In this document: positions 1 to 64,000 of the stretch, one piece after another
Layout: each line of letters starts with the position of its first letter
How positions within the stretch are numbered: position 1 is the stretch's first letter
NCBI GenBank assembly: GCA_025201805.1
Contig: MU619332.1
Span: 1-64,000, forward strand
Length of the DNA: 64,000 bases
Reading direction: 5' to 3'
Origin: Parasitella parasitica NRRL 2501
Taxonomy: Eukaryota; Fungi; Mucoromycota
The notes under the pieces: model-generated
Told to the model about the DNA's origin: nothing
Seen by the model: only the letters and a program-made list of their open reading frames with translations
Database searches by the model: none
Program-made: the position numbers and the translations under genes

Positions 1-913
1 ACGATTTTTCCTCCCTAGACTTACAGGGCCAAAATGGAGCCATTCAAAAGGGTAAAAAACCATAGTGTTTTTCGCCATTATCTCGCTCAAAAATTGAAAT
101 TTTTTAACGAAACAAAAACCATTCCGTAGCTATTTTGTAGCTCTATGTTTTTATTGCTATATCATGTATTTTTGAATACCATCTATTGCTTTGAAAGTTA
201 TGAAAATAAATCCAGCCTCTGCTAAAAACATATGAAAAAATATTTTTTTCTACATTTATATCTAAAAACTAATACATCTAGTAGAAAATCAAGTTTTCAA
301 AAGATTTTGATAATAACTCAAACTAAGGTGTCTTAGTAGTTTCTTGAGAAAAACGCAGACAAAGTTTTGTTTTAAAAGACAAAATTGACTCAAGCTTGTC
401 TAATACGAGCTTCACTAAGACATGTTCAATACCGGTAGGTGTAACAAAACGTGCTTTATTACTTTATTTATGAACTCGAACATGATTTAATTACAAAATT
501 TGGTGTTTGTAATAGGAACATATGCCGTAAAATCTTGAAAATTTGCAAAATCTGGTTTTCGCAATATCTCGACGGCAAAGATGGATACCGAGAATTAGAA
601 GACGCGGTGAGGCACAGCCATCACACCAATACTTGAATGCATAGTTGGCTTGGACCCGAAATTCGTGCCTAAAAATGACCCTGAAGGTTGACTCAAAGTT
701 GAAAACTGAAAATTGAATGTGAGGTTTGGGGTCCAAACATAGCAAAATCTGAAAAATGGCCAGAGGTGCATAAAACTCGGATATGTTGTAGAATACTGCA
801 AAAAAAGAAGATTTTGGCTGAAGGTTGTGTTTCTATCGCTTAATAGTTTGTAAAAATATCAGAGATTGTAGATTATGCTTTTAAGCGGGGAAAAAGGTGA
901 TGGTCATGATTAG
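1..913. repeat. Left arm of large inverted repeat (probably continues beyond window start)
   Basis: Position i pairs with 4857-i; the three ORF-track translations in the two arms are identical and spot checks show no mismatch until 914/3943. A diverged extension continues to ~1175. Confidence 0.95.
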
Positions 914-1325
914 GTGACATTTATTTTAATCAAAACATAAAGCTACATAAAATAGCTTTAGAAGTCATATTTTACAGCATCTTCGCTATTGATTCCTATT
1001 TATACATATTCTGAGTACTTATGCAGTTGATGGTTTGCTCCTGAATTCTAATAGGTGCTTCACTGCTGAAGGTCCATATAAGCAGTAGTAAATTTAAGCT
1101 CAGAAATATGTTGTCATTGCAACTTGCATACATCCCAAATTTTCATAGTTTGATATCTCGAAAAATAAATAAGTGTTTTTTGTTAGTCTTTAAATTCTGC
1201 ATCAAACCATATTCATTATATTAGGCTTGAAACACCTTGCAGTGAACCGCTGTAAAGAAGTATAAAAATCAAGATGCAATTAAAATCTTTCTTTATTTTG
1301 AAAGTAGATTAAATGTGCAATAGGC

Positions 1326-1540
1326 TGTAGTTTTACATCTCAATTTATATAATTTTTTGGGTGTCGTCTCTTACTAGCAGAGAATTGTATCGTTATTTCT
1401 TATCACTATGACCCTATAGATGTTCCAGGAGGTGAAAGCATCAGATGGTCTCATATGAGCCTGTTTTGAAGATGCACTCAATGAAACGGTAATTTAGAGC
1501 TTCGGTGCTCTCATGAAAACATCCAAATATTAAAACGACA
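1326..1540. mobile_element. Possible short MITE/solo-LTR-like insertion
   Basis: Ends tgtagtttta ... taaaacgaca (9/10 inverted match); aggct occurs at both junctions; internal small hairpins. Confidence 0.3.
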
Positions 1541-2134
1541 GGCTTTCCCCCCCCCCACTAAATAGCACATCTCTGGGCATAATAATTTGATTTTTTAGGC
1601 ATAAAAATTGGTTTTTATTATTAATTTCTTTTTGATTAGCATTGATATTTGCAATGATATAGAATGCTACGGTAGGTACTATAGGCACTTAAGTTTATCA
1701 TCACCCTTGTTTAGAAACTTACCTTTCAAATAGATGTCCTCTTTACTCTACTGTGTCATGAGAGAAGAAATGGTGTTTGTAGCATGTTTCTTTTTATTTT
1801 TGAAGCTCAGTAGGATATTGACAGTTGATGTTTATTTTCTTTGATGTTATTATGGTCGAATTGGTGGAAAGGGCTCAAAATATGGAATGAAAGGCTCTCA
1901 ATTTGGATTTCATCTAATTAACAATAGCAATAACCACATATATATCTTTCTTACAACTGAAACAACAAGAATGATGTCAACAAAATCATCTCTTCAATCA
2001 CATTCTTGTATTTTATTTTATTTTATTTTAATTTCTTATCATATTCAAGCATCTGCCGCAGAGATTGCAAAATTTTCTACTTAGTCATTTAGTATAAATA
2101 TCTCTTTCAATTGCAAGATTCTAATAAAAAACAT

Positions 2135-2556
2135 GATCTGCCATAATTATAGACAGGAGATCATTGGCAATGTACTTCAATTGAGGATTGAAGATTGTCC
2201 AATGATGTGATGTGATACGCTTGTGTAAATTGGAGAATAAAGTCTCTGTTTTAAATCAAGAAGGTTATTCCTGTAAGTAACACAGATCTGAGCACCGCGT
2301 ACCAGGATAAAGGTTAAGGCTCTGTCAGATCAAAAAAGACGTATAGCTCTTGCTGTATAACCTCATATCGTACCCTGTCAAGTAGATTGTCACTGTGAAT
2401 TAGTCTTGTCAATTATTAGGAATCTAAATAAGTCACCATAAATTTATGTAGTTGTAAAAAGTATAAATAGCAGATGCAATTTCGATCTTAAATAAAGTAT
2501 CTTTAAGTTTTCGTATCTCGTTAACATTTGGTTTTTATTATCTTTTTAACCCAACA
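2135..2556 (+). mobile_element. LTR remnant, family A (5' end truncated)
   Basis: Near-identical to rc of 62242-63193 once the nested insert is removed; TATA-like gtataaatag (2461), aataaa (2491), ends ccaaca. Confidence 0.8.
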
Positions 2557-2906
2557 CTCCTATTATAGGGAAGATGGCAATATTTTATGACGGCAATCTA
2601 GTCTAGCTCATTTCATTGAGTTTATTTGAGTTTGGCTTCCGGTTGGGAAATTGACACATCAGATACAAAAATATTATCCAAATATTGGTCGTCGTCGATG
2701 GAATTACAGAAGAAAGACCTATGAGGTATGACCTTGATATAACATCTGCCACCATACATACATTCTTATAGACAATCCAAAGGTTGGCAAAAACACTTAG
2801 AAAACTTATCCTACTAGATATCTATTTATTTTTTGAGATATGAAGCCATGAAAATTTGGAATGAATGCTAGTAGCAACGGCAAGATATTTCTGAGCTTGA
2901 ACTTAC

Positions 2907-3763
2907 TGTGAAATACATTCACCATGATGATCTGCATTCCACTTCTAGATTCATCCAGTTACCTTAAATTGATATAAACTACATATGCGCACAGATAATA
3001 AGATGTGCAATACAGATTTATACTATATAAGATATAAGCTAGAGATGGCACCATTAGGATGGATGACGCTATAGACTGATACTTATATCTCGACACGAGC
3101 CTTAGACATTTACTAGATTTAGTATATGCTACGAGCTTATGCTATATAAGATCGATGCTTCAGATGCGTATTCCCAGTTTCTAGATACGCACTACAAGAC
3201 ATATACTTATATCCATGATACTAGCTACAGATGCATCATGTACTTCAGACTTGTACAATATGTGCAATGCTATAGATATGCTTATGACATGCTATAGACG
3301 TGCTACATACAGTATACCGATATATGCTAAGATGAATACCAAGTGATATACACTCAGACATGTACTATTAATATAGACTGGATAAGACTATACATGGTAT
3401 GATATACGCTTATGAATCGATAATAATAATCTTCGCATAGAAGATTGATCAGGGTACTACCTCGGGTAAAGTCTCTCTCCTGACTCAAATATATTTAAGT
3501 TATCTTGAGTCTGCTGATATGTAGGTTAGCACAAAGTTAAGATGCTAGTTACGCAGTATTGTCGTACATGTTAAATTGCGAGAGTAGAACATTTATCCAC
3601 AGTTTAAGTATATAAAGGTTTATCTACCTGGCCAGTAGATGAACTGAGCGATATACACCTGTCGATTTGATAATAAAACCTATACCTTATCAAGTTGACT
3701 TTATTGTTTTTTTATTATAATTTTTTTCCGTGAATCCATATAACAATTTATACCGATTCCACA
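2907..3763 (+). mobile_element. Solo LTR, family B
   Basis: TGTG...CACA ends; flanks cttac/ctaac (4/5 TSD); interrupts sequence that is continuous in the left arm (~1085-1095); second copy at 56876-57690. Confidence 0.8.
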
Positions 3764-3943
3764 CTAACCACTGCAAATATAGACTATTAACAGCAAGCTA
3801 CTTATTTAAATTGGGAAGCAAAACATGAACTTGATAAACAATCTGGTTATGTCATGATATGAGTTGATAGCCAAAATGTTCTAAAAAATGACTTCAAAGG
3901 CTAATTTTATGTAGCTTTATGTTTTGGTTAAAATAAATCCCAT

Positions 3944-4856
3944 CTAATCATGACCATCACCTTTTTCCCCGCTTAAAAGCATAATCTACAATCTCTGATA
4001 TTTTTACAAACTATTAAGCGATAGAAACACAACCTTCAGCCAAAATCTTCTTTTTTTGCAGTATTCTACAACATATCCGAGTTTTATGCACCTCTGGCCA
4101 TTTTTCAGATTTTGCTATGTTTGGACCCCAAACCTCACATTCAATTTTCAGTTTTCAACTTTGAGTCAACCTTCAGGGTCATTTTTAGGCACGAATTTCG
4201 GGTCCAAGCCAACTATGCATTCAAGTATTGGTGTGATGGCTGTGCCTCACCGCGTCTTCTAATTCTCGGTATCCATCTTTGCCGTCGAGATATTGCGAAA
4301 ACCAGATTTTGCAAATTTTCAAGATTTTACGGCATATGTTCCTATTACAAACACCAAATTTTGTAATTAAATCATGTTCGAGTTCATAAATAAAGTAATA
4401 AAGCACGTTTTGTTACACCTACCGGTATTGAACATGTCTTAGTGAAGCTCGTATTAGACAAGCTTGAGTCAATTTTGTCTTTTAAAACAAAACTTTGTCT
4501 GCGTTTTTCTCAAGAAACTACTAAGACACCTTAGTTTGAGTTATTATCAAAATCTTTTGAAAACTTGATTTTCTACTAGATGTATTAGTTTTTAGATATA
4601 AATGTAGAAAAAAATATTTTTTCATATGTTTTTAGCAGAGGCTGGATTTATTTTCATAACTTTCAAAGCAATAGATGGTATTCAAAAATACATGATATAG
4701 CAATAAAAACATAGAGCTACAAAATAGCTACGGAATGGTTTTTGTTTCGTTAAAAAATTTCAATTTTTGAGCGAGATAATGGCGAAAAACACTATGGTTT
4801 TTTACCCTTTTGAATGGCTCCATTTTGGCCCTGTAAGTCTAGGGAGGAAAAATCGT
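3944..4856. repeat. Right arm of large inverted repeat
   Basis: Reverse complement of 1-913 (e.g. 4801-4856 equals rc of 1-56). Confidence 0.95.
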
Positions 4857-7280
4857 AGATTGAATCTGGTCGAGGTAAGAATTTGATTATTGGCAGAAAT
4901 AATAAAGCTATAGTTGTGAACAAGATATTAATGTGTAAGTATTGACATGATGGTTTGTTTGGTCAAGTTTATAGAGCTGAAAGTGCTCAAAATATGTTTG
5001 CTTTTACTCAAAAACTATCAAAAAGTGCGTTTTTCGGATATTTGAAAATCGGTAATAAGAAAAAGTGTTTATATAGTCCTGTCATCTATATGGTTAGATG
5101 CAGAATTCATTTTTTATTATAAAACACTTAGTACACATATTCGATATACCTATTATGTTTTTGAGCTATCCAGCAATGAACTAATGCAAAAATTCTTCAA
5201 TTCTGGTTTGGGTCAAATGGAAACACACCGCTGGGATTGAATTTACAGCCTCTTTTCTCACTGTAAATGAGAACACCGCCTATTTTCAATTGAGGAGCAA
5301 AGGCTGATTCTATTAGGTAACTTTGGTATGTCTCAATATAAATCGATAGCTAAGATATTGTATAATACGGGGGCTCAAAAACCATTTTTATATACCTTCA
5401 TTTTTTAATGAAATAAATACCACTAAATCTAAAGCATTACCTTTTTCTCCGCTAAAAGATCCAAGTTGAAATCTCTGATATCTTTACAAGCTATTAAGCG
5501 ATAGAGACACAAACTTCAGCCAAAATCTTCTTTTTTTGCACCATTCTACAATATATCCGACTTTTATGCACGTCTAGCCATTTTTCAGATTTTGCTATGT
5601 TTGGACCCCAAACCTCATAATCAATTTTCAATTTTCAACTTTGGGTCAACCTTCAGGGTCATTTTTAAGCACGAATTTCGGGTCCAAGCTAACTATGCAT
5701 CCAAGTATTGGTGTGATGGCTGTGCCTCACCGCGTCTTCCGATCCTCGATATCTATCTTTGCTGTCGAGATATTGCCAAAACCAAATTTGGCAGAGTTGG
5801 CAGATTTTACAGCGTATATTCCTATAACAAGTACCATATTTTGCAATTAAATCATGTTCAAGTTCCTAAGTTAAGTAATAAATCACGCTTTGGTACACCT
5901 ACTGGTATTATACATGTCGTATCTAAGCTCGAATTCGACAAGCTTGAACCAATTATGTCTTTTTACGCTAAATTTTGTTCTCCTGTTTCTCAACTAACCA
6001 TTAGGACACTTTGGCTTAGGTGATTATTAAAATGTGTTTGAAACTTAGTTTTCTACTCGTTGTATTAGTTTTAGATTGATATGTCGAAAAAATATTTTCT
6101 TCATATGCTTTTAGAAGGGGCTTGATTTATTTTCATAACATTCAAGGCAATAAATGTTATCTGAAAATACATGATACAGCAATGCAAAAATAGAGCTACA
6201 ACATAGCTACCTAATAATATTTTTTTGGTCAAAAAATACCAATTTTTGAGTGAGAAAATCTCAAAAAACAGAATTGACTTTTACCCATTTGAATGGCTTC
6301 ATTTTGGCCCTCTAAACATAGGACTGAGAAATTGTAAATTCATTTTGGTCGCGACAAGATTTCGATTTCTAGCAGAAAAAATAAAGCCACAGTTGTAAAC
6401 AAGATATTGATGTGTAGGTATTGACATGACGGTTTGCTTGGTCAGCTTTATAGAGCTGAATGTGCTCAAAATATGCTTGATTTTACTTAAAAACTATCAA
6501 AAAGGGGGGTTTTTGAATATTTGAAAATTGGTAATATGAAAAAGTGTTTCTATAGCCTTGCAATATATATGTTTAGATGCAGAATCCATTTATTGTCACA
6601 ACACACTTATTACGCATATCCGATATACTTATTATTTTTTTGAGATATCTAGCAATAAACTACGAAATATCATGGAATTTGGGTTTGGACCAAATGGACA
6701 CACAGTGCTGAGATTCAAACTACAGCCTATTTTGCCGCTGAGAATGAGTGCACCATCTATTCTCAATTTGGGAACACAGCACGACTCTAATTGTTGGCAA
6801 CTTGGGTATGTCTCAATACGAATCGATAGCCTTGATACTGCATATAACACGGATTCAAAAACCATTTTTATTTACCTTCATTTTTGGACAAAGTATATAC
6901 CACTAAATAAGAGATATAACCTTTTTCACGCTTAAAAACATAATTTGCAATTATTGATATCTTTACAAAATATTAAGCTATGGAAACACTTTTCAGCCAA
7001 AATATTTCCCGTTTGAACTATTCTACAACATATCCAATTCGCAAATATTTCTGACCAGCCATGATTCAGATTTTGCTATGTTAGTTTTTGGACCCCACAC
7101 CTTATATTCGATTTTCAATTTTCAACTTTGGGTCAACTTTCAGGATTGTTTTGATGTACTAATTTGGGGTCCAAGAAAAGTATACATCCTTTAGTACTAG
7201 TACAATAATTGTATTTCATCACGCTCTCCGAATGCCAATATCTATCTTAATCGTCAAGATACTGCCAAAAGCAAGTTTTT
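3961..7280. repeat. Diverged tandem repeat, 1480-bp unit (about 2.2 copies); foldback/long-TIR-like DNA
   Basis: Homologous starts ctttttcccc gcttaaaa (3961), ctttttctcc gctaaaag (5441), ctttttcacg cttaaaaa (6921), spaced exactly 1480 bp; paralogous ORF-track peptides at 4112 and 5592. Confidence 0.9.
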
Positions 7281-10200
7281 GCTGATTTTATATGAAGTTA
7301 TGCGGATAATGATTGAACAAGATTTGGTTTTAGTATAAAAAGAGATGCCTTATCTTATGTCTATAAACGTCTGCAGTTGCCTTTTTGGAGTTTATTCAGA
7401 AAGTCTTTATCACGTTAAAATAACACGTTTACTACACAACATTTCGCTGTGCTCTTTATATTAGGAAAATGGAGATGATTTTCCATATTTAAAGAGAACA
7501 CATTCTAAATTATACAGGAAAGATGTTCTTTAAAACAGATTATATATAATCGCAACGGTCGCTTGTCAGACTCAAATTCAGGAACAACTCGATTTGTGTC
7601 AATAGTGACAGAAAGCTTTTGGTATGTAGTATACCCGACCTAAAAAGAAAAAGCCTTCTTGTGATGAGAGGTATATTTTTTTGTTGTTTTTGCTCCACTC
7701 GATCAATGAACTGAACAAATATTCAGCTTAAGTGTAAAGACACTGCTAACAACAACCTAGAGCATACTACTTATTATCTATTAGCATTAGAAGTACTGTA
7801 TGTCATCCACAATTTTTGTTCATACATTAAAACTATGCGAAATCGGGCATTTTGGGCTAAAAACAAATTTCGGTTTTTTCCTGTTTTGTCCATTAATTTT
7901 TCGATACAATTTACTTTAATCATTGCAAAGTTACATAGAGTACCAAATTTTGTATCAATTTGTCGTAGATTATGCTTGGAGACTACTTGTGATAAATTTG
8001 GTATCAAATATGCAATTAAAAAGCTTACAAAATGATTTTTTTTGGCAGACTGATCCATTTAATACAAAAAAATACACATCCTTTTTTAAATTCAGCTTTG
8101 TGCTCAATCAAAGGCTTAGGAGGTATTGCTGGTAATTATACCACGATAAATCAGTACTGAACCATCTCTCTTTCAAGAAACCAGCAGTGCTAAAAGATAG
8201 ATCAGAATTACTATATTATGAATACAATACCAATAAAAAGCACAAATATGTTAATACCATAGTATTTTCAAAATGATACTGCTGTATGTCGTAAATTTGG
8301 CAATTTTGATTTGTTGTACTCGGCAATGTGGAGACAAGAGATGTCGATTGTAATGCACCATTCAAATGCTACAATGCATTCAAACTTGGCTGTCATAATT
8401 AGAAGTCTAGAGAAGAACTATGCGACTTGAAATAGCTGTTTTTCCTATTTTGTCATATTTTCATCGAGGCTTTAAATTGAAATAACTTTTCATTCAAGCA
8501 ACCAATTTTCAAATCATAAAAAGTATCATATCCCACAACATCAAGGCTATCTCATTACATAGCTTTGGTACACCAGTTTACAGTTTTTCCCTTAATTTTG
8601 TCACTTTATATTGTTTACTGGTTTGCACGCATTTACTGTTTACGCGATAATACAGTCACTGTTAGGCGCATTAAAAAATAGCAACCCATCCCACCTTTTT
8701 TTTGCTGCTTTTTTACTACTTCTATAAAGCTATTATTTTACTATCATATACTCTTATTATACTTGATTATTTACGATACAAACGCGTGTACTTTGTGTTC
8801 ATTGTTGCTGGTATTATACATTCTACCTCTTTAATTCTGGATAAAGTCGATTTTTTTCCTTGAAAACAGTAAATATTACCCACATTTTTTGAAAGACCAT
8901 AACTGACACTTTTATACACGTTTCCTATAGAACCTATCACAAGAAAACAATATACAGGATGGCGTGTTTCTAGTGCAGTAGTTCATTCAGGTATTATCAT
9001 ATTTATTATTCTGTTTTTGCAAGTGCTTTTTTACTAACTGAAAAATCTTTTTTGTTCTACATTTGTAGATTTGGTTCTCTCTTCATGTCAAGTGGATGGC
9101 CTATCACTGAAACTTGACATGAGGTCTTTATCCGGGTCATACAGGAGCATGCAGGCTGTTTCTACTCATCGACTGTGCTTGCCCTAGCAGTTCTTGAGAT
9201 GGGCCATTTTATCCCAAGCCGTGAAGTGTGGTAAGGCATTTTTCAGCTATTTAGGGGGGTATTCATTGAAATTTTACCAATTTCTATTTTTGGTCGAATT
9301 TCAAGCTCCGCCCTACATCAAAACAGGGGGAAACCCTGTTTTTTTGTTTTTAGGATTAAGGTGTTTACTTAGCCAAATTAATCGTGCGATTTATAATTTT
9401 TCAGCACTTTTTTATGTGTATTTAATTTTTACACGAAAAATAAAGATAAAAACCATAATAAACACAACTAAAAAAATACATCATAATCTTCCCACTTTAT
9501 TTGAACATAGACAATTAGCATGACTGAACTTATATTGAAACGTAAAGCTGATTCATAACGAACATTTAATGTAGTTTCAATCCATTGTTTATGTAACGAT
9601 ACTTTCATTTATTACTTCATCATCGTCCCATATTACCATTCTTTAAATCAGCATTGATGCATCAATAATCCTAAAACCGGGTGTCAAAGAATAAAACATC
9701 GGATCATGTAAGAATATGCCATTTGGGATAGATGCCATCTACCATATCCCCCGAATATCATTTATCCTCGCATCGCTTCCCTCAGTTCGTAAAAACTATA
9801 TAAGCTTTTTACCTTTGAATAATACGAAAATTTCAGTGTTTAAGAGGAGGAAACCTTTGATAAACTTTATTTAATGCTTTATTAACAAGCGTGTCTAATA
9901 TTTTCTAGTTTTATTGCAAACCGCTACAAGAAAAAATAGCTTTATGCCTATCTTCTTATCATAATTAAAATGATATTATCCTTATTATTGACCACAAGAA
10001 GCTCAATTTCTTGTATGAAGACTTAAATAGAAGGATTGCCATCACAGATTATACTATGAAGCATTACTAGTTGACCACAATCTATGCTATTTTATTTCCT
10101 TTTAAAGAACAAAGAACAACAATATTGATGCCATAAACATTTAATAAAATAGCTTTATTAACGGACAAAAAAGAATCTGTTGAATAATAATAATAAAGTA

Positions 10201-10330
10201 AGCGTATGGTATTTCTCCTATTTGAATATTTTAATGTGCTGATTAGCCAGCAAAGAAAGAAGAGGCATTATAAAAATTACAACTGTGGAAGCATATTATT
10301 GCTCATAAAAGATAACTTTCATGATTGCCC

Positions 10331-10408
10331 TTATCTTTTTCGTTTCTTCATGGGCTGCAAAGGATTTTGATGTTTTTGTTCTTGTAATTGATATAACTGT
10401 TGTAGTCT

Positions 10409-10453
<45 letters not shown>

Positions 10454-11056
10454 ATGACTATGGTAGCTTTCATTTTGCATTAATCCAATGGGTAGAGGCA
10501 AATGATTAACATTCGGTGTAGTCGGTGATACCATACTATGATATTGATGGGAGGAAGAGGTGGATGAAGAAGAAGTATGAGGGTGATGGGAAAGATATGA
10601 TGCAATTTTAGTGGCATCTACCGGCAAAGCTGCTGGTAGATTGTGTATGGAAGGAAGTCTATTATTATTAATGTAGTTGCTTTTAGTTAAAAAGTTATTG
10701 ACTGCAATGGGATCTAAATCGTGAACATGTAATTGGAATTGTAAGATAGTTTTCAACATGTCTTCAATTGCCTTGAGTCTATCTTCAATGGCTTCCAGAG
10801 CTATTTTCGAAGGTCCTCCATGATTTCGTTTATCGTCCGCTTGTGAAGCTGTTGGATAAACACAGGCAGTGCTTGACTTTTGACAATTTCTACATGGTTG
10901 TTCTCCATTACACTTTGTTTTTTTACGACGACATTCTCCACATGCACTCATTATTTTGGCTCGTTTTTTCCGAGGTTCCACCGTTGTTGCGGCTGATGGA
11001 TTAGCAGCTTCATGGTGTTGTGGTAGTGGTTGTTGCTGCAATATGTCCTGAGGCAT
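10331..11056 (-). CDS. Zn(II)2Cys6 transcription factor with poly-Q tract
   Basis: ACGECRRKKTKCNGEQPCRNCQKSSTACVY binuclear cluster, coiled coil LEAIEDRLKAIEDML, poly-Q, C-terminal KKRKR; intronless 241 aa. Confidence 0.93.
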
Positions 11057-14014
11057 TTTTTTTATTATGCTGATTAGAGAAACTGAGGGAAGAGTGGGAG
11101 ATTGAAAGAGGTTAAAGATTAAAAAATTTAAAGGAAAGGAGGTAGAATTATATTAATAATAATATCAAAAAGAGAGGAGAAGGAGAGGTGAAAGAGAGAA
11201 AGAAAGAAGGAGAATAGAGTGAGAAGAGAAAAAAGAAAGGGAGAAAGGCGGGGAAACCAAAAAGGAATCGGAAAAAGATCAAAGCTTTGTAAGACATCAA
11301 AGTGTCCCTATTTCCTTTCATCAAAACAACAACAATTAATCAAATGCATTTCAGTAAAGTGTTCTCATTTTCAAAATTATTTTTTCTTATTAAAAATATA
11401 TTGCTATAATGATGGAAGTGTATTGAGGCAAACCGTACAAATGGCCCCAAGTGGCTTTCGAAATCACTCATAAGTTTATTGGCAGTATTAAGAACGGAAA
11501 ACAGACAACAGCAAGCAAGCTGCATTCGAAAATCCATCATTATTCATCTAAATATCCTATCGAAAAGCCGTCTTACTACTAGATAGATAAGAGTATCAAT
11601 ACATCGCGCTGGTAACAAAGACTGAGTGTTGCGCAAAAATTGAAAACTGTATAACTGTTAATCTAACCGTTATTCCGTAAATGCCAAACCACATTATGTT
11701 ATCAATTAACCTTCCTTGCAACCAACAAAAGGTACCATGTAACACACACAAACCTGCATGTTGCTATTCAACAAGCTCTTTCTAAAAAAAAAATATATCT
11801 GTATCCTTGTTTCACCCTTACATATTTTGACAAGCATTTTAGAGTATTGTATCGATAAAACAAGTTATACTTCGGGTGAAGTCAAATTGCCCAGAAAAAG
11901 GAGAAAAATTTATTTATCTTATATACTAATAATGTTAATAAAAGTTTTATGCCTTATTTTCATTGATTTATAGAAATCTTAGTTGATCCGACATCATTTA
12001 TGGGTGCAGTGCCATATAAACTAAGAGACTATTACAAAATATAGCCTAGCATTCAAAGCAAATGTTTAGTGAAGCTATTTGTTAAGGTTTTAGCTTTTAA
12101 TGTAAATGGTGGCATATGCGATTGATTATAAGAAGAGTGATCGACGATATTTATACAACGAGCCTTTAATACACAAGTGCCATCACATAGTGTAATATGT
12201 ATATGAGTATTCTTTCTCTTCTTGTTCGAAATCTTTTTGCTCACTGTTTTTTTGTTTGCCGCATATCTACAGGCAAAATATACTGATCCATGTCAATTGT
12301 CTTGATATTTGCTTTTCTTTCGTCCGTTTTTAATGATTCGCATACTTTTAGTAGGTGTTCTACTGTACTTGACAATTTTGTTTTAAAGCAAAAGCGATTT
12401 TAACTAGTTTCAAATACCTCAATCAAATCATAGCCATTCAATAAAGATTTGATTACACCGCCCTTTAACTCACGCTATATATTTGAATTACAAGATACTT
12501 TTAGTAATTTACGCATTCTATCAATATAGTTTGTTTTGTAAATTATCAATGGGCCAAATAATACGTGCCACGAAGGTTTTGATGTTAGCTGCAGGCAGGT
12601 ATGGCACACACCTCAATACAGTGTTTAAATAAGCTTTTGCAGCGAGAGCAGAATTGAGGTAATCCTTGTACAATTTTAAGGAATTTTTTGATGATTGGCA
12701 AGTGAGCTCTCCTACATAAGCAACCTCTATCGTTATTCAAAAAAGCAGGCTGTAATTTAACACTGGACGCAGCGCTGATTGTCATCAAAGAAAAACCCAA
12801 TAGTCGGGCCCCAGAATATAACGAGATATGGCATTTCTGAAAAACGCTCTTGTTAAGTGTCAAGTACTCTATGGCCTGCATTACATGGTGTTATAACTAA
12901 CATGCGCACATATATTATTCTCGTCGCTCTTTTATAATCGAAAGCTTTGATCTTAGACAATTTTACACCGTTTATCGCTTTTATAGCATTACCTATTGAG
13001 CGCATTACGACATTAGGTTCACAATATGTATTCACACTTTCAGTCCTTCAATTTCATATTATTTCTAGTCGATAAAGCTCTTTCGCTTAAAGTTACTCCT
13101 TAAGCCAACAAGAAGAATGTAATCAGAAGAGTTTATTTTTCTCTTTTACTTAGGTTGAACTCTTTGCACAGAAATTGTTCACGGTAGTTTGCATCGCTGA
13201 CATTCCATTCGTAATTTAAGTTGTCTTCTGCATTCATCAATAAATGCTAGTATTTCATTAATTACTCAATAAATCACTAATAAAAGTTTAGCGATAGCAA
13301 GCTAAACAACTATGACAATAGCTCTGTCAATACAGCAATTATCAATTTATCTTTTGGTACATATTTTACTACAAGAGGTGTTTTGATCTCTTACTAACGT
13401 TTATTTTTTCAAATATTTAAATGGGTTTGCCGCTGCTAGTTAGTATGCCGTGAGTATTTCTAGGCAAAGTTTGCGATCATTATAGCATATTGTATCAGAC
13501 AACGTGAGACAATCGATTGATAATATCCCCCTCCCTTTTTTCATGGCTTGCGCGGCTCTGAGTTGGCGATTTGAAAAGTGGATATTGCCAGACATTTAGT
13601 GTCCATCACAATTCATAATGGGTCTTGCTTTTTTAAGTCATGAATCGTAACCAAACTACAATATCAGTGATATTGATAAAAGAATACTGATATCGTCAGC
13701 TAAAGCAACACACATCTTCAAGCCTAATTATACTGAGGCTTTTCATAACAAAGTTGGAAACTCATGTTAAATTTGCAGAAGAATGGTTACATAAAGATGT
13801 GAATTCAATTGTAATGAAGAATAAAAGTGCCGTACAGATTACAGCAGTACAATCAATGTTTATACATGTGCAAATTGCACGGTTATTTCCGTGGTTCATC
13901 ACATGGTATGCAGATAAAATACGGGGCTATATTTAATTGATATCTCAACTATCAAGAGAACGTAATATATCCAACATTTCTTAAATAAAATGACATGCTC
14001 TTACCTCTTTTTTA

Positions 14015-17223
<3,209 letters not shown>

Positions 17224-17288
17224 GTTTGCCTAATTCTGCATTACAAGTTCCATTTTTCACGTCTTTTCTTTCTCTTCTCGATTCTAAA

Positions 17289-17923
17289 ATGATCACAGAT
17301 CCAATTCTAAAAAATAAAATTATTGTGATTCATGGTATCATGATGGCATTTGTGTGGCTATTCGCTGTGCCGGGGGCGATCCTACTAAGCATGTACGCAA
17401 GAAAAAAAAAGAAGCCCTGGGGACCAAAAGCACACATGTTGATCATGGCATCAGCAGCATTTTTGCCGTACACCGTTTCCGCCATGTTGGCATTTACAGT
17501 TGCAGGTCAAATTAAACCCAAGCCTCACTCAGTAAGTGTAGCATACCATAATTAAAATTCAACATTTTAACAGCTTGTGAAAAGAGCATTGGCACTGCCT
17601 TATCTTTAGGTTTGTGGTGTCAAGTGATATTAGGAGCAGTCAATCATGCTGTTTTCAAATATAGACTGAAAAATAATTGCTTGCCAGATAAACGACCATG
17701 GAATAATCATGTTCATATTTGGTTTGGGTCTACTTTATCCGTTTTGGCATTGATCAATATACCATTGGGCATGAAGATTAAAAGAGCACCCCTAGCAATG
17801 TATATTATATATGCTATATGGGTCACCCTATTGGCTATAGTCTACATGTATTTAACTTGGATGAAGGAGACTCGAGTACCTGTAGAATACAAAGCACATA
17901 AAATAGTTGATGAAACCAAATAA
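17289..17923 (+). CDS. Cytochrome b561-like (ferric-reductase-type) membrane protein
   Basis: Exons 17289-17531 and 17585-17923; several TM helices with His ligands IHGIMM, KAHMLI, PHS, HVHIWFG. Confidence 0.75.
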
Positions 17924-18057
17924 ATATAGTAAACCCTGTGTCCAAATGTAAATGGCCAAGTAATCAAGAATCAATTGAAAGCCAGTTTTTATTATACCGT
18001 ATAAGTAATGGATTACAATCAACATTCTTTTGTTTCTTTCTTTTCAAACAGCAAAAA

Positions 18058-19049
18058 ATGACAACTGTATTGACGGAAACTACTAACCAACCAGTATTGC
18101 AACTGAATACAAAGTACATTTCAAAAATAAACACTATAGAGACAGCATCAGAAATATCAAAAAGAACCAGGGCGGACAACGTCAAACATAGTAACAGTGC
18201 ATTTTCACATGTTTTTTATACTGTGATTCTCTATACATTACATTTTCTGTACATTTCATTCATTGCTTTCAAATCATTACACTCATACCTCGAAAATCTG
18301 CTGTTAATCACGCATCACAATCAGCACGATATCCACCAGCGTATTCAATTCGATAAAACTCAACTAACAAAGATCCCAGAGCACCTCACAATAGCTGTCT
18401 CACGGGAATTATCAAACACTAGATCAGATAAAGACTGGAAAAAATTGATGTATGATGTATCCATGGCAACGTGCTGGGCCTGGGATTTTGGCGTAAAGGA
18501 AGTATCCGTATATGATGCATCTGGTGTCATCAAATCAATGTCAATTGATTTGCACAAACAGCAATCCACCATACTACATGATTACATGGTCAAGTATAAC
18601 AAAGGAGAAAAAAAGAGACCATCAAGTATGCTATTTTTTGTTTTTCCTTTTCTGACAACTATTAACTGATTACAGTGGTAAAATTCTCTATTTTATCCAT
18701 TGAAAATGGCAAATCATACGTGGGACAAGTAGCACAACAAATGGCAAAGGATAACCATGGTCAAATTGATATTAAATTAGTCGATAAATACATGCACAGT
18801 AAGGGTAGTTGCCGAGATACACTTTTTTTGTCTTAATTAATTATTTTAGTGAACTCTGTGTCTGATCCTGACTTGATGATACTGTACGACGGCCTTCCAC
18901 ATAATTACGTTTCATTGGATGGTTATCCTCCTTGGCATATCCGTTTAACTGAAATTGCAAATTGCTCTGATTATCATGCTTTGAATTACCACTTGTTTTC
19001 CAAATGTTTATATAGATTTTCAAAAGTACAACAACGATTTGGTCATTAA
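18058..19049 (+). CDS. NUS1: Dehydrodolichyl diphosphate synthase complex subunit Nus1/NgBR
   Basis: Exons 18058-18625, 18676-18798, 18850-19049; KIPEHL, SVYDASGVIK, DPDLMI..LDGYPPWHIRLTEI, C-terminal RFGH (RxG). Confidence 0.92.
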
Positions 19050-19054
19050 ATAGT

Positions 19055-20772
19055 TTATCTCTTTTTATTACTATTGGCGCTGCCGCCGCTGTTAATGTTA
19101 TTGTCAAATAATAAACCGCCAATGAGTTTGTTCAGCGATTTCTTTTCTTTCACAGGTGGTTGTTCCTGAAATGAACCTGATCTACTTGGCGTGTATTTTG
19201 TGCCATCAGAAAAATCATTTGTGAGGAATCGAAGACCTCGAAGATAATTTGAGAAATGATTGCAATTCCCGCATGTGCAATATTCTTTATCTCGCTCACT
19301 TTTCCTGTTGTGATATTGATTGACCAGACAGAAATTACACTGTGCTGGCGAATGTTTGTGTTGGGACGAGTTTTGGCATAAGACACAGGAGCAAGTACCA
19401 TGGCCTTTGGTAGTTCGGTGTTCGTCATAACTTTTGTATAAATGCAAAGAGTTTGTTTGAAAGTAAATGGTTGCTTGTTGTATATCAAACAGAAATCTGT
19501 CTCCTAACTGCTTGCTACTAAAGTGCAACGGTGGAAGTAGTTTGCTTACAAGCGTACAGGGAAGAGCTGGATTGGAGCTGTCAGTGGATGGTGATGTACT
19601 AGTATTGTTTGAGTGTTTCGGTGATGGCGGTGGGAATACATAGAATTTTGCAAGATAGTTGCAGGCAACAACAAATTCATCAGAGCATAAATGGTTTGGG
19701 AAAAATTGCTGAAATAAAGCTGTATAATTCAACTTCATTCTTTGAAATGCTGCTTCATCCCCACCATCAAAACATTTTTCTGCTCTTTTTTTCAGTTCCT
19801 TCTCCCATGATGTACCCGTAAGCATTTTGCATACATGATTTATATCATTGCGTAGCTGTTGACTATCGTTTTTGATTATCTCACACAACTTGTCCAGACT
19901 TTGTCTCCATGTATCGTCAGTTGGCTTTAGTAATTTACTAGTAATTGAGGCCAAGTTTTCGCTTAATTGTGGTAGATCAACTTGGGGAGCTTGCTCGCAC
20001 TTCACCTCGTTTTCCAGCTGTTGCAACTTTTGAGTAATCTGATTGCACGTATCCTCGATCCAAGCCGCATCGTCTTTAAGAATTTCCAACTCTTTATTCG
20101 CTGCATCTGTCTTTTCGGATTCCTTTTTTATTCTTTGTGAATAGCCTTCATTTATGTTTTTACTGATTTGGTCTAATATACTATGGAGGGCCTCCAATTC
20201 GTGGACATTTGATAGTTGAGTCGTGTCAAGATTAATGCCTGCTTCTGTGGCCATTTGAGCAACATATCCTTCCAATTGTGTGGTATCAAAGTTGTTTAAT
20301 TGCGTTTTGCCATCAGCAACAGATGGTGTATCCAAAGACCTTTCATCAGCATCAGTATCTTGTAGACCTGCACGTAGACACGCACACACAACATTTGAAG
20401 AAAGTTTTTAGCCATGTACAGCAAAATTTTATACAACTTCTTGAATTTTTTTACCATTATTGATGCGTATTGACTTTCTAACCTCGGCAGGATACGAGGA
20501 TGGACTTGGACTGAGCATTACGAAGCTTTTTGGGCGTGGTTTGACTCCCAAGTTATTAACCTCAGTTTCTTGTTGAATGCAGTCAGAGTCTCGGGATTTT
20601 GTTAAAGATTCTAGCCTCTCTGTAGATTTCCAAGCTGATTTGGATAGCTTTTCAAAAGCATTACTCAATTCCTTTTTTTTCTTTTTGTTCTGGTAACCTG
20701 TTTTTTTACGTAAAATTCAGCATGGATTCATGTAAATATTGGTTAAAGTTTGTAAAATATACCAGAGAACAT
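19055..20772 (-). CDS. Hypothetical coiled-coil protein with C-terminal Cys/His cluster
   Basis: Exons 20772-20763 (ATG TTC TCT G), 20697-~20455, ~20367-19055 joined by GT-AG introns; long open frame; HGTCSCVLC, CNFC, CTCGNC. Confidence 0.8.
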
Positions 20773-20785
20773 AAAATCTAATAAT

Positions 20786-20795
20786 NNNNNNNNNN
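20786..20795. other. Assembly gap (10 N)
   Basis: Run of n next to a poly-A tract. Confidence 1.
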
Positions 20796-21524
20796 AAAAA
20801 AAAAAAAAGAAAAGATCCACCTAAACAGTTTAAATAAACCTTTGTTACATTTTTGCCGAGCCACACTTGTTGCCAAGTTACATTTCTTCTAGATCCGGAT
20901 TAGCTGATAAAGTACAAGCGCGTTGCTCTTTACTCCCTGGTATTGTACAGTGTGATGGTGCACTGGGGATATATAAATGTTTGAAGTTATAATAGTATAA
21001 ACAGGGTACCTCATACATTCAGGGATAAGGAGGTGAGTTCAATTGAGGAAGCATAGCTTAGCCTGCATAATCTGCTGAAAAGAAATACACACTTGAGCTT
21101 CAAGTGATTCACGAATCGCTGTTTGGCTACAACAAAGAATTAAGAGAGCAAAAGCGTGCCTGGGTTGTGCAACAGGTTGCACTTTTTGTTCGAGTACCGA
21201 TCCGCGCAAAGAGCCATTTGATTCATGTTAATTAATTACAACATTCGAAGTGTTTGTTCAGTAACAGGTTGCCTCAATAAGCGAATCAACAGAGCAGAAT
21301 GCCCTTTATTATTTTTATCTTTACAGATTTTCTGTCAAGGCAGACGAGAGACGAGAAACAAAATCCTTCAACAAGGTTTGAAGAGAAGTAATCGGGAGAC
21401 ATAGCTTATCAGTTTTAAACGGATGTTTAAATGAACTTTTTTGTCATATAATATAACAGACACATCTTTGTCAAACATTATTCCCTCTTTTCTCTTTCTT
21501 TTCTTCGTTCATTCTTTAATTGCC

Positions 21525-22395
21525 ATGTCGGCAGAACTAAAATCGCCTCAAGATCGCCCGTTATTATACTCAAAAGAGCGCCTTTTAAAACTATATGGCG
21601 TAGATCTTTTTGCGGCTGTTGCATCTGCTGCCATGGTTTCCCCTTTTATCGCTGTAGTGGACAGGTAAATCAAGAAGATTAAGAAATAGATATATTTTCT
21701 TGACTTACACCGTGAGCATTGTATGCAGATCGATTATAGAAAACTTGAATGGAAAGCGCAATTTAATAGATGGCCTGAAATTCGGTCTTCGATCATTTTT
21801 TTCGAAACCCCTCCAATTCACAACATCCAGACAATTTGGTATCGTACTTGGTCTCTATTCTTCGACTTACCTTACAGCCAACGTCGTGGACACAACCTGC
21901 GAACAATACTCGGTGGATCCGTCCAAGACTTCTTTGTATAAATTCGCTGCCACCAGCTTTATAAATATATTTCTTTGTGTATACAAAGACAAGGTCTTTG
22001 CTAGCATGTTTGGTGTGTCTGTCAGCAAGTCTCTCCCAAAACTAAGCTATCTGTTGTTTGCAGCTAGAGATTCGCTCACGATTGCAGCAAGCTTTACTGC
22101 TCCAAGTTATATTGCTAATGCTCTGCAAGACAGTTCTATTATATCAACCGAAAAGTCTGCAAATGTGGTTGCCCAACTAGTGTGTCCTGCTGCAGTTCAA
22201 TTGGCAAGTACACCTGTACATCTATACGCTCTTGATCTGTATAATAGACCCACTGTTTCGATGGCCCTGAGGGGCCAATTGATCAAAAAGGAATACGTTA
22301 AGAGTACTTTTGCTAGAATTGGACGTATCGGTCCTGCTTTCGGAATTGGAGGCGTGGGAAATACTTTCTTAAGAAGCTATCGACATCAAGTCTAA
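21525..22395 (+). CDS. Conserved uncharacterised membrane protein (S. pombe C365.16-like, probably mitochondrial)
   Basis: Exons 21525-21664 and 21729-22395; motifs VSPFIAVVDRSIIEN, LFAARDSLTIAASF, QLASTPVHLYALDLYNRP, RIGPAFGIGG. Family name from recall. Confidence 0.75.
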
Positions 22396-23470
22396 CATTT
22401 GATATGCAATCGCTGCATATATCATAAATTAAGACTTATTAAACGGCTCTTTGAATTCCTTTGTTTTTTTTCATGCATCCTTTAAATGACATTTATGACC
22501 GTATTTCAATAAAACATTTTACTGCTACTATTATTCAGCCAAAAAGTAAGTACTTTTGCAGACTAGTTCTGATATATGCGTCGCCCAGTGGAGATAATGT
22601 ATGTATAAGATGCCCTGATTGTGGAAGTATCAGAAAAGTATAGATCATGGCTTGTTTTGTTCTTAACGCAAAGTTATGGGTCTTTATGCGCTTTTTTTTT
22701 GTTAGAAAGTTAGTGTTTTTACCTAGCCCATGCATTGGGAGAAAGGACATGTGTCAAATGAGCTGAGGCTGATGATTCCAGCATGTCTAATTTTGGATAA
22801 TAAGCGTTGCCTTTACGATAGCAAAAACTTATGGGCCAAAAGAACTTGTACGCATTACCAGTACTCCTAAATACAGTTTCTGTGTAAAAAGGGCGATGTT
22901 GTCAATCCAAAATAGTCAGCAAAAAGTAACGATTGTCGGTGTAAGATACTCAATATACGTTCCATAACTTTGCAGAGGGTGTAAAGCTGCAATCAGTCTA
23001 TCTTTTGTAGATAAATCAACATTCAATTCGCCGCAATTCATATATTGATCTTATCCCTAAAAACCTTCTCTTTCGACGAAAAGCTACCCCACTGGTAGTT
23101 CTCTCAAAGTATAAAAGTTAATTTAAGAAAAGATGAAGGAAGATGACGTTAGGATTTTAAATGGTGTAAGACGGTTTTTAATTGCCATTGCTCATATTCC
23201 ACCAAAATTCAGAATATAAGGCTCTTTTTACAATGGCTTTTACGCAAAATTTAATATCTTTTGTTTTTCTTCGCTCAATTTTAAGCGCATGTCAGCGTAG
23301 TTCATTAAGCAGGTGGCGATTTTTGATGTATCCCCAGACATGTTAGTTTTTCATTTCACTTTCGATTAACGCAAGTTTATCATTCAAAAATGTCAAAAAA
23401 AATGAAATTACTGGAAAAATCGCTTTTTGTCTATGAAAAAGATGTTTATTATTTTGCAATTATATATAGT

Positions 23471-24718
23471 CTATGACGATGTAATAAGTAATAAAAATGC
23501 TGTGAGAGTAATCGATATTAGAGGATATAATGATGGTTTGTTTAATTCAACTGCAACTGATTCTTCAGAACCTGATTTGAGCAAAAAGTTCTTTACCAAG
23601 GATCCAATCCAAAAGTGCTGTGATTCTTCAGTGTCTAACAACCCCTTTTCATCAGCAACCACACCGATTCGCCAGCGTGGGTTCTGTTTAGCATTACTGA
23701 GGCCATCACCATCATCATCATCTACTTCGTCGTCATCATCAGCATTGTAAAAGCTGTCATCGTTATTATCGGCTTTGGAAGTATTGTTTTTCCCTTTACC
23801 AATTGCTTTAAATCGACAATTTCTACAAGGCGGATGAGGTGGTGTATAGAATGGGTTCGATAGATCATCTTTTGATATACCAGATACTGAAGATATCCAA
23901 TCTAATAAACCAGCAGCATTTGTGAAAATTTCGACAACTGTATTCTGCTCTCCGTCGACGTGAGCGCTCAAGGGTATCGGGCATGTGAGTTGATCAGGTT
24001 TGGCATCACGGGCACCAAATATACGAGTTAGATCACCTAGAACGTATGGAACATTGATGGTATGATTCGTAGCAGGGTTTATTACAGATTGATACACAAT
24101 CAGGGGCCCGCCTGAATCGCCATGGCATGCGACATGATTTTCTGTATCTGATCTACTTTCAATATAATCAACACTCTGTGGATCGAATTTGGTAATCTCT
24201 AATGGCAACAGCTGCAAAGTTTGCGCTAAATTTCCTTCCAAATCAGAATAGCCGAATCCAATCAATTCAGCTTTACTTGGCAATGAAAGAGGCATAAATG
24301 GAGACCAAAATGGCACTCTTTTCAAACGAGCAGATTTTCGTAACGGTGACTCCAATTGTATAATAGCAGCGTCGTACCTGACGTTGAGTGTTCCTGAGAC
24401 ATTGTACAACGGGTGAATTGTCCAATCAATAATTGCCATAGCTTTTTGTTTGTCGCGATGGATGTCATTGTACAGAGCGAAATAAGGGTTTTTTTCCTTT
24501 GCGTAATGCTTGGGGTGGACAGGAGCATCCAAACAATGAGCTGCAGTTAATATCAGAGGCGGGTCGTACGAAATCAGTGTACCACCGCAAACATGTGGGT
24601 TTCCAATCATGACATAAAACGGATACTTGTATTGGTTTGTAATGTCTTGACCAAATTGAACAGAATCAATGACATGAAAACAGCATGCTAAAACTATGCA
24701 TATAATGATGAAATACAT
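23471..24718 (-). CDS. Secreted S1 (chymotrypsin-fold) serine protease with GPI-like tail
   Basis: Signal peptide MYFIIICIVLACCFHVIDS; CGGTLI, LTAAHC, DAAIIQL, CHGDSGGPL; acidic linker; hydrophobic C-terminus; intronless. Confidence 0.9.
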   Translation of the reverse strand: MYFIIICIVLACCFHVIDSVQFGQDITNQYKYPFYVMIGNPHVCGGTLISYDPPLILTAAHCLDAPVHPKHYAKEKNPYFALYNDIHRDKQKAMAIIDWTIHPLYNVSGTLNVRYDAAIIQLESPLRKSARLKRVPFWSPFMPLSLPSKAELIGFGYSDLEGNLAQTLQLLPLEITKFDPQSVDYIESRSDTENHVACHGDSGGPLIVYQSVINPATNHTINVPYVLGDLTRIFGARDAKPDQLTCPIPLSAHVDGEQNTVVEIFTNAAGLLDWISSVSGISKDDLSNPFYTPPHPPCRNCRFKAIGKGKNNTSKADNNDDSFYNADDDDEVDDDDGDGLSNAKQNPRWRIGVVADEKGLLDTEESQHFWIGSLVKNFLLKSGSEESVAVELNKPSLYPLISITLTAFLLLITSS

Positions 24719-24898
24719 CTTTTTTTTTTTTTTTTTTTTTTTTTGTAGCTTGGAAATAGAAAACAATAGAAAAGAAAAAACGATGTTTTCACAAAACCTT
24801 ACGTATATAACGAGAAATTGCTGTCAAATAACATACATAGCATTCCCTGTAAATGTGGTATTTATATAAAAGCCCCTTATAAATATTATTATTTGTTG

Positions 24899-27082
24899 CT
24901 AATAGTTATAGGCTTGTTGTGGTTGACCTGGAAATCCAGGAGTTGTTTGAGGGGCAACATATTGCTGCTGTTGTTGTTGTTGTTGTTGTGGAGGTTGTTG
25001 CTGGACCGGAGGGGAAGGCGAGGTATAATTGACACCTGAGTAACCTTCAGGTCCACTAGGCGAAGGCACATAAGCAGCATAATTTTGCTGTTGCGGCGGC
25101 TGTTGGCTTACGTCTTGAGAAGAGTAGTCAGAAGTACGCTGGAGTTGCTGTTGTTGGCTATCATATGAAGGTTGGTATGGGCTTTGTTGAGCATTATAAT
25201 CATATTGAGGTTGTTGTTGCTGGTGTGGTTGAGGAAGTGGAGCACTGTTCACTTGAGGAGTAGCCGTAGTGTTGAAAGCATACATTGGCTGCTGCGATGT
25301 TTGATGCTGTGGAGAGGCAGCAGCGGGAGGACTTTGAGGCTGTTGCTGCTGCTGCTGCTGCTGCTGAGGCTGACCAGACGGTGGCTGATAATTGACATAA
25401 GGCTGCGACGAGTATGCTTGATATCCAGAGTAAGGTTGCTGGGTTTCAGGTTGAAAAGAGTGGTGGTTAGGTAGATATCCGCTGTAGGCACCTGCAGACA
25501 ATGAAGAGTATCTAGCGACCGAATTGGAAAGCATGCTATCATACATAGTTCTAGCTTGCATGAATTTTTCATTTAAAGCAACCAATTCATCTGCACAATA
25601 TATTAATTCTCTGGCACTAGCCTGTTCATATAGCACTAACCTTTCTTCAAACTATACTTCTCAATTAATTTGACAAGCTTGGGCCTGATGGAAAGAGTGC
25701 TGTTATACAGATTCTGAAGTTCTTCATTATCTGAAAACGAATCCTTGGCACGAGGATCATTGCTAGAGAGCAATTCCAATAAGCGGTCAATGTTACGAGT
25801 TTCATTCATAACATCATTCTCGACAGAAGCTTCTTTCAACAAATCAGAAGGGGAGGGATCTACGATCTTCTCAACATAATTCACAGGGAAGATGCCTGTC
25901 TTTCCACGCAATTCACCCTTCCACCAATCACGGTAAACACTCTCGATAACACGAATGATGTCTCCCTTCTCAAAACCAAGTTCGCCTTGCTCTGTAGGTT
26001 GAAAGTCATATAAAGCTCTAACTCTGGAAATCTGAGGAGTCTTATCTTCCTCTTTCGCCTAAAATAAATGAAAGTTAATGCTTGCATCATATGTCATTTG
26101 ACCATTTGAATCTACCTTGGATGATGCATTGTTTGAAGAGGCTATAGTAGCTGAAGCCGCAGGAGCTGCAGACTAGCAGGATTACGTACATCAATATTGG
26201 CTTCTCCGCATTTTTCATTTAAAAATCTACTCACTTTATAAGAAGGACGGTTCTCTGACTCAGAAAGAGACAATGCCAAAGCAAGTTGGAACTCTTCTTC
26301 CTCTTTCTGTTTATCCAATTCAGACTAGTTTAATAAGAAATAGTCAAGCTGCAGTCTTGGCATATTTAGCAAATTTTCTTACTTGAGTAAACTCCTTTTT
26401 CGGTTTCTGAGGTGATGGGAATTGAATGCCCTCAGCCCGCAATGATTGATATACATCGCCCATTATTCCAAGCGAGGAATCAGTTCTAAATTCAAACGAG
26501 CACATTTGAATAAACTCCAAAATCCTTGTTCTGACCTTTGCGTGAACAGTCTATGTAACGTAAACATGATTAGTCAATGTGCTGCGGTTTGGAATGAGCT
26601 TCACTCTTACTTTCTCATGGACAAGGTCTGTTAATGTGTTGGTAAATGAGCGAGAAGAGATTTCACGATGTACTGTTATGTTGCAATTTTTAACCAAAGC
26701 TTCAGCCAACTATGCAAACAAGTCGAGTGTTAAAGTCCTGGACATAATCAATCAGACAAAAATAGTTACAGCAATAGCATAAAGTTGAACGTTTGGATTT
26801 TTGTTCTTCAAGCGAGTTTCCACCGCCGCGATACAATCTCTTGCACTAAAGAAAGGTTTAGTACAATGCGATTTTCGACCTGAATCACAGCGACACATAC
26901 CCGTCAGGAGAATGAGAGACTTTATCAGTTACGGCCAAGATAAACTCCCAATTCTCAACTGTGAGATTTTCGTCGGTTGCGGTGGCTACATTTTATGTTG
27001 AGTAAACTGCATCTTATGTGCTTGAAACGAAACAAAACTTACCAACAAGCTTATCAAAAGGATTATTTGCTCTTGAAAACAT
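24899..27082 (-). CDS. HSE1: ESCRT-0 subunit Hse1/STAM (VHS-UIM-SH3-GAT, Q/P-rich tail)
   Basis: 8 exons; NPFDKLV..ATDENLTVENW (VHS), EEEEFQLALALSLSE (UIM), RALYDF..DWWKG..GIFPVNYV (SH3). Confidence 0.95.
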
Positions 27083-27649
27083 GATTTTTCGATAGAAATA
27101 GGAAAAAGAGTAAAAGGAGATAAATATTCATAGTAAGAATCTCATACTTTTCCTGGACAGAGGATCCAATTATATTCATGACCCGGTGTGCTATTCCAGT
27201 GGGAGTTTTGATGTCAGTTGATTTCCATAAGAACTCAAATAATCGTTAACGAACGTCTATCCCAATAGGTAGTAGAAAAATCCAATCAAGAATATTCTGC
27301 GTTATTAAAATTTACAAGCTTCAGCAATGTATGAGGTTGAGCTCACCATCTTTTTCGAGCGGTTTTGGTCTGCCATTTTGCACGTTCCTACCGGTATGAG
27401 ATTTTAACTATTGGGATGTTATGAAATGAAGGCGCTCTTTTCGCATTTTACTTGAATCTAAAGTAAAAAAAAAAAAAAGGCCATCTGAAAAGCTAGATAA
27501 CAAAAAAATTTTCATACCTGAGAAGTGAGTACATTTTAGTCGAGACTTTATCAAGCCCATCCAATATTAAATCTATTTGTAAACTAAATACTAGGGTATT
27601 GCTTCTCATCTCAATCAACATATTTTTTACATTTAACGCAATACAGTTT

Positions 27650-28100
27650 CTTTAAATAGCCTCTATTGTCGTGGCCTCTAAAATTTTTCTGCAAACTTTT
27701 TCCAATTCTCTGCAATAACTTGAGCGAATAAACAATGATTGCACAGATAAAAGTGCGAGTACAATACTTGACCACGGCAATAGTAGCTTCGAATTATATT
27801 GGGTATTTTTATGATCCCACCTACAATGGACATTAAAGGTACAAAAACTTGACATTCTAAATAATTGAGGCGCTTATGTTGAGTCGAAATCAAACTAACT
27901 ATTACAACAATCCTTATGATTGTCAATATCCAACTATTACAAAACAACCTTAACTTCAAGGTTATACCGTACCAGCATAAAACCGGCAGTAGCAGCAGCA
28001 TATGTGATCTCCGACATTGATTTATCGCTAGACATGTTTCACGGATGCCAATTTGGATTTGTTTGATACAAATTCATCAATATCCTTAGAACTTCATAAT
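27650..28100 (-). pseudogene. Decayed coding relic, family uncertain
   Basis: Stop-interrupted protein-like frame YEVLRILMNLYQTNPNWHP*NMSSDKSMSEITYAAA; no intact ORF. Confidence 0.3.
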
Positions 28101-28519
28101 ACAACATACCTTATAAACCTAAGTAAGTTTGTAGAGAATTAAAATTCAAATATAATGGTGTGTAATTTAAATAAAAATTTTACCAAAAATCATGAGTAAT
28201 TTAAGATTAAAGGAAAACGTGTTTTTCGACTGAAACTCTACAACATGCATAATTATTACCTAAAATGGTGATTAGGTATTAAAGATGAAGCAAAATAGAA
28301 TGTTTTCACTTCATATATACCATAGTAAAAAGTTGTGTTTTTGTGGTCAAATTCGAGATGCTGTGATTTTCATCCATTTCGCCTTATGAACCTTCATGAA
28401 AAATCGTTGAAAATCAGTGATTTCTTTTTTACTTTTTTTTTTGGGTGGAAATGCATCAGATCAAAGCTGCTAATACTAGAAAGTCATTTGGTGCGGATTT
28501 AAGCATTTGAATCGGTCAG

Positions 28520-29055
28520 GAATGGCATAAATTTCATCCGAGTTGTGCAAAACAAGTCTGATAACAAAGTGTGTACTCCACATGCTGGTAAGATGTCTTC
28601 CTTCTTTTCAGTTCAATCAGCTTTTTGGAGCTGACTAGCAATCCACTGCCCTTTAGAAAACGCTCACCGGATGCCATCAACTTTATCAACAAACAAATTT
28701 TTTTATTAGGCCAGGTGGCCGACAAGAAAAGGTTTGATAGCAATGAGAAGAAGCACGGTTTTTGACCGCTGGTTTTATACAATTGGAATTCCCTCTTGAT
28801 GCAGTCTATTTCGTCAAGAAGCAGCACGAAACCGGTGATTGTTCGTAGTTGCTTTGTACAGTCTGCAGCGCAAGCTTTGATTGAAATCGACCCTGACATT
28901 TCCAAGACTTTATTTTGCAGTTCAATTATAGACGAGCGATATTTTAGGCGCTATAGACTATAAACTACACGATACGGTATGTACAGTAGTAGAGCCAATA
29001 ATGGCAGCACAACTGGAACACTGGTTTGACGTCCCGCAAGAGAAAACCTTGGTAT
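28520..29055 (+). pseudogene. Decayed spliced gene relic
   Basis: Recognisable intron gtaaga...gctgac...tttag (~28588-28656) between stop-interrupted protein-like frames. Confidence 0.3.
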
Positions 29056-29331
29056 GAACAACTAGTTTTGGATCCATTGTCGCATCTTTTCTCTCTATTT
29101 TTTTTAAAATTTTAATATCCATTAACACTGTTATTTATTTTGACCAGTATAAGCGTATAAAAAATGGAGTAAAATAATCCAAGTATTATTTTCCTCTTGT
29201 ACATAAATCAGACATTAAAAACTCAAAAGAACTCTATTCGTATACACAAAAGCACAAAAGAAGCGCACTTTTTCACCTTGCGAAAACTTATACGAACGAC
29301 ACAGACACGCACCGATACATACTCATCACAA

Positions 29332-32300
29332 ATGCAAACAAATATCGATTTCCAGCAACTTAAAGAGATTCAAGAGAACGAAATAGAGGCTTTGAAAGCT
29401 ATTTTCATGGAAGATTTCCAAGAGGTGGTAAACAAAACAGCCTGGAAGGTACATGGCATTGAAAAAGAAAACGCTTTCATTATTCCCGTACTCAAGCAAT
29501 TTTACAGGTATCTCATTCCGATCCAGAGTTCATCTTGCATCTTTACCCTCTCGGCGTGGAAGAAAGCGAGGCTTATACGACAGTAGACCTCAAAGTACGA
29601 TTTCCAAAGTCGTACCCAAACAAACCACCCGAACTTCATCTGCTCAACCCTCGTGGATTATCTAACACCGTCTTGCGTCATTTAGCGCATTCGCTCCAGC
29701 AGACTGCCCAGCAACTACTTGGCCAGGAAATGACGTATGATTTGACCGATCATGTACGTGCCTTTCTGGCTAATCATAATGCGCCACCTCCAGCTGTCCC
29801 AAAACTCACGCTGCACGAGCAAATGGTGATTCGCAATGAGCAAGACTTGAAGGTGGAGAGAGAGCGTGAATTGGAAGAGCTGGCACGAAAAAGACAAGAA
29901 CGAGAAGCAGAACTTCGAGTCCAGTCTGACATGATGAATGAAAAGATTCAGCAAGACATTGAGCGGAAAAGAGAGCATGCTCGAGTCGCTAGACAACATC
30001 GGCAGGAATTTGGGTTCTCGAATGGTGGTGAGGCCATTGTAGACGACGACTTTCATGCTCACTTTGACAGCTCGGATGCGCTAAACAACTTGGACAGCAG
30101 CGATATCAAAATGATCAATTTTGAGAATCTGATAACAGTAGCTATCGAAAAGGAAGAAAATGGAATTATACCAAAGAGAATCTGCTTCCATACGGTTGCA
30201 ATTGGACCTTGTGTTGGAAAAGGTGTTGTAGGCGAAACTTTCTCCGCACAACCGTTGAACTATAAATTGATAGGCGAAGGTGGTAACACAACAATGGATG
30301 TGGATAGTCTGGTCCTGCCAAGTCTTTTGGCTGTCAAACGAGTAGTCGTAACTGGATCATACTATACTACTCAAGCAGGAAAGAGAAAGCTGCAGGACGT
30401 CGAGAGAGAGCTGGATAGACTGCGTACAATACAGCACCCACACATACTCAATGTGTACGATGCTCGCTTAGATCGTAATCATATTGACCGAAATACCTGG
30501 ACTTTGCATATTTTGATGGAGTATGAACAGGGCGGTAGTTTGCATGATTTACTCAAAAAATGCGGTGGTGGTCTGCGATTGGCAATTGTTCGTAAATACA
30601 TGAAGCAGCTGTTATGGGCTTTGAATCATATCCACCTTAATGGATTCATCTGTAAAGGTATTGTGTAGAGGACTCCATCAATTTTTGGGGGTGGGGGTAC
30701 ATACTGATGTTCCAATAGATATTCGATCCAATAGTATCTTTTGTGGCAACAACCAATCTGTCAAATTGGCTGATGTTAGTTACAACAAGCGTTTGCATGG
30801 CAAGTAGTGTAATTTTCTTTGCTCGTTAAACATGTCATGTTGACTCGCTATGAATAGACTTGAATAAATCAAACTTTTTGATTGAGGCCGATGATGCGGA
30901 AACACCAAGGGCAGAGTCAACATCAGCATGGAGTTCACCTGAATTGAGGGAGCGGCCAGGCGTGTACGGCAGGAAAAACGATATTTGGTGTCTCGGTATT
31001 GTTTTTATAGAAATGCTGTGGGGCATTGACGTTACCAAGGAATTTGGAGATTTTGATGCCTTTCTGCGCACTGCTGGATCAGAATTACCAGCTATCGCCA
31101 ATGATTTTGCAAAGAGATTGTTAGAGCCTGATCCAAGAAAGAGGCCTACTGCTATTGACTTGATGAACGATGCGTTCTTTTCTGGAGATAACGAAGCCAT
31201 GATATCCGAACAAGCTGCACCTCCTGTATTCTCTGCCAATGTTGCTCCACATGTAAATTCCAGCAAACTCAACCATGCAGATCACAATATCGCTCCTCCT
31301 CCTCTCCCTCAACTGTTCGAGCCATCTGTGGCTCCCGATTTCAACAGATCCATCTATCCTCCCGACAACCATAACCGAATGGCGACAACCATAGCTGTAA
31401 ATACACAGCACCCCCACACACACGGCCAGAACTTTTCCTCTTCTGATGCTAACCCTGCACCAATCATCAGCACTTCTCGATACAGGACAGATTTTGAAGA
31501 AATCGAGTTTTTAGGAAAAGGTGGATTTGGCGAAGTGATCAAAGCTCGAAATCGATTAGACGGCCGACTGTACGCCATCAAAAAGATTCGTCTAGATCCT
31601 CGAGACAGCGAAGATCTGCGCAAGATTTTAAGAGAAGTGCACTCGTTATCCAGTCTTCACCATCAGTATGTCGTCCGATACTTTGCTACTTGGTTTGAAG
31701 ACGAGGACGGGGCCAGTTTCAAAGGCAGTGATGATGAGAGCTTATCTGATGAATCAGAATCAGAATACGACGATGAAGAAGACGGCGATGTCAGTGCTTA
31801 CAAGCAGCAGTTTCATGACTTCTTGTCTGTGGATAATCATAAATCCAAAAGCAAAAGCAAGAGTTATTCAGCCATTCAGTTTGACGATGATGGAGATGAA
31901 AGCAGCAGCGAAGAAGAAGACGAAGATAATTCCGAGCTGTACGAAGACGAAAGCACTACAGGCTATAATTCAGACAATTTTATCTCTTTTGCCCACAATG
32001 GAGAGACAGATGGAGACAGCACCAGCGATGCGACCGCAGATACAGTGTCAACAAAGAAGCAGCATCTCGTTCGTAAAGCATTCAACAACCTCAAAAAGAA
32101 ATCTGAAGAAAAGAGCACAGAGAGCCAAAAGAGAAATCATCAGCAGCGTACTCGAGTCTTGTATATTCAGATGGAATATTGCGAGAAGAAAACGCTCCGG
32201 GATGTCATTGACGAGGGTATTGATGAGCAGGAGGCATGGCGTTTGTTCCGTCAGATTCTTGAAGGGCTGGTTCACATCCATTCGCAAGGCATGATCCATC

Positions 32301-35137
32301 GAGATTTGAAGCCTGCAAACATTTTCTTGGATTCCAATAACGATGTCAAGATTGGGGATTTTGGTTTAGCTACGACAAACCAAACTTTGGTGGACGGCGC
32401 TTTGTTTGCCAAGAATGCTAGCCATCGTATGACGGACAAATTCAGCGCGAATTCATCTGTTTTTGCGGCTGGTGCTGCTGAGAGCGCAAATGCTAGCTAT
32501 ACGGGATATTCTGTGTCGAGTGCTCATGTGGGTGCGGATGAAAGCATGACAACTGGTGTAGGCACAACATTCTATGTCTCCCCTGAGGTGATGCCTGATC
32601 CAGCCACTGGTGCTACATCCGGCATGCGATACAATCAGAAAGTTGATATGTTCTCGCTTGGTATCATCTTTTTCGAAATGTGCTATGGTCTTTCTACGGG
32701 TATGCAGCGAGTGATTGTGCTAAATGAGTTGCGAAGTGGCAAGTTTCCCGAAGATTTTCCATCAAACTATGTGAACCAAAAGAAGATCATCAAGATATTG
32801 CTATCTATTCAACCCAAGGACCGACCCAACAGTTTCGAACTCTTACGTAGTGACTTATTGCCACCCAAGCTGGAAGATGAATATATCAAAGAATGCGTGC
32901 GCACTATTGCTAACCCAAACACGCCGTATTACGACAAGCTGATGTCTGCCATGTTTTCTCAGTCAGCTGATCGACACAAGGATTTTACGTACGATTATCA
33001 GACTAGCGCTGAAAATTCATTTGACCCCTTTAGCCATATCTTTTTTGATTGCATTCGTGAGCAAATGGCCAAAGTATTCAGACGTCATGGTGCTATTGAT
33101 GTCTCTGCTCCTCTGCTAATACCCAAGAATGATTTGTACGAATGGAATTGGAAAAACCCAGTGTATTTGATGGATTCTCAGGGTGCACTGAACCAACTGC
33201 CATACGACCAGACTGTGCCATTTGCAAGATACATTGCTCGGCAAAAAGGATTTCCAGAGCTGAAGCGCTTCACGTTTGACAAGGTGTATCGAGAAAACCA
33301 GAGTGGCGGTCAGCCTGAAGCTGTATTGGAAGCTGATTTCGATATTGTTCATAAAGAAACAGCACCTATGGTTCCTGATGCAGAGGTGCTTAAAGTGGTT
33401 GAAGAGGTGTTGGAGGAATTGCCTCCGTACAAGAATGGCGGTTTCTATTTCATGGTTAATCACACGGGCATTACAGATATCATTCTTGATAGTTGTCGAG
33501 TTCCACCAGACATTCGGAAGGGAGTCTTGGTTGCTTTGTCTAGCTTAGGACGTGCTCCATCATTTGCTGCTGTGCGCAATATTCTTAAGCTGAAATACCA
33601 TCTGCAACGTAGCGTACTTGATGAATTATCCATGTTCAATGTGCATGGCGAATTGGAAAACACTGTCAAGAAAATTGAAGGCCTATTATCCAATGCCCAC
33701 AAGACTAAATTTAGAGATTGTATTAGTGACCTACGCACTTTGATGATCGTGAGCAAACATATTGGCATCCACCACAGGATTGTCTTTCACCCGCTTTTAG
33801 TGTAAGTTGGATATACAAATACACTTAAAGTGTGTTGCGGAAAATTAATCCCGATTAATATTCTAGATACAACAACCATTTTTATAAGAATGGTATGGTG
33901 TTTGAGACAGTGGCAGACACAATTGATTCGAAACGTAAGGATGTGCTCGCTGTAGGTGGAAGGTACTGTATTCAATGCGTCACTCATCACACAAAAGCAA
34001 TGCTGATTGTGTTATAGATACGATTTCCTGGTCCAACATTTCGCACATCCTAATGCCACCGCTAATCGAAAATTGCGAGCTGTTGGCGTAAATATTGCAG
34101 TTCAAAAACTCATTCGGCATCTGGATATGCACCAGTCAGAGCAAGTAAAATACCTCATGAAGGCCAAGAATGAAAAGATGAGAAGTTTCGGTCTGTGGGC
34201 TCCCAAAAAGTGTGATGTCTACGTTGCTAGCTTTGGTAAGGTCTTGATCCAGGAACGTCTGGAAATAGTTCAGGAACTTTGGAACCATGGTATCCGTGCA
34301 GAGTTCCAGTATAATGATGGTGATTACTTGACCCCTGAAGATTTGGTGTCTTTGTGTAAGAAAGCAAGTATCAATTGGATTGTTATTGTGAAGCACAAGA
34401 ACACAGAAAGTAAATCACCTTCTGTATCCGATTCTACAACAGTCAAGGTCAAGGATGTTTTACGACGGACGGAGACAGAAGTGAGCAAGTCAGATCTTTG
34501 TATTTGGTTAACTACTGAAATCAACGAGCAAATTAGAGTTGATTCGGTAGCAAGAATAAAGAACAAACATGACTTGAAGTCAAAGGATACATCAGATTCA
34601 GGTATAGTTGATGTATACTGTGAGATACAGTCTATATACTAATATCAATTTAGTGCGAAATGATCCCTTCTCTCATGATCTGTCTAAAGGCGATGGATTA
34701 GATCAAAAGAAAACAGCTTTTGATGTGAATATTGTATTCAATGAGGGGCGTGGCAAAGAGCGAACAAAAATGAAGCACAAACATAAGACTGTGCTTATTG
34801 ATAAAGGTATGTAAAACAAATACAAAATCTGATTTATAACATGGTCCTCATACGCTGAACAGCTATTCATCGTCTTACTCCCATCATGGATGATTTGAAA
34901 AAGGACGTCCAAGTAATTGCATTTGATTTACCAAAGGAAATTGTTAAGCACATGGTAGAACTCTGCTTTTGGCAGGACGATGGATACAAGAAACTCTTAG
35001 ATCATGCTGGTATTGGTCAGAGAGATACCCTTAATAGAGTGAGACATGCAATTCAAAAGCATATTGATGCAAAGCATAAATGTGTGTGGCTTTATTCTCA
35101 CAAAGATGATTTTGCCTTGTTGTGTGTATTGCCTTGA
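29332..35137 (+). CDS. GCN2: eIF2-alpha kinase Gcn2 (RWD, pseudokinase, kinase, HisRS-like, C-terminal domain)
   Basis: [12 protein letters not shown] and YPNKPP (RWD); [51 protein letters not shown]; [22 protein letters not shown] (HisRS-like); about 8 exons. Confidence 0.97.
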
Positions 35138-35445
35138 AATAAATTATTACTACAAGCCAGAGCGCTTGTTCCTATATTTTATACAAGTGAAATGACATAC
35201 TATATCCATAGCAAGTCGTAAATAATGAAGAAAAAATATATATACAGTATATCCAGATGCATGAGTATAAATAAAAATTTAAGAAAAGGAGATGGGCTGG
35301 TTGTGTAATTCTTGATTCACACATAAGGCAATATATAAAGCAAAACGCACGCTGATGGGTCTTTCTCTTATGTGAATTCAAGTTTTTATTATAATTAAGT
35401 TGGAACAATATCAACAATGAGTTTATTTACTCTCAAGTTGTAAAT

Positions 35446-35448
<3 letters not shown>

Positions 35449-35477
<29 letters not shown>
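35449..35477. repeat. (ATGT)n microsatellite
   Basis: About 7 copies immediately after the SDR stop codon. Confidence 0.9.
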
Positions 35478-36449
35478 TTAAATCTTTTCTAAAATCATCT
35501 TCTCAGTTACATCCCAAAGCCGCTTCGCCATTTCTTGATTATTTCCTTGTTCATTCAAAAGGTCTGTGTTGACGGCGTTGTTACTGTAAAATTCGCCCTT
35601 TATCACATCAGGAGATACCGCACAATACACATTGGTAGAGGCTCCAACGTCAACTTGTTTTCTAAACTTTCTTTCATTTAAAGCGACCTTGTATTTCCTC
35701 ATATTCCAAAACATATCCACGATGGTGGACAAACTTGCATGCCGGCTCATCAGATTAGTGGCCACACTTCCAGGATGAAGACTAGTTACGGTAATATCCA
35801 CATTTTCAGCATCAAATCGACGTTGAAGTTCTTTAGCGTGCAAAATATTGGCCAGCTTAGATTGCCCGTAATGATAATAAGGGCTATAGAACTTTTCTCC
35901 ATTCAAATTATCGAAATCCAAGCCTTTGGCGCTTAAAAATATGCTGTTTCCAGATGAACTGACATTGACAATACGAGAAGGTGCACTCTCTTTTAGTCTT
36001 TCAGTCAAAAGTGATGTGAGGTAAAAGTGGCCAACGTAATTGACTCCAAATTGTGTCTCAAATCCATCTTTTGTGGTTGACTGAGCACATCCCATAATAC
36101 CAGCGTTATTGATGAGAACATGAAGCGGTATTTTCAGATCAAGGAAGGCATTTGTGAACAGTTTTATAGACGAGAGATCAGATAAATCAAGCTCCATCGG
36201 CACCAGATCAGCATTGGGTACGGTTTCTTGGATGTATGCAATGGCTTCTTGAGATTTCTGTAGTGTTCTGCAAGGAATAATAACTTTGGCACCAGCAGAA
36301 GAAATTACACGAGCAGTTTCTTGGCCTACTCCAGAATTGGCACCTGTAACAATAACAACTTTGCCTGTCAAGTCTGTCTTGTAGAATTGGAGGATACCTG
36401 CGGCTGTAGTGTCCCATTCGATTGAAGCAGTTGCGATTGTAGTAGTCAT
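35478..36449 (-). CDS. Short-chain dehydrogenase/reductase (retinol dehydrogenase/WWOX-like)
   Basis: TGANSGVG, LINNAG, FGVNYVGHF, RIVNVSS, YGQSKLAN, LHPG; intronless. Confidence 0.93.
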   Translation of the reverse strand: MTTTIATASIEWDTTAAGILQFYKTDLTGKVVIVTGANSGVGQETARVISSAGAKVIIPCRTLQKSQEAIAYIQETVPNADLVPMELDLSDLSSIKLFTNAFLDLKIPLHVLINNAGIMGCAQSTTKDGFETQFGVNYVGHFYLTSLLTERLKESAPSRIVNVSSSGNSIFLSAKGLDFDNLNGEKFYSPYYHYGQSKLANILHAKELQRRFDAENVDITVTSLHPGSVATNLMSRHASLSTIVDMFWNMRKYKVALNERKFRKQVDVGASTNVYCAVSPDVIKGEFYSNNAVNTDLLNEQGNNQEMAKRLWDVTEKMILEKI

Positions 36450-38595
36450 GTTTTCTTGTTTAATTCTCAAGAGCTTATTTGAGTGAATCGATTCATATTT
36501 ATATCAGTTTCAAAAATCTGATCTTTTTGACCGATGACGAATTCAGACCCTTAATAAGGTATCAAACCTATATTTGTCATTGTTGATAGAGGCTCAGGAA
36601 AGGGGTACGTAACATATTTCCTATTCAGCACATATTCACCATATCAAAAGATATCTCATACGCCTCAGCTCACGAAAATTCCTTGATATATCTGGGTCAT
36701 GTATTACCCATTATTCCTTGGCTGCACACCCATAGCTCTACTTAGCCTTCATCTGAAGGCATTTTTTTTTTTTTTTTTTTTACTTTTCTCAGTGTAAAAT
36801 ACTACGTAAAACTCAATTTAAAATCAAAACTGCTTTTGAACTTTTTTAATAACACAGGTATAACGCATTGGATTCATTGTAACGGTTTGTTCAGGAACAC
36901 TCAGATAAAATAATTGCAAAAAAGAGAAGGTGAGCTCTACTTTGTTGAATTTAACCTCGATCGCCAAAAATAAGTTGATTAGTAACAATTATGATGTCTT
37001 GTTTTAGCAAATTTTTGAGAGGTATTTATTTGTTGGCAAAATTACCCATCATAATTTGAACAGATGTCAAAATCATAAAGTTAATCAGATGTAAAAACCT
37101 ACAGCTTTCGGAAACAAAGATAATAATAACGCTGATCAATGAAGATAAGAATCGTCGCACTAGCAGGTTAATTGCCAATTATTTGCAATTGTCAGGCTAT
37201 GCAGCAATATTTCACGGACAAAGAAGAATTATTTTACGCTTAATAAAACGTGTGCCTTAATATACCGATACAGCGGCGGTACATAATTTGGTTAATTCAA
37301 AAAAGAATAAACTTATTAAATGAAGACATTATGTGTAAAAATGAAAATTATAGGTATACATGCCCGGATTGATTTCATATTAATAATCATGGAAAAAAAA
37401 AAAAGTTTTTGCCACTATACACTTTTTAGTAGGCACATCGCCCAGTGGAAACCAAGTTGTGCTCAGATAGTGATGATCACGCATATTTTCATGGCGCACA
37501 AGACAAGGTTTATTTTGCTCTTTATCGAAGCTATCAGCGATTATATACAATTTTCATGTGGTTTCTGTACTGTTATTATAGATATCGATGTCTTTATTGG
37601 TGAAATTATTTTTATTAGAAAGCGCTGAGCTTTTTCCATGTTTTCCAGATTATTAGATCTATTCGTTTTAGCAGAGGTTATGACCAAAATGTTCGTTAAT
37701 AATGAAAACAAAAGAAATTTCACAACATTATGAATTTATAAATATTTATCTGAACTTGCTTTTTAACAATGAAGAGATCCGTAATAAAAGTTAAACATGT
37801 ATATGTATATATATTACATGAATATAAAATTTTCTGTAGCAATGGGGGATAGTATGCTCTGCATCACGTTTTTAGTAACTTTCGAACAATTACGAGAATT
37901 TCTCCTAAATTTTAAGGTTTTGTAGAAAATTGTGATTTCCAGTGTATTCATCATCGATTCTTAATATACTTGAGAACAAAGGAAGCTATAATAGTTGTAC
38001 CTACAATAAAAAAATTTCATGGTAATATATCCATTTCTGCCCGCAATTTGTATTGAAGTTCAGTGTACTATAAGATTTCAAATATGCAGTAATCGTGAGT
38101 TTTTCTCTAGTTTTCGCTATGGGGTTTTGCTTGTAGGTAATGGTTGGAATGTATTTGCTGCTATTTATTAATAGTATACTGTAAATAAATTAAGATCAGG
38201 ATCATATTGATGGTGTCTCTGCTGCATAGTTCATCTACTAGTACCAGATAGATCTAATTGAATGAATGGCATACATATGGAACTAATATCTGGTGATTAT
38301 CTGTGTGTTCAATTTAAAATGCACTTGTATCTAGTTGCAAAGCAAAGCGTCTTTGCGGCAACATGCAATTTTATGCCGGAGTATCACAACAAGATGCCCA
38401 GGTGTTCAAACTCTGTCATTACAGGAAAAAGTTACTGAAACGATGCGTTTATTTTAATATGTATGTTTTTTAATGAGTTTGGTGTCATATATATATATAT
38501 ATATGTATGTATGCATGTATATAACGTTCAATAAAGAGTTGATGAATGGAATAACAATCTAAAGAACGATATGAATGACTTCAACAGGAATTTGC

Positions 38596-39132
38596 TCAGA
38601 TCTTTTGGGTCTTTTGGAGTGTTTTTTTGGCATGACGTTTACGATGTCTTTTCCCAACATGAGTATCATACTGAACAACATCGTCTTCTTCTTCATCGTC
38701 ATCTGAAGGCTCGTCATCTGCAGTAGATGCCTCTTCAATTTGTACTTTTGTATCAAAGGTATCCTCGTCCATATAAGCTTCTTGTTCTTTATCATCCAAA
38801 ATCTCGATAACCGAAGTGTTTAGCAGGCTGGGAAACCAATGGTATTCAATATCAGACTCGGATTCCGTCTCTGAGCCTTCATCCTGAGAGTCCATCAAAG
38901 AATAAAAGTCATATCTGGTAAGAGAATCATCGTCTGAGATTTCATAGTTTTGAGTTGACTCCAATGCTAATCCATTAAGCTCGTTTTCAGATATTTCACG
39001 GACTACGACTGAAGAAGAAGTGCCATTTTCTGAGGATGATGTAGTGGTTCTTGTGGTCGATATTGTATGCGTTTGGCCTCCTGAAGTTTTAGTAGTAGTT
39101 GTTCGCGAAAAGGATTGAAAGTGATAGCTCAT
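38596..39132 (-). CDS. Hypothetical low-complexity protein (Thr/Ser-rich, acidic, basic tail)
   Basis: 178-aa ATG-initiated ORF with good start context (aaaATG) and protein-like composition. Confidence 0.7.
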   Translation of the reverse strand: MSYHFQSFSRTTTTKTSGGQTHTISTTRTTTSSSENGTSSSVVVREISENELNGLALESTQNYEISDDDSLTRYDFYSLMDSQDEGSETESESDIEYHWFPSLLNTSVIEILDDKEQEAYMDEDTFDTKVQIEEASTADDEPSDDDEEEDDVVQYDTHVGKRHRKRHAKKTLQKTQKI

Positions 39133-39290
39133 TTTGTATTGTTCAAAAGGAAGAAAGGAATATCATAAAGCATGGGACTAAAACTTGAAGGGTTTTGAGC
39201 AATAATGCTAGACATGTATGAAGCACCAATCTCCGCGTCAAATATTGTGTTTCGTTCTTTACGTCACATGAACATGCAAGACATGATGGT

Positions 39291-40267
39291 TTATTTCACA
39301 TTTGATCGACTATGTAGCAGCTGTTGGCAGTGCTTTTCTACTGTGAATTTAGCTTTATCGTTAGGAAATCCGATAGATTTAGCGCTAAAGAGTATTGTCA
39401 TCAGCAGATATCAAGTACAACAAGATGTCAGACTTACAAATAAAAGATATCCGCAGGACTACGGATCTCGGATACTATTTGTGCCTCGCTTGAAATGATT
39501 ACATGTTGACCTTGAGTATATTCGAACAGCTGTTTTGCCAATTGCTCAGTATATGTTCTAGCTTGATTATCTAAGCAATGGCTCAGCAACAGTCTAAAGA
39601 ATGAGGTAATATGCCAAAATATTTACCTCGAATAGCAGGAGCATAACATATCTCAAAATAAATATTTTTTTGTAATGCGTTCTTGATATCGACAGAGTTT
39701 AATTCAAATGACAAACGCTCGTCAACATGGAGAGATATAATGTCGATTTGATCTGACTGACAAGCTGCATGAAACTCATCGTAATCGTTTGTTCGAAGGG
39801 CAATTAAATCAAATTGTTCTCTCAAATCAGCAATTTGTTTCTATAGATACAGATTCGAATGTCAGTGGGGTAACCACGGCAACCTGCAATCAAAAGTTAT
39901 CGTCTTACGGGATCTATTGTTTCAATGGTAGCCCGTTTGTAACATGTCAAGGGATGCTTTGAATTCAATATGGAAGGATCAAATATACTTTCGTCGATTG
40001 GCTTTGGTATCTTGATTAGTGATATAAGGGTTAATACTGCAGCATTTCCTTTTCCAATGATAAGCCGCTCGGCCTTACTTTTGATTCTATTGTGTAGTTT
40101 AGAGCGACTGTAGCTTCATTTACTAGCAAATGCAGTTGTTAGTTTGATTTTTTCTTTCAGCTACGGGGTTAGTTACATTGTGCCAGGCGTGATAGTATTA
40201 GCTTTAATTTGTCAATGGTTGAAGGGTCAGTTTGTCCTGAGCATGGTATATTAAGGTCGCAATGCAT
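39291..40267 (-). CDS. RPP1: RNase P/MRP subunit p30 (Rpp1)
   Basis: 6 exons; MHCDLNIP, FDLIALR, IDIISL, IYFEICYAPAIRD, VIISSEA..EIRSPADI. Confidence 0.88.
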
Positions 40268-41477
40268 TTTTATTGATGGCAATAAAAAACATGCAATTAG
40301 AAAGATTTTTCCTACATTTTGTTAGTTTATGTGGCTTGCTAAGCCATTTAAACTTTTTTGATACCCCTTTGCCAAAGATGCATTATTCCCAAAATGAATC
40401 ATATCTAAATCATGGAATTTGGCTCCTCTTTGATATTGCTGATATTGATGCTATTGTTGCTGTTGTCAATGGCTTGAATATTTCATGAATTTGAATCCTA
40501 TAAAAGAGGGAGATATTTGTACATGAGCACAAAAATGGCGTTAACAAACTGTGCCCATCGAAATGTACTGTGAAACTATTTGTGTAATGAATCATATATG
40601 ATGAGTGGATGTATCTACATAGTAGGTATTTTTTCCTTTTTTATGTTTATATACATATAGAGACATCTTATCATATACCACTTTATCTATATTTCGGATT
40701 ACCTATTATGCCGTATAATCTGTTTTTTTTTTTTTGAATACTTGTTGATTCAATAAATTTCTGTCCAACCATCTGAATGTCACAGAGTTATACGATCCCA
40801 AAAATGGCGTTGCACTGAGCTGAAATGCTTTACATGGTGATACTGTATGTAAATTTGGTAAATCTGGGCCAAAAAAAAATTTTTTTGAGGAGCTGAACCT
40901 GTGCCAAACAGGGCGCTGAGGTAACTAAAAATCAAGGAGAAGATCATTGTATTGATAAAGCATAATCCGTCAATGGTAAGAATAACAAGACCCAAGGGGG
41001 TATGATTTGCAAGGGTGATGCAACTAGATGGTTCTGTTGCAAAAGCTATCCTTGTTTTCAGTTTTGAACAGAAAGCTGGACAAATGTAAAGAATGCGTGT
41101 GTTTTACTAAACTGCACAAACAAATACATGTTTGTGTTATGTGAAAATCATCGATATTTGAAAGGAGTTGTCTAAATGCATGCACGTATGAGGAGAATCA
41201 TACACCACTATGACACATGTAACAGCGAGGCGTAAATGTTAGTTTAAGCATACTTGTATAGACGGTTATAGCCTATTGCATGTTTTGCCAGGCGGTGTGC
41301 CTACATGCATGTATACATTGCATTGTATTTTAGGGATATATGAATAAAAAAGATAATCCAAATTTTGTTTTATTAAGGATGAAAATAGGTTAAAATAGTA
41401 GAGAAATTAAAAAAGAAAAGTATTAAATGAGAACTGGTATGATTGAAAGGGAGGGTCATTGAGGCATTGCTTCAAAC

Positions 41478-42185
41478 TTAGTTGATGCGTCCAATAGGCA
41501 AGGTGAAGTAAGAGGATTGCTTGGTCAACAAACCTGACAAAGCGTTATACCAAGCAATCAAGGCAGTAACAACACCAAGAGCACCACCGGCAACAGTGCA
41601 AGGAGTAGATTCGTTCATTTTACCGGCAGTCAACATGATGAATGTGATGAACAAGAAGAAGAAGAGAGAAATGAGACCAACATTGGAGCGATGAGAGGCA
41701 ATTAACATAATGCCGGTGAAAATAGTCCAACCCATAAGATAATAACCGAGAGATCTGTCCAAAAGCTTGGTATCTGAGCCGTAGCTTCCTACAATGTTGG
41801 CTCCAGGAATGAAGATCATACCAAAAGACAACCAGAAACCACCATAGCTTGAAAATGCAGTAGCACCGAATGTGTTTCCTGTCTTGAATTCCCACATACC
41901 AGCCAAGAGCTATGAATAGATATGAATATACAAACAAATAACATGCTAAATATTCCAGTAATTTACCTGAACAAGACCACCGTAGAAGAAGGCAAGACCA
42001 GTTACAACGCCATGAGGGCCGCTGGGAGATACACCAGCACCGGCATTGTGGAGTGACAAGACGAAGGTAGTTAAGGCAAACCCACAGAGACCCAAAGGAC
42101 CAGGATTAGCAATAGTAGGTGCTGCGACTACTGGAGGAGTGGGAGCAACTTGGTACTTGGATTCGACATCTTGTTGTTCAGACAT
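41478..42185 (-). CDS. ADY2: GPR1/FUN34/YaaH (Ady2/SatP) acetate transporter
   Basis: Exons 42185-41967 and 41909-41478; [46 protein letters not shown]. Confidence 0.93.
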
Positions 42186-45100
42186 TTTGGTTATAATTTG
42201 TTGATCTGTACTTTTTGTTCTGATTTGATTGAATTGGACTTTTTTTTTTATTTGTTAGATAAAAAAGAGAGAAAGAAAGATCTGTGGGGGACAGAAACTG
42301 ATGTGGATGAGGGGGTATTTATATCTTATTCGAGAAAAACCTTCTTTGGTTGCATACATTTTACAAGCCAAATTTGGTCATTTTTTATGGGGGGTGATTG
42401 AGGAGAACACACATACAGAGCGGATACAAATAAAATAAGGCCCTCTCTCCCCCCCCCCCACCTCCCTCGCCAGCAAAAGATTAGAGATTTATTCAAGTTG
42501 GTACAACTTTAAATTTGATAGTATATTATATTATATGTGGGAAAAAGCCAACTCCACATCCTCCTTGAACGTACCAATTCGTAATTTTAATATATAACAA
42601 TAAACTTGCTCTGTGCTCTCTATTGTATTAAAATTATGAATAATTGGCAACTTTTTTATAGTTTACGTACTAAAGCGCAGGAATTACACAAAAAAGCCAA
42701 CAAAACGCGAAGGCGAAAAACTAGTTTAACTTTCTAAACAAAGGAATTTTGGTCGGAAGTACCTCCAAATCTGGATCTTCTCCCGTCCAATTCGGTAAGT
42801 ATCTGTGCCTCCAATGATTCCAAAGATTCATAGCACAGCAACCAGTCAATTTGCGTGTGAACCCATCTTCTCGATGTTGAGAAGGACCATGTCCGTTCTA
42901 TGGGAAAAAAAAAGCTTTTTTTAAAAAAAGGAAAAGCAGGTTTAAGAGAGTCTCAATAATGAAATAGAAAAAAAACAACAACAACAAAAAAAAAAAAGAA
43001 AAACTCTATCGTAGATTGCAATGTGTCAAAAGGAAATGTAATCGATTTACATTTTCTAACCGCGGTAGCATTCCCTTCTCTGGTAAAAATGCCATTTTAA
43101 AGATAAAGAAGACAAGAGATAGAGGGTGGGTGTTTTTTGCCCATGTGCGCTCACCGAAAAAAACAGAGTCTTGGTAGCACGTTTCTTGGGAATTATCTCC
43201 CTTGTAACACTGGAAAAGATCCTTCTCGGATTTTTCATATATAACGAGTAAAGGTATACTTGGCAGCACGTATATTTGCCGTAACATTGGATATTCTTAC
43301 TTGCCGTAAAATGATGTTGATTCGTCTCATGGTAACTTTGTGATAATGAACATGGGACAAAAAAAAAAATTTTTTTTTTTTCTTGTCAGGATAATATTGA
43401 TGTGAAAAGCATTTTGAACCAAACAAACCAATTTCTATGTTTTTACATATTTGGATTGAGGTATCACATCCTTCCCTTGCTATTCACGCATTCTTTTTGG
43501 TGAGAAAAAAAAACTAAACGATTCCATGGATTCCTCTATAATATCTCTGGACAATATGAATGTATGACAGCGATAACTTTGTACCACGGCAATAAACTTT
43601 ATCTTTACATTTTACCCCACATTCGAATAGCACAAGTCGTACAGATACACATAGAATTCTCTTTGTTTTCGTGGTGATATTAGATGCCCTGCCTTGTTTT
43701 GTATGGTTTCATTTTTACCCCAGGATTTTTCTTAAAATTGGACATATGTGTGTGTGTGTGAGAAGACTCATATTGAAGGAAACGCTTCTTTGTAACAGGT
43801 TACCTGTTGTCATGGATTATAGTAACCAATGTCATTTCTAGGGATTACATTATCTCCACAAGCACAACTTTACTTTTTTCGTTTGTATACATGTATTCAT
43901 TCGCATCAAATCACACGTCTCCACTAAAATAAAGACTCATATGATGAAAAAAAAACGAATAATGAATAGATTTGACTGCAAATTTTGATGGCATTTCTCC
44001 TAGAGAAAATGTGTTTTTTACGTCTATTATTTGAATTTGCGTATTGTAACTAGACTTAACAACGCTTGATGCGGTTATTTTCCTTATTCTCTAGAGCTTA
44101 ATGTACATATCAAGTGTAAGGAATCTTGGTCAGAATGTATGCAACTATTTACAGATACATAATGTTTTGTATTCGCGAATACACATCATGCAGATATGCG
44201 AATGTGAACATTGCACCATTTCTGAAATTCAGTCGTATGATTTTTCTGTATACAAACATGGCGTTTTCGGTCGTTTTCCATGCATATAATTTAGAATACA
44301 TGTTCTGTAGTAAATAAACAATGAGATATCGCACTCCTGTTGAAGACTTCACACATGTCTTCGTAAGCGATAATATGTATGTATGCAATCAAACCACATT
44401 TCTTGATAATGAGCATATAAATTAGAGTCGTATCATGCATCTGCTATATACTTTGCATTTTTGTCATGTGCAGTTTTTATTACAACTCTTCTTTCATTGT
44501 ATGAATATCCCATGACAGTATACCTGCTTAAAAAAACATAGGAGTTTAATATTGCTTTTTGATGTTTCTAGTAAGTACCTTATCATCTTCAAAATACTAT
44601 GACTATTTGGCTGTATCTATTGCTGGTATATAGACATACATCATTAGCACGTGCTATGAAAGAGGAAAAATAAATCTGACGGTATACACACATATGAAAG
44701 AAGTCTGAGGTGAGCTAATCGGTATATACAAATTGCTAAATATATCTTCGGTAAAAGCCTTTACGTTATAATGCTGCATCAGAATTGCATGTACCTGGAC
44801 TCCGTTAATGAATCAAGCTTTCCGTGATCAAAGGATTTCAGAACGTATTAGGAGAGATAGAATAGGACTTATTCGTGTCGTTTCCGAATGTTCAAAATTG
44901 ACATGATTTGAAAGTTACACACATGCATGCGATGGCAAACATGGCATGTACGTGTGATTATGGGTGAAAATTGAAAATGAGCACTTGTAAATCGCAAAAG
45001 TTCTGTATTTGACGCGACGTCATTTCCCGAATCTTCCAACTAACACGATTTGCTTTCCTTGGATTTATGCAGCTTGGATTTGAGAGAAGCTATTTGATAG

Positions 45101-45453
45101 GCTACCAGTAACACACATAGTGCGCCCTGAAATTTTTCCATAGTTACAACAATAAGGATGAACTGATTTTGAATGCCATTTTCTTCGTATCACATCAAGA
45201 TAATTGCCTTGCCACACTCAACAGCAATGTCTGACAATGACCAAATTCAGAATGTATGTATTTACGCAGTTTCTTATAAAGTAAAATTGAACATTTACAA
45301 TTTAAGCTTACATGATGCAAAGGTGCACAGATTTTTTTTTATATCTAGATATCGCATGAAAAAAAGGCGATAAAGTGGGTAATATTGTTGATTGATACAA
45401 GTAAAAATTATAGAAACAAGGATTTTGATAAATGTAAAGTATGTGTGCTAGTT

Positions 45454-46835
45454 TTACCAAGCAAGCCCACCTTGAAATTCCATGCACCCTAAACCCTGTT
45501 CATAGATCTTGTAATTTAATAGACCCCATTCATTTTCATTGTTCATGTAAACACTTTCGCCACGTTCAATCTTGCCCATGTCTATGTTTGTATTATCGTT
45601 GATAGCCTCTTTGTTACTTTCCCATATATTGGCGTGTTCTTGATGGCAAGTAAAACCAGGCTTGACATAGACAACTGGGATTTTCTTTGTCCAAGCAGCA
45701 GTGCAAATGAATTCAATATCCATCCTATTTGCAAGGAGTTAGAGTAGTTGTACAAAGGAGAGGCAAGCAAATAAAGAATATTTACCATGCAACGCCTCCT
45801 GCTTCTCTGTACCCTCTTGGGATTTTCCATGTATCTCTGTGAGCCATAGTAAAATCACCAGCTTGATCAGCGACTTCAAGGATGTTCATAGTGGTGGTCC
45901 TATCTTCGATTTCAGGGTTGTTCCTGCTTGTCACTGTAATTGGAGGAGGTAATGTGTAGTTCCCCCAATTTTGTTCACCCAATACACAGCTGTTATAAAT
46001 TGTATCGTCACTGGGGAATGCCTCCAAATTTACAATGGAAGGTGGCAAATTGTCGTGGATGTTGTGGTGGTCTTGATGTTGTACATAAATTGTATCTTTT
46101 TGAAATACTCGTGATTTAATAGCGTTATGGAAATTGTGAGACCATATATCGTCTTGGTTGGTGCAGACAACGAATTCACCTCTTGCAAATCGAATACCAA
46201 CGTTTTTTCCTTCAAATTCATGTAATGGTGATTTACCACGGTTCTGTATGATTTCATGAAGCGAGTTGGGTATTGTAATAATCCTATATTTCAAATATTT
46301 GGAGCCTCTAAATCTCTACGTGTAACCCGAGTTAATCGCTTTCACTCTCAAAGTACATTTATCCTTTCTTACAAAAGCATCGATCACTCTTCTACGATTT
46401 TCAGGTGGATTCCATTCTACAATCAACAGCTCAATCCTCTCTTGAGTTTTCTCTGCCAAAATATAGGCAGAATCAATAAAATTTTGAAGGCGATGTTGCT
46501 GCCCGCTGCAGAACAGGAGGTTACTTTTTCTCTGGTTCACCGAGAAACTCTCTAGTTACTTACCCAGCATAATTATCGACTCTGGTAACGATTACAATAG
46601 AAAGATATTCAGAGGGTGTTTCTCCTGGATCCAGACATGACTCCCATTCTTGTCGTGTTAATTGAATCTGATCCACTTGTGCTGTATCTTCAATGATACC
46701 GGCGGGTTTCTTTCTAGTTACTGCTGTTGCGTTTCTGCTAGTTGTAGACATGTCATAGATGAAAAACAAGGATACTAGGGTGAACAAGATAATTGCTGGT
46801 AGCAATATACGTTTGTTGGTAGCGAGATGCTTCAT
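45454..46835 (-). CDS. Type II membrane GT-A/GT2-like glycosyltransferase
   Basis: 4 exons; N-terminal anchor; LSIVIVTRVDNYAGG, ELLIVEWNPP, KNVGIRFARGEFVVCTNQDD, AGDFTMAHRDTW..RGYRE. Confidence 0.75.
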
Positions 46836-47069
46836 TTATTTTCACAGCTCTCAGCTCTCGAGATAAAGAAAGAGAGGAAAGAAAAGCAAGGGACTAAGGA
46901 GGACGTTTTATTGGTCTAGTCATGAGAAACGAAGCTAAAGAAAGGTAGTCATCCACGATCTACTGGGTTTTGAAGGGCAAATTTTTTAATGAATCAAGAT
47001 GATGATGATGAAAAAATCATAGATTAAACAGTTGGTAAATACAATTTTGAAAAATGTACTTTATTTGTT

Positions 47070-47811
47070 AAAGACATCGTTCTTCGTTTAGGCATTTGGC
47101 CCAAAAGGCCTCTGCATGCCTTACCCTAAAATGAAGAGATCTCTGTTTGTCATATATAGCCTTTTTCCTACCATTTGACTTTACACCGTTGATAAGCAAC
47201 GCTTTTGCACCATCCAACAAAACGCAGCCAGCAAAGAGCTGTGATACAGCATATTTAGATTATGGACTATCGACCCAGTCAATGTTTGCATTATTTGATA
47301 TGTCCTCGTCTATTTTCAAGTACCACTTTGTTCTGTAGAATGTTGGAAATACGGGAATTAGTGTGATGGAAAAGTTATTTCTCAGTAGATAGTAGCTGTG
47401 TTTGACGTTTTCATTGTAATCGGTTAAAACTTTATCAAGTCCGTGTGCAGTAAGTATTTTTATAGCTGAACCCCAAGAAACCAGCAGCAATAACAGTTGA
47501 ATTTCCTTTTGTTAAAATCATGTCTAGAGTCAAAGGAAACACTATTGCTGGTACTATTGCTGGTTTCAAGCCTACGGGATTTCTCGAAATCAAAAAGTTT
47601 ATCATCAAGAAGCATATCCATTCTGGATTCGAACGCTCTTGATGCCCCCTTGAACAGCTCTGAAAACCAACTTTTTGAGCACCGGATTTTGCATTTTTAT
47701 ATTTTTGGAACCAGTTGAAAGAAGAGGCATTATTGACCCCTCGGCTAAGGTCCCTTCAGCAAAGAATTTTCTCGAAAATACTTTGAATAAGGCAAGATGC
47801 AAGTATTTCAT
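47070..47811 (-). pseudogene. Decayed coding relic between GT and GH47 genes
   Basis: Overlapping protein-like frames broken by stops and frameshifts; ~420-bp frame with one internal stop. Confidence 0.3.
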
Positions 47812-48119
47812 ATCATTAGAGCGATCAAAAAGAATCCCTTAAATTTTCAGAAATTAAAAGGGAGGCATCCTCCTTCCTTGAATTCATAACATGTAAAAAA
47901 CTTTATTATCAAGCTCTCTTGAGCCAAGGATCCTCCTCCCCCCCCCCTCCCATGATACCTATTTGAACTTTTTGGTTTAATTTGATTCATATTCGAGTTT
48001 ATTTGACATTATGAGTAATTTAATAAACCTAAAAGGTCGACATTGACTGAAAGAAAGGTATTTAAGCAGGCAGCGTTTGAGTCTTCTTCTTTTCGTTAAA
48101 ACCGTATATATACATACAC

Positions 48120-49931
48120 ATGAAATTTACTGCATCGACTTTATGTTTAGCTGCTGCATTTGGTGGTTTAGCTGCCAGTGCTTTGCCTGTAGATTCCAAT
48201 GAATACCGAGCAGGTAGAATTCGATCCGCTTTTCAGCATGCTTGGAAAGGATACTCAACTTTTGCGTACGGACATGATGAATTGTTACCTGTATCTTCTT
48301 CATTTTCTGATTCAAGGTACTTCATCACAGTGATAAAATATCCTAGTAGTAAATTGTAATCTTTTTTATTTCATTTATGATATTGTAGAAATGGTTGGGG
48401 AGGTATGAAACTGAATTAAATACTGCTGAAAAATGCCATTTACATATTCACATTCTGCTTATGTAGCAAGTATATTTGATGCGCTTGATACCATGATTAT
48501 TATGAATCTAAATGACGAATTTTACGAGTCTCTTCAATTCGTTGCAAATGTTAATTGGTCCTCTACGGCGACACCTTCCAAGACGTTCGAAACCTGCATT
48601 CGATATTTAGGGGGGCTTCTATCCGCCTACGATCTTCGCCCTGACCCAATGTTGTTGAAAAAGGCGCTTGAGCTTGTAGATCAAGTCCTGCTTCCTGCAT
48701 TCAACACCAAAAACCTTATACCTGCATCGTTTGTTGATGTGCCAAGGTCAGTTTGTGTGTAGGTGACACATGTCAAGTAAACTTACTGTCCTATTCTTTG
48801 ATATTTTGTGTATAGAAAGCAGCCTATTCTTTCAGAAACAATTATTCTTGCAGAATTTGCTCTGCAACTTGAATTTGTTCGCTTGAGCCAGATCACAAAA
48901 AATCCTGACTGGGAGAGATTGGGAAATCGAGTCATTGAAGAGATTGCAAAAGCAAGTACTCCTCTTGAGGGATTGTATTCAATCATATGGGATGCAAACA
49001 CGTTTCAGCCGAGCAATCGATGTAAGTAGTTTGGTTATAGGTTTGACCAAGTTAATTGATTCATACTGCGAATAGCGTATATCACTGTATCTGGAGGAGG
49101 CGATAGTTTTTATGAGTACCTGCTCAAGACTCATATATTAATGGAAGGCAACGAAGATCTGCAACTTCGCATGTGGGAGCAGTCAGTGGCTAGTATGAAC
49201 TACTATTTACGATCAGTGTCTGCCGAGGGCTCTGTGTTTTTGAGTGAAGAATTAGGTGGCAAAAAGTATCTCAAATCAGGCGAATTGGTATGCTTTATGC
49301 CCGGCAATCTATTACTTGGTGCTCGTTATCTACAAAAGCCTGCTTACGAGAAATTTGCGCAGGAATTGATGGACTCATGTTTCAAGACATGGCACAACTC
49401 GCCAACAGGCCTATCACCCGAGAATTGGGGATGGATCAACCAAGAAGCTATCGATAATAACACAACGGCGGTATACACTGTACAGCAAAAAAATACTTTT
49501 AGAGATTTGGCGTTTATTCCTACTCAAAAGAGCTACCAATTAAGACCAGGTACAGTAAAGTCGCATACACTGGTTATGCCATATTGTAGGCTAGCATTTC
49601 TAACAAGTCTGTATCTGTAGAAACGTTGGAGAGCTTGTTCTACTTTTACCGACTAACGGGCGACCCCAAATATCAAGATATGGCCTGGGAGATATTCGAG
49701 TCGATCGAAAAGCACTGCAAAACTGAACATGGCTATTCATCAGTGTCCAACATCATGGACAATCAAAGCGACATCACGAACGACTTTCAAGAAAGCTACT
49801 TTTTTGCTGAAACCTTGAAATACCTCTTTTTGATATTTTCAGACAAATCGCTCATATCATTAGATGAGTATGTATTCAATACCGAAGCACATCCTTTTAG
49901 ATTGAGTAAGCCTATTAAAGTTCAAGTCTGA
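48120..49931 (+). CDS. GH47 alpha-1,2-mannosidase with signal peptide
   Basis: 6 exons incl. 14-nt microexon 48389-48402; [76 protein letters not shown]. Confidence 0.95.
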
Positions 49932-50085
49932 AGCCACCAAGAATTTGATTTTTGGGATAAATAAGTAAGGGGAAGGGAGGAGTACATGAGCAATGTAATT
50001 CAGGGCTTGTTTGGCAGAATCCCGAGAAATGAAACGATATAAATACATGATCACTTTAATAAATTCATTCAAAATCACCATAAAC

Positions 50086-50331
50086 ATGCAAACAAGCGCC
50101 TTTTTTTTAGTCTATTTATTCATTGTCATTATTGCGTTATTCGCGTCCAGTGCAAAGGCAGGTATCCTTGGTGGTAGTGGCAATTCTCAAGACGATCCAA
50201 GTCTTCAAAACCAATTTGGGCTATTGAATGTAGAAGTTGGGGAAATCATAGGCTATCACAAAGCAAGTGGCGAAAGGCCAGGTCTTTTCCGTAAAAGATT
50301 TGCCAGCAAATTACGCAAAAACAAGAAATAG
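50086..50331 (+). CDS. Small secreted protein (81 aa)
   Basis: Signal peptide MQTSAFFLVYLFIVIIALFASSAKA followed by a short mature region and basic tail. Confidence 0.7.
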   Translation: MQTSAFFLVYLFIVIIALFASSAKAGILGGSGNSQDDPSLQNQFGLLNVEVGEIIGYHKASGERPGLFRKRFASKLRKNKK

Positions 50332-50390
50332 CCACTACAATTAGAAAAAAAAAAACCAATTTATTGCTTGTTATGCATACGCCAAACTCA

Positions 50391-51486
50391 TTAATCCAAC
50401 ATCATGTCAATATCTTCCTCCAATGCTACACTGTTACTCTTACTTCCAGAAGCCTGTTTGTGATAGTTGAATAAAAGTTAGCACTGATTTGTACCCACTC
50501 TCATATTTGGCTGTCCTACATTTGATTGCATGTATCTCTCCATTTCTCTATCCAAGTCCTCGGCAGTTGGGGTTTTCTTTTGGCGATCATCCTTCTTCTC
50601 GCTGCTTTTCGAGGACTTGTGTGAGCGATCATGTCTCTTTTGGCGGAAATTATCTCTGTCGTCGCTACGGTTAGTATTACTGCCACCCAAACGACCACCA
50701 AGACGGTTGCTAAGACGATCATTGTGGAAGCGACTAGTAATAAACAGAGGTTATCAACATCTACACTACTACAATGGCTGAAAAAGGACAGTATTTACCC
50801 TCCTGAGGAGCGAGGTTTAGGCGGGGCTCTTTCGCTAATCTTGATTTGCATGGCTTGTCCATCCAATTGTATATTGTTATACTTGCTGATTGCTTTCTCT
50901 GCCTCAGACAGTGATTGATATGAGACATAAGCAAGACCGGTTGAGCGACCTGATTGATCAAACATGATTTTGGCTTTTGTAACATCGCCCACAGTGCTGA
51001 AAAGCTCTCTAAGGTCGTCCTCAGTGACATTGTAATGCAGATTTTCAACACAAATTTCTACGCTGCGCTCAGGGTATCCTCCTTGGCCCCCACCACGAGC
51101 AGTACCCAAGCGAGACAAGATACTGCTTCTTGGAACATCGTCGTCGTCAAACATATCGTGAGACCATTGCCCATTTACATTTTTACTGGCACCACCTCGC
51201 TACGAACAGTGGCAACGCGTATAATTCAATATATATTGCAATTTTGGGTTGGCATTTGACTTACTCTTTCTTCCATGACATTGACGGTGCGAACAAACGA
51301 GCGGATAACAGGCGAGTTGTTGCTGCTGTTGCTGTTACCTCCACCTCTTTTACGAACACCACCTCCACCAAGTTCACGTCTTGTATTGCGACTAAAGCTG
51401 CTGTTGCTTTTCCTGTTGCCGCTTCCTCTTTCAGTTCTTCTATCTTTAATGACTTCGTCAAGGGCCTGGTCAAGTCTGAAAGACAT
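50391..51486 (-). CDS. YRA1: mRNA export adaptor Yra1/ALYREF
   Basis: 4 exons; N-terminal MSFRLDQALDEVIK, WSHDMF, RRM (VENLHYNVTEDDLRELF, SGRSTGLAYV), C-terminal TAEDLDREMERYM. Confidence 0.88.
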
Positions 51487-51591
51487 TGTTTGTATTGTTC
51501 TGCAAAGTAAGAAGGAAAGAAATTGAAGGGATATAGATTTATTAAAGCAGTTGATGGGTGGGTGGGTGTGTGACTAGATTAAAACGAGGGA

Positions 51592-52685
51592 TTAACCCTT
51601 CTTCCGGTTCTGTACCTTTATATCGGACACATCTGCTAAACCATCGCCAGTTAATCTCAAGAATGTGATGCCCTCAGTATCACCTACTAGGGCCATGACA
51701 AAGGTAGGGCCATATACACCCGATTTGGTGTATCTGAGTTGAGGTTTGTAGTTGGCATTTGGTGTTCCAGTTAATTGGCCAAAGAACTGATTTAGCTCGT
51801 ACAATGTTGGCATGCGGTCGTTTATATTTTTGACTACAACTCGAAAATCTGGGTCTCCAGGGTCCCTTTTCCTCCAGCCAGGCCTTGGCTTATAGACATC
51901 CCAGTCAAAAGTAGAGCATAACGATGCATAAAAGGGCTTGTACCATGGCGAAGACGGAATAATCTGTAAGGTAGAATATATCTGAGAGTAACTAGTGCAT
52001 CTATAATCCCAGACAAGAGGTCTGTGTTGCACAGGTTGGATCCAATGTGTGATGGCATTAAAGAGTAGCTTGAAAATAGAGGGAGCTGGTTGCTGCTTTG
52101 CTGGTATTTGATCTTTCGTGGAGGTAACGGCTGCTTTTTTGGATCTCATGACAATGTATCCCAGCCGTTTTAAATATGCATAAACTTGGTATTTATCAAA
52201 TGTGATCCAGCCATCGCCACATTCGCACATAATCTCGCAATAGTCCTCGAAAGAAACTGGATCATCCGTTTGCCGTGTAACTATTAATGCGTTTCTAGCA
52301 ACTAAAAACGCTGCTTCTTCAGGGAACAATGTAATTGCGCCTTGATTAGAGAATCCCATTGAATGGAGATGAGTGCCTTTGTTCTTTTTGATGGCTGTAT
52401 GATACGGGGATGATGGATTCAGTAGCCCTTCACTCACATTTTTCGGTAACGCGACTGTGTCCGATATGCAATCAAATAGAGCTTGGCGAGATACTGCAAG
52501 CTGCTCTTGATTTGCTTGATTCGATGCATTTGCTTTCTCGCCTCGTTTCGGTGCTTGACTCTTTTTACTGCTGAGATGGTCAATAGGCGATGAATTCAAA
52601 GGCCATATTTTCATCTAATCTACCTCTTTTTCTTTACCAATTGAGAATAGTCTACCAATAGTTCATCGGCTTCTGCATCGCTCAT
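51592..52685 (-). CDS. SEN54: tRNA-splicing endonuclease subunit Sen54
   Basis: Exons 52685-52624 and 52570-51592; PKRGEK, LFPEEAAFL, YQVYAYLKRLGYIV, DVYKPRPGWRKRDPGDPDF. Confidence 0.88.
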
Positions 52686-52851
52686 ACTTTCTTCTTGTGC
52701 ATAACATAAAAACACCAAAAGGCAAACACCCCCCCCCCCCACTCTTTTTCTTGCTGAAAATTTTTTCATCATTGAATAACCGCGCATAAGCAAAGATGAT
52801 CACCATCTTGCGCTTACTCCCTTTTCCCTCTTCTCCAAAGTTTCATTAAGG

Positions 52852-53704
52852 ATGGTATACGCGAGAAGGTCTTGTTACAAGTGCGGCAATGGTAAGGCTT
52901 ATTTTTGCATCAGAACACCGGCAACTAACACAAACATCCAGCGGGCCACTTTGCTACTGCTTGTGCTGAAGCGGAAAGACTTTGTTACAACTGCAAGCAA
53001 CCGGGCCATTTGAGCAATGAGTGCACTGAGCCCAAGTTCATTCAGCCCAAGACTTGTTACAACTGTGGAGAAGGTAATGGAAAATATGGCTGGGCTATTG
53101 CATTGCAACTCATTCTTGTTCAATAGTTGGTCATATCATCGCTGATTGCCCCAATCCTGCGCTTGCCACTGCTCACGTCAAAAAGGAAAAGCAATGCTTT
53201 AATTGCCAGGATTATGTAAAATACGGTATATCCACAGACAAGAATCTACCAGGCGATTGACATTGGTTGACATAGGGACATATTGCTAGAGATTGCACCA
53301 ACGAAGCTCAACCTCGTCATTCGGCGGAACGCAAACAACAGAGATTCAAGCAAGTCGTATGCGAAAATTGTGGGGGACTCAACCATTATGCAAAGGATTG
53401 TCAAGCAAGCGATATTGTCTGCTACAACTGCAAAAAGCACGGCCATATGGCTCGTGAATGCCCCCTCGCTATTTCCTCTGTTCAGCCTAGTGCTGCTGCT
53501 CATAGTGATAGACCTGTCAAAGCATGTTATAATTGCGGTAAGCCTGGCCACATTGCTCGCAAATGCTTCACTGCCAAAAGGGAGAGAGATGAAGATACCG
53601 ATGGAACTGGTAATGAGAGCGATGACGATGGCGGGGAAGAAGATATCACAGATTCAGAGCTGTCTGCTACAGAGTCTGAATCTGACCAAGACCGTACAGC
53701 TTGA
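52852..53704 (+). CDS. GIS2: CNBP/Gis2-like protein with 7 CCHC zinc knuckles
   Basis: Exons 52852-52891, 52941-53073, 53127-53215, 53276-53704; seven CxxCxxxxHxxxxC motifs; acidic tail. Confidence 0.85.
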
Positions 53705-53753
53705 TTTGTGTGTTTTTTTTTTTGCAATAAAAAAAAAAAAAAAAAAAAGCCTC

Positions 53754-56700
53754 ATGATTATAAAGGATGTGGAATTACACCTCCTTATTCTGGTATTCTG
53801 CATTTGTCATACACGGGCTACAGGTCGTCTTCTTTCTTTCTCTTTCTTCCTTCATCCCTTTTTATTTCGTCCGAATATGAATTCGTCCATAACACCTGCT
53901 GGGCAAGAACTGAAAAGCACCAACAGGCCCATCTTTGGTGCGAATTCGATAGTAATCAATGATACCATTTACATACATGGTGGTTTTTATAATGTTGCTC
54001 CGTGGAACAAAGAGGCCCTGTGGGCATTGGACAGTTCACTCAGCAAATTTACTCAATTACAGACAGACCCATTTGCCTCACCAGCTGTGACGTACCATTC
54101 GCTACAGTCTCTCAATGCTTCAACGCTTTTAACCTTTGGCGGCCATCTGAACGAGCGAAATCTTACACCCCCCACTGAACCAGAGTATCTACGTTACTAT
54201 CAGCTCAGTTTCGATTCAATGCAATGGACACCGCTGCAGAAAAAAAATGCCTCAATAGCGACGCCAAGAGAGAGATTTTGGCATACGACTAGTAAATCAA
54301 ACAACATTATATACCTGTATGGGGGCATGAATATGACTCATGGCATGTATGATTTTTGGAAATACGACGCACAGACAGATGGCTGGACCAGACTGTCGAA
54401 TGTAGAAATGGCCAGATGTGGGCATACTTCAACCATGACTGAGTAGGTACAACTGCCTGACCTTATGCCCATTATCTAACACACTCGATTTTGCTTTTAG
54501 TGATGGCAAAATGGTTGTTTTGGGTGGCTATGATTGCTCCAACTCGTCGCTGTTGACATCAGCGACAAAGAGTTTAATACCCTTAGATAAAGCCACTATT
54601 TATGACACCAACACGAATAAATGGTATGAGCAGACCCTGAAAGGAGATATACCGCATGCGAGAACTTTTCATACGGCTGTCAAATGTAAGCATAATTAAG
54701 GCTCTTTAAAGTGTGTGTTTATTTAAATTCGGATATTTGTGTGTTAGCAACACATAACCAAATCATCATTTGTGGAGGTAACGCAGGAACTTCTGGATGT
54801 GTTGTATGTACACTGACCTTATTTTAATAGGCCAAGATGGAAAAGTAGAACCGTTTCAATCGTATCTGTCGGGAGAACACGCTGTTGATATGACTGCAGT
54901 ACTCAAACTAAACACATGGGAGTGGCGCATTCCAGACGCCTCACCCTATCAACCCTTTCCAAGGTCGCATGCCATAGCCAGCATCGTTAACGACACAAAA
55001 ATGGTTTATGGATTTGGTATTAAACGAAAAACAAGGGGCGACTGCGACAGAAACTGAATTATTCATGTAGGTATTAATTATCACACAGTCTATGATGGTT
55101 TGTATGTGTTTGACTCAGAAATCAATCAATGGCTTTCACCATATGATGCGTACCATGACACCATCCAACGCTACTCTGTCGGTTTAATTGTCGGATTATC
55201 AGTTTTGGGAGCCTTTCTCGGTTCAGCTTCGGTGGTCTTGCTGGGCTACTGGTTGATTAAACGGCATGGTGCAATTATTAACAATCTGTTCACAAACATA
55301 AGACAAAGTATATGGAACCCAAGGTAAAACATTACTATATTGTATATATATATATATATATATTCATATAGGCTATCCTAATCTCTTACTTTTTGGCAGA
55401 TCAGGAGAGCCATTGTGGGCCGAAATCAGTCGACTTCTGTTTCGTTTTTCATTTCTGGCCATCTTCATCACAATGACCACCGTGCTAGTTCTGCAGGTGC
55501 AAAATAGCCCAATCATAGATCAACAGTATTATGATCATAATTCTGATTACACGGTTATAGCTCCAGGTATTTAAGCTCATACTGCAATGACAACAAACAG
55601 GTATTTATAGTAAATGGGCTGTATAGACATAAGGTTTTGTTTTGACGGCTGGGTCAACACTACAAGCCCTGTATTACAATGCGCCACTGATTTCGGAGAA
55701 TCATGCGACACTTATCTGATCAACATCACGGATAAAGTCAAATCCAACTTGAATTATTACGGTACTAAGCTATCTTGTCAACTATTCAGAGCACCCAAAA
55801 AGTTATTCAAGCTGGGAAGAACAAATGATCGCATGGCTCATAGTGGCTCATTTCTCAAATTTTACTACTATGGTATACCCAGTACCAGTGACAGCATTTT
55901 ACATGTCGAATTATACCACCCTGACCACGATCCTAACCTTCCTGTGTACAACATCACTGGGGAATTTGAATGGTATAGCTCGGATGAAAATGCCAAGTTT
56001 CAGTCTTCAGAGCAAATGAACCTAAAGACAGAAAATGTGTACGAAGTTCATCCCACTTTCGCTACACGTATTGGGTATGAATTATTCGAGCGACAAAAAA
56101 TGGACGGTAGTGCGTGGAATTACATTGGTTTTGGATCTGCTCGCATATCACAGTATTGGTTAAAGAGTAATCAAATGAGTGCAGATAGAGATACATCATA
56201 CAGTACAAACCCACAACCTCTGGGCTCACTGCATATATACCCTATGCGATACGACACAACAGTGATGCGAGAACAAAGAGCGTTTACATTAGTCAATGGT
56301 ATGGGTATTGTTGGTGGTATATTTGGCCTCATTGTAGGGTTCCAAGCTAGTTTGTTTGGTTATCGGCCTAGATCGCCATGGGGTATAGTACACCGTTGGT
56401 CAGTAGGGCTGATGAGAAGGTCGTTGTTGCAAGGGCTACGAGCTAGATTTCCCACAACAGATGAAGTTCATATTCCAATTGTTCATCCTGTTCACAGACG
56501 ATTTTCTGAGGCACTAGCAAAATCACCAATGACACCAACTACTGCTAAAAAAGCTCAGTTTTTCCAAGCTACTATAGAGGAAGAAGAAGAGGATAGCTTG
56601 ACAATTACATCACAGAAAAAATATCAGGAGGACGAAGAAGAAGACGAGGGGAAAAGAATGGCTCGTTTAGAAGAAAGATTGCATGTATTTGAGCTGCTAT

Positions 56701-56759
56701 TTCAGGCTTACTATATAGACGATGAATTGTTTAGATCATTGCAAAATGCCCAAAAATAA
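53754..56759 (+). CDS. Kelch-repeat protein fused to a DEG/ENaC-like two-TM module (putative receptor-channel)
   Basis: Hydrophobic N-terminus (start could instead be 53877); Kelch repeats (IYIHGG, LLTFGG, IYLYGG, MVVLGG, IIICGG, MVYGFG); three TM segments (~55180-55255, ~55430-55495, ~56290-56360); last exons 55400-55566 and 55627-56759. The gene is solid; the channel call is inference. Confidence 0.85.
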
Positions 56760-56875
56760 CTATATGCATTGGTGTATTTATATTTAAAATTGTATTTCTT
56801 TTCGTAGCAATGATACGATGACATGTTATTGTGTAAATAAACATCACTGGGGATGTGGCAATCTATTATCATTAT

Positions 56876-57690
56876 TGTGAAATACATTCACTATAATGAT
56901 CTGCATTCCACTTCTAGATTCATCCAGTTACCTTAAATTGATATAGACTACATATGTACAAAGCTAATAAGATTTACAATACAGATTTATACTAAATAAG
57001 ATATAGGCTAGAGATGGCACCATCAGGATGGATGACGCTATAGACTTGAACTTATATCTCGACACGAGCCTCAGACATTTACTAGACTTATTATATGCTA
57101 CGAGCTTATGCCAGATAAGATCCACGCTTCAGATGTGTATTCTCAGTTTCCAAATACACACTGCAAGACATATACTTATATCCATGATACTAACTACAGA
57201 TACATTATATACTACAGACTTGTACAATATGGGCAATGCTTTAGATATGCTCATGACATGCTATAGACATGCTACATATACAGATATATGCAAAGATAAA
57301 TACTAAGTAGTTTGCACCCAGACATGTACTATTAATGTGGACTAAATAAGACTACGTTAGGAATGATACACGTTGGATCGATATTAATAACCTTCGTATG
57401 GAAGATTAAGCAGGGTGCCTCAGGTTAGTCTATCTACTCACTCAGATAGATTTAAGTTATCTTTAGTCTGCCGAGATGTCGTTTAGCACAGAATTAAAGA
57501 TGCTAATAAATCAGAATTGTCGTACACCTCAAATCACGAGAGTAGAAAATTCATCCGTAGCTCAAGTATATATGACCTGCCCAGTTGATAAACGGGAGTA
57601 TACACTTGTCAATTTGATAATGAAACCTATACCTTTATCAAGTTGAAATTTATTATTATTTTATTACAACCTTTTTCCGTGAATCCATAT
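56876..57690 (+). mobile_element. LTR family B, second copy (3' end missing)
   Basis: Colinear similarity to 2907-3741, starting tgtgaaatacattca; lacks the last ~22 bp. Confidence 0.8.
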
Positions 57691-57726
57691 TGCAGTAAAT
57701 TTGAAAGATTTACGACATGAAAAAAA

Positions 57727-57753
<27 letters not shown>
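57727..57753. repeat. (TA)n microsatellite
   Basis: About 13 TA units. Confidence 0.9.
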
Positions 57754-57760
<7 letters not shown>

Positions 57761-58005
57761 AAGCGATATGAAATTACAATTATAATCAAGTTTGGGGTTC
57801 TTTATTATAAAAGTATACTGAGGTTTTATCTAGAGAAAAACATCTTAGTATTTATAGGATTTGAATTGTTGTATATCAGTTCTCATGAATGAAGCATTGA
57901 TCCGAGAGTCAATGCGTTAATTTGTCGTTGTTTAGTTTTGGGTTTTCAGGAGAAGCAGATTATGATGAATGCTTTCACCATTGATGGAGATTTGCGTAAC
58001 ATTAG

Positions 58006-58278
58006 TGTAATGTCTGAGATAAGATAATTATAGAATAAAGAATATTGTTTTATTAATTGCTAAACTAAGAGTATTTATACTAGTTTGATCTAACTACGAA
58101 GTATCTGATTACTAAGTATCAAGTACCAATTGATATCAATATGATTATGCTAGAAGTATTCATATTGACATCTTCTATAGGATTGGGTACTTGATCTTAT
58201 ATAAGCTTTCTACAAGCTTCCAGCATCCTCCGTAGTTATCGACCTATTCAAGCTCCGGCTATGGTTGATTCCACTACA
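58006..58278 (-). mobile_element. Solo LTR (273 bp)
   Basis: TGTAATG...CACTACA ends; perfect TSD ATTAG (58001-58005, 58279-58283). Confidence 0.8.
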
Positions 58279-58770
58279 ATTAGTTGGCCGTGTTAATAGG
58301 ATGGCTATTGTCATACTTTAGTTATTGTGTTAAAGATATCCTTATCTAGAATTGAAATGTGCAAGTAGCTGTAGTGAAAATTTTTGGTTACACATCTTTA
58401 TATAGTAACTGATCGATCTTACTGCAAGTTGCATATGCCTTGCATATGTCAACATTGATAATAAACAACCTTTTTCTCTCGTAAAATTAACTTTACATTA
58501 TCTTACATACATTTCTCCCTAGTGTATATTTATTTACATTACAGAGAACTAGTCCTTTTATACGAATTTATTATAATATTGAATAGTATCTCTTTGTTTT
58601 TACAGTCGGCAAACATACTATATCTGTCAATCTATAACTATACATTTTTCTATATCAATTACTCGTACATATCAGAATGATGGAAAAAACTCATTGAATG
58701 ACGAGCTGCCATAATTGATATCTTTGTCATTACAGCGAAACGCAGTGAAAAAGTGGTGTAAAAAAGCAAG

Positions 58771-58975
58771 TGTTATGTCAAAAGTCTGATAAAATAAATC
58801 TGCCAAAGAATTACACTTTTATTCATAATACATCTCTCGATGTATTATATACACATTCATTACATTAGAGTTCTTAGCTGCATAATGTAAATCATGACTA
58901 CCCATGATTTACTGTAAGACCCTGGGACTGATCTGAGATCCTGATGTGAGACCTTGCCATGTTATTGATATAACA
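58771..58975 (-). mobile_element. Solo LTR family C (205 bp)
   Basis: TGTTAT...ATAACA ends; perfect TSD GCAAG; related to 59371-59607. Confidence 0.85.
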
Positions 58976-59370
58976 GCAAGATACGATCAAAATCCTTCTT
59001 TATTTTGAAAGTAGATTGAATGCGCAATTGGCTGTTATGAATTCTAATTAGCCTTTCTGGCTTAGTAGTATACTATCATACTACTTGGGTTGATTGGAGA
59101 TGGTCATTCATCAGGACAATAGAATAATTCTATATCGTGGCTATTCTAATCTTACGTGAGTGTGAATATTATTGAGTTGTTTATTGACATTGTTGATCTA
59201 ACGATGGATCAAGGACGACATTTTGAACATTTTTCTATTCATGCGATTAGGAAGCTTTCTTTGTTTGATGAATAGTTCCTTTTCAGGCTTTAGTTTGTGG
59301 CACAACATGCTATTTTGACATATGCCAATTTCTATCCCTGCTATTTGTTTGTCTTTGTAGTCATAGCTTC

Positions 59371-59607
59371 TGTTATGTCAAAAATAAGTCAGTAAAATTA
59401 ATCTGCCAAAGAGTTACACTTTTATTTTTTGAAATACATCCTCTGGATGTATTTATATAAACTAATATTACGTGCTAACGTCATCATACACAACTGTAAC
59501 CAAGATTTATATATGGAGCATGCGGTGTAAATCCCTGATTTACCACGCACATTGGCTTTTAGCCCCTTGATCTTGCTAAAGGTCTATGGCATGTTATTGA
59601 TATAACA
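59371..59607 (-). mobile_element. Solo LTR family C (237 bp)
   Basis: TGTTAT...ATAACA ends; perfect TSD GCTTC. Confidence 0.85.
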
Positions 59608-62241
59608 GCTTCTATTATTGGGAAGATGGCAATATTTTAAGATGGGAATCTAGTCTTGTTCACTTCAGTCATTAGTATTCTTATTCTGAATGTTTATTGT
59701 GTAAGGGAAAGCACACTTTGATCAGGAGTGTTTTCCTTCACGCGACATTCATTGATAAGGTCTTTAATTTTATTTGTAATTCGGTTTGATTTATATGACT
59801 CTATGTGTTATGCGAACTCGAATGGCATGAATTGACTATGCATGACATTTGAGTCTTATTTTATCAGCTATGCGCTTTTAGTTATATCATTCCATTGCAG
59901 TTCGTTCGTTATGAACAGCAGTTGCAAGCGATGTCTTTAGCGTTCTGTTCATACGTTCTACTAGTCCATCCGTCTGTGGGTGTTCCACCGAGGTCAACAA
60001 TCGTTTAATGCCTAGTCTTGCGCATACCTGCGTCATAGAATCACCCACCAACGAAGAGCCATTATCTGTGATCAATCTAGTTGTAACCGAGAACTTCAAC
60101 CCTAGTTCATATAATAGCGCTTGTGCTATATGGTTAGTGTGATAACTGGGAAGAGCCACCGCAATCGTCCATTTGCTCTAGTATTCACATATAACCAGCA
60201 GATATCTGTTGCCAGTTGTCGATAAAGGGAGCATTGCTATGTCCAGAGCCCAGATTTTGCCTATTCTTGAAGGTATAATTGGATTCATCGGCGGTACCAC
60301 CGAATCATTTCGGATCTTGTAGCGTTGGCATTCGTCGCATGTTCTAATCCAATGTTTTACATCGTCAATCATGGTTGACCACCAGCCTAATAATCGCACT
60401 TTGGCTAGTGTTTTGCCTACGCCATAATGACCACCAGTTGGGAGATTGTGCACGCTTCTTAATAGCGACTTGACCATGGGCTGAGGAGTAATTGAAACCA
60501 TCGAGCCGTCTTCGTATTGATACCAGAGAATGTCGTCTTTAAAAGCATATGGTTTCTTGACGTCTTGTTTCAGGATTTTCTGGATTTTCTTATCCTTTAA
60601 CTGTTCCGCCGCTTTCAATTGTAAGACTCCCGAGAGGAATTGCACAGCTCCCGCACCGCTTTCCCCTTGCGCTGGAGCTTTGCTCACCTTGCCAGCTTGG
60701 ATTTCTTGACTATTTTTACTTGATCTCATCGACTCAGTGCCTCAGCATCGACATTCAGAGCGCCTTTCCTGTGAACAATTGTGAAGGAAGACTCTTGAAT
60801 TGCTAGGATCCACCTAGCAATGCGTCCTTTGGGTTCATTGGTTGAGAGTATGCTCTTGAGGGCCGCATGATCCGTATATACTGTCAAACTTGCACCATAC
60901 AGGTACGGATAGAAATGCTTTAACGCATACACTACACAGAAAGCTTCTTGTTAGGTCGTGCTGTAGTTCTTTTCCGCAGGGGTCAGAGTTCGACTTGAAA
61001 AGGCAACAGGACGTTCATCTTGTACAATTACTGCACCCAGTCCATGCATACTGGCATCAGTATGTACATCATACGGTTTCGATGGATCTAGGTAGGCCAA
61101 TGTAGGGAGCGTCATAATAACTTTCTTCAGAGTTTCTAAGGCATTGAGTGCGCTTCCTCAGACCACTCATAAGGGACATCTTTCCTTAATAGTTGATACA
61201 GCGGAGCCGCCACAGGAACCAAATTTTTAATAAATCGATGATAGAAAGCACAAAATCCAAGAAACCTTAGGAAAGCCGAGACCGACATTGGAACCTTGCA
61301 ACCTTGAATCACTTGAACTTTTGTTAGATTTGATCTGATTCCTTGATCGCTTACTATAAACCCTTAAGTATGCAACTTCTCTCTTGAAGAATTGACATTT
61401 GTTGACTGAGATTTTCAAGTTATATTCGACCAGTCTTGACAGAACCGCACGTACTGTAACTCTTCTTCGAGAGTTTTCAGAGATGGGCTAAATACTATTA
61501 GGTCGTCCAAGTATACTTTACAACGTTGCAACCGTGTGTAATCCAAGCCATGAACCTGGCAAAGGCATTTGGGGCGGTAACGCAGCCAAAGGGCAGAACC
61601 TTGAAGTAGTATAAAGCCCCATCTGCTATAAACGCCGTTTTAGGGGAATCCCGTAAATCTAACGGTATTTGCCAGTAGCCCGCTTTTAAGTCTACGGTAC
61701 TTAGTTACTTGAAACCATGCAATTGATCTAGCAATTCGTTAAGATTTCCAATTGGGAACTTGTCCTTGACCGTAATTGCATTAAGCTTGCAATAATCTAC
61801 ACAGAAACGCCACTGAGGAGGAGTACCATCTTACGCTGCTTGTTCATGATCAACTTTTTTGATTAGTACCACAGGCGAACATCATGCGCTTGTGCTTGGT
61901 TCGATTACATACGCCTTTTCGTAGCATTTCAGCAACTTTTTTCTTGATTTGCTGCGTTTCCGCAAAAGGTCGTCGGTAATCTCGCACAAGAACAGGTAAA
62001 GCGTCGCCAATTATGACACGGTGCTTATATGGTGCATTCGTAATTGTTTGAGGTTCATCGTCATTTGGTATCAACGTCGAATAATCTTTCAAGATATCCT
62101 CAGCCAGCTGCTCTTCCTTCGTCTTCATTGTTTGCGTATTTTGAGCCTCTTTGACCTTGAATAGTTCCTTTGTTTTTGGTCGCAGGGCCCAATCTTCATG
62201 CACCATCCAATCCATGCACAAGATGATGTCCATATTTTGTT

Positions 62242-63193
62242 TGTTGGATCAAAAAAAGATGAAATAAAAACCAAAGGTTAACGAGATACGAAAACTAAAG
62301 ATACTTTATTTAAGATCAAAATTGCATCTGCTATTTATACTTTTTACAACTACATAAATTTATGGTGACTTATTTAGATTACTAATTAACAAGACTAATT
62401 CACAGTAAAAATCTACTTGACAGGGTACTGTTTAGGATACAGATCAAATCTTAGCGGTAATGTATTATACTCTGTATAATACATCATAAAGCGAGCATGA
62501 GTAGAAATGCGTAGTAGAATGGGATGACTTTATTTAGACATGGCAAAGAGACATAAGTGGTAACTTTGAATGGCGAATCTTTATCCCAGTACAAAGTGGT
62601 GATATCCTATGACATTTGGTTCCTGAGGTCGGTGTTTAATCCTGATGAATGTTCTTCCATCAAAGCTACTAGGAACAAACATTCTATCCTTTATACGTAC
62701 ATATCTATGCTCTTGTCTTACTGGTAACTCGAAAACTCTTATCCACCAAGCTCCTAGGGATTGGTTCAAGGTGTACCCAATTATCCCTCATCCTAGAGAT
62801 CATGGTCCTATTGCTGCGGCACTGTCAAATAACTATAAATACCTTCAAAACATACACTAGTTTAAATATTCATTCAATCTTGGAATAGCAAAATAAATAT
62901 ATTCAGTTCTAATTGTATTTTCTGGCTATATTTTGTTATTCTAAACAGGTACGATATGAGGTTATACAGCAAGGGCTACACGTCTTTGATCTGAAAGAGC
63001 CTTAACCTTTATCCTGGTGCTCAGATATGTGTTACTTTCAGGAATAACCTTCTTGATTTGAAACAGAGACTTTATTCTCCAATTTACACAAGCGTATCAC
63101 ATCACATCATTGGACAATCTTCAATCTTCAATTGAAGTACATTGCCATGATCTCCTGTCTATAATTATGGCAGATCGTTGTTGTTTGACAACA
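62242..63193 (-). mobile_element. LTR family A inserted in the Ty3 protease region
   Basis: TGTTG...CAACA ends; matches rc of 2135-2556; no TSD visible (ttgtt vs taagg). Confidence 0.8.
62429..62947 (+). mobile_element. Solo LTR nested inside LTR family A
   Basis: TGTTTAG...CTAAACA ends; perfect TSD GGTAC; the empty site is present in the 2135-2556 copy (~2369-2374). Confidence 0.9.
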
Positions 63194-64000
63194 TAAGGGA
63201 ACGCTCGAATTCTCACGCCATCCAAAATGAATTGTCAAATCGTCTTGTTCTTGGTAGGTTGACTTAATCCACTACCATATTGAATGTACTTCATCGCCGT
63301 TAAAAATGTGTACAGATTCATTTTATTTGTTACCTCCCAAGAGACATGAGCGCGCTATGGCCACGCTTCCCGCACTTGTATCATGTTCTTGAATCACGTT
63401 TTTGGGAATCAAGTCTTGAAGAACCACCATTAGAGCCTTAGCCAGAATAACTACCAAGAGCACCAGGGACACCACCATGTCTATGCTTGCCTTTGAAGCC
63501 ACCAGTGCGCTGAAAATTTTGTTGTTCCGTTATTGATAAAGCACTGCTGCCACTTGAGCTTGTGCCGTAATTGATAGATGGAATAATGGGAGTCATCGCA
63601 TTTTGACCCAGACGTTGTAAACCTTCTTCGACTTCCGTTGTAATGTTAATTGCCTCTATCAAGGTTTTAGGTCCTCGATAGATAACTGCACGGAGTAATT
63701 CACTGTTTATGCGTTCTTTAAAGTAACCAATTTGCACACCAGGGCGAAAGACTTGTGCTCTGTCTAATAAATCTGAAATCAATGGACCGAATTGCTTCAT
63801 CGACATTTGACCTTGTCGCAGCTTCTTCAATTCAGCTAATGCCAGCAACGCAGGGTCATTACCACCACCAAATTGTAGTAAAAATGCCTTCTTCACCTCA
63901 GGCCAACCAGTTCAATGCATTATCTGTTAGTACCACAGATAATTCCGCCGCCTTTTTATCATCGTCGAAATTAATAATTCGCATAGATGTTCATAATGTT

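Follow-up and report, generated by a model that had tools for sequence, protein, structure and literature searches.

A predicted ASIC/PAC-type channel fold in a Kelch protein of the fungus Parasitella parasitica

A published search did not find Deg/ENaC channels in fungi (PMC10507113), and homologs of TMEM206 are described from vertebrates and one hemichordate, with none elsewhere (PMC6663466). A sequence-only reading of a 64,000 nt stretch of DNA (the window) proposed that positions 55400-56400 encode a divergent, DEG/ENaC/ASIC-like channel in a kingdom reported to lack this family; the organism is indeed a fungus, and the absence of the family from fungi agrees with the published search (PMC10507113). 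No literature was found in which ASIC, ENaC or TMEM206 is connected with Mucorales or Mucoromycota. The question raised by the locus is whether the resemblance exceeds chance and, if so, to which family of channels the protein is most closely allied.

The flagged region falls within exons 6 and 7 of a longer gene on the forward strand that begins about 1.5 kb further upstream; a Kelch propeller and an additional transmembrane (TM) helix, TM-a, had been missed. The features of the gene are as follows (residue numbers for conservation refer to the database protein model P0051):

53754..53876, + strand: possible 5' extension, a signal-peptide-like stretch (MIIKDVELHLLILVFCICHTRATG...) behind an in-frame ATG
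53877..56759, + strand: whole gene, seven exons, stop codon at 56757-56759, 840 codons including the stop
53877-54442, 54501-54685, 54748-54777, 54831-55016, 55071-55323, 55400-55566 and 55627-56759, + strand: exons 1 to 7
53877..55177, + strand: Kelch-repeat beta-propeller, attractin/LZTR1-like, exons 1 to 5 (Pfam PF24981, PF24681)
55178..55258, + strand: extra transmembrane helix TM-a, VGLIVGLSVLGAFLGSASVVLLGYWLI (read from the translation and P0051)
55259..55433, + strand: basic, predicted cytoplasmic linker with the pre-TM1 motif W-x-P-R-x-G-E-P-x-W-x-E, spanning the intron 55324-55399
55434..55499, + strand: TM1, LLFRFSFLAIFITMTTVLVLQV (helix 11-40 in the AlphaFold2 model of homolog P0003)
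55500..56288, + strand: beta-rich ectodomain, some 240 residues lying between TM1 and TM2 (AlphaFold2, Foldseek, conservation)
55563..55640, + strand: P-D-I-R-F-C motif behind TM1, located on a beta strand and spanning the intron 55567-55626 (strand 60-66 in the P0003 model)
56229..56345, + strand: 39-residue stretch aligned with ASIC1, LHIYPMRYDTTVMREQRAFTLVNGMGIVGGIFGLIVGFQ (last palm strand and outer two-thirds of TM2)
56289..56357, + strand: TM2 with the glycine stripe G-x-x-G-G-x-x-G-L-x-x-G (helix 221-243 in the exon-7 model)
56355..56402, + strand: post-TM2 motif F-G-Y-R-P-R-S-P-W-G-I-V-H-R-W-S, a basic ring without an acidic residue, predicted to be cytoplasmic
56472..56504, + strand: conserved tail motif I-P-x-V-x-P-V-H-x-R-F (P632 96%, P636 92%, V637 80%)
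56646..56753, + strand: amphipathic helices at the C-terminus, conserved, RLEERLHVFELLFQAYYIDDELFRSL (modeled from exon 7 as helices 340-361 and 365-375)

The introns, read from the DNA, are GT-AG throughout and of the short fungal type, and every exon junction agrees with the public model P0051. This model is KAI8639091.1, which is named as a hypothetical protein and comes from Parasitella parasitica, a member of the Mucorales. The ATG at 53877 coincides with the start of the ortholog P0187. Exon 6 (55400-55566) translates as SGEPLWAEISR-LLFRFSFLAIFITMTTVLVLQV-QNSPIIDQQYYDHNSDYTVIAP, and splicing out the GT-AG intron 55567-55626 connects it with exon 7 to give ...VIAP-D-IRFCFDGW, exactly as in P0051. 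All of the strings quoted in the earlier reading are present in the window, as are TM1, PDIRFC, the ectodomain of about 240 residues and the glycine-striped TM2. The searches described below were run with single exons or with the database protein models P0051, P0187 and P0003. Using exon 7 as a tblastn query, the only match in the 64-kb window was exon 7 itself. Another Kelch gene, at 14.0-16.7 kb of the window, is without the channel module. The neighboring genes for Sen54 and a zf-CCHC protein also flank the gene in Mucor and/or Syncephalastrum.

The Kelch region passes the Pfam cut-off of 50 bits with both PF24981 (67.2 bits) and PF24681 (60.5 bits). In the Kelch region, across 85 relatives, N-glycosylation sequons occur at 1.34 times the shuffled expectation; the figure is 1.36 times for the ectodomain and 0.92 times for the tail, and the charges flanking TM-a obey the positive-inside rule; the propeller probably sits outside the cell, and the predicted topology is that of a three-TM protein. 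The two-TM layout proposed previously holds for the helices flanking the ectodomain, whereas the whole protein has three TM helices and a Kelch propeller. The candidate 5' extension has a Kyte-Doolittle hydropathy peak of 3.6. When the upstream DNA of three orthologs was read, a similar hydrophobic peptide was seen in M. circinelloides, but out of frame, and none was seen in Syncephalastrum or Backusella. A signal-peptide-like N-terminus is found in 53 of 108 long relatives; the annotated orthologs of this P. parasitica gene have no signal peptide, which counts against an easy export of the Kelch domain.

Conservation is concentrated in several short motifs. The linker is about 34 residues long and carries 0.19 K+R per residue (outer flanks: 0.05-0.06), and its pre-TM1 motif (NPRSGEPLWAEISR in this protein) is strongly kept (W290 91%, R293 97%, G295 91%, E296 96%, P297 89%, W299 86%, E301 81%). 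The post-TM1 strand shows P348 at 98%, D349 at 88%, R351 at 87% and C353 at 97%. Exactly four cysteines, all conserved, occur in the ectodomain (exon-7 residues 4, 18, 26 and 50; codons at 55638, 55680, 55704 and 55776), as had been counted from the sequence, and these perhaps mirror the first nested disulfide pairs of ASIC1, as we presume. Further ectodomain motifs are a C-x-L-F strand, Y..DPN, a W, WNYxGF and P....EQR. The earlier reading had made conservation of GxxGGxxGL in orthologs a point on which it could fail; the stripe is retained, with G575 at 88%, G578 at 87%, G579 at 98%, G/S582 at 87% and L583 at 63%. Following TM2, K+R amounts to 0.18 and D+E to 0.001 per residue, and the motif there is among the best kept of all (F592 94%, G593 100%, R595 84%, P596 87%, P599 99%, W600 82%, G601 98%). 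The C-terminal consensus ExRxQxLELxxKxYYIDDEVF is kept across the family, and the C-terminal helices have block-mean pLDDT values of 58 to 78 in the exon-7 model.

A profile match to the amiloride-sensitive channel family had been anticipated, and one was found, but below threshold: the score of exon 7 against Pfam ASC (PF00858) is 18.0 bits (E 0.0016), where the gathering threshold is 23.6 bits, with exon-7 residues 174-238 matching profile positions 384-444 of 455. ASC is the commonest family among 79 relatives (18/79 at E<1, best 3.2e-4), and its gathering threshold is reached by none of the 79 scanned. An unrelated glycine-rich membrane family, YqhR, reaches similar E-values in that scan (4e-4), and the glycine-rich TM helix also attracts DUF1757 and a sulfate transporter. 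A single-sequence phmmer search of the module against the PDB returned a sulfate transporter at E 2.8, which was judged to be noise. Two independent family profiles, searched against 177,635 PDB sequences, placed ASIC/ENaC chains on top (E 0.26 and 0.031), and DEG/ENaC chains made up 13 of 14 and 18 of 20 of the matches listed. The 39-residue ungapped register was recovered by HMMER unaided against ASIC1, ASIC2, ASIC5 and ENaC-beta; the ASIC1 string used for the original alignment is close to real chicken ASIC1. The DEG/ENaC likeness in sequence is confined to beta12-TM2, with a weak, co-linear second stretch in the profile-PDB alignments where C-Y-L-F is aligned with C-(F/Y)-(T/M)-F-N. The P-D-I-R-F-C motif was paired with ASIC FPxxTxC by no alignment tool; going by its position and conservation, it may correspond to the post-TM1 FPAVTxC of ASIC.

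Several hallmarks of DEG/ENaC proteins are absent. The pre-TM1 segment lacks the HG motif, and the selectivity filter G-x-S is replaced by G-F-Q, as previously read; across the family the first position of the aligned triplet is A or G, the second L, I or F, and the third Q (53%), D or Y, with Q588 (53%) occupying the place of the Ser. The cysteine-rich thumb and the finger and knuckle helical subdomains are likewise missing from the roughly 240-residue ectodomain, with its four cysteines and three short helices. As for other families, exon 7 has no Pfam match to TMEM206 at E<=10, TMEM206 is not in the 25 most-matched of the 35 families found at E<1 among the 79 relatives, no PAC chain is among the matches listed in the profile-PDB searches, and no P2X match was obtained in the Pfam or PDB sequence searches. 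Judged at the level of sequence, the ASC resemblance is borderline with respect to chance.

Two template-free AlphaFold2 models were examined, one of the Kelch-free homolog P0003 (59% identical; pLDDT 84.4, pTM 0.71) and the other of P. parasitica exon 7 itself (pLDDT 82.3). In the predicted fold, the ectodomain is rich in beta structure and has a TM helix on either side. Ectodomain pLDDT is mostly >90 in both models; in the exon-7 model it is >=87 in all 10-residue blocks except one (82). The modeled ectodomains contain three short helices and no more, and no thumb, as the earlier reading had supposed. A Foldseek search of the PDB with the P0003 model gave 96 matches at E<=1e-3, and among those listed all are PAC/ASOR/TMEM206 (best E 5e-10, TM-score per target 0.44-0.56) or ASIC1/ASIC2/BRTNaC1 (E 1e-8 and weaker), at probability 1.00. 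With the exon-7 model the order is PAC (2.7e-4), ASIC1 (3e-3), then FaNaC, ENaC and BRTNaC1. Overall, the matches to structures of DEG/ENaC type (ASIC1, ASIC2, FaNaC, ENaC and BRTNaC1) have E-values from 1e-8 to 2e-2, and their probability reaches 1.00. The fits are modest (TM-scores 0.3-0.56, rmsd 6.6-12.4 A), and the alignments cover 300-480 columns, the match being carried by the ectodomain as well as the helices. In the predicted fold, two TM helices flank a palm/beta-ball ectodomain core, in line with the palm-like fold foreseen from the sequence, and the PAC subunit plan of two TM helices and a compact beta ectodomain without a thumb is also present; PAC tops both lists, which bears out the suggestion that the ectodomain is closer in size to PAC. 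The P2X fold was rejected, as P2X chains lie far down the exon-7 list at probability 0.08-0.13 and TM-score 0.11-0.15. With the structural evidence added, the resemblance to the channel fold clearly exceeds chance. Of the three outcomes that the earlier reading had named as refuting it, none was seen, and its interpretation is supported.

The reading that we favor, and consider probable, is that the gene encodes a subunit of a fungal family, undescribed so far, that has the ASIC/ENaC/PAC fold, the trimer and the pore being inferred from that fold. On the models, the family is best described as new, divergent and of the ASIC/PAC fold, and not as a certified member of DEG/ENaC. That it should be a true but fast-evolving member (PF00858), derived from an opisthokont ancestor or transferred from an animal or protist, appears unlikely: all 79 relatives stay under the gathering threshold, PAC and not ASIC is the best structural match, and the protein has no thumb or finger helices and neither the HG motif nor the G-x-S filter, even though the sole sequence-level signal points to DEG/ENaC, at the place and in the register expected, and is joined by the weak co-linear C-Y-L-F stretch and a post-TM1 P....C that may resemble FPAVTxC. 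The short fungal-type introns, and the Sen54 and zf-CCHC neighbors shared with Mucor and/or Syncephalastrum, argue against recent gene transfer. A P2X-type receptor would have the same two-TM and ectodomain layout, and P2X chains do appear in the exon-7 Foldseek list; with such low probabilities and TM-scores, and no Pfam or PDB sequence match, this identity is extremely improbable.

The protein might also share the fold and not conduct at all, acting at the cell surface as a receptor, as a sensor of the wall or in adhesion, with the Kelch and palm domains binding and the tail signalling. The large propeller, the long conserved tail (RPxSPWGxVHRWS, PxVxPVHxRF and the C-terminal helices) and the absence of the DEG/ENaC selectivity-filter residues would suit such a role. 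All of the solved proteins that match are, however, channels, and TM2 and both mouths are the most conserved parts (G575, G578, G579, F592, G593, P599, G601), as expected for a pore or a tight helix bundle and not for a simple anchor, so that this alternative is considered rather unlikely. Finally, a chance match of a glycine-rich TM helix could have coincided with an AlphaFold model that happens to resemble a beta sandwich between two helices, and the marginal sequence E-values and the attraction of the same helix to YqhR, DUF1757 and a sulfate transporter are what such an artefact would produce. This is very improbable given that two template-free models from different queries, with ectodomain pLDDT mostly >90, lead to the same pair of channel families, with no others ranking close to the top, and that the ectodomain shares in the match over 300-480 aligned columns.

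From N to C, the predicted architecture is Kelch propeller, TM-a, basic linker, TM1, an ectodomain stapled by four conserved cysteines, glycine-striped TM2 and conserved tail. If the favored reading of a fungal channel subunit is followed, three subunits would surround a central axis, as in every solved protein of the fold, with TM2 lining the ion pore, and movements of the ectodomain would be relayed to TM1 and TM2 and so gate it. Outside the cell, the attached propeller may give the protein a further surface for sensing, for instance of force or of a ligand from the wall or a glycan, and the cytoplasmic mouth would owe its shape to the pre-TM1 motif and the RPxSPWG ring. Ion selectivity may, as had been proposed, be different. 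Anion selectivity in PAC is set by a basic residue close to where TM2 ends on the cytoplasmic side, and a strongly basic inner mouth would, by analogy and as speculation, suit anions here too. Gating through a covalently attached extracellular Kelch propeller is, to our knowledge, known from no channel of the ASIC/PAC fold.

The family comprises about 155 cluster representatives, and all members with names are from Mucoromycota, including agents of mucormycosis (Rhizopus, Mucor, Lichtheimia, Apophysomyces) and arbuscular-mycorrhizal fungi. P. parasitica has at least three paralogs, and the forms from Glomeromycotina are Kelch-less; a profile of the latter gave ten matches among at most 8000 candidates, nine of them named and all nine from Glomeromycotina, with no named match beyond Mucoromycota in this set. 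None of the database records of relatives that were consulted carries an annotation of a channel-like module. Their names are 'hypothetical' or derive from the Kelch part ('galactose oxidase', 'attractin-like'), the latter because the propeller matches PF24981/PF24681.

Since the predicted shape is of the ASIC/PAC type, and these families are not reported from fungi, the phylum probably has an undescribed branch of the superfamily. A more far-reaching idea, possible yet doubtful at present, is that DEG/ENaC and PAC are two animal branches of one ancient superfamily, with the Mucoromycota proteins as a third branch of trimeric channels gated via the Kelch propeller and serving as ionotropic sensors. 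Were this true, moulds and arbuscular-mycorrhizal fungi would have a fast ionotropic sensor of their surroundings. A multi-copy fungal family of the ASIC/PAC fold would alter the published picture (PMC10507113, PMC6663466), and would place the origin of the fold no later than the ancestor shared by fungi and animals, barring an old gene transfer. It would also supply an intermediate from which a true relationship between ASIC/ENaC and PAC could be examined, and Mucor and Phycomyces would offer a simple, genetically tractable setting for studying how an ectodomain gates a pore. Occurrence in agents of mucormycosis and arbuscular-mycorrhizal fungi means that the family could bear on environmental or host sensing.

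Among named systems, P2X receptors are trimeric two-TM channels with an extracellular domain, and are present in some early-diverging fungi; their layout is like that of the fungal protein, whereas the fold is unlike (Foldseek probability at most 0.13) and there is no sequence match. Propellers of the attractin/LZTR1 type resemble the N-terminal ~430 residues (PF24981/PF24681), the likeness being limited to the propeller. With DEG/ENaC/ASIC (PF00858; chicken ASIC1, PDB 2qts, 4fz1, 6ave) the protein shares the order of TM1, beta-rich ectodomain and TM2, an ungapped palm strand-TM2 segment (E-Q-basic, aromatic, G..GG..GL..G) and, in the same sequence of elements, a putatively corresponding Pro/Cys motif after TM1 and then a C-aromatic-x-F strand. 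It differs in that the ASIC ectodomain has about 370 residues and at least 14 Cys, against about 240 and four without thumb or finger helices, in having WxPRxGEPxWxE in place of HG and G/A-x-Q in place of G-x-S, and in the added Kelch propeller, third TM helix and long conserved tail; DEG/ENaC proteins occur in animals and the present family in fungi. DEG/ENaC and PAC have hitherto been treated as alike in structure and unrelated in sequence. As regards a common superfamily, the fungal proteins would combine DEG/ENaC-like motifs (post-TM1 P....C, C-aromatic-x-F, beta12-TM2 EQ+..G..GG..GL) with an ectodomain of PAC size. PAC/ASOR/TMEM206 (PDB 7jna, 7sqg, 8h8d, 9hqn) is the best fold match (TM-score per target up to 0.56), with a similar ectodomain size and no helical thumb, while sequence similarity is undetectable. 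The fungal basic ring RPxSPWG (R595 84%) lies after TM2, and its equivalence to the PAC residue is putative. PAC is encoded by a single-copy gene in vertebrates and a hemichordate (PMC6663466), whereas the fungal family is multi-copy and carries a Kelch propeller and an extra TM helix.

The channel-like module (TM1, ectodomain and TM2) at 55400-56400 is part of a plus-strand gene with introns, as judged from the DNA and the ORF list. Counting the stop, its coding sequence comes to 840 codons, and every intron is bounded by GT-AG.

Gene model and additional TM helix
53877-54442, + strand, exon 1
54501-54685, + strand, exon 2
54748-54777, + strand, exon 3
54831-55016, + strand, exon 4
55071-55323, + strand, exon 5
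55178-55258, + strand, additional TM helix (TM-a), encoded within exons 1-5
55400-55566, + strand, exon 6
55627-56759, + strand, exon 7

The gene is represented in public databases by P0051 (KAI8639091.1, 'hypothetical protein BD408DRAFT_421953 [Parasitella parasitica]', from a fungus of the Mucorales), which an exhaustive protein search recovered with 100% identity across the module and exon junctions exactly as read from the DNA. Search queries were single exons or database proteins. Exons 1-5 also encode a Kelch beta-propeller (Pfam PF24981, 67 bits, and PF24681, 60 bits, both above cut-off). A previous sequence-only reading had proposed a two-TM channel; its order of TM1, ectodomain and TM2 holds, but the upstream propeller and TM-a had been overlooked. 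TM1 (LLFRFSFLAIFITMTTVLVLQV, then QNSPII) occurs in the window as quoted there, as does the VIAP/DIRFCF string, split by the intron at 55567-55626, and the ectodomain in the translated exons spans about 240 residues, four of them cysteines. Intron 5, separating the linker exon from the TM1 exon, holds a (TA)n microsatellite (55343-55364).

P0051 starts at an internal Met of the gene, while the start of the ortholog P0187 (849 aa, from another assembly, 88% identical) corresponds to ATG 53877. Translation from an upstream in-frame ATG at 53754, which closely follows 20 consecutive A (53729-53748), would extend the protein by a signal-peptide-like segment, MIIKDVELHLLILVFCICHTRATG. A similar hydrophobic peptide, MKYALHTSLILLFAACHTR, lies upstream of the M. 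circinelloides ortholog but is out of frame, and none was found in the upstream DNA read for the Syncephalastrum and Backusella orthologs. Signal-peptide-like N-termini are present in 53 of 108 long family members, and are lacking in the annotated orthologs of this gene.

Structure prediction indicates that the module very probably adopts an ASIC/PAC fold. Template-free AlphaFold2 modeling of P0003, a Kelch-free homolog (59% identical, 79-sequence alignment), gave a pLDDT of 84.4 and pTM of 0.71, with a TM1 helix of 30 residues, a TM2 helix of 23 residues, tail helices, and an ectodomain rich in beta structure that includes three short helices and has block-mean pLDDT mostly above 90. Foldseek against 350,542 PDB chains returned 96 matches at E<=1e-3, and those listed were all PAC/ASOR/TMEM206 (best E 5e-10, TM-score per target 0.44-0.56) or ASIC1, ASIC2 and BRTNaC1 (E 1e-8 and weaker), with probability 1.00. 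A second model, of the window's own exon 7 without TM1 and the first strand (pLDDT 82.3), reproduced this ranking of families: PAC (2.7e-4), ASIC1 (3e-3), then FaNaC, ENaC and BRTNaC1. The assignment is robust because both models retrieve PAC and then ASIC-type families. The P2X fold was rejected, its chains reaching a Foldseek probability of merely 0.08-0.13 with the exon-7 model.

At the sequence level, the sole relevant Pfam match of exon 7 was the amiloride-sensitive sodium channel family (ASC, PF00858; E 0.0016, 18.0 bits, below the 23.6-bit cut-off), aligning exon-7 residues 174-238 with profile positions 384-444 of 455, the last palm strand and TM2. ASC was also the commonest family among 79 relatives scanned singly (18 members, best E 3.2e-4). 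Of the two families to which the sequence-only reading had pointed, ASC was matched below threshold, and TMEM206 was not among the Pfam families listed for exon 7 and the 79 relatives. Sequence alone is not decisive, since YqhR, an unrelated Gly-rich membrane family, comes close to ASC (9 of 79 relatives, E 4.1e-4). A profile of 79 Kelch-free sequences, searched against 177,635 distinct PDB sequences, gave 14 listed matches, the top 13 being ASIC1, ASIC2, ASIC5 or ENaC-beta (E 0.26-1.5), and a second profile, built from another sample that took in TM1 and Glomeromycotina members, gave 20, of which 18 were ASIC or BRTNaC1 (best E 0.031). Region and register were identical every time, and neither list contained a PAC/TMEM206 chain. 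The 39-mer LHIYPMRY...GLIVGFQ, found at 56229-56345, had been aligned without gaps to an ASIC1 string in the sequence-only reading; that string approximates the real chicken ASIC1 in the HMMER alignment, and HMMER chooses the identical register. The protein is closer to PAC in size and shape, but closer to DEG/ENaC in residual sequence.

Conserved residues in 102 family sequences (P0051 numbering)
Pre-TM1: W290, R293, G295, E296, P297, W299, E301
End of TM1: S329, P330
Post-TM1 strand: P348 (98%), D349, R351, C353 (97%), G356
Further Cys: C367 (91%), C375 (84%), C399 (96%), with aromatic-L-F after C399
Ectodomain: Y445, P451, N452, W464, W512, N513, G516 (100%), P554
Before TM2: E564, Q565, R/K566, T569
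TM2: G575, G578, G579 (98%), G/S582, L583, Q588 (53%), L591
After TM2: F592, G593 (100%), R595, P596, S598, P599 (99%), W600, G601
Tail: H604, R605, L619, F623, P632, P636, V637, C-terminal ExRxQxLELxxKxYYIDDEVF helix

The GxxGGxxGL motif, on which the proposed channel likeness had leaned, is kept across these sequences and so does not refute it; the four TM2 glycines share a single helical face (i, i+3, i+4, i+7). ASIC1 has a disulfide between the Cys of FPAVTxC and that of C-Y-T-F-N, with a nearby Cys pair nested between, an arrangement that the fungal order C353...C367...C375...C399 would presumably mirror. Several Kelch-less Glomeromycotina members (P0181, P0179, P0180, P0174, P0163 and others, in one alignment) have lost the Cys of the post-TM1 P-D-x-R-x-C, and often the Asp-x-Arg as well, yet retain both LFG...PWG and the glycine stripe of TM2; the first putative disulfide is thus not universal in the family.

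Among 85 long members, N-glycosylation sequons occur at 1.34x the shuffled expectation in the Kelch domain, 1.36x in the ectodomain and 0.92x in the tail. K+R density is 0.06 per residue before TM-a, 0.19 in the TM-a to TM1 linker, 0.05 after TM1 and 0.18 after TM2, where acidic residues are virtually absent. These sequence features place the propeller and ectodomain, by prediction, outside the cell and the linker and tail inside.

Exhaustive phmmer of 1.84 billion representatives gave 155 cluster representatives at E<=1e-3, with organism names added by word-indexed searches. Members occur in Mucorales (including Mucor, Rhizopus, Lichtheimia, Apophysomyces, Cunninghamella, Absidia and Phycomyces), Umbelopsis (Umbelopsidales), Jimgerdemannia (Endogonales) and many Glomeromycotina (Glomus, Rhizophagus, Ambispora, Paraglomus, Racocetra, Funneliformis, Dentiscutata, Gigaspora and Acaulospora); none from beyond Mucoromycota was among the matches listed in phmmer, word-indexed or profile searches. 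Among those listed, the propeller is found in long Mucorales and Umbelopsis members, and Glomeromycotina members are short (315-445 aa), beginning immediately ahead of TM1. The family is multi-copy in P. parasitica, with at least three paralogs (P0187/P0051, P0209 and P0227). Database names are hypothetical or, because of the Kelch part, galactose oxidase, attractin-like, LZTR1 and ACBD5, and no record among the matches listed annotates the channel-like module. In P0061 (Pilobolus umbonatus, 1142 aa) the tail is extended by some 250 residues resembling a separate enzyme domain, which may be a gene-model fusion.

Other genes in the window
10331-11056, - strand, Zn2Cys6 transcription factor, ordinary fungal gene
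14015-16685, + strand, second Kelch-repeat gene (PF24681, 90 bits on ORF 15323-16096)
23471-24766, - strand, trypsin-like serine protease, ordinary fungal gene
29535-33805, + strand, GCN2-like gene, RWD domain then protein kinase domains, over at least two long ORFs
35478-36470, - strand, short-chain dehydrogenase, ordinary fungal gene
51592-52614, - strand, Sen54 (tRNA-splicing endonuclease subunit), upstream neighbor
53447-53704, + strand, CCHC zinc-knuckle gene, upstream neighbor
60178-60729, - strand, ORF with retroelement integrase zinc-binding domain (PF17921, 67 bits), downstream, probably a transposon remnant

The M. circinelloides ortholog likewise has a Sen54-type gene upstream, and that of Syncephalastrum a zf-CCHC gene; this conserved synteny argues for vertical inheritance. 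The second Kelch gene lacks the ASIC/PAC-like module, and the only tblastn match of exon 7 within the window was 55629-56756.

ASIC/ENaC and PAC channels are trimeric, with a pore lined by TM2 and gating through ectodomain movements (PMC8809534; PMC6663466). By analogy, three fungal subunits would assemble as a channel, the Gly-striped TM2 lining the pore or packing tightly around it, the ectodomain (in Mucorales with the attached propeller) sensing an extracellular cue, and the pre-TM1 motif and basic RPxSPWG ring forming the inner mouth. We consider this full reading, as a trimeric channel subunit, somewhat favored. Of the features bearing on selectivity, the fungal sequences have G/A-x-Q in place of G-x-S, and a basic inner mouth. 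A receptor that keeps the same fold without conducting is a less likely but serious alternative. That the protein is a fast-evolving, bona fide DEG/ENaC member, as the ASC matches might suggest, is improbable: it scores below the Pfam threshold and lacks the thumb, HG and G-x-S. An artefactual resemblance, for which the YqhR scores could be cited, is very unlikely given the retrieval by two models, and a P2X identity, at the Foldseek probabilities obtained, is extremely so.

Deg/ENaC channels were sought in Fungi and none found (Elkhatib et al. 2023, PMC10507113), and TMEM206 homologs were reported absent beyond vertebrates and a hemichordate (Ullrich et al. 2019, PMC6663466); our literature search found no paper linking these fungi with ASIC/ENaC/PAC-type channels. 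We regard this as a new family of a known fold, one not previously reported from the kingdom, with a domain architecture that is likewise new. The fungal protein is like ASIC/ENaC and PAC in predicted shape and presumed working, but is set apart from DEG/ENaC by the sequence features it lacks and from PAC by the absence of any sequence match, and from both by its extra propeller, third TM helix and conserved tail.
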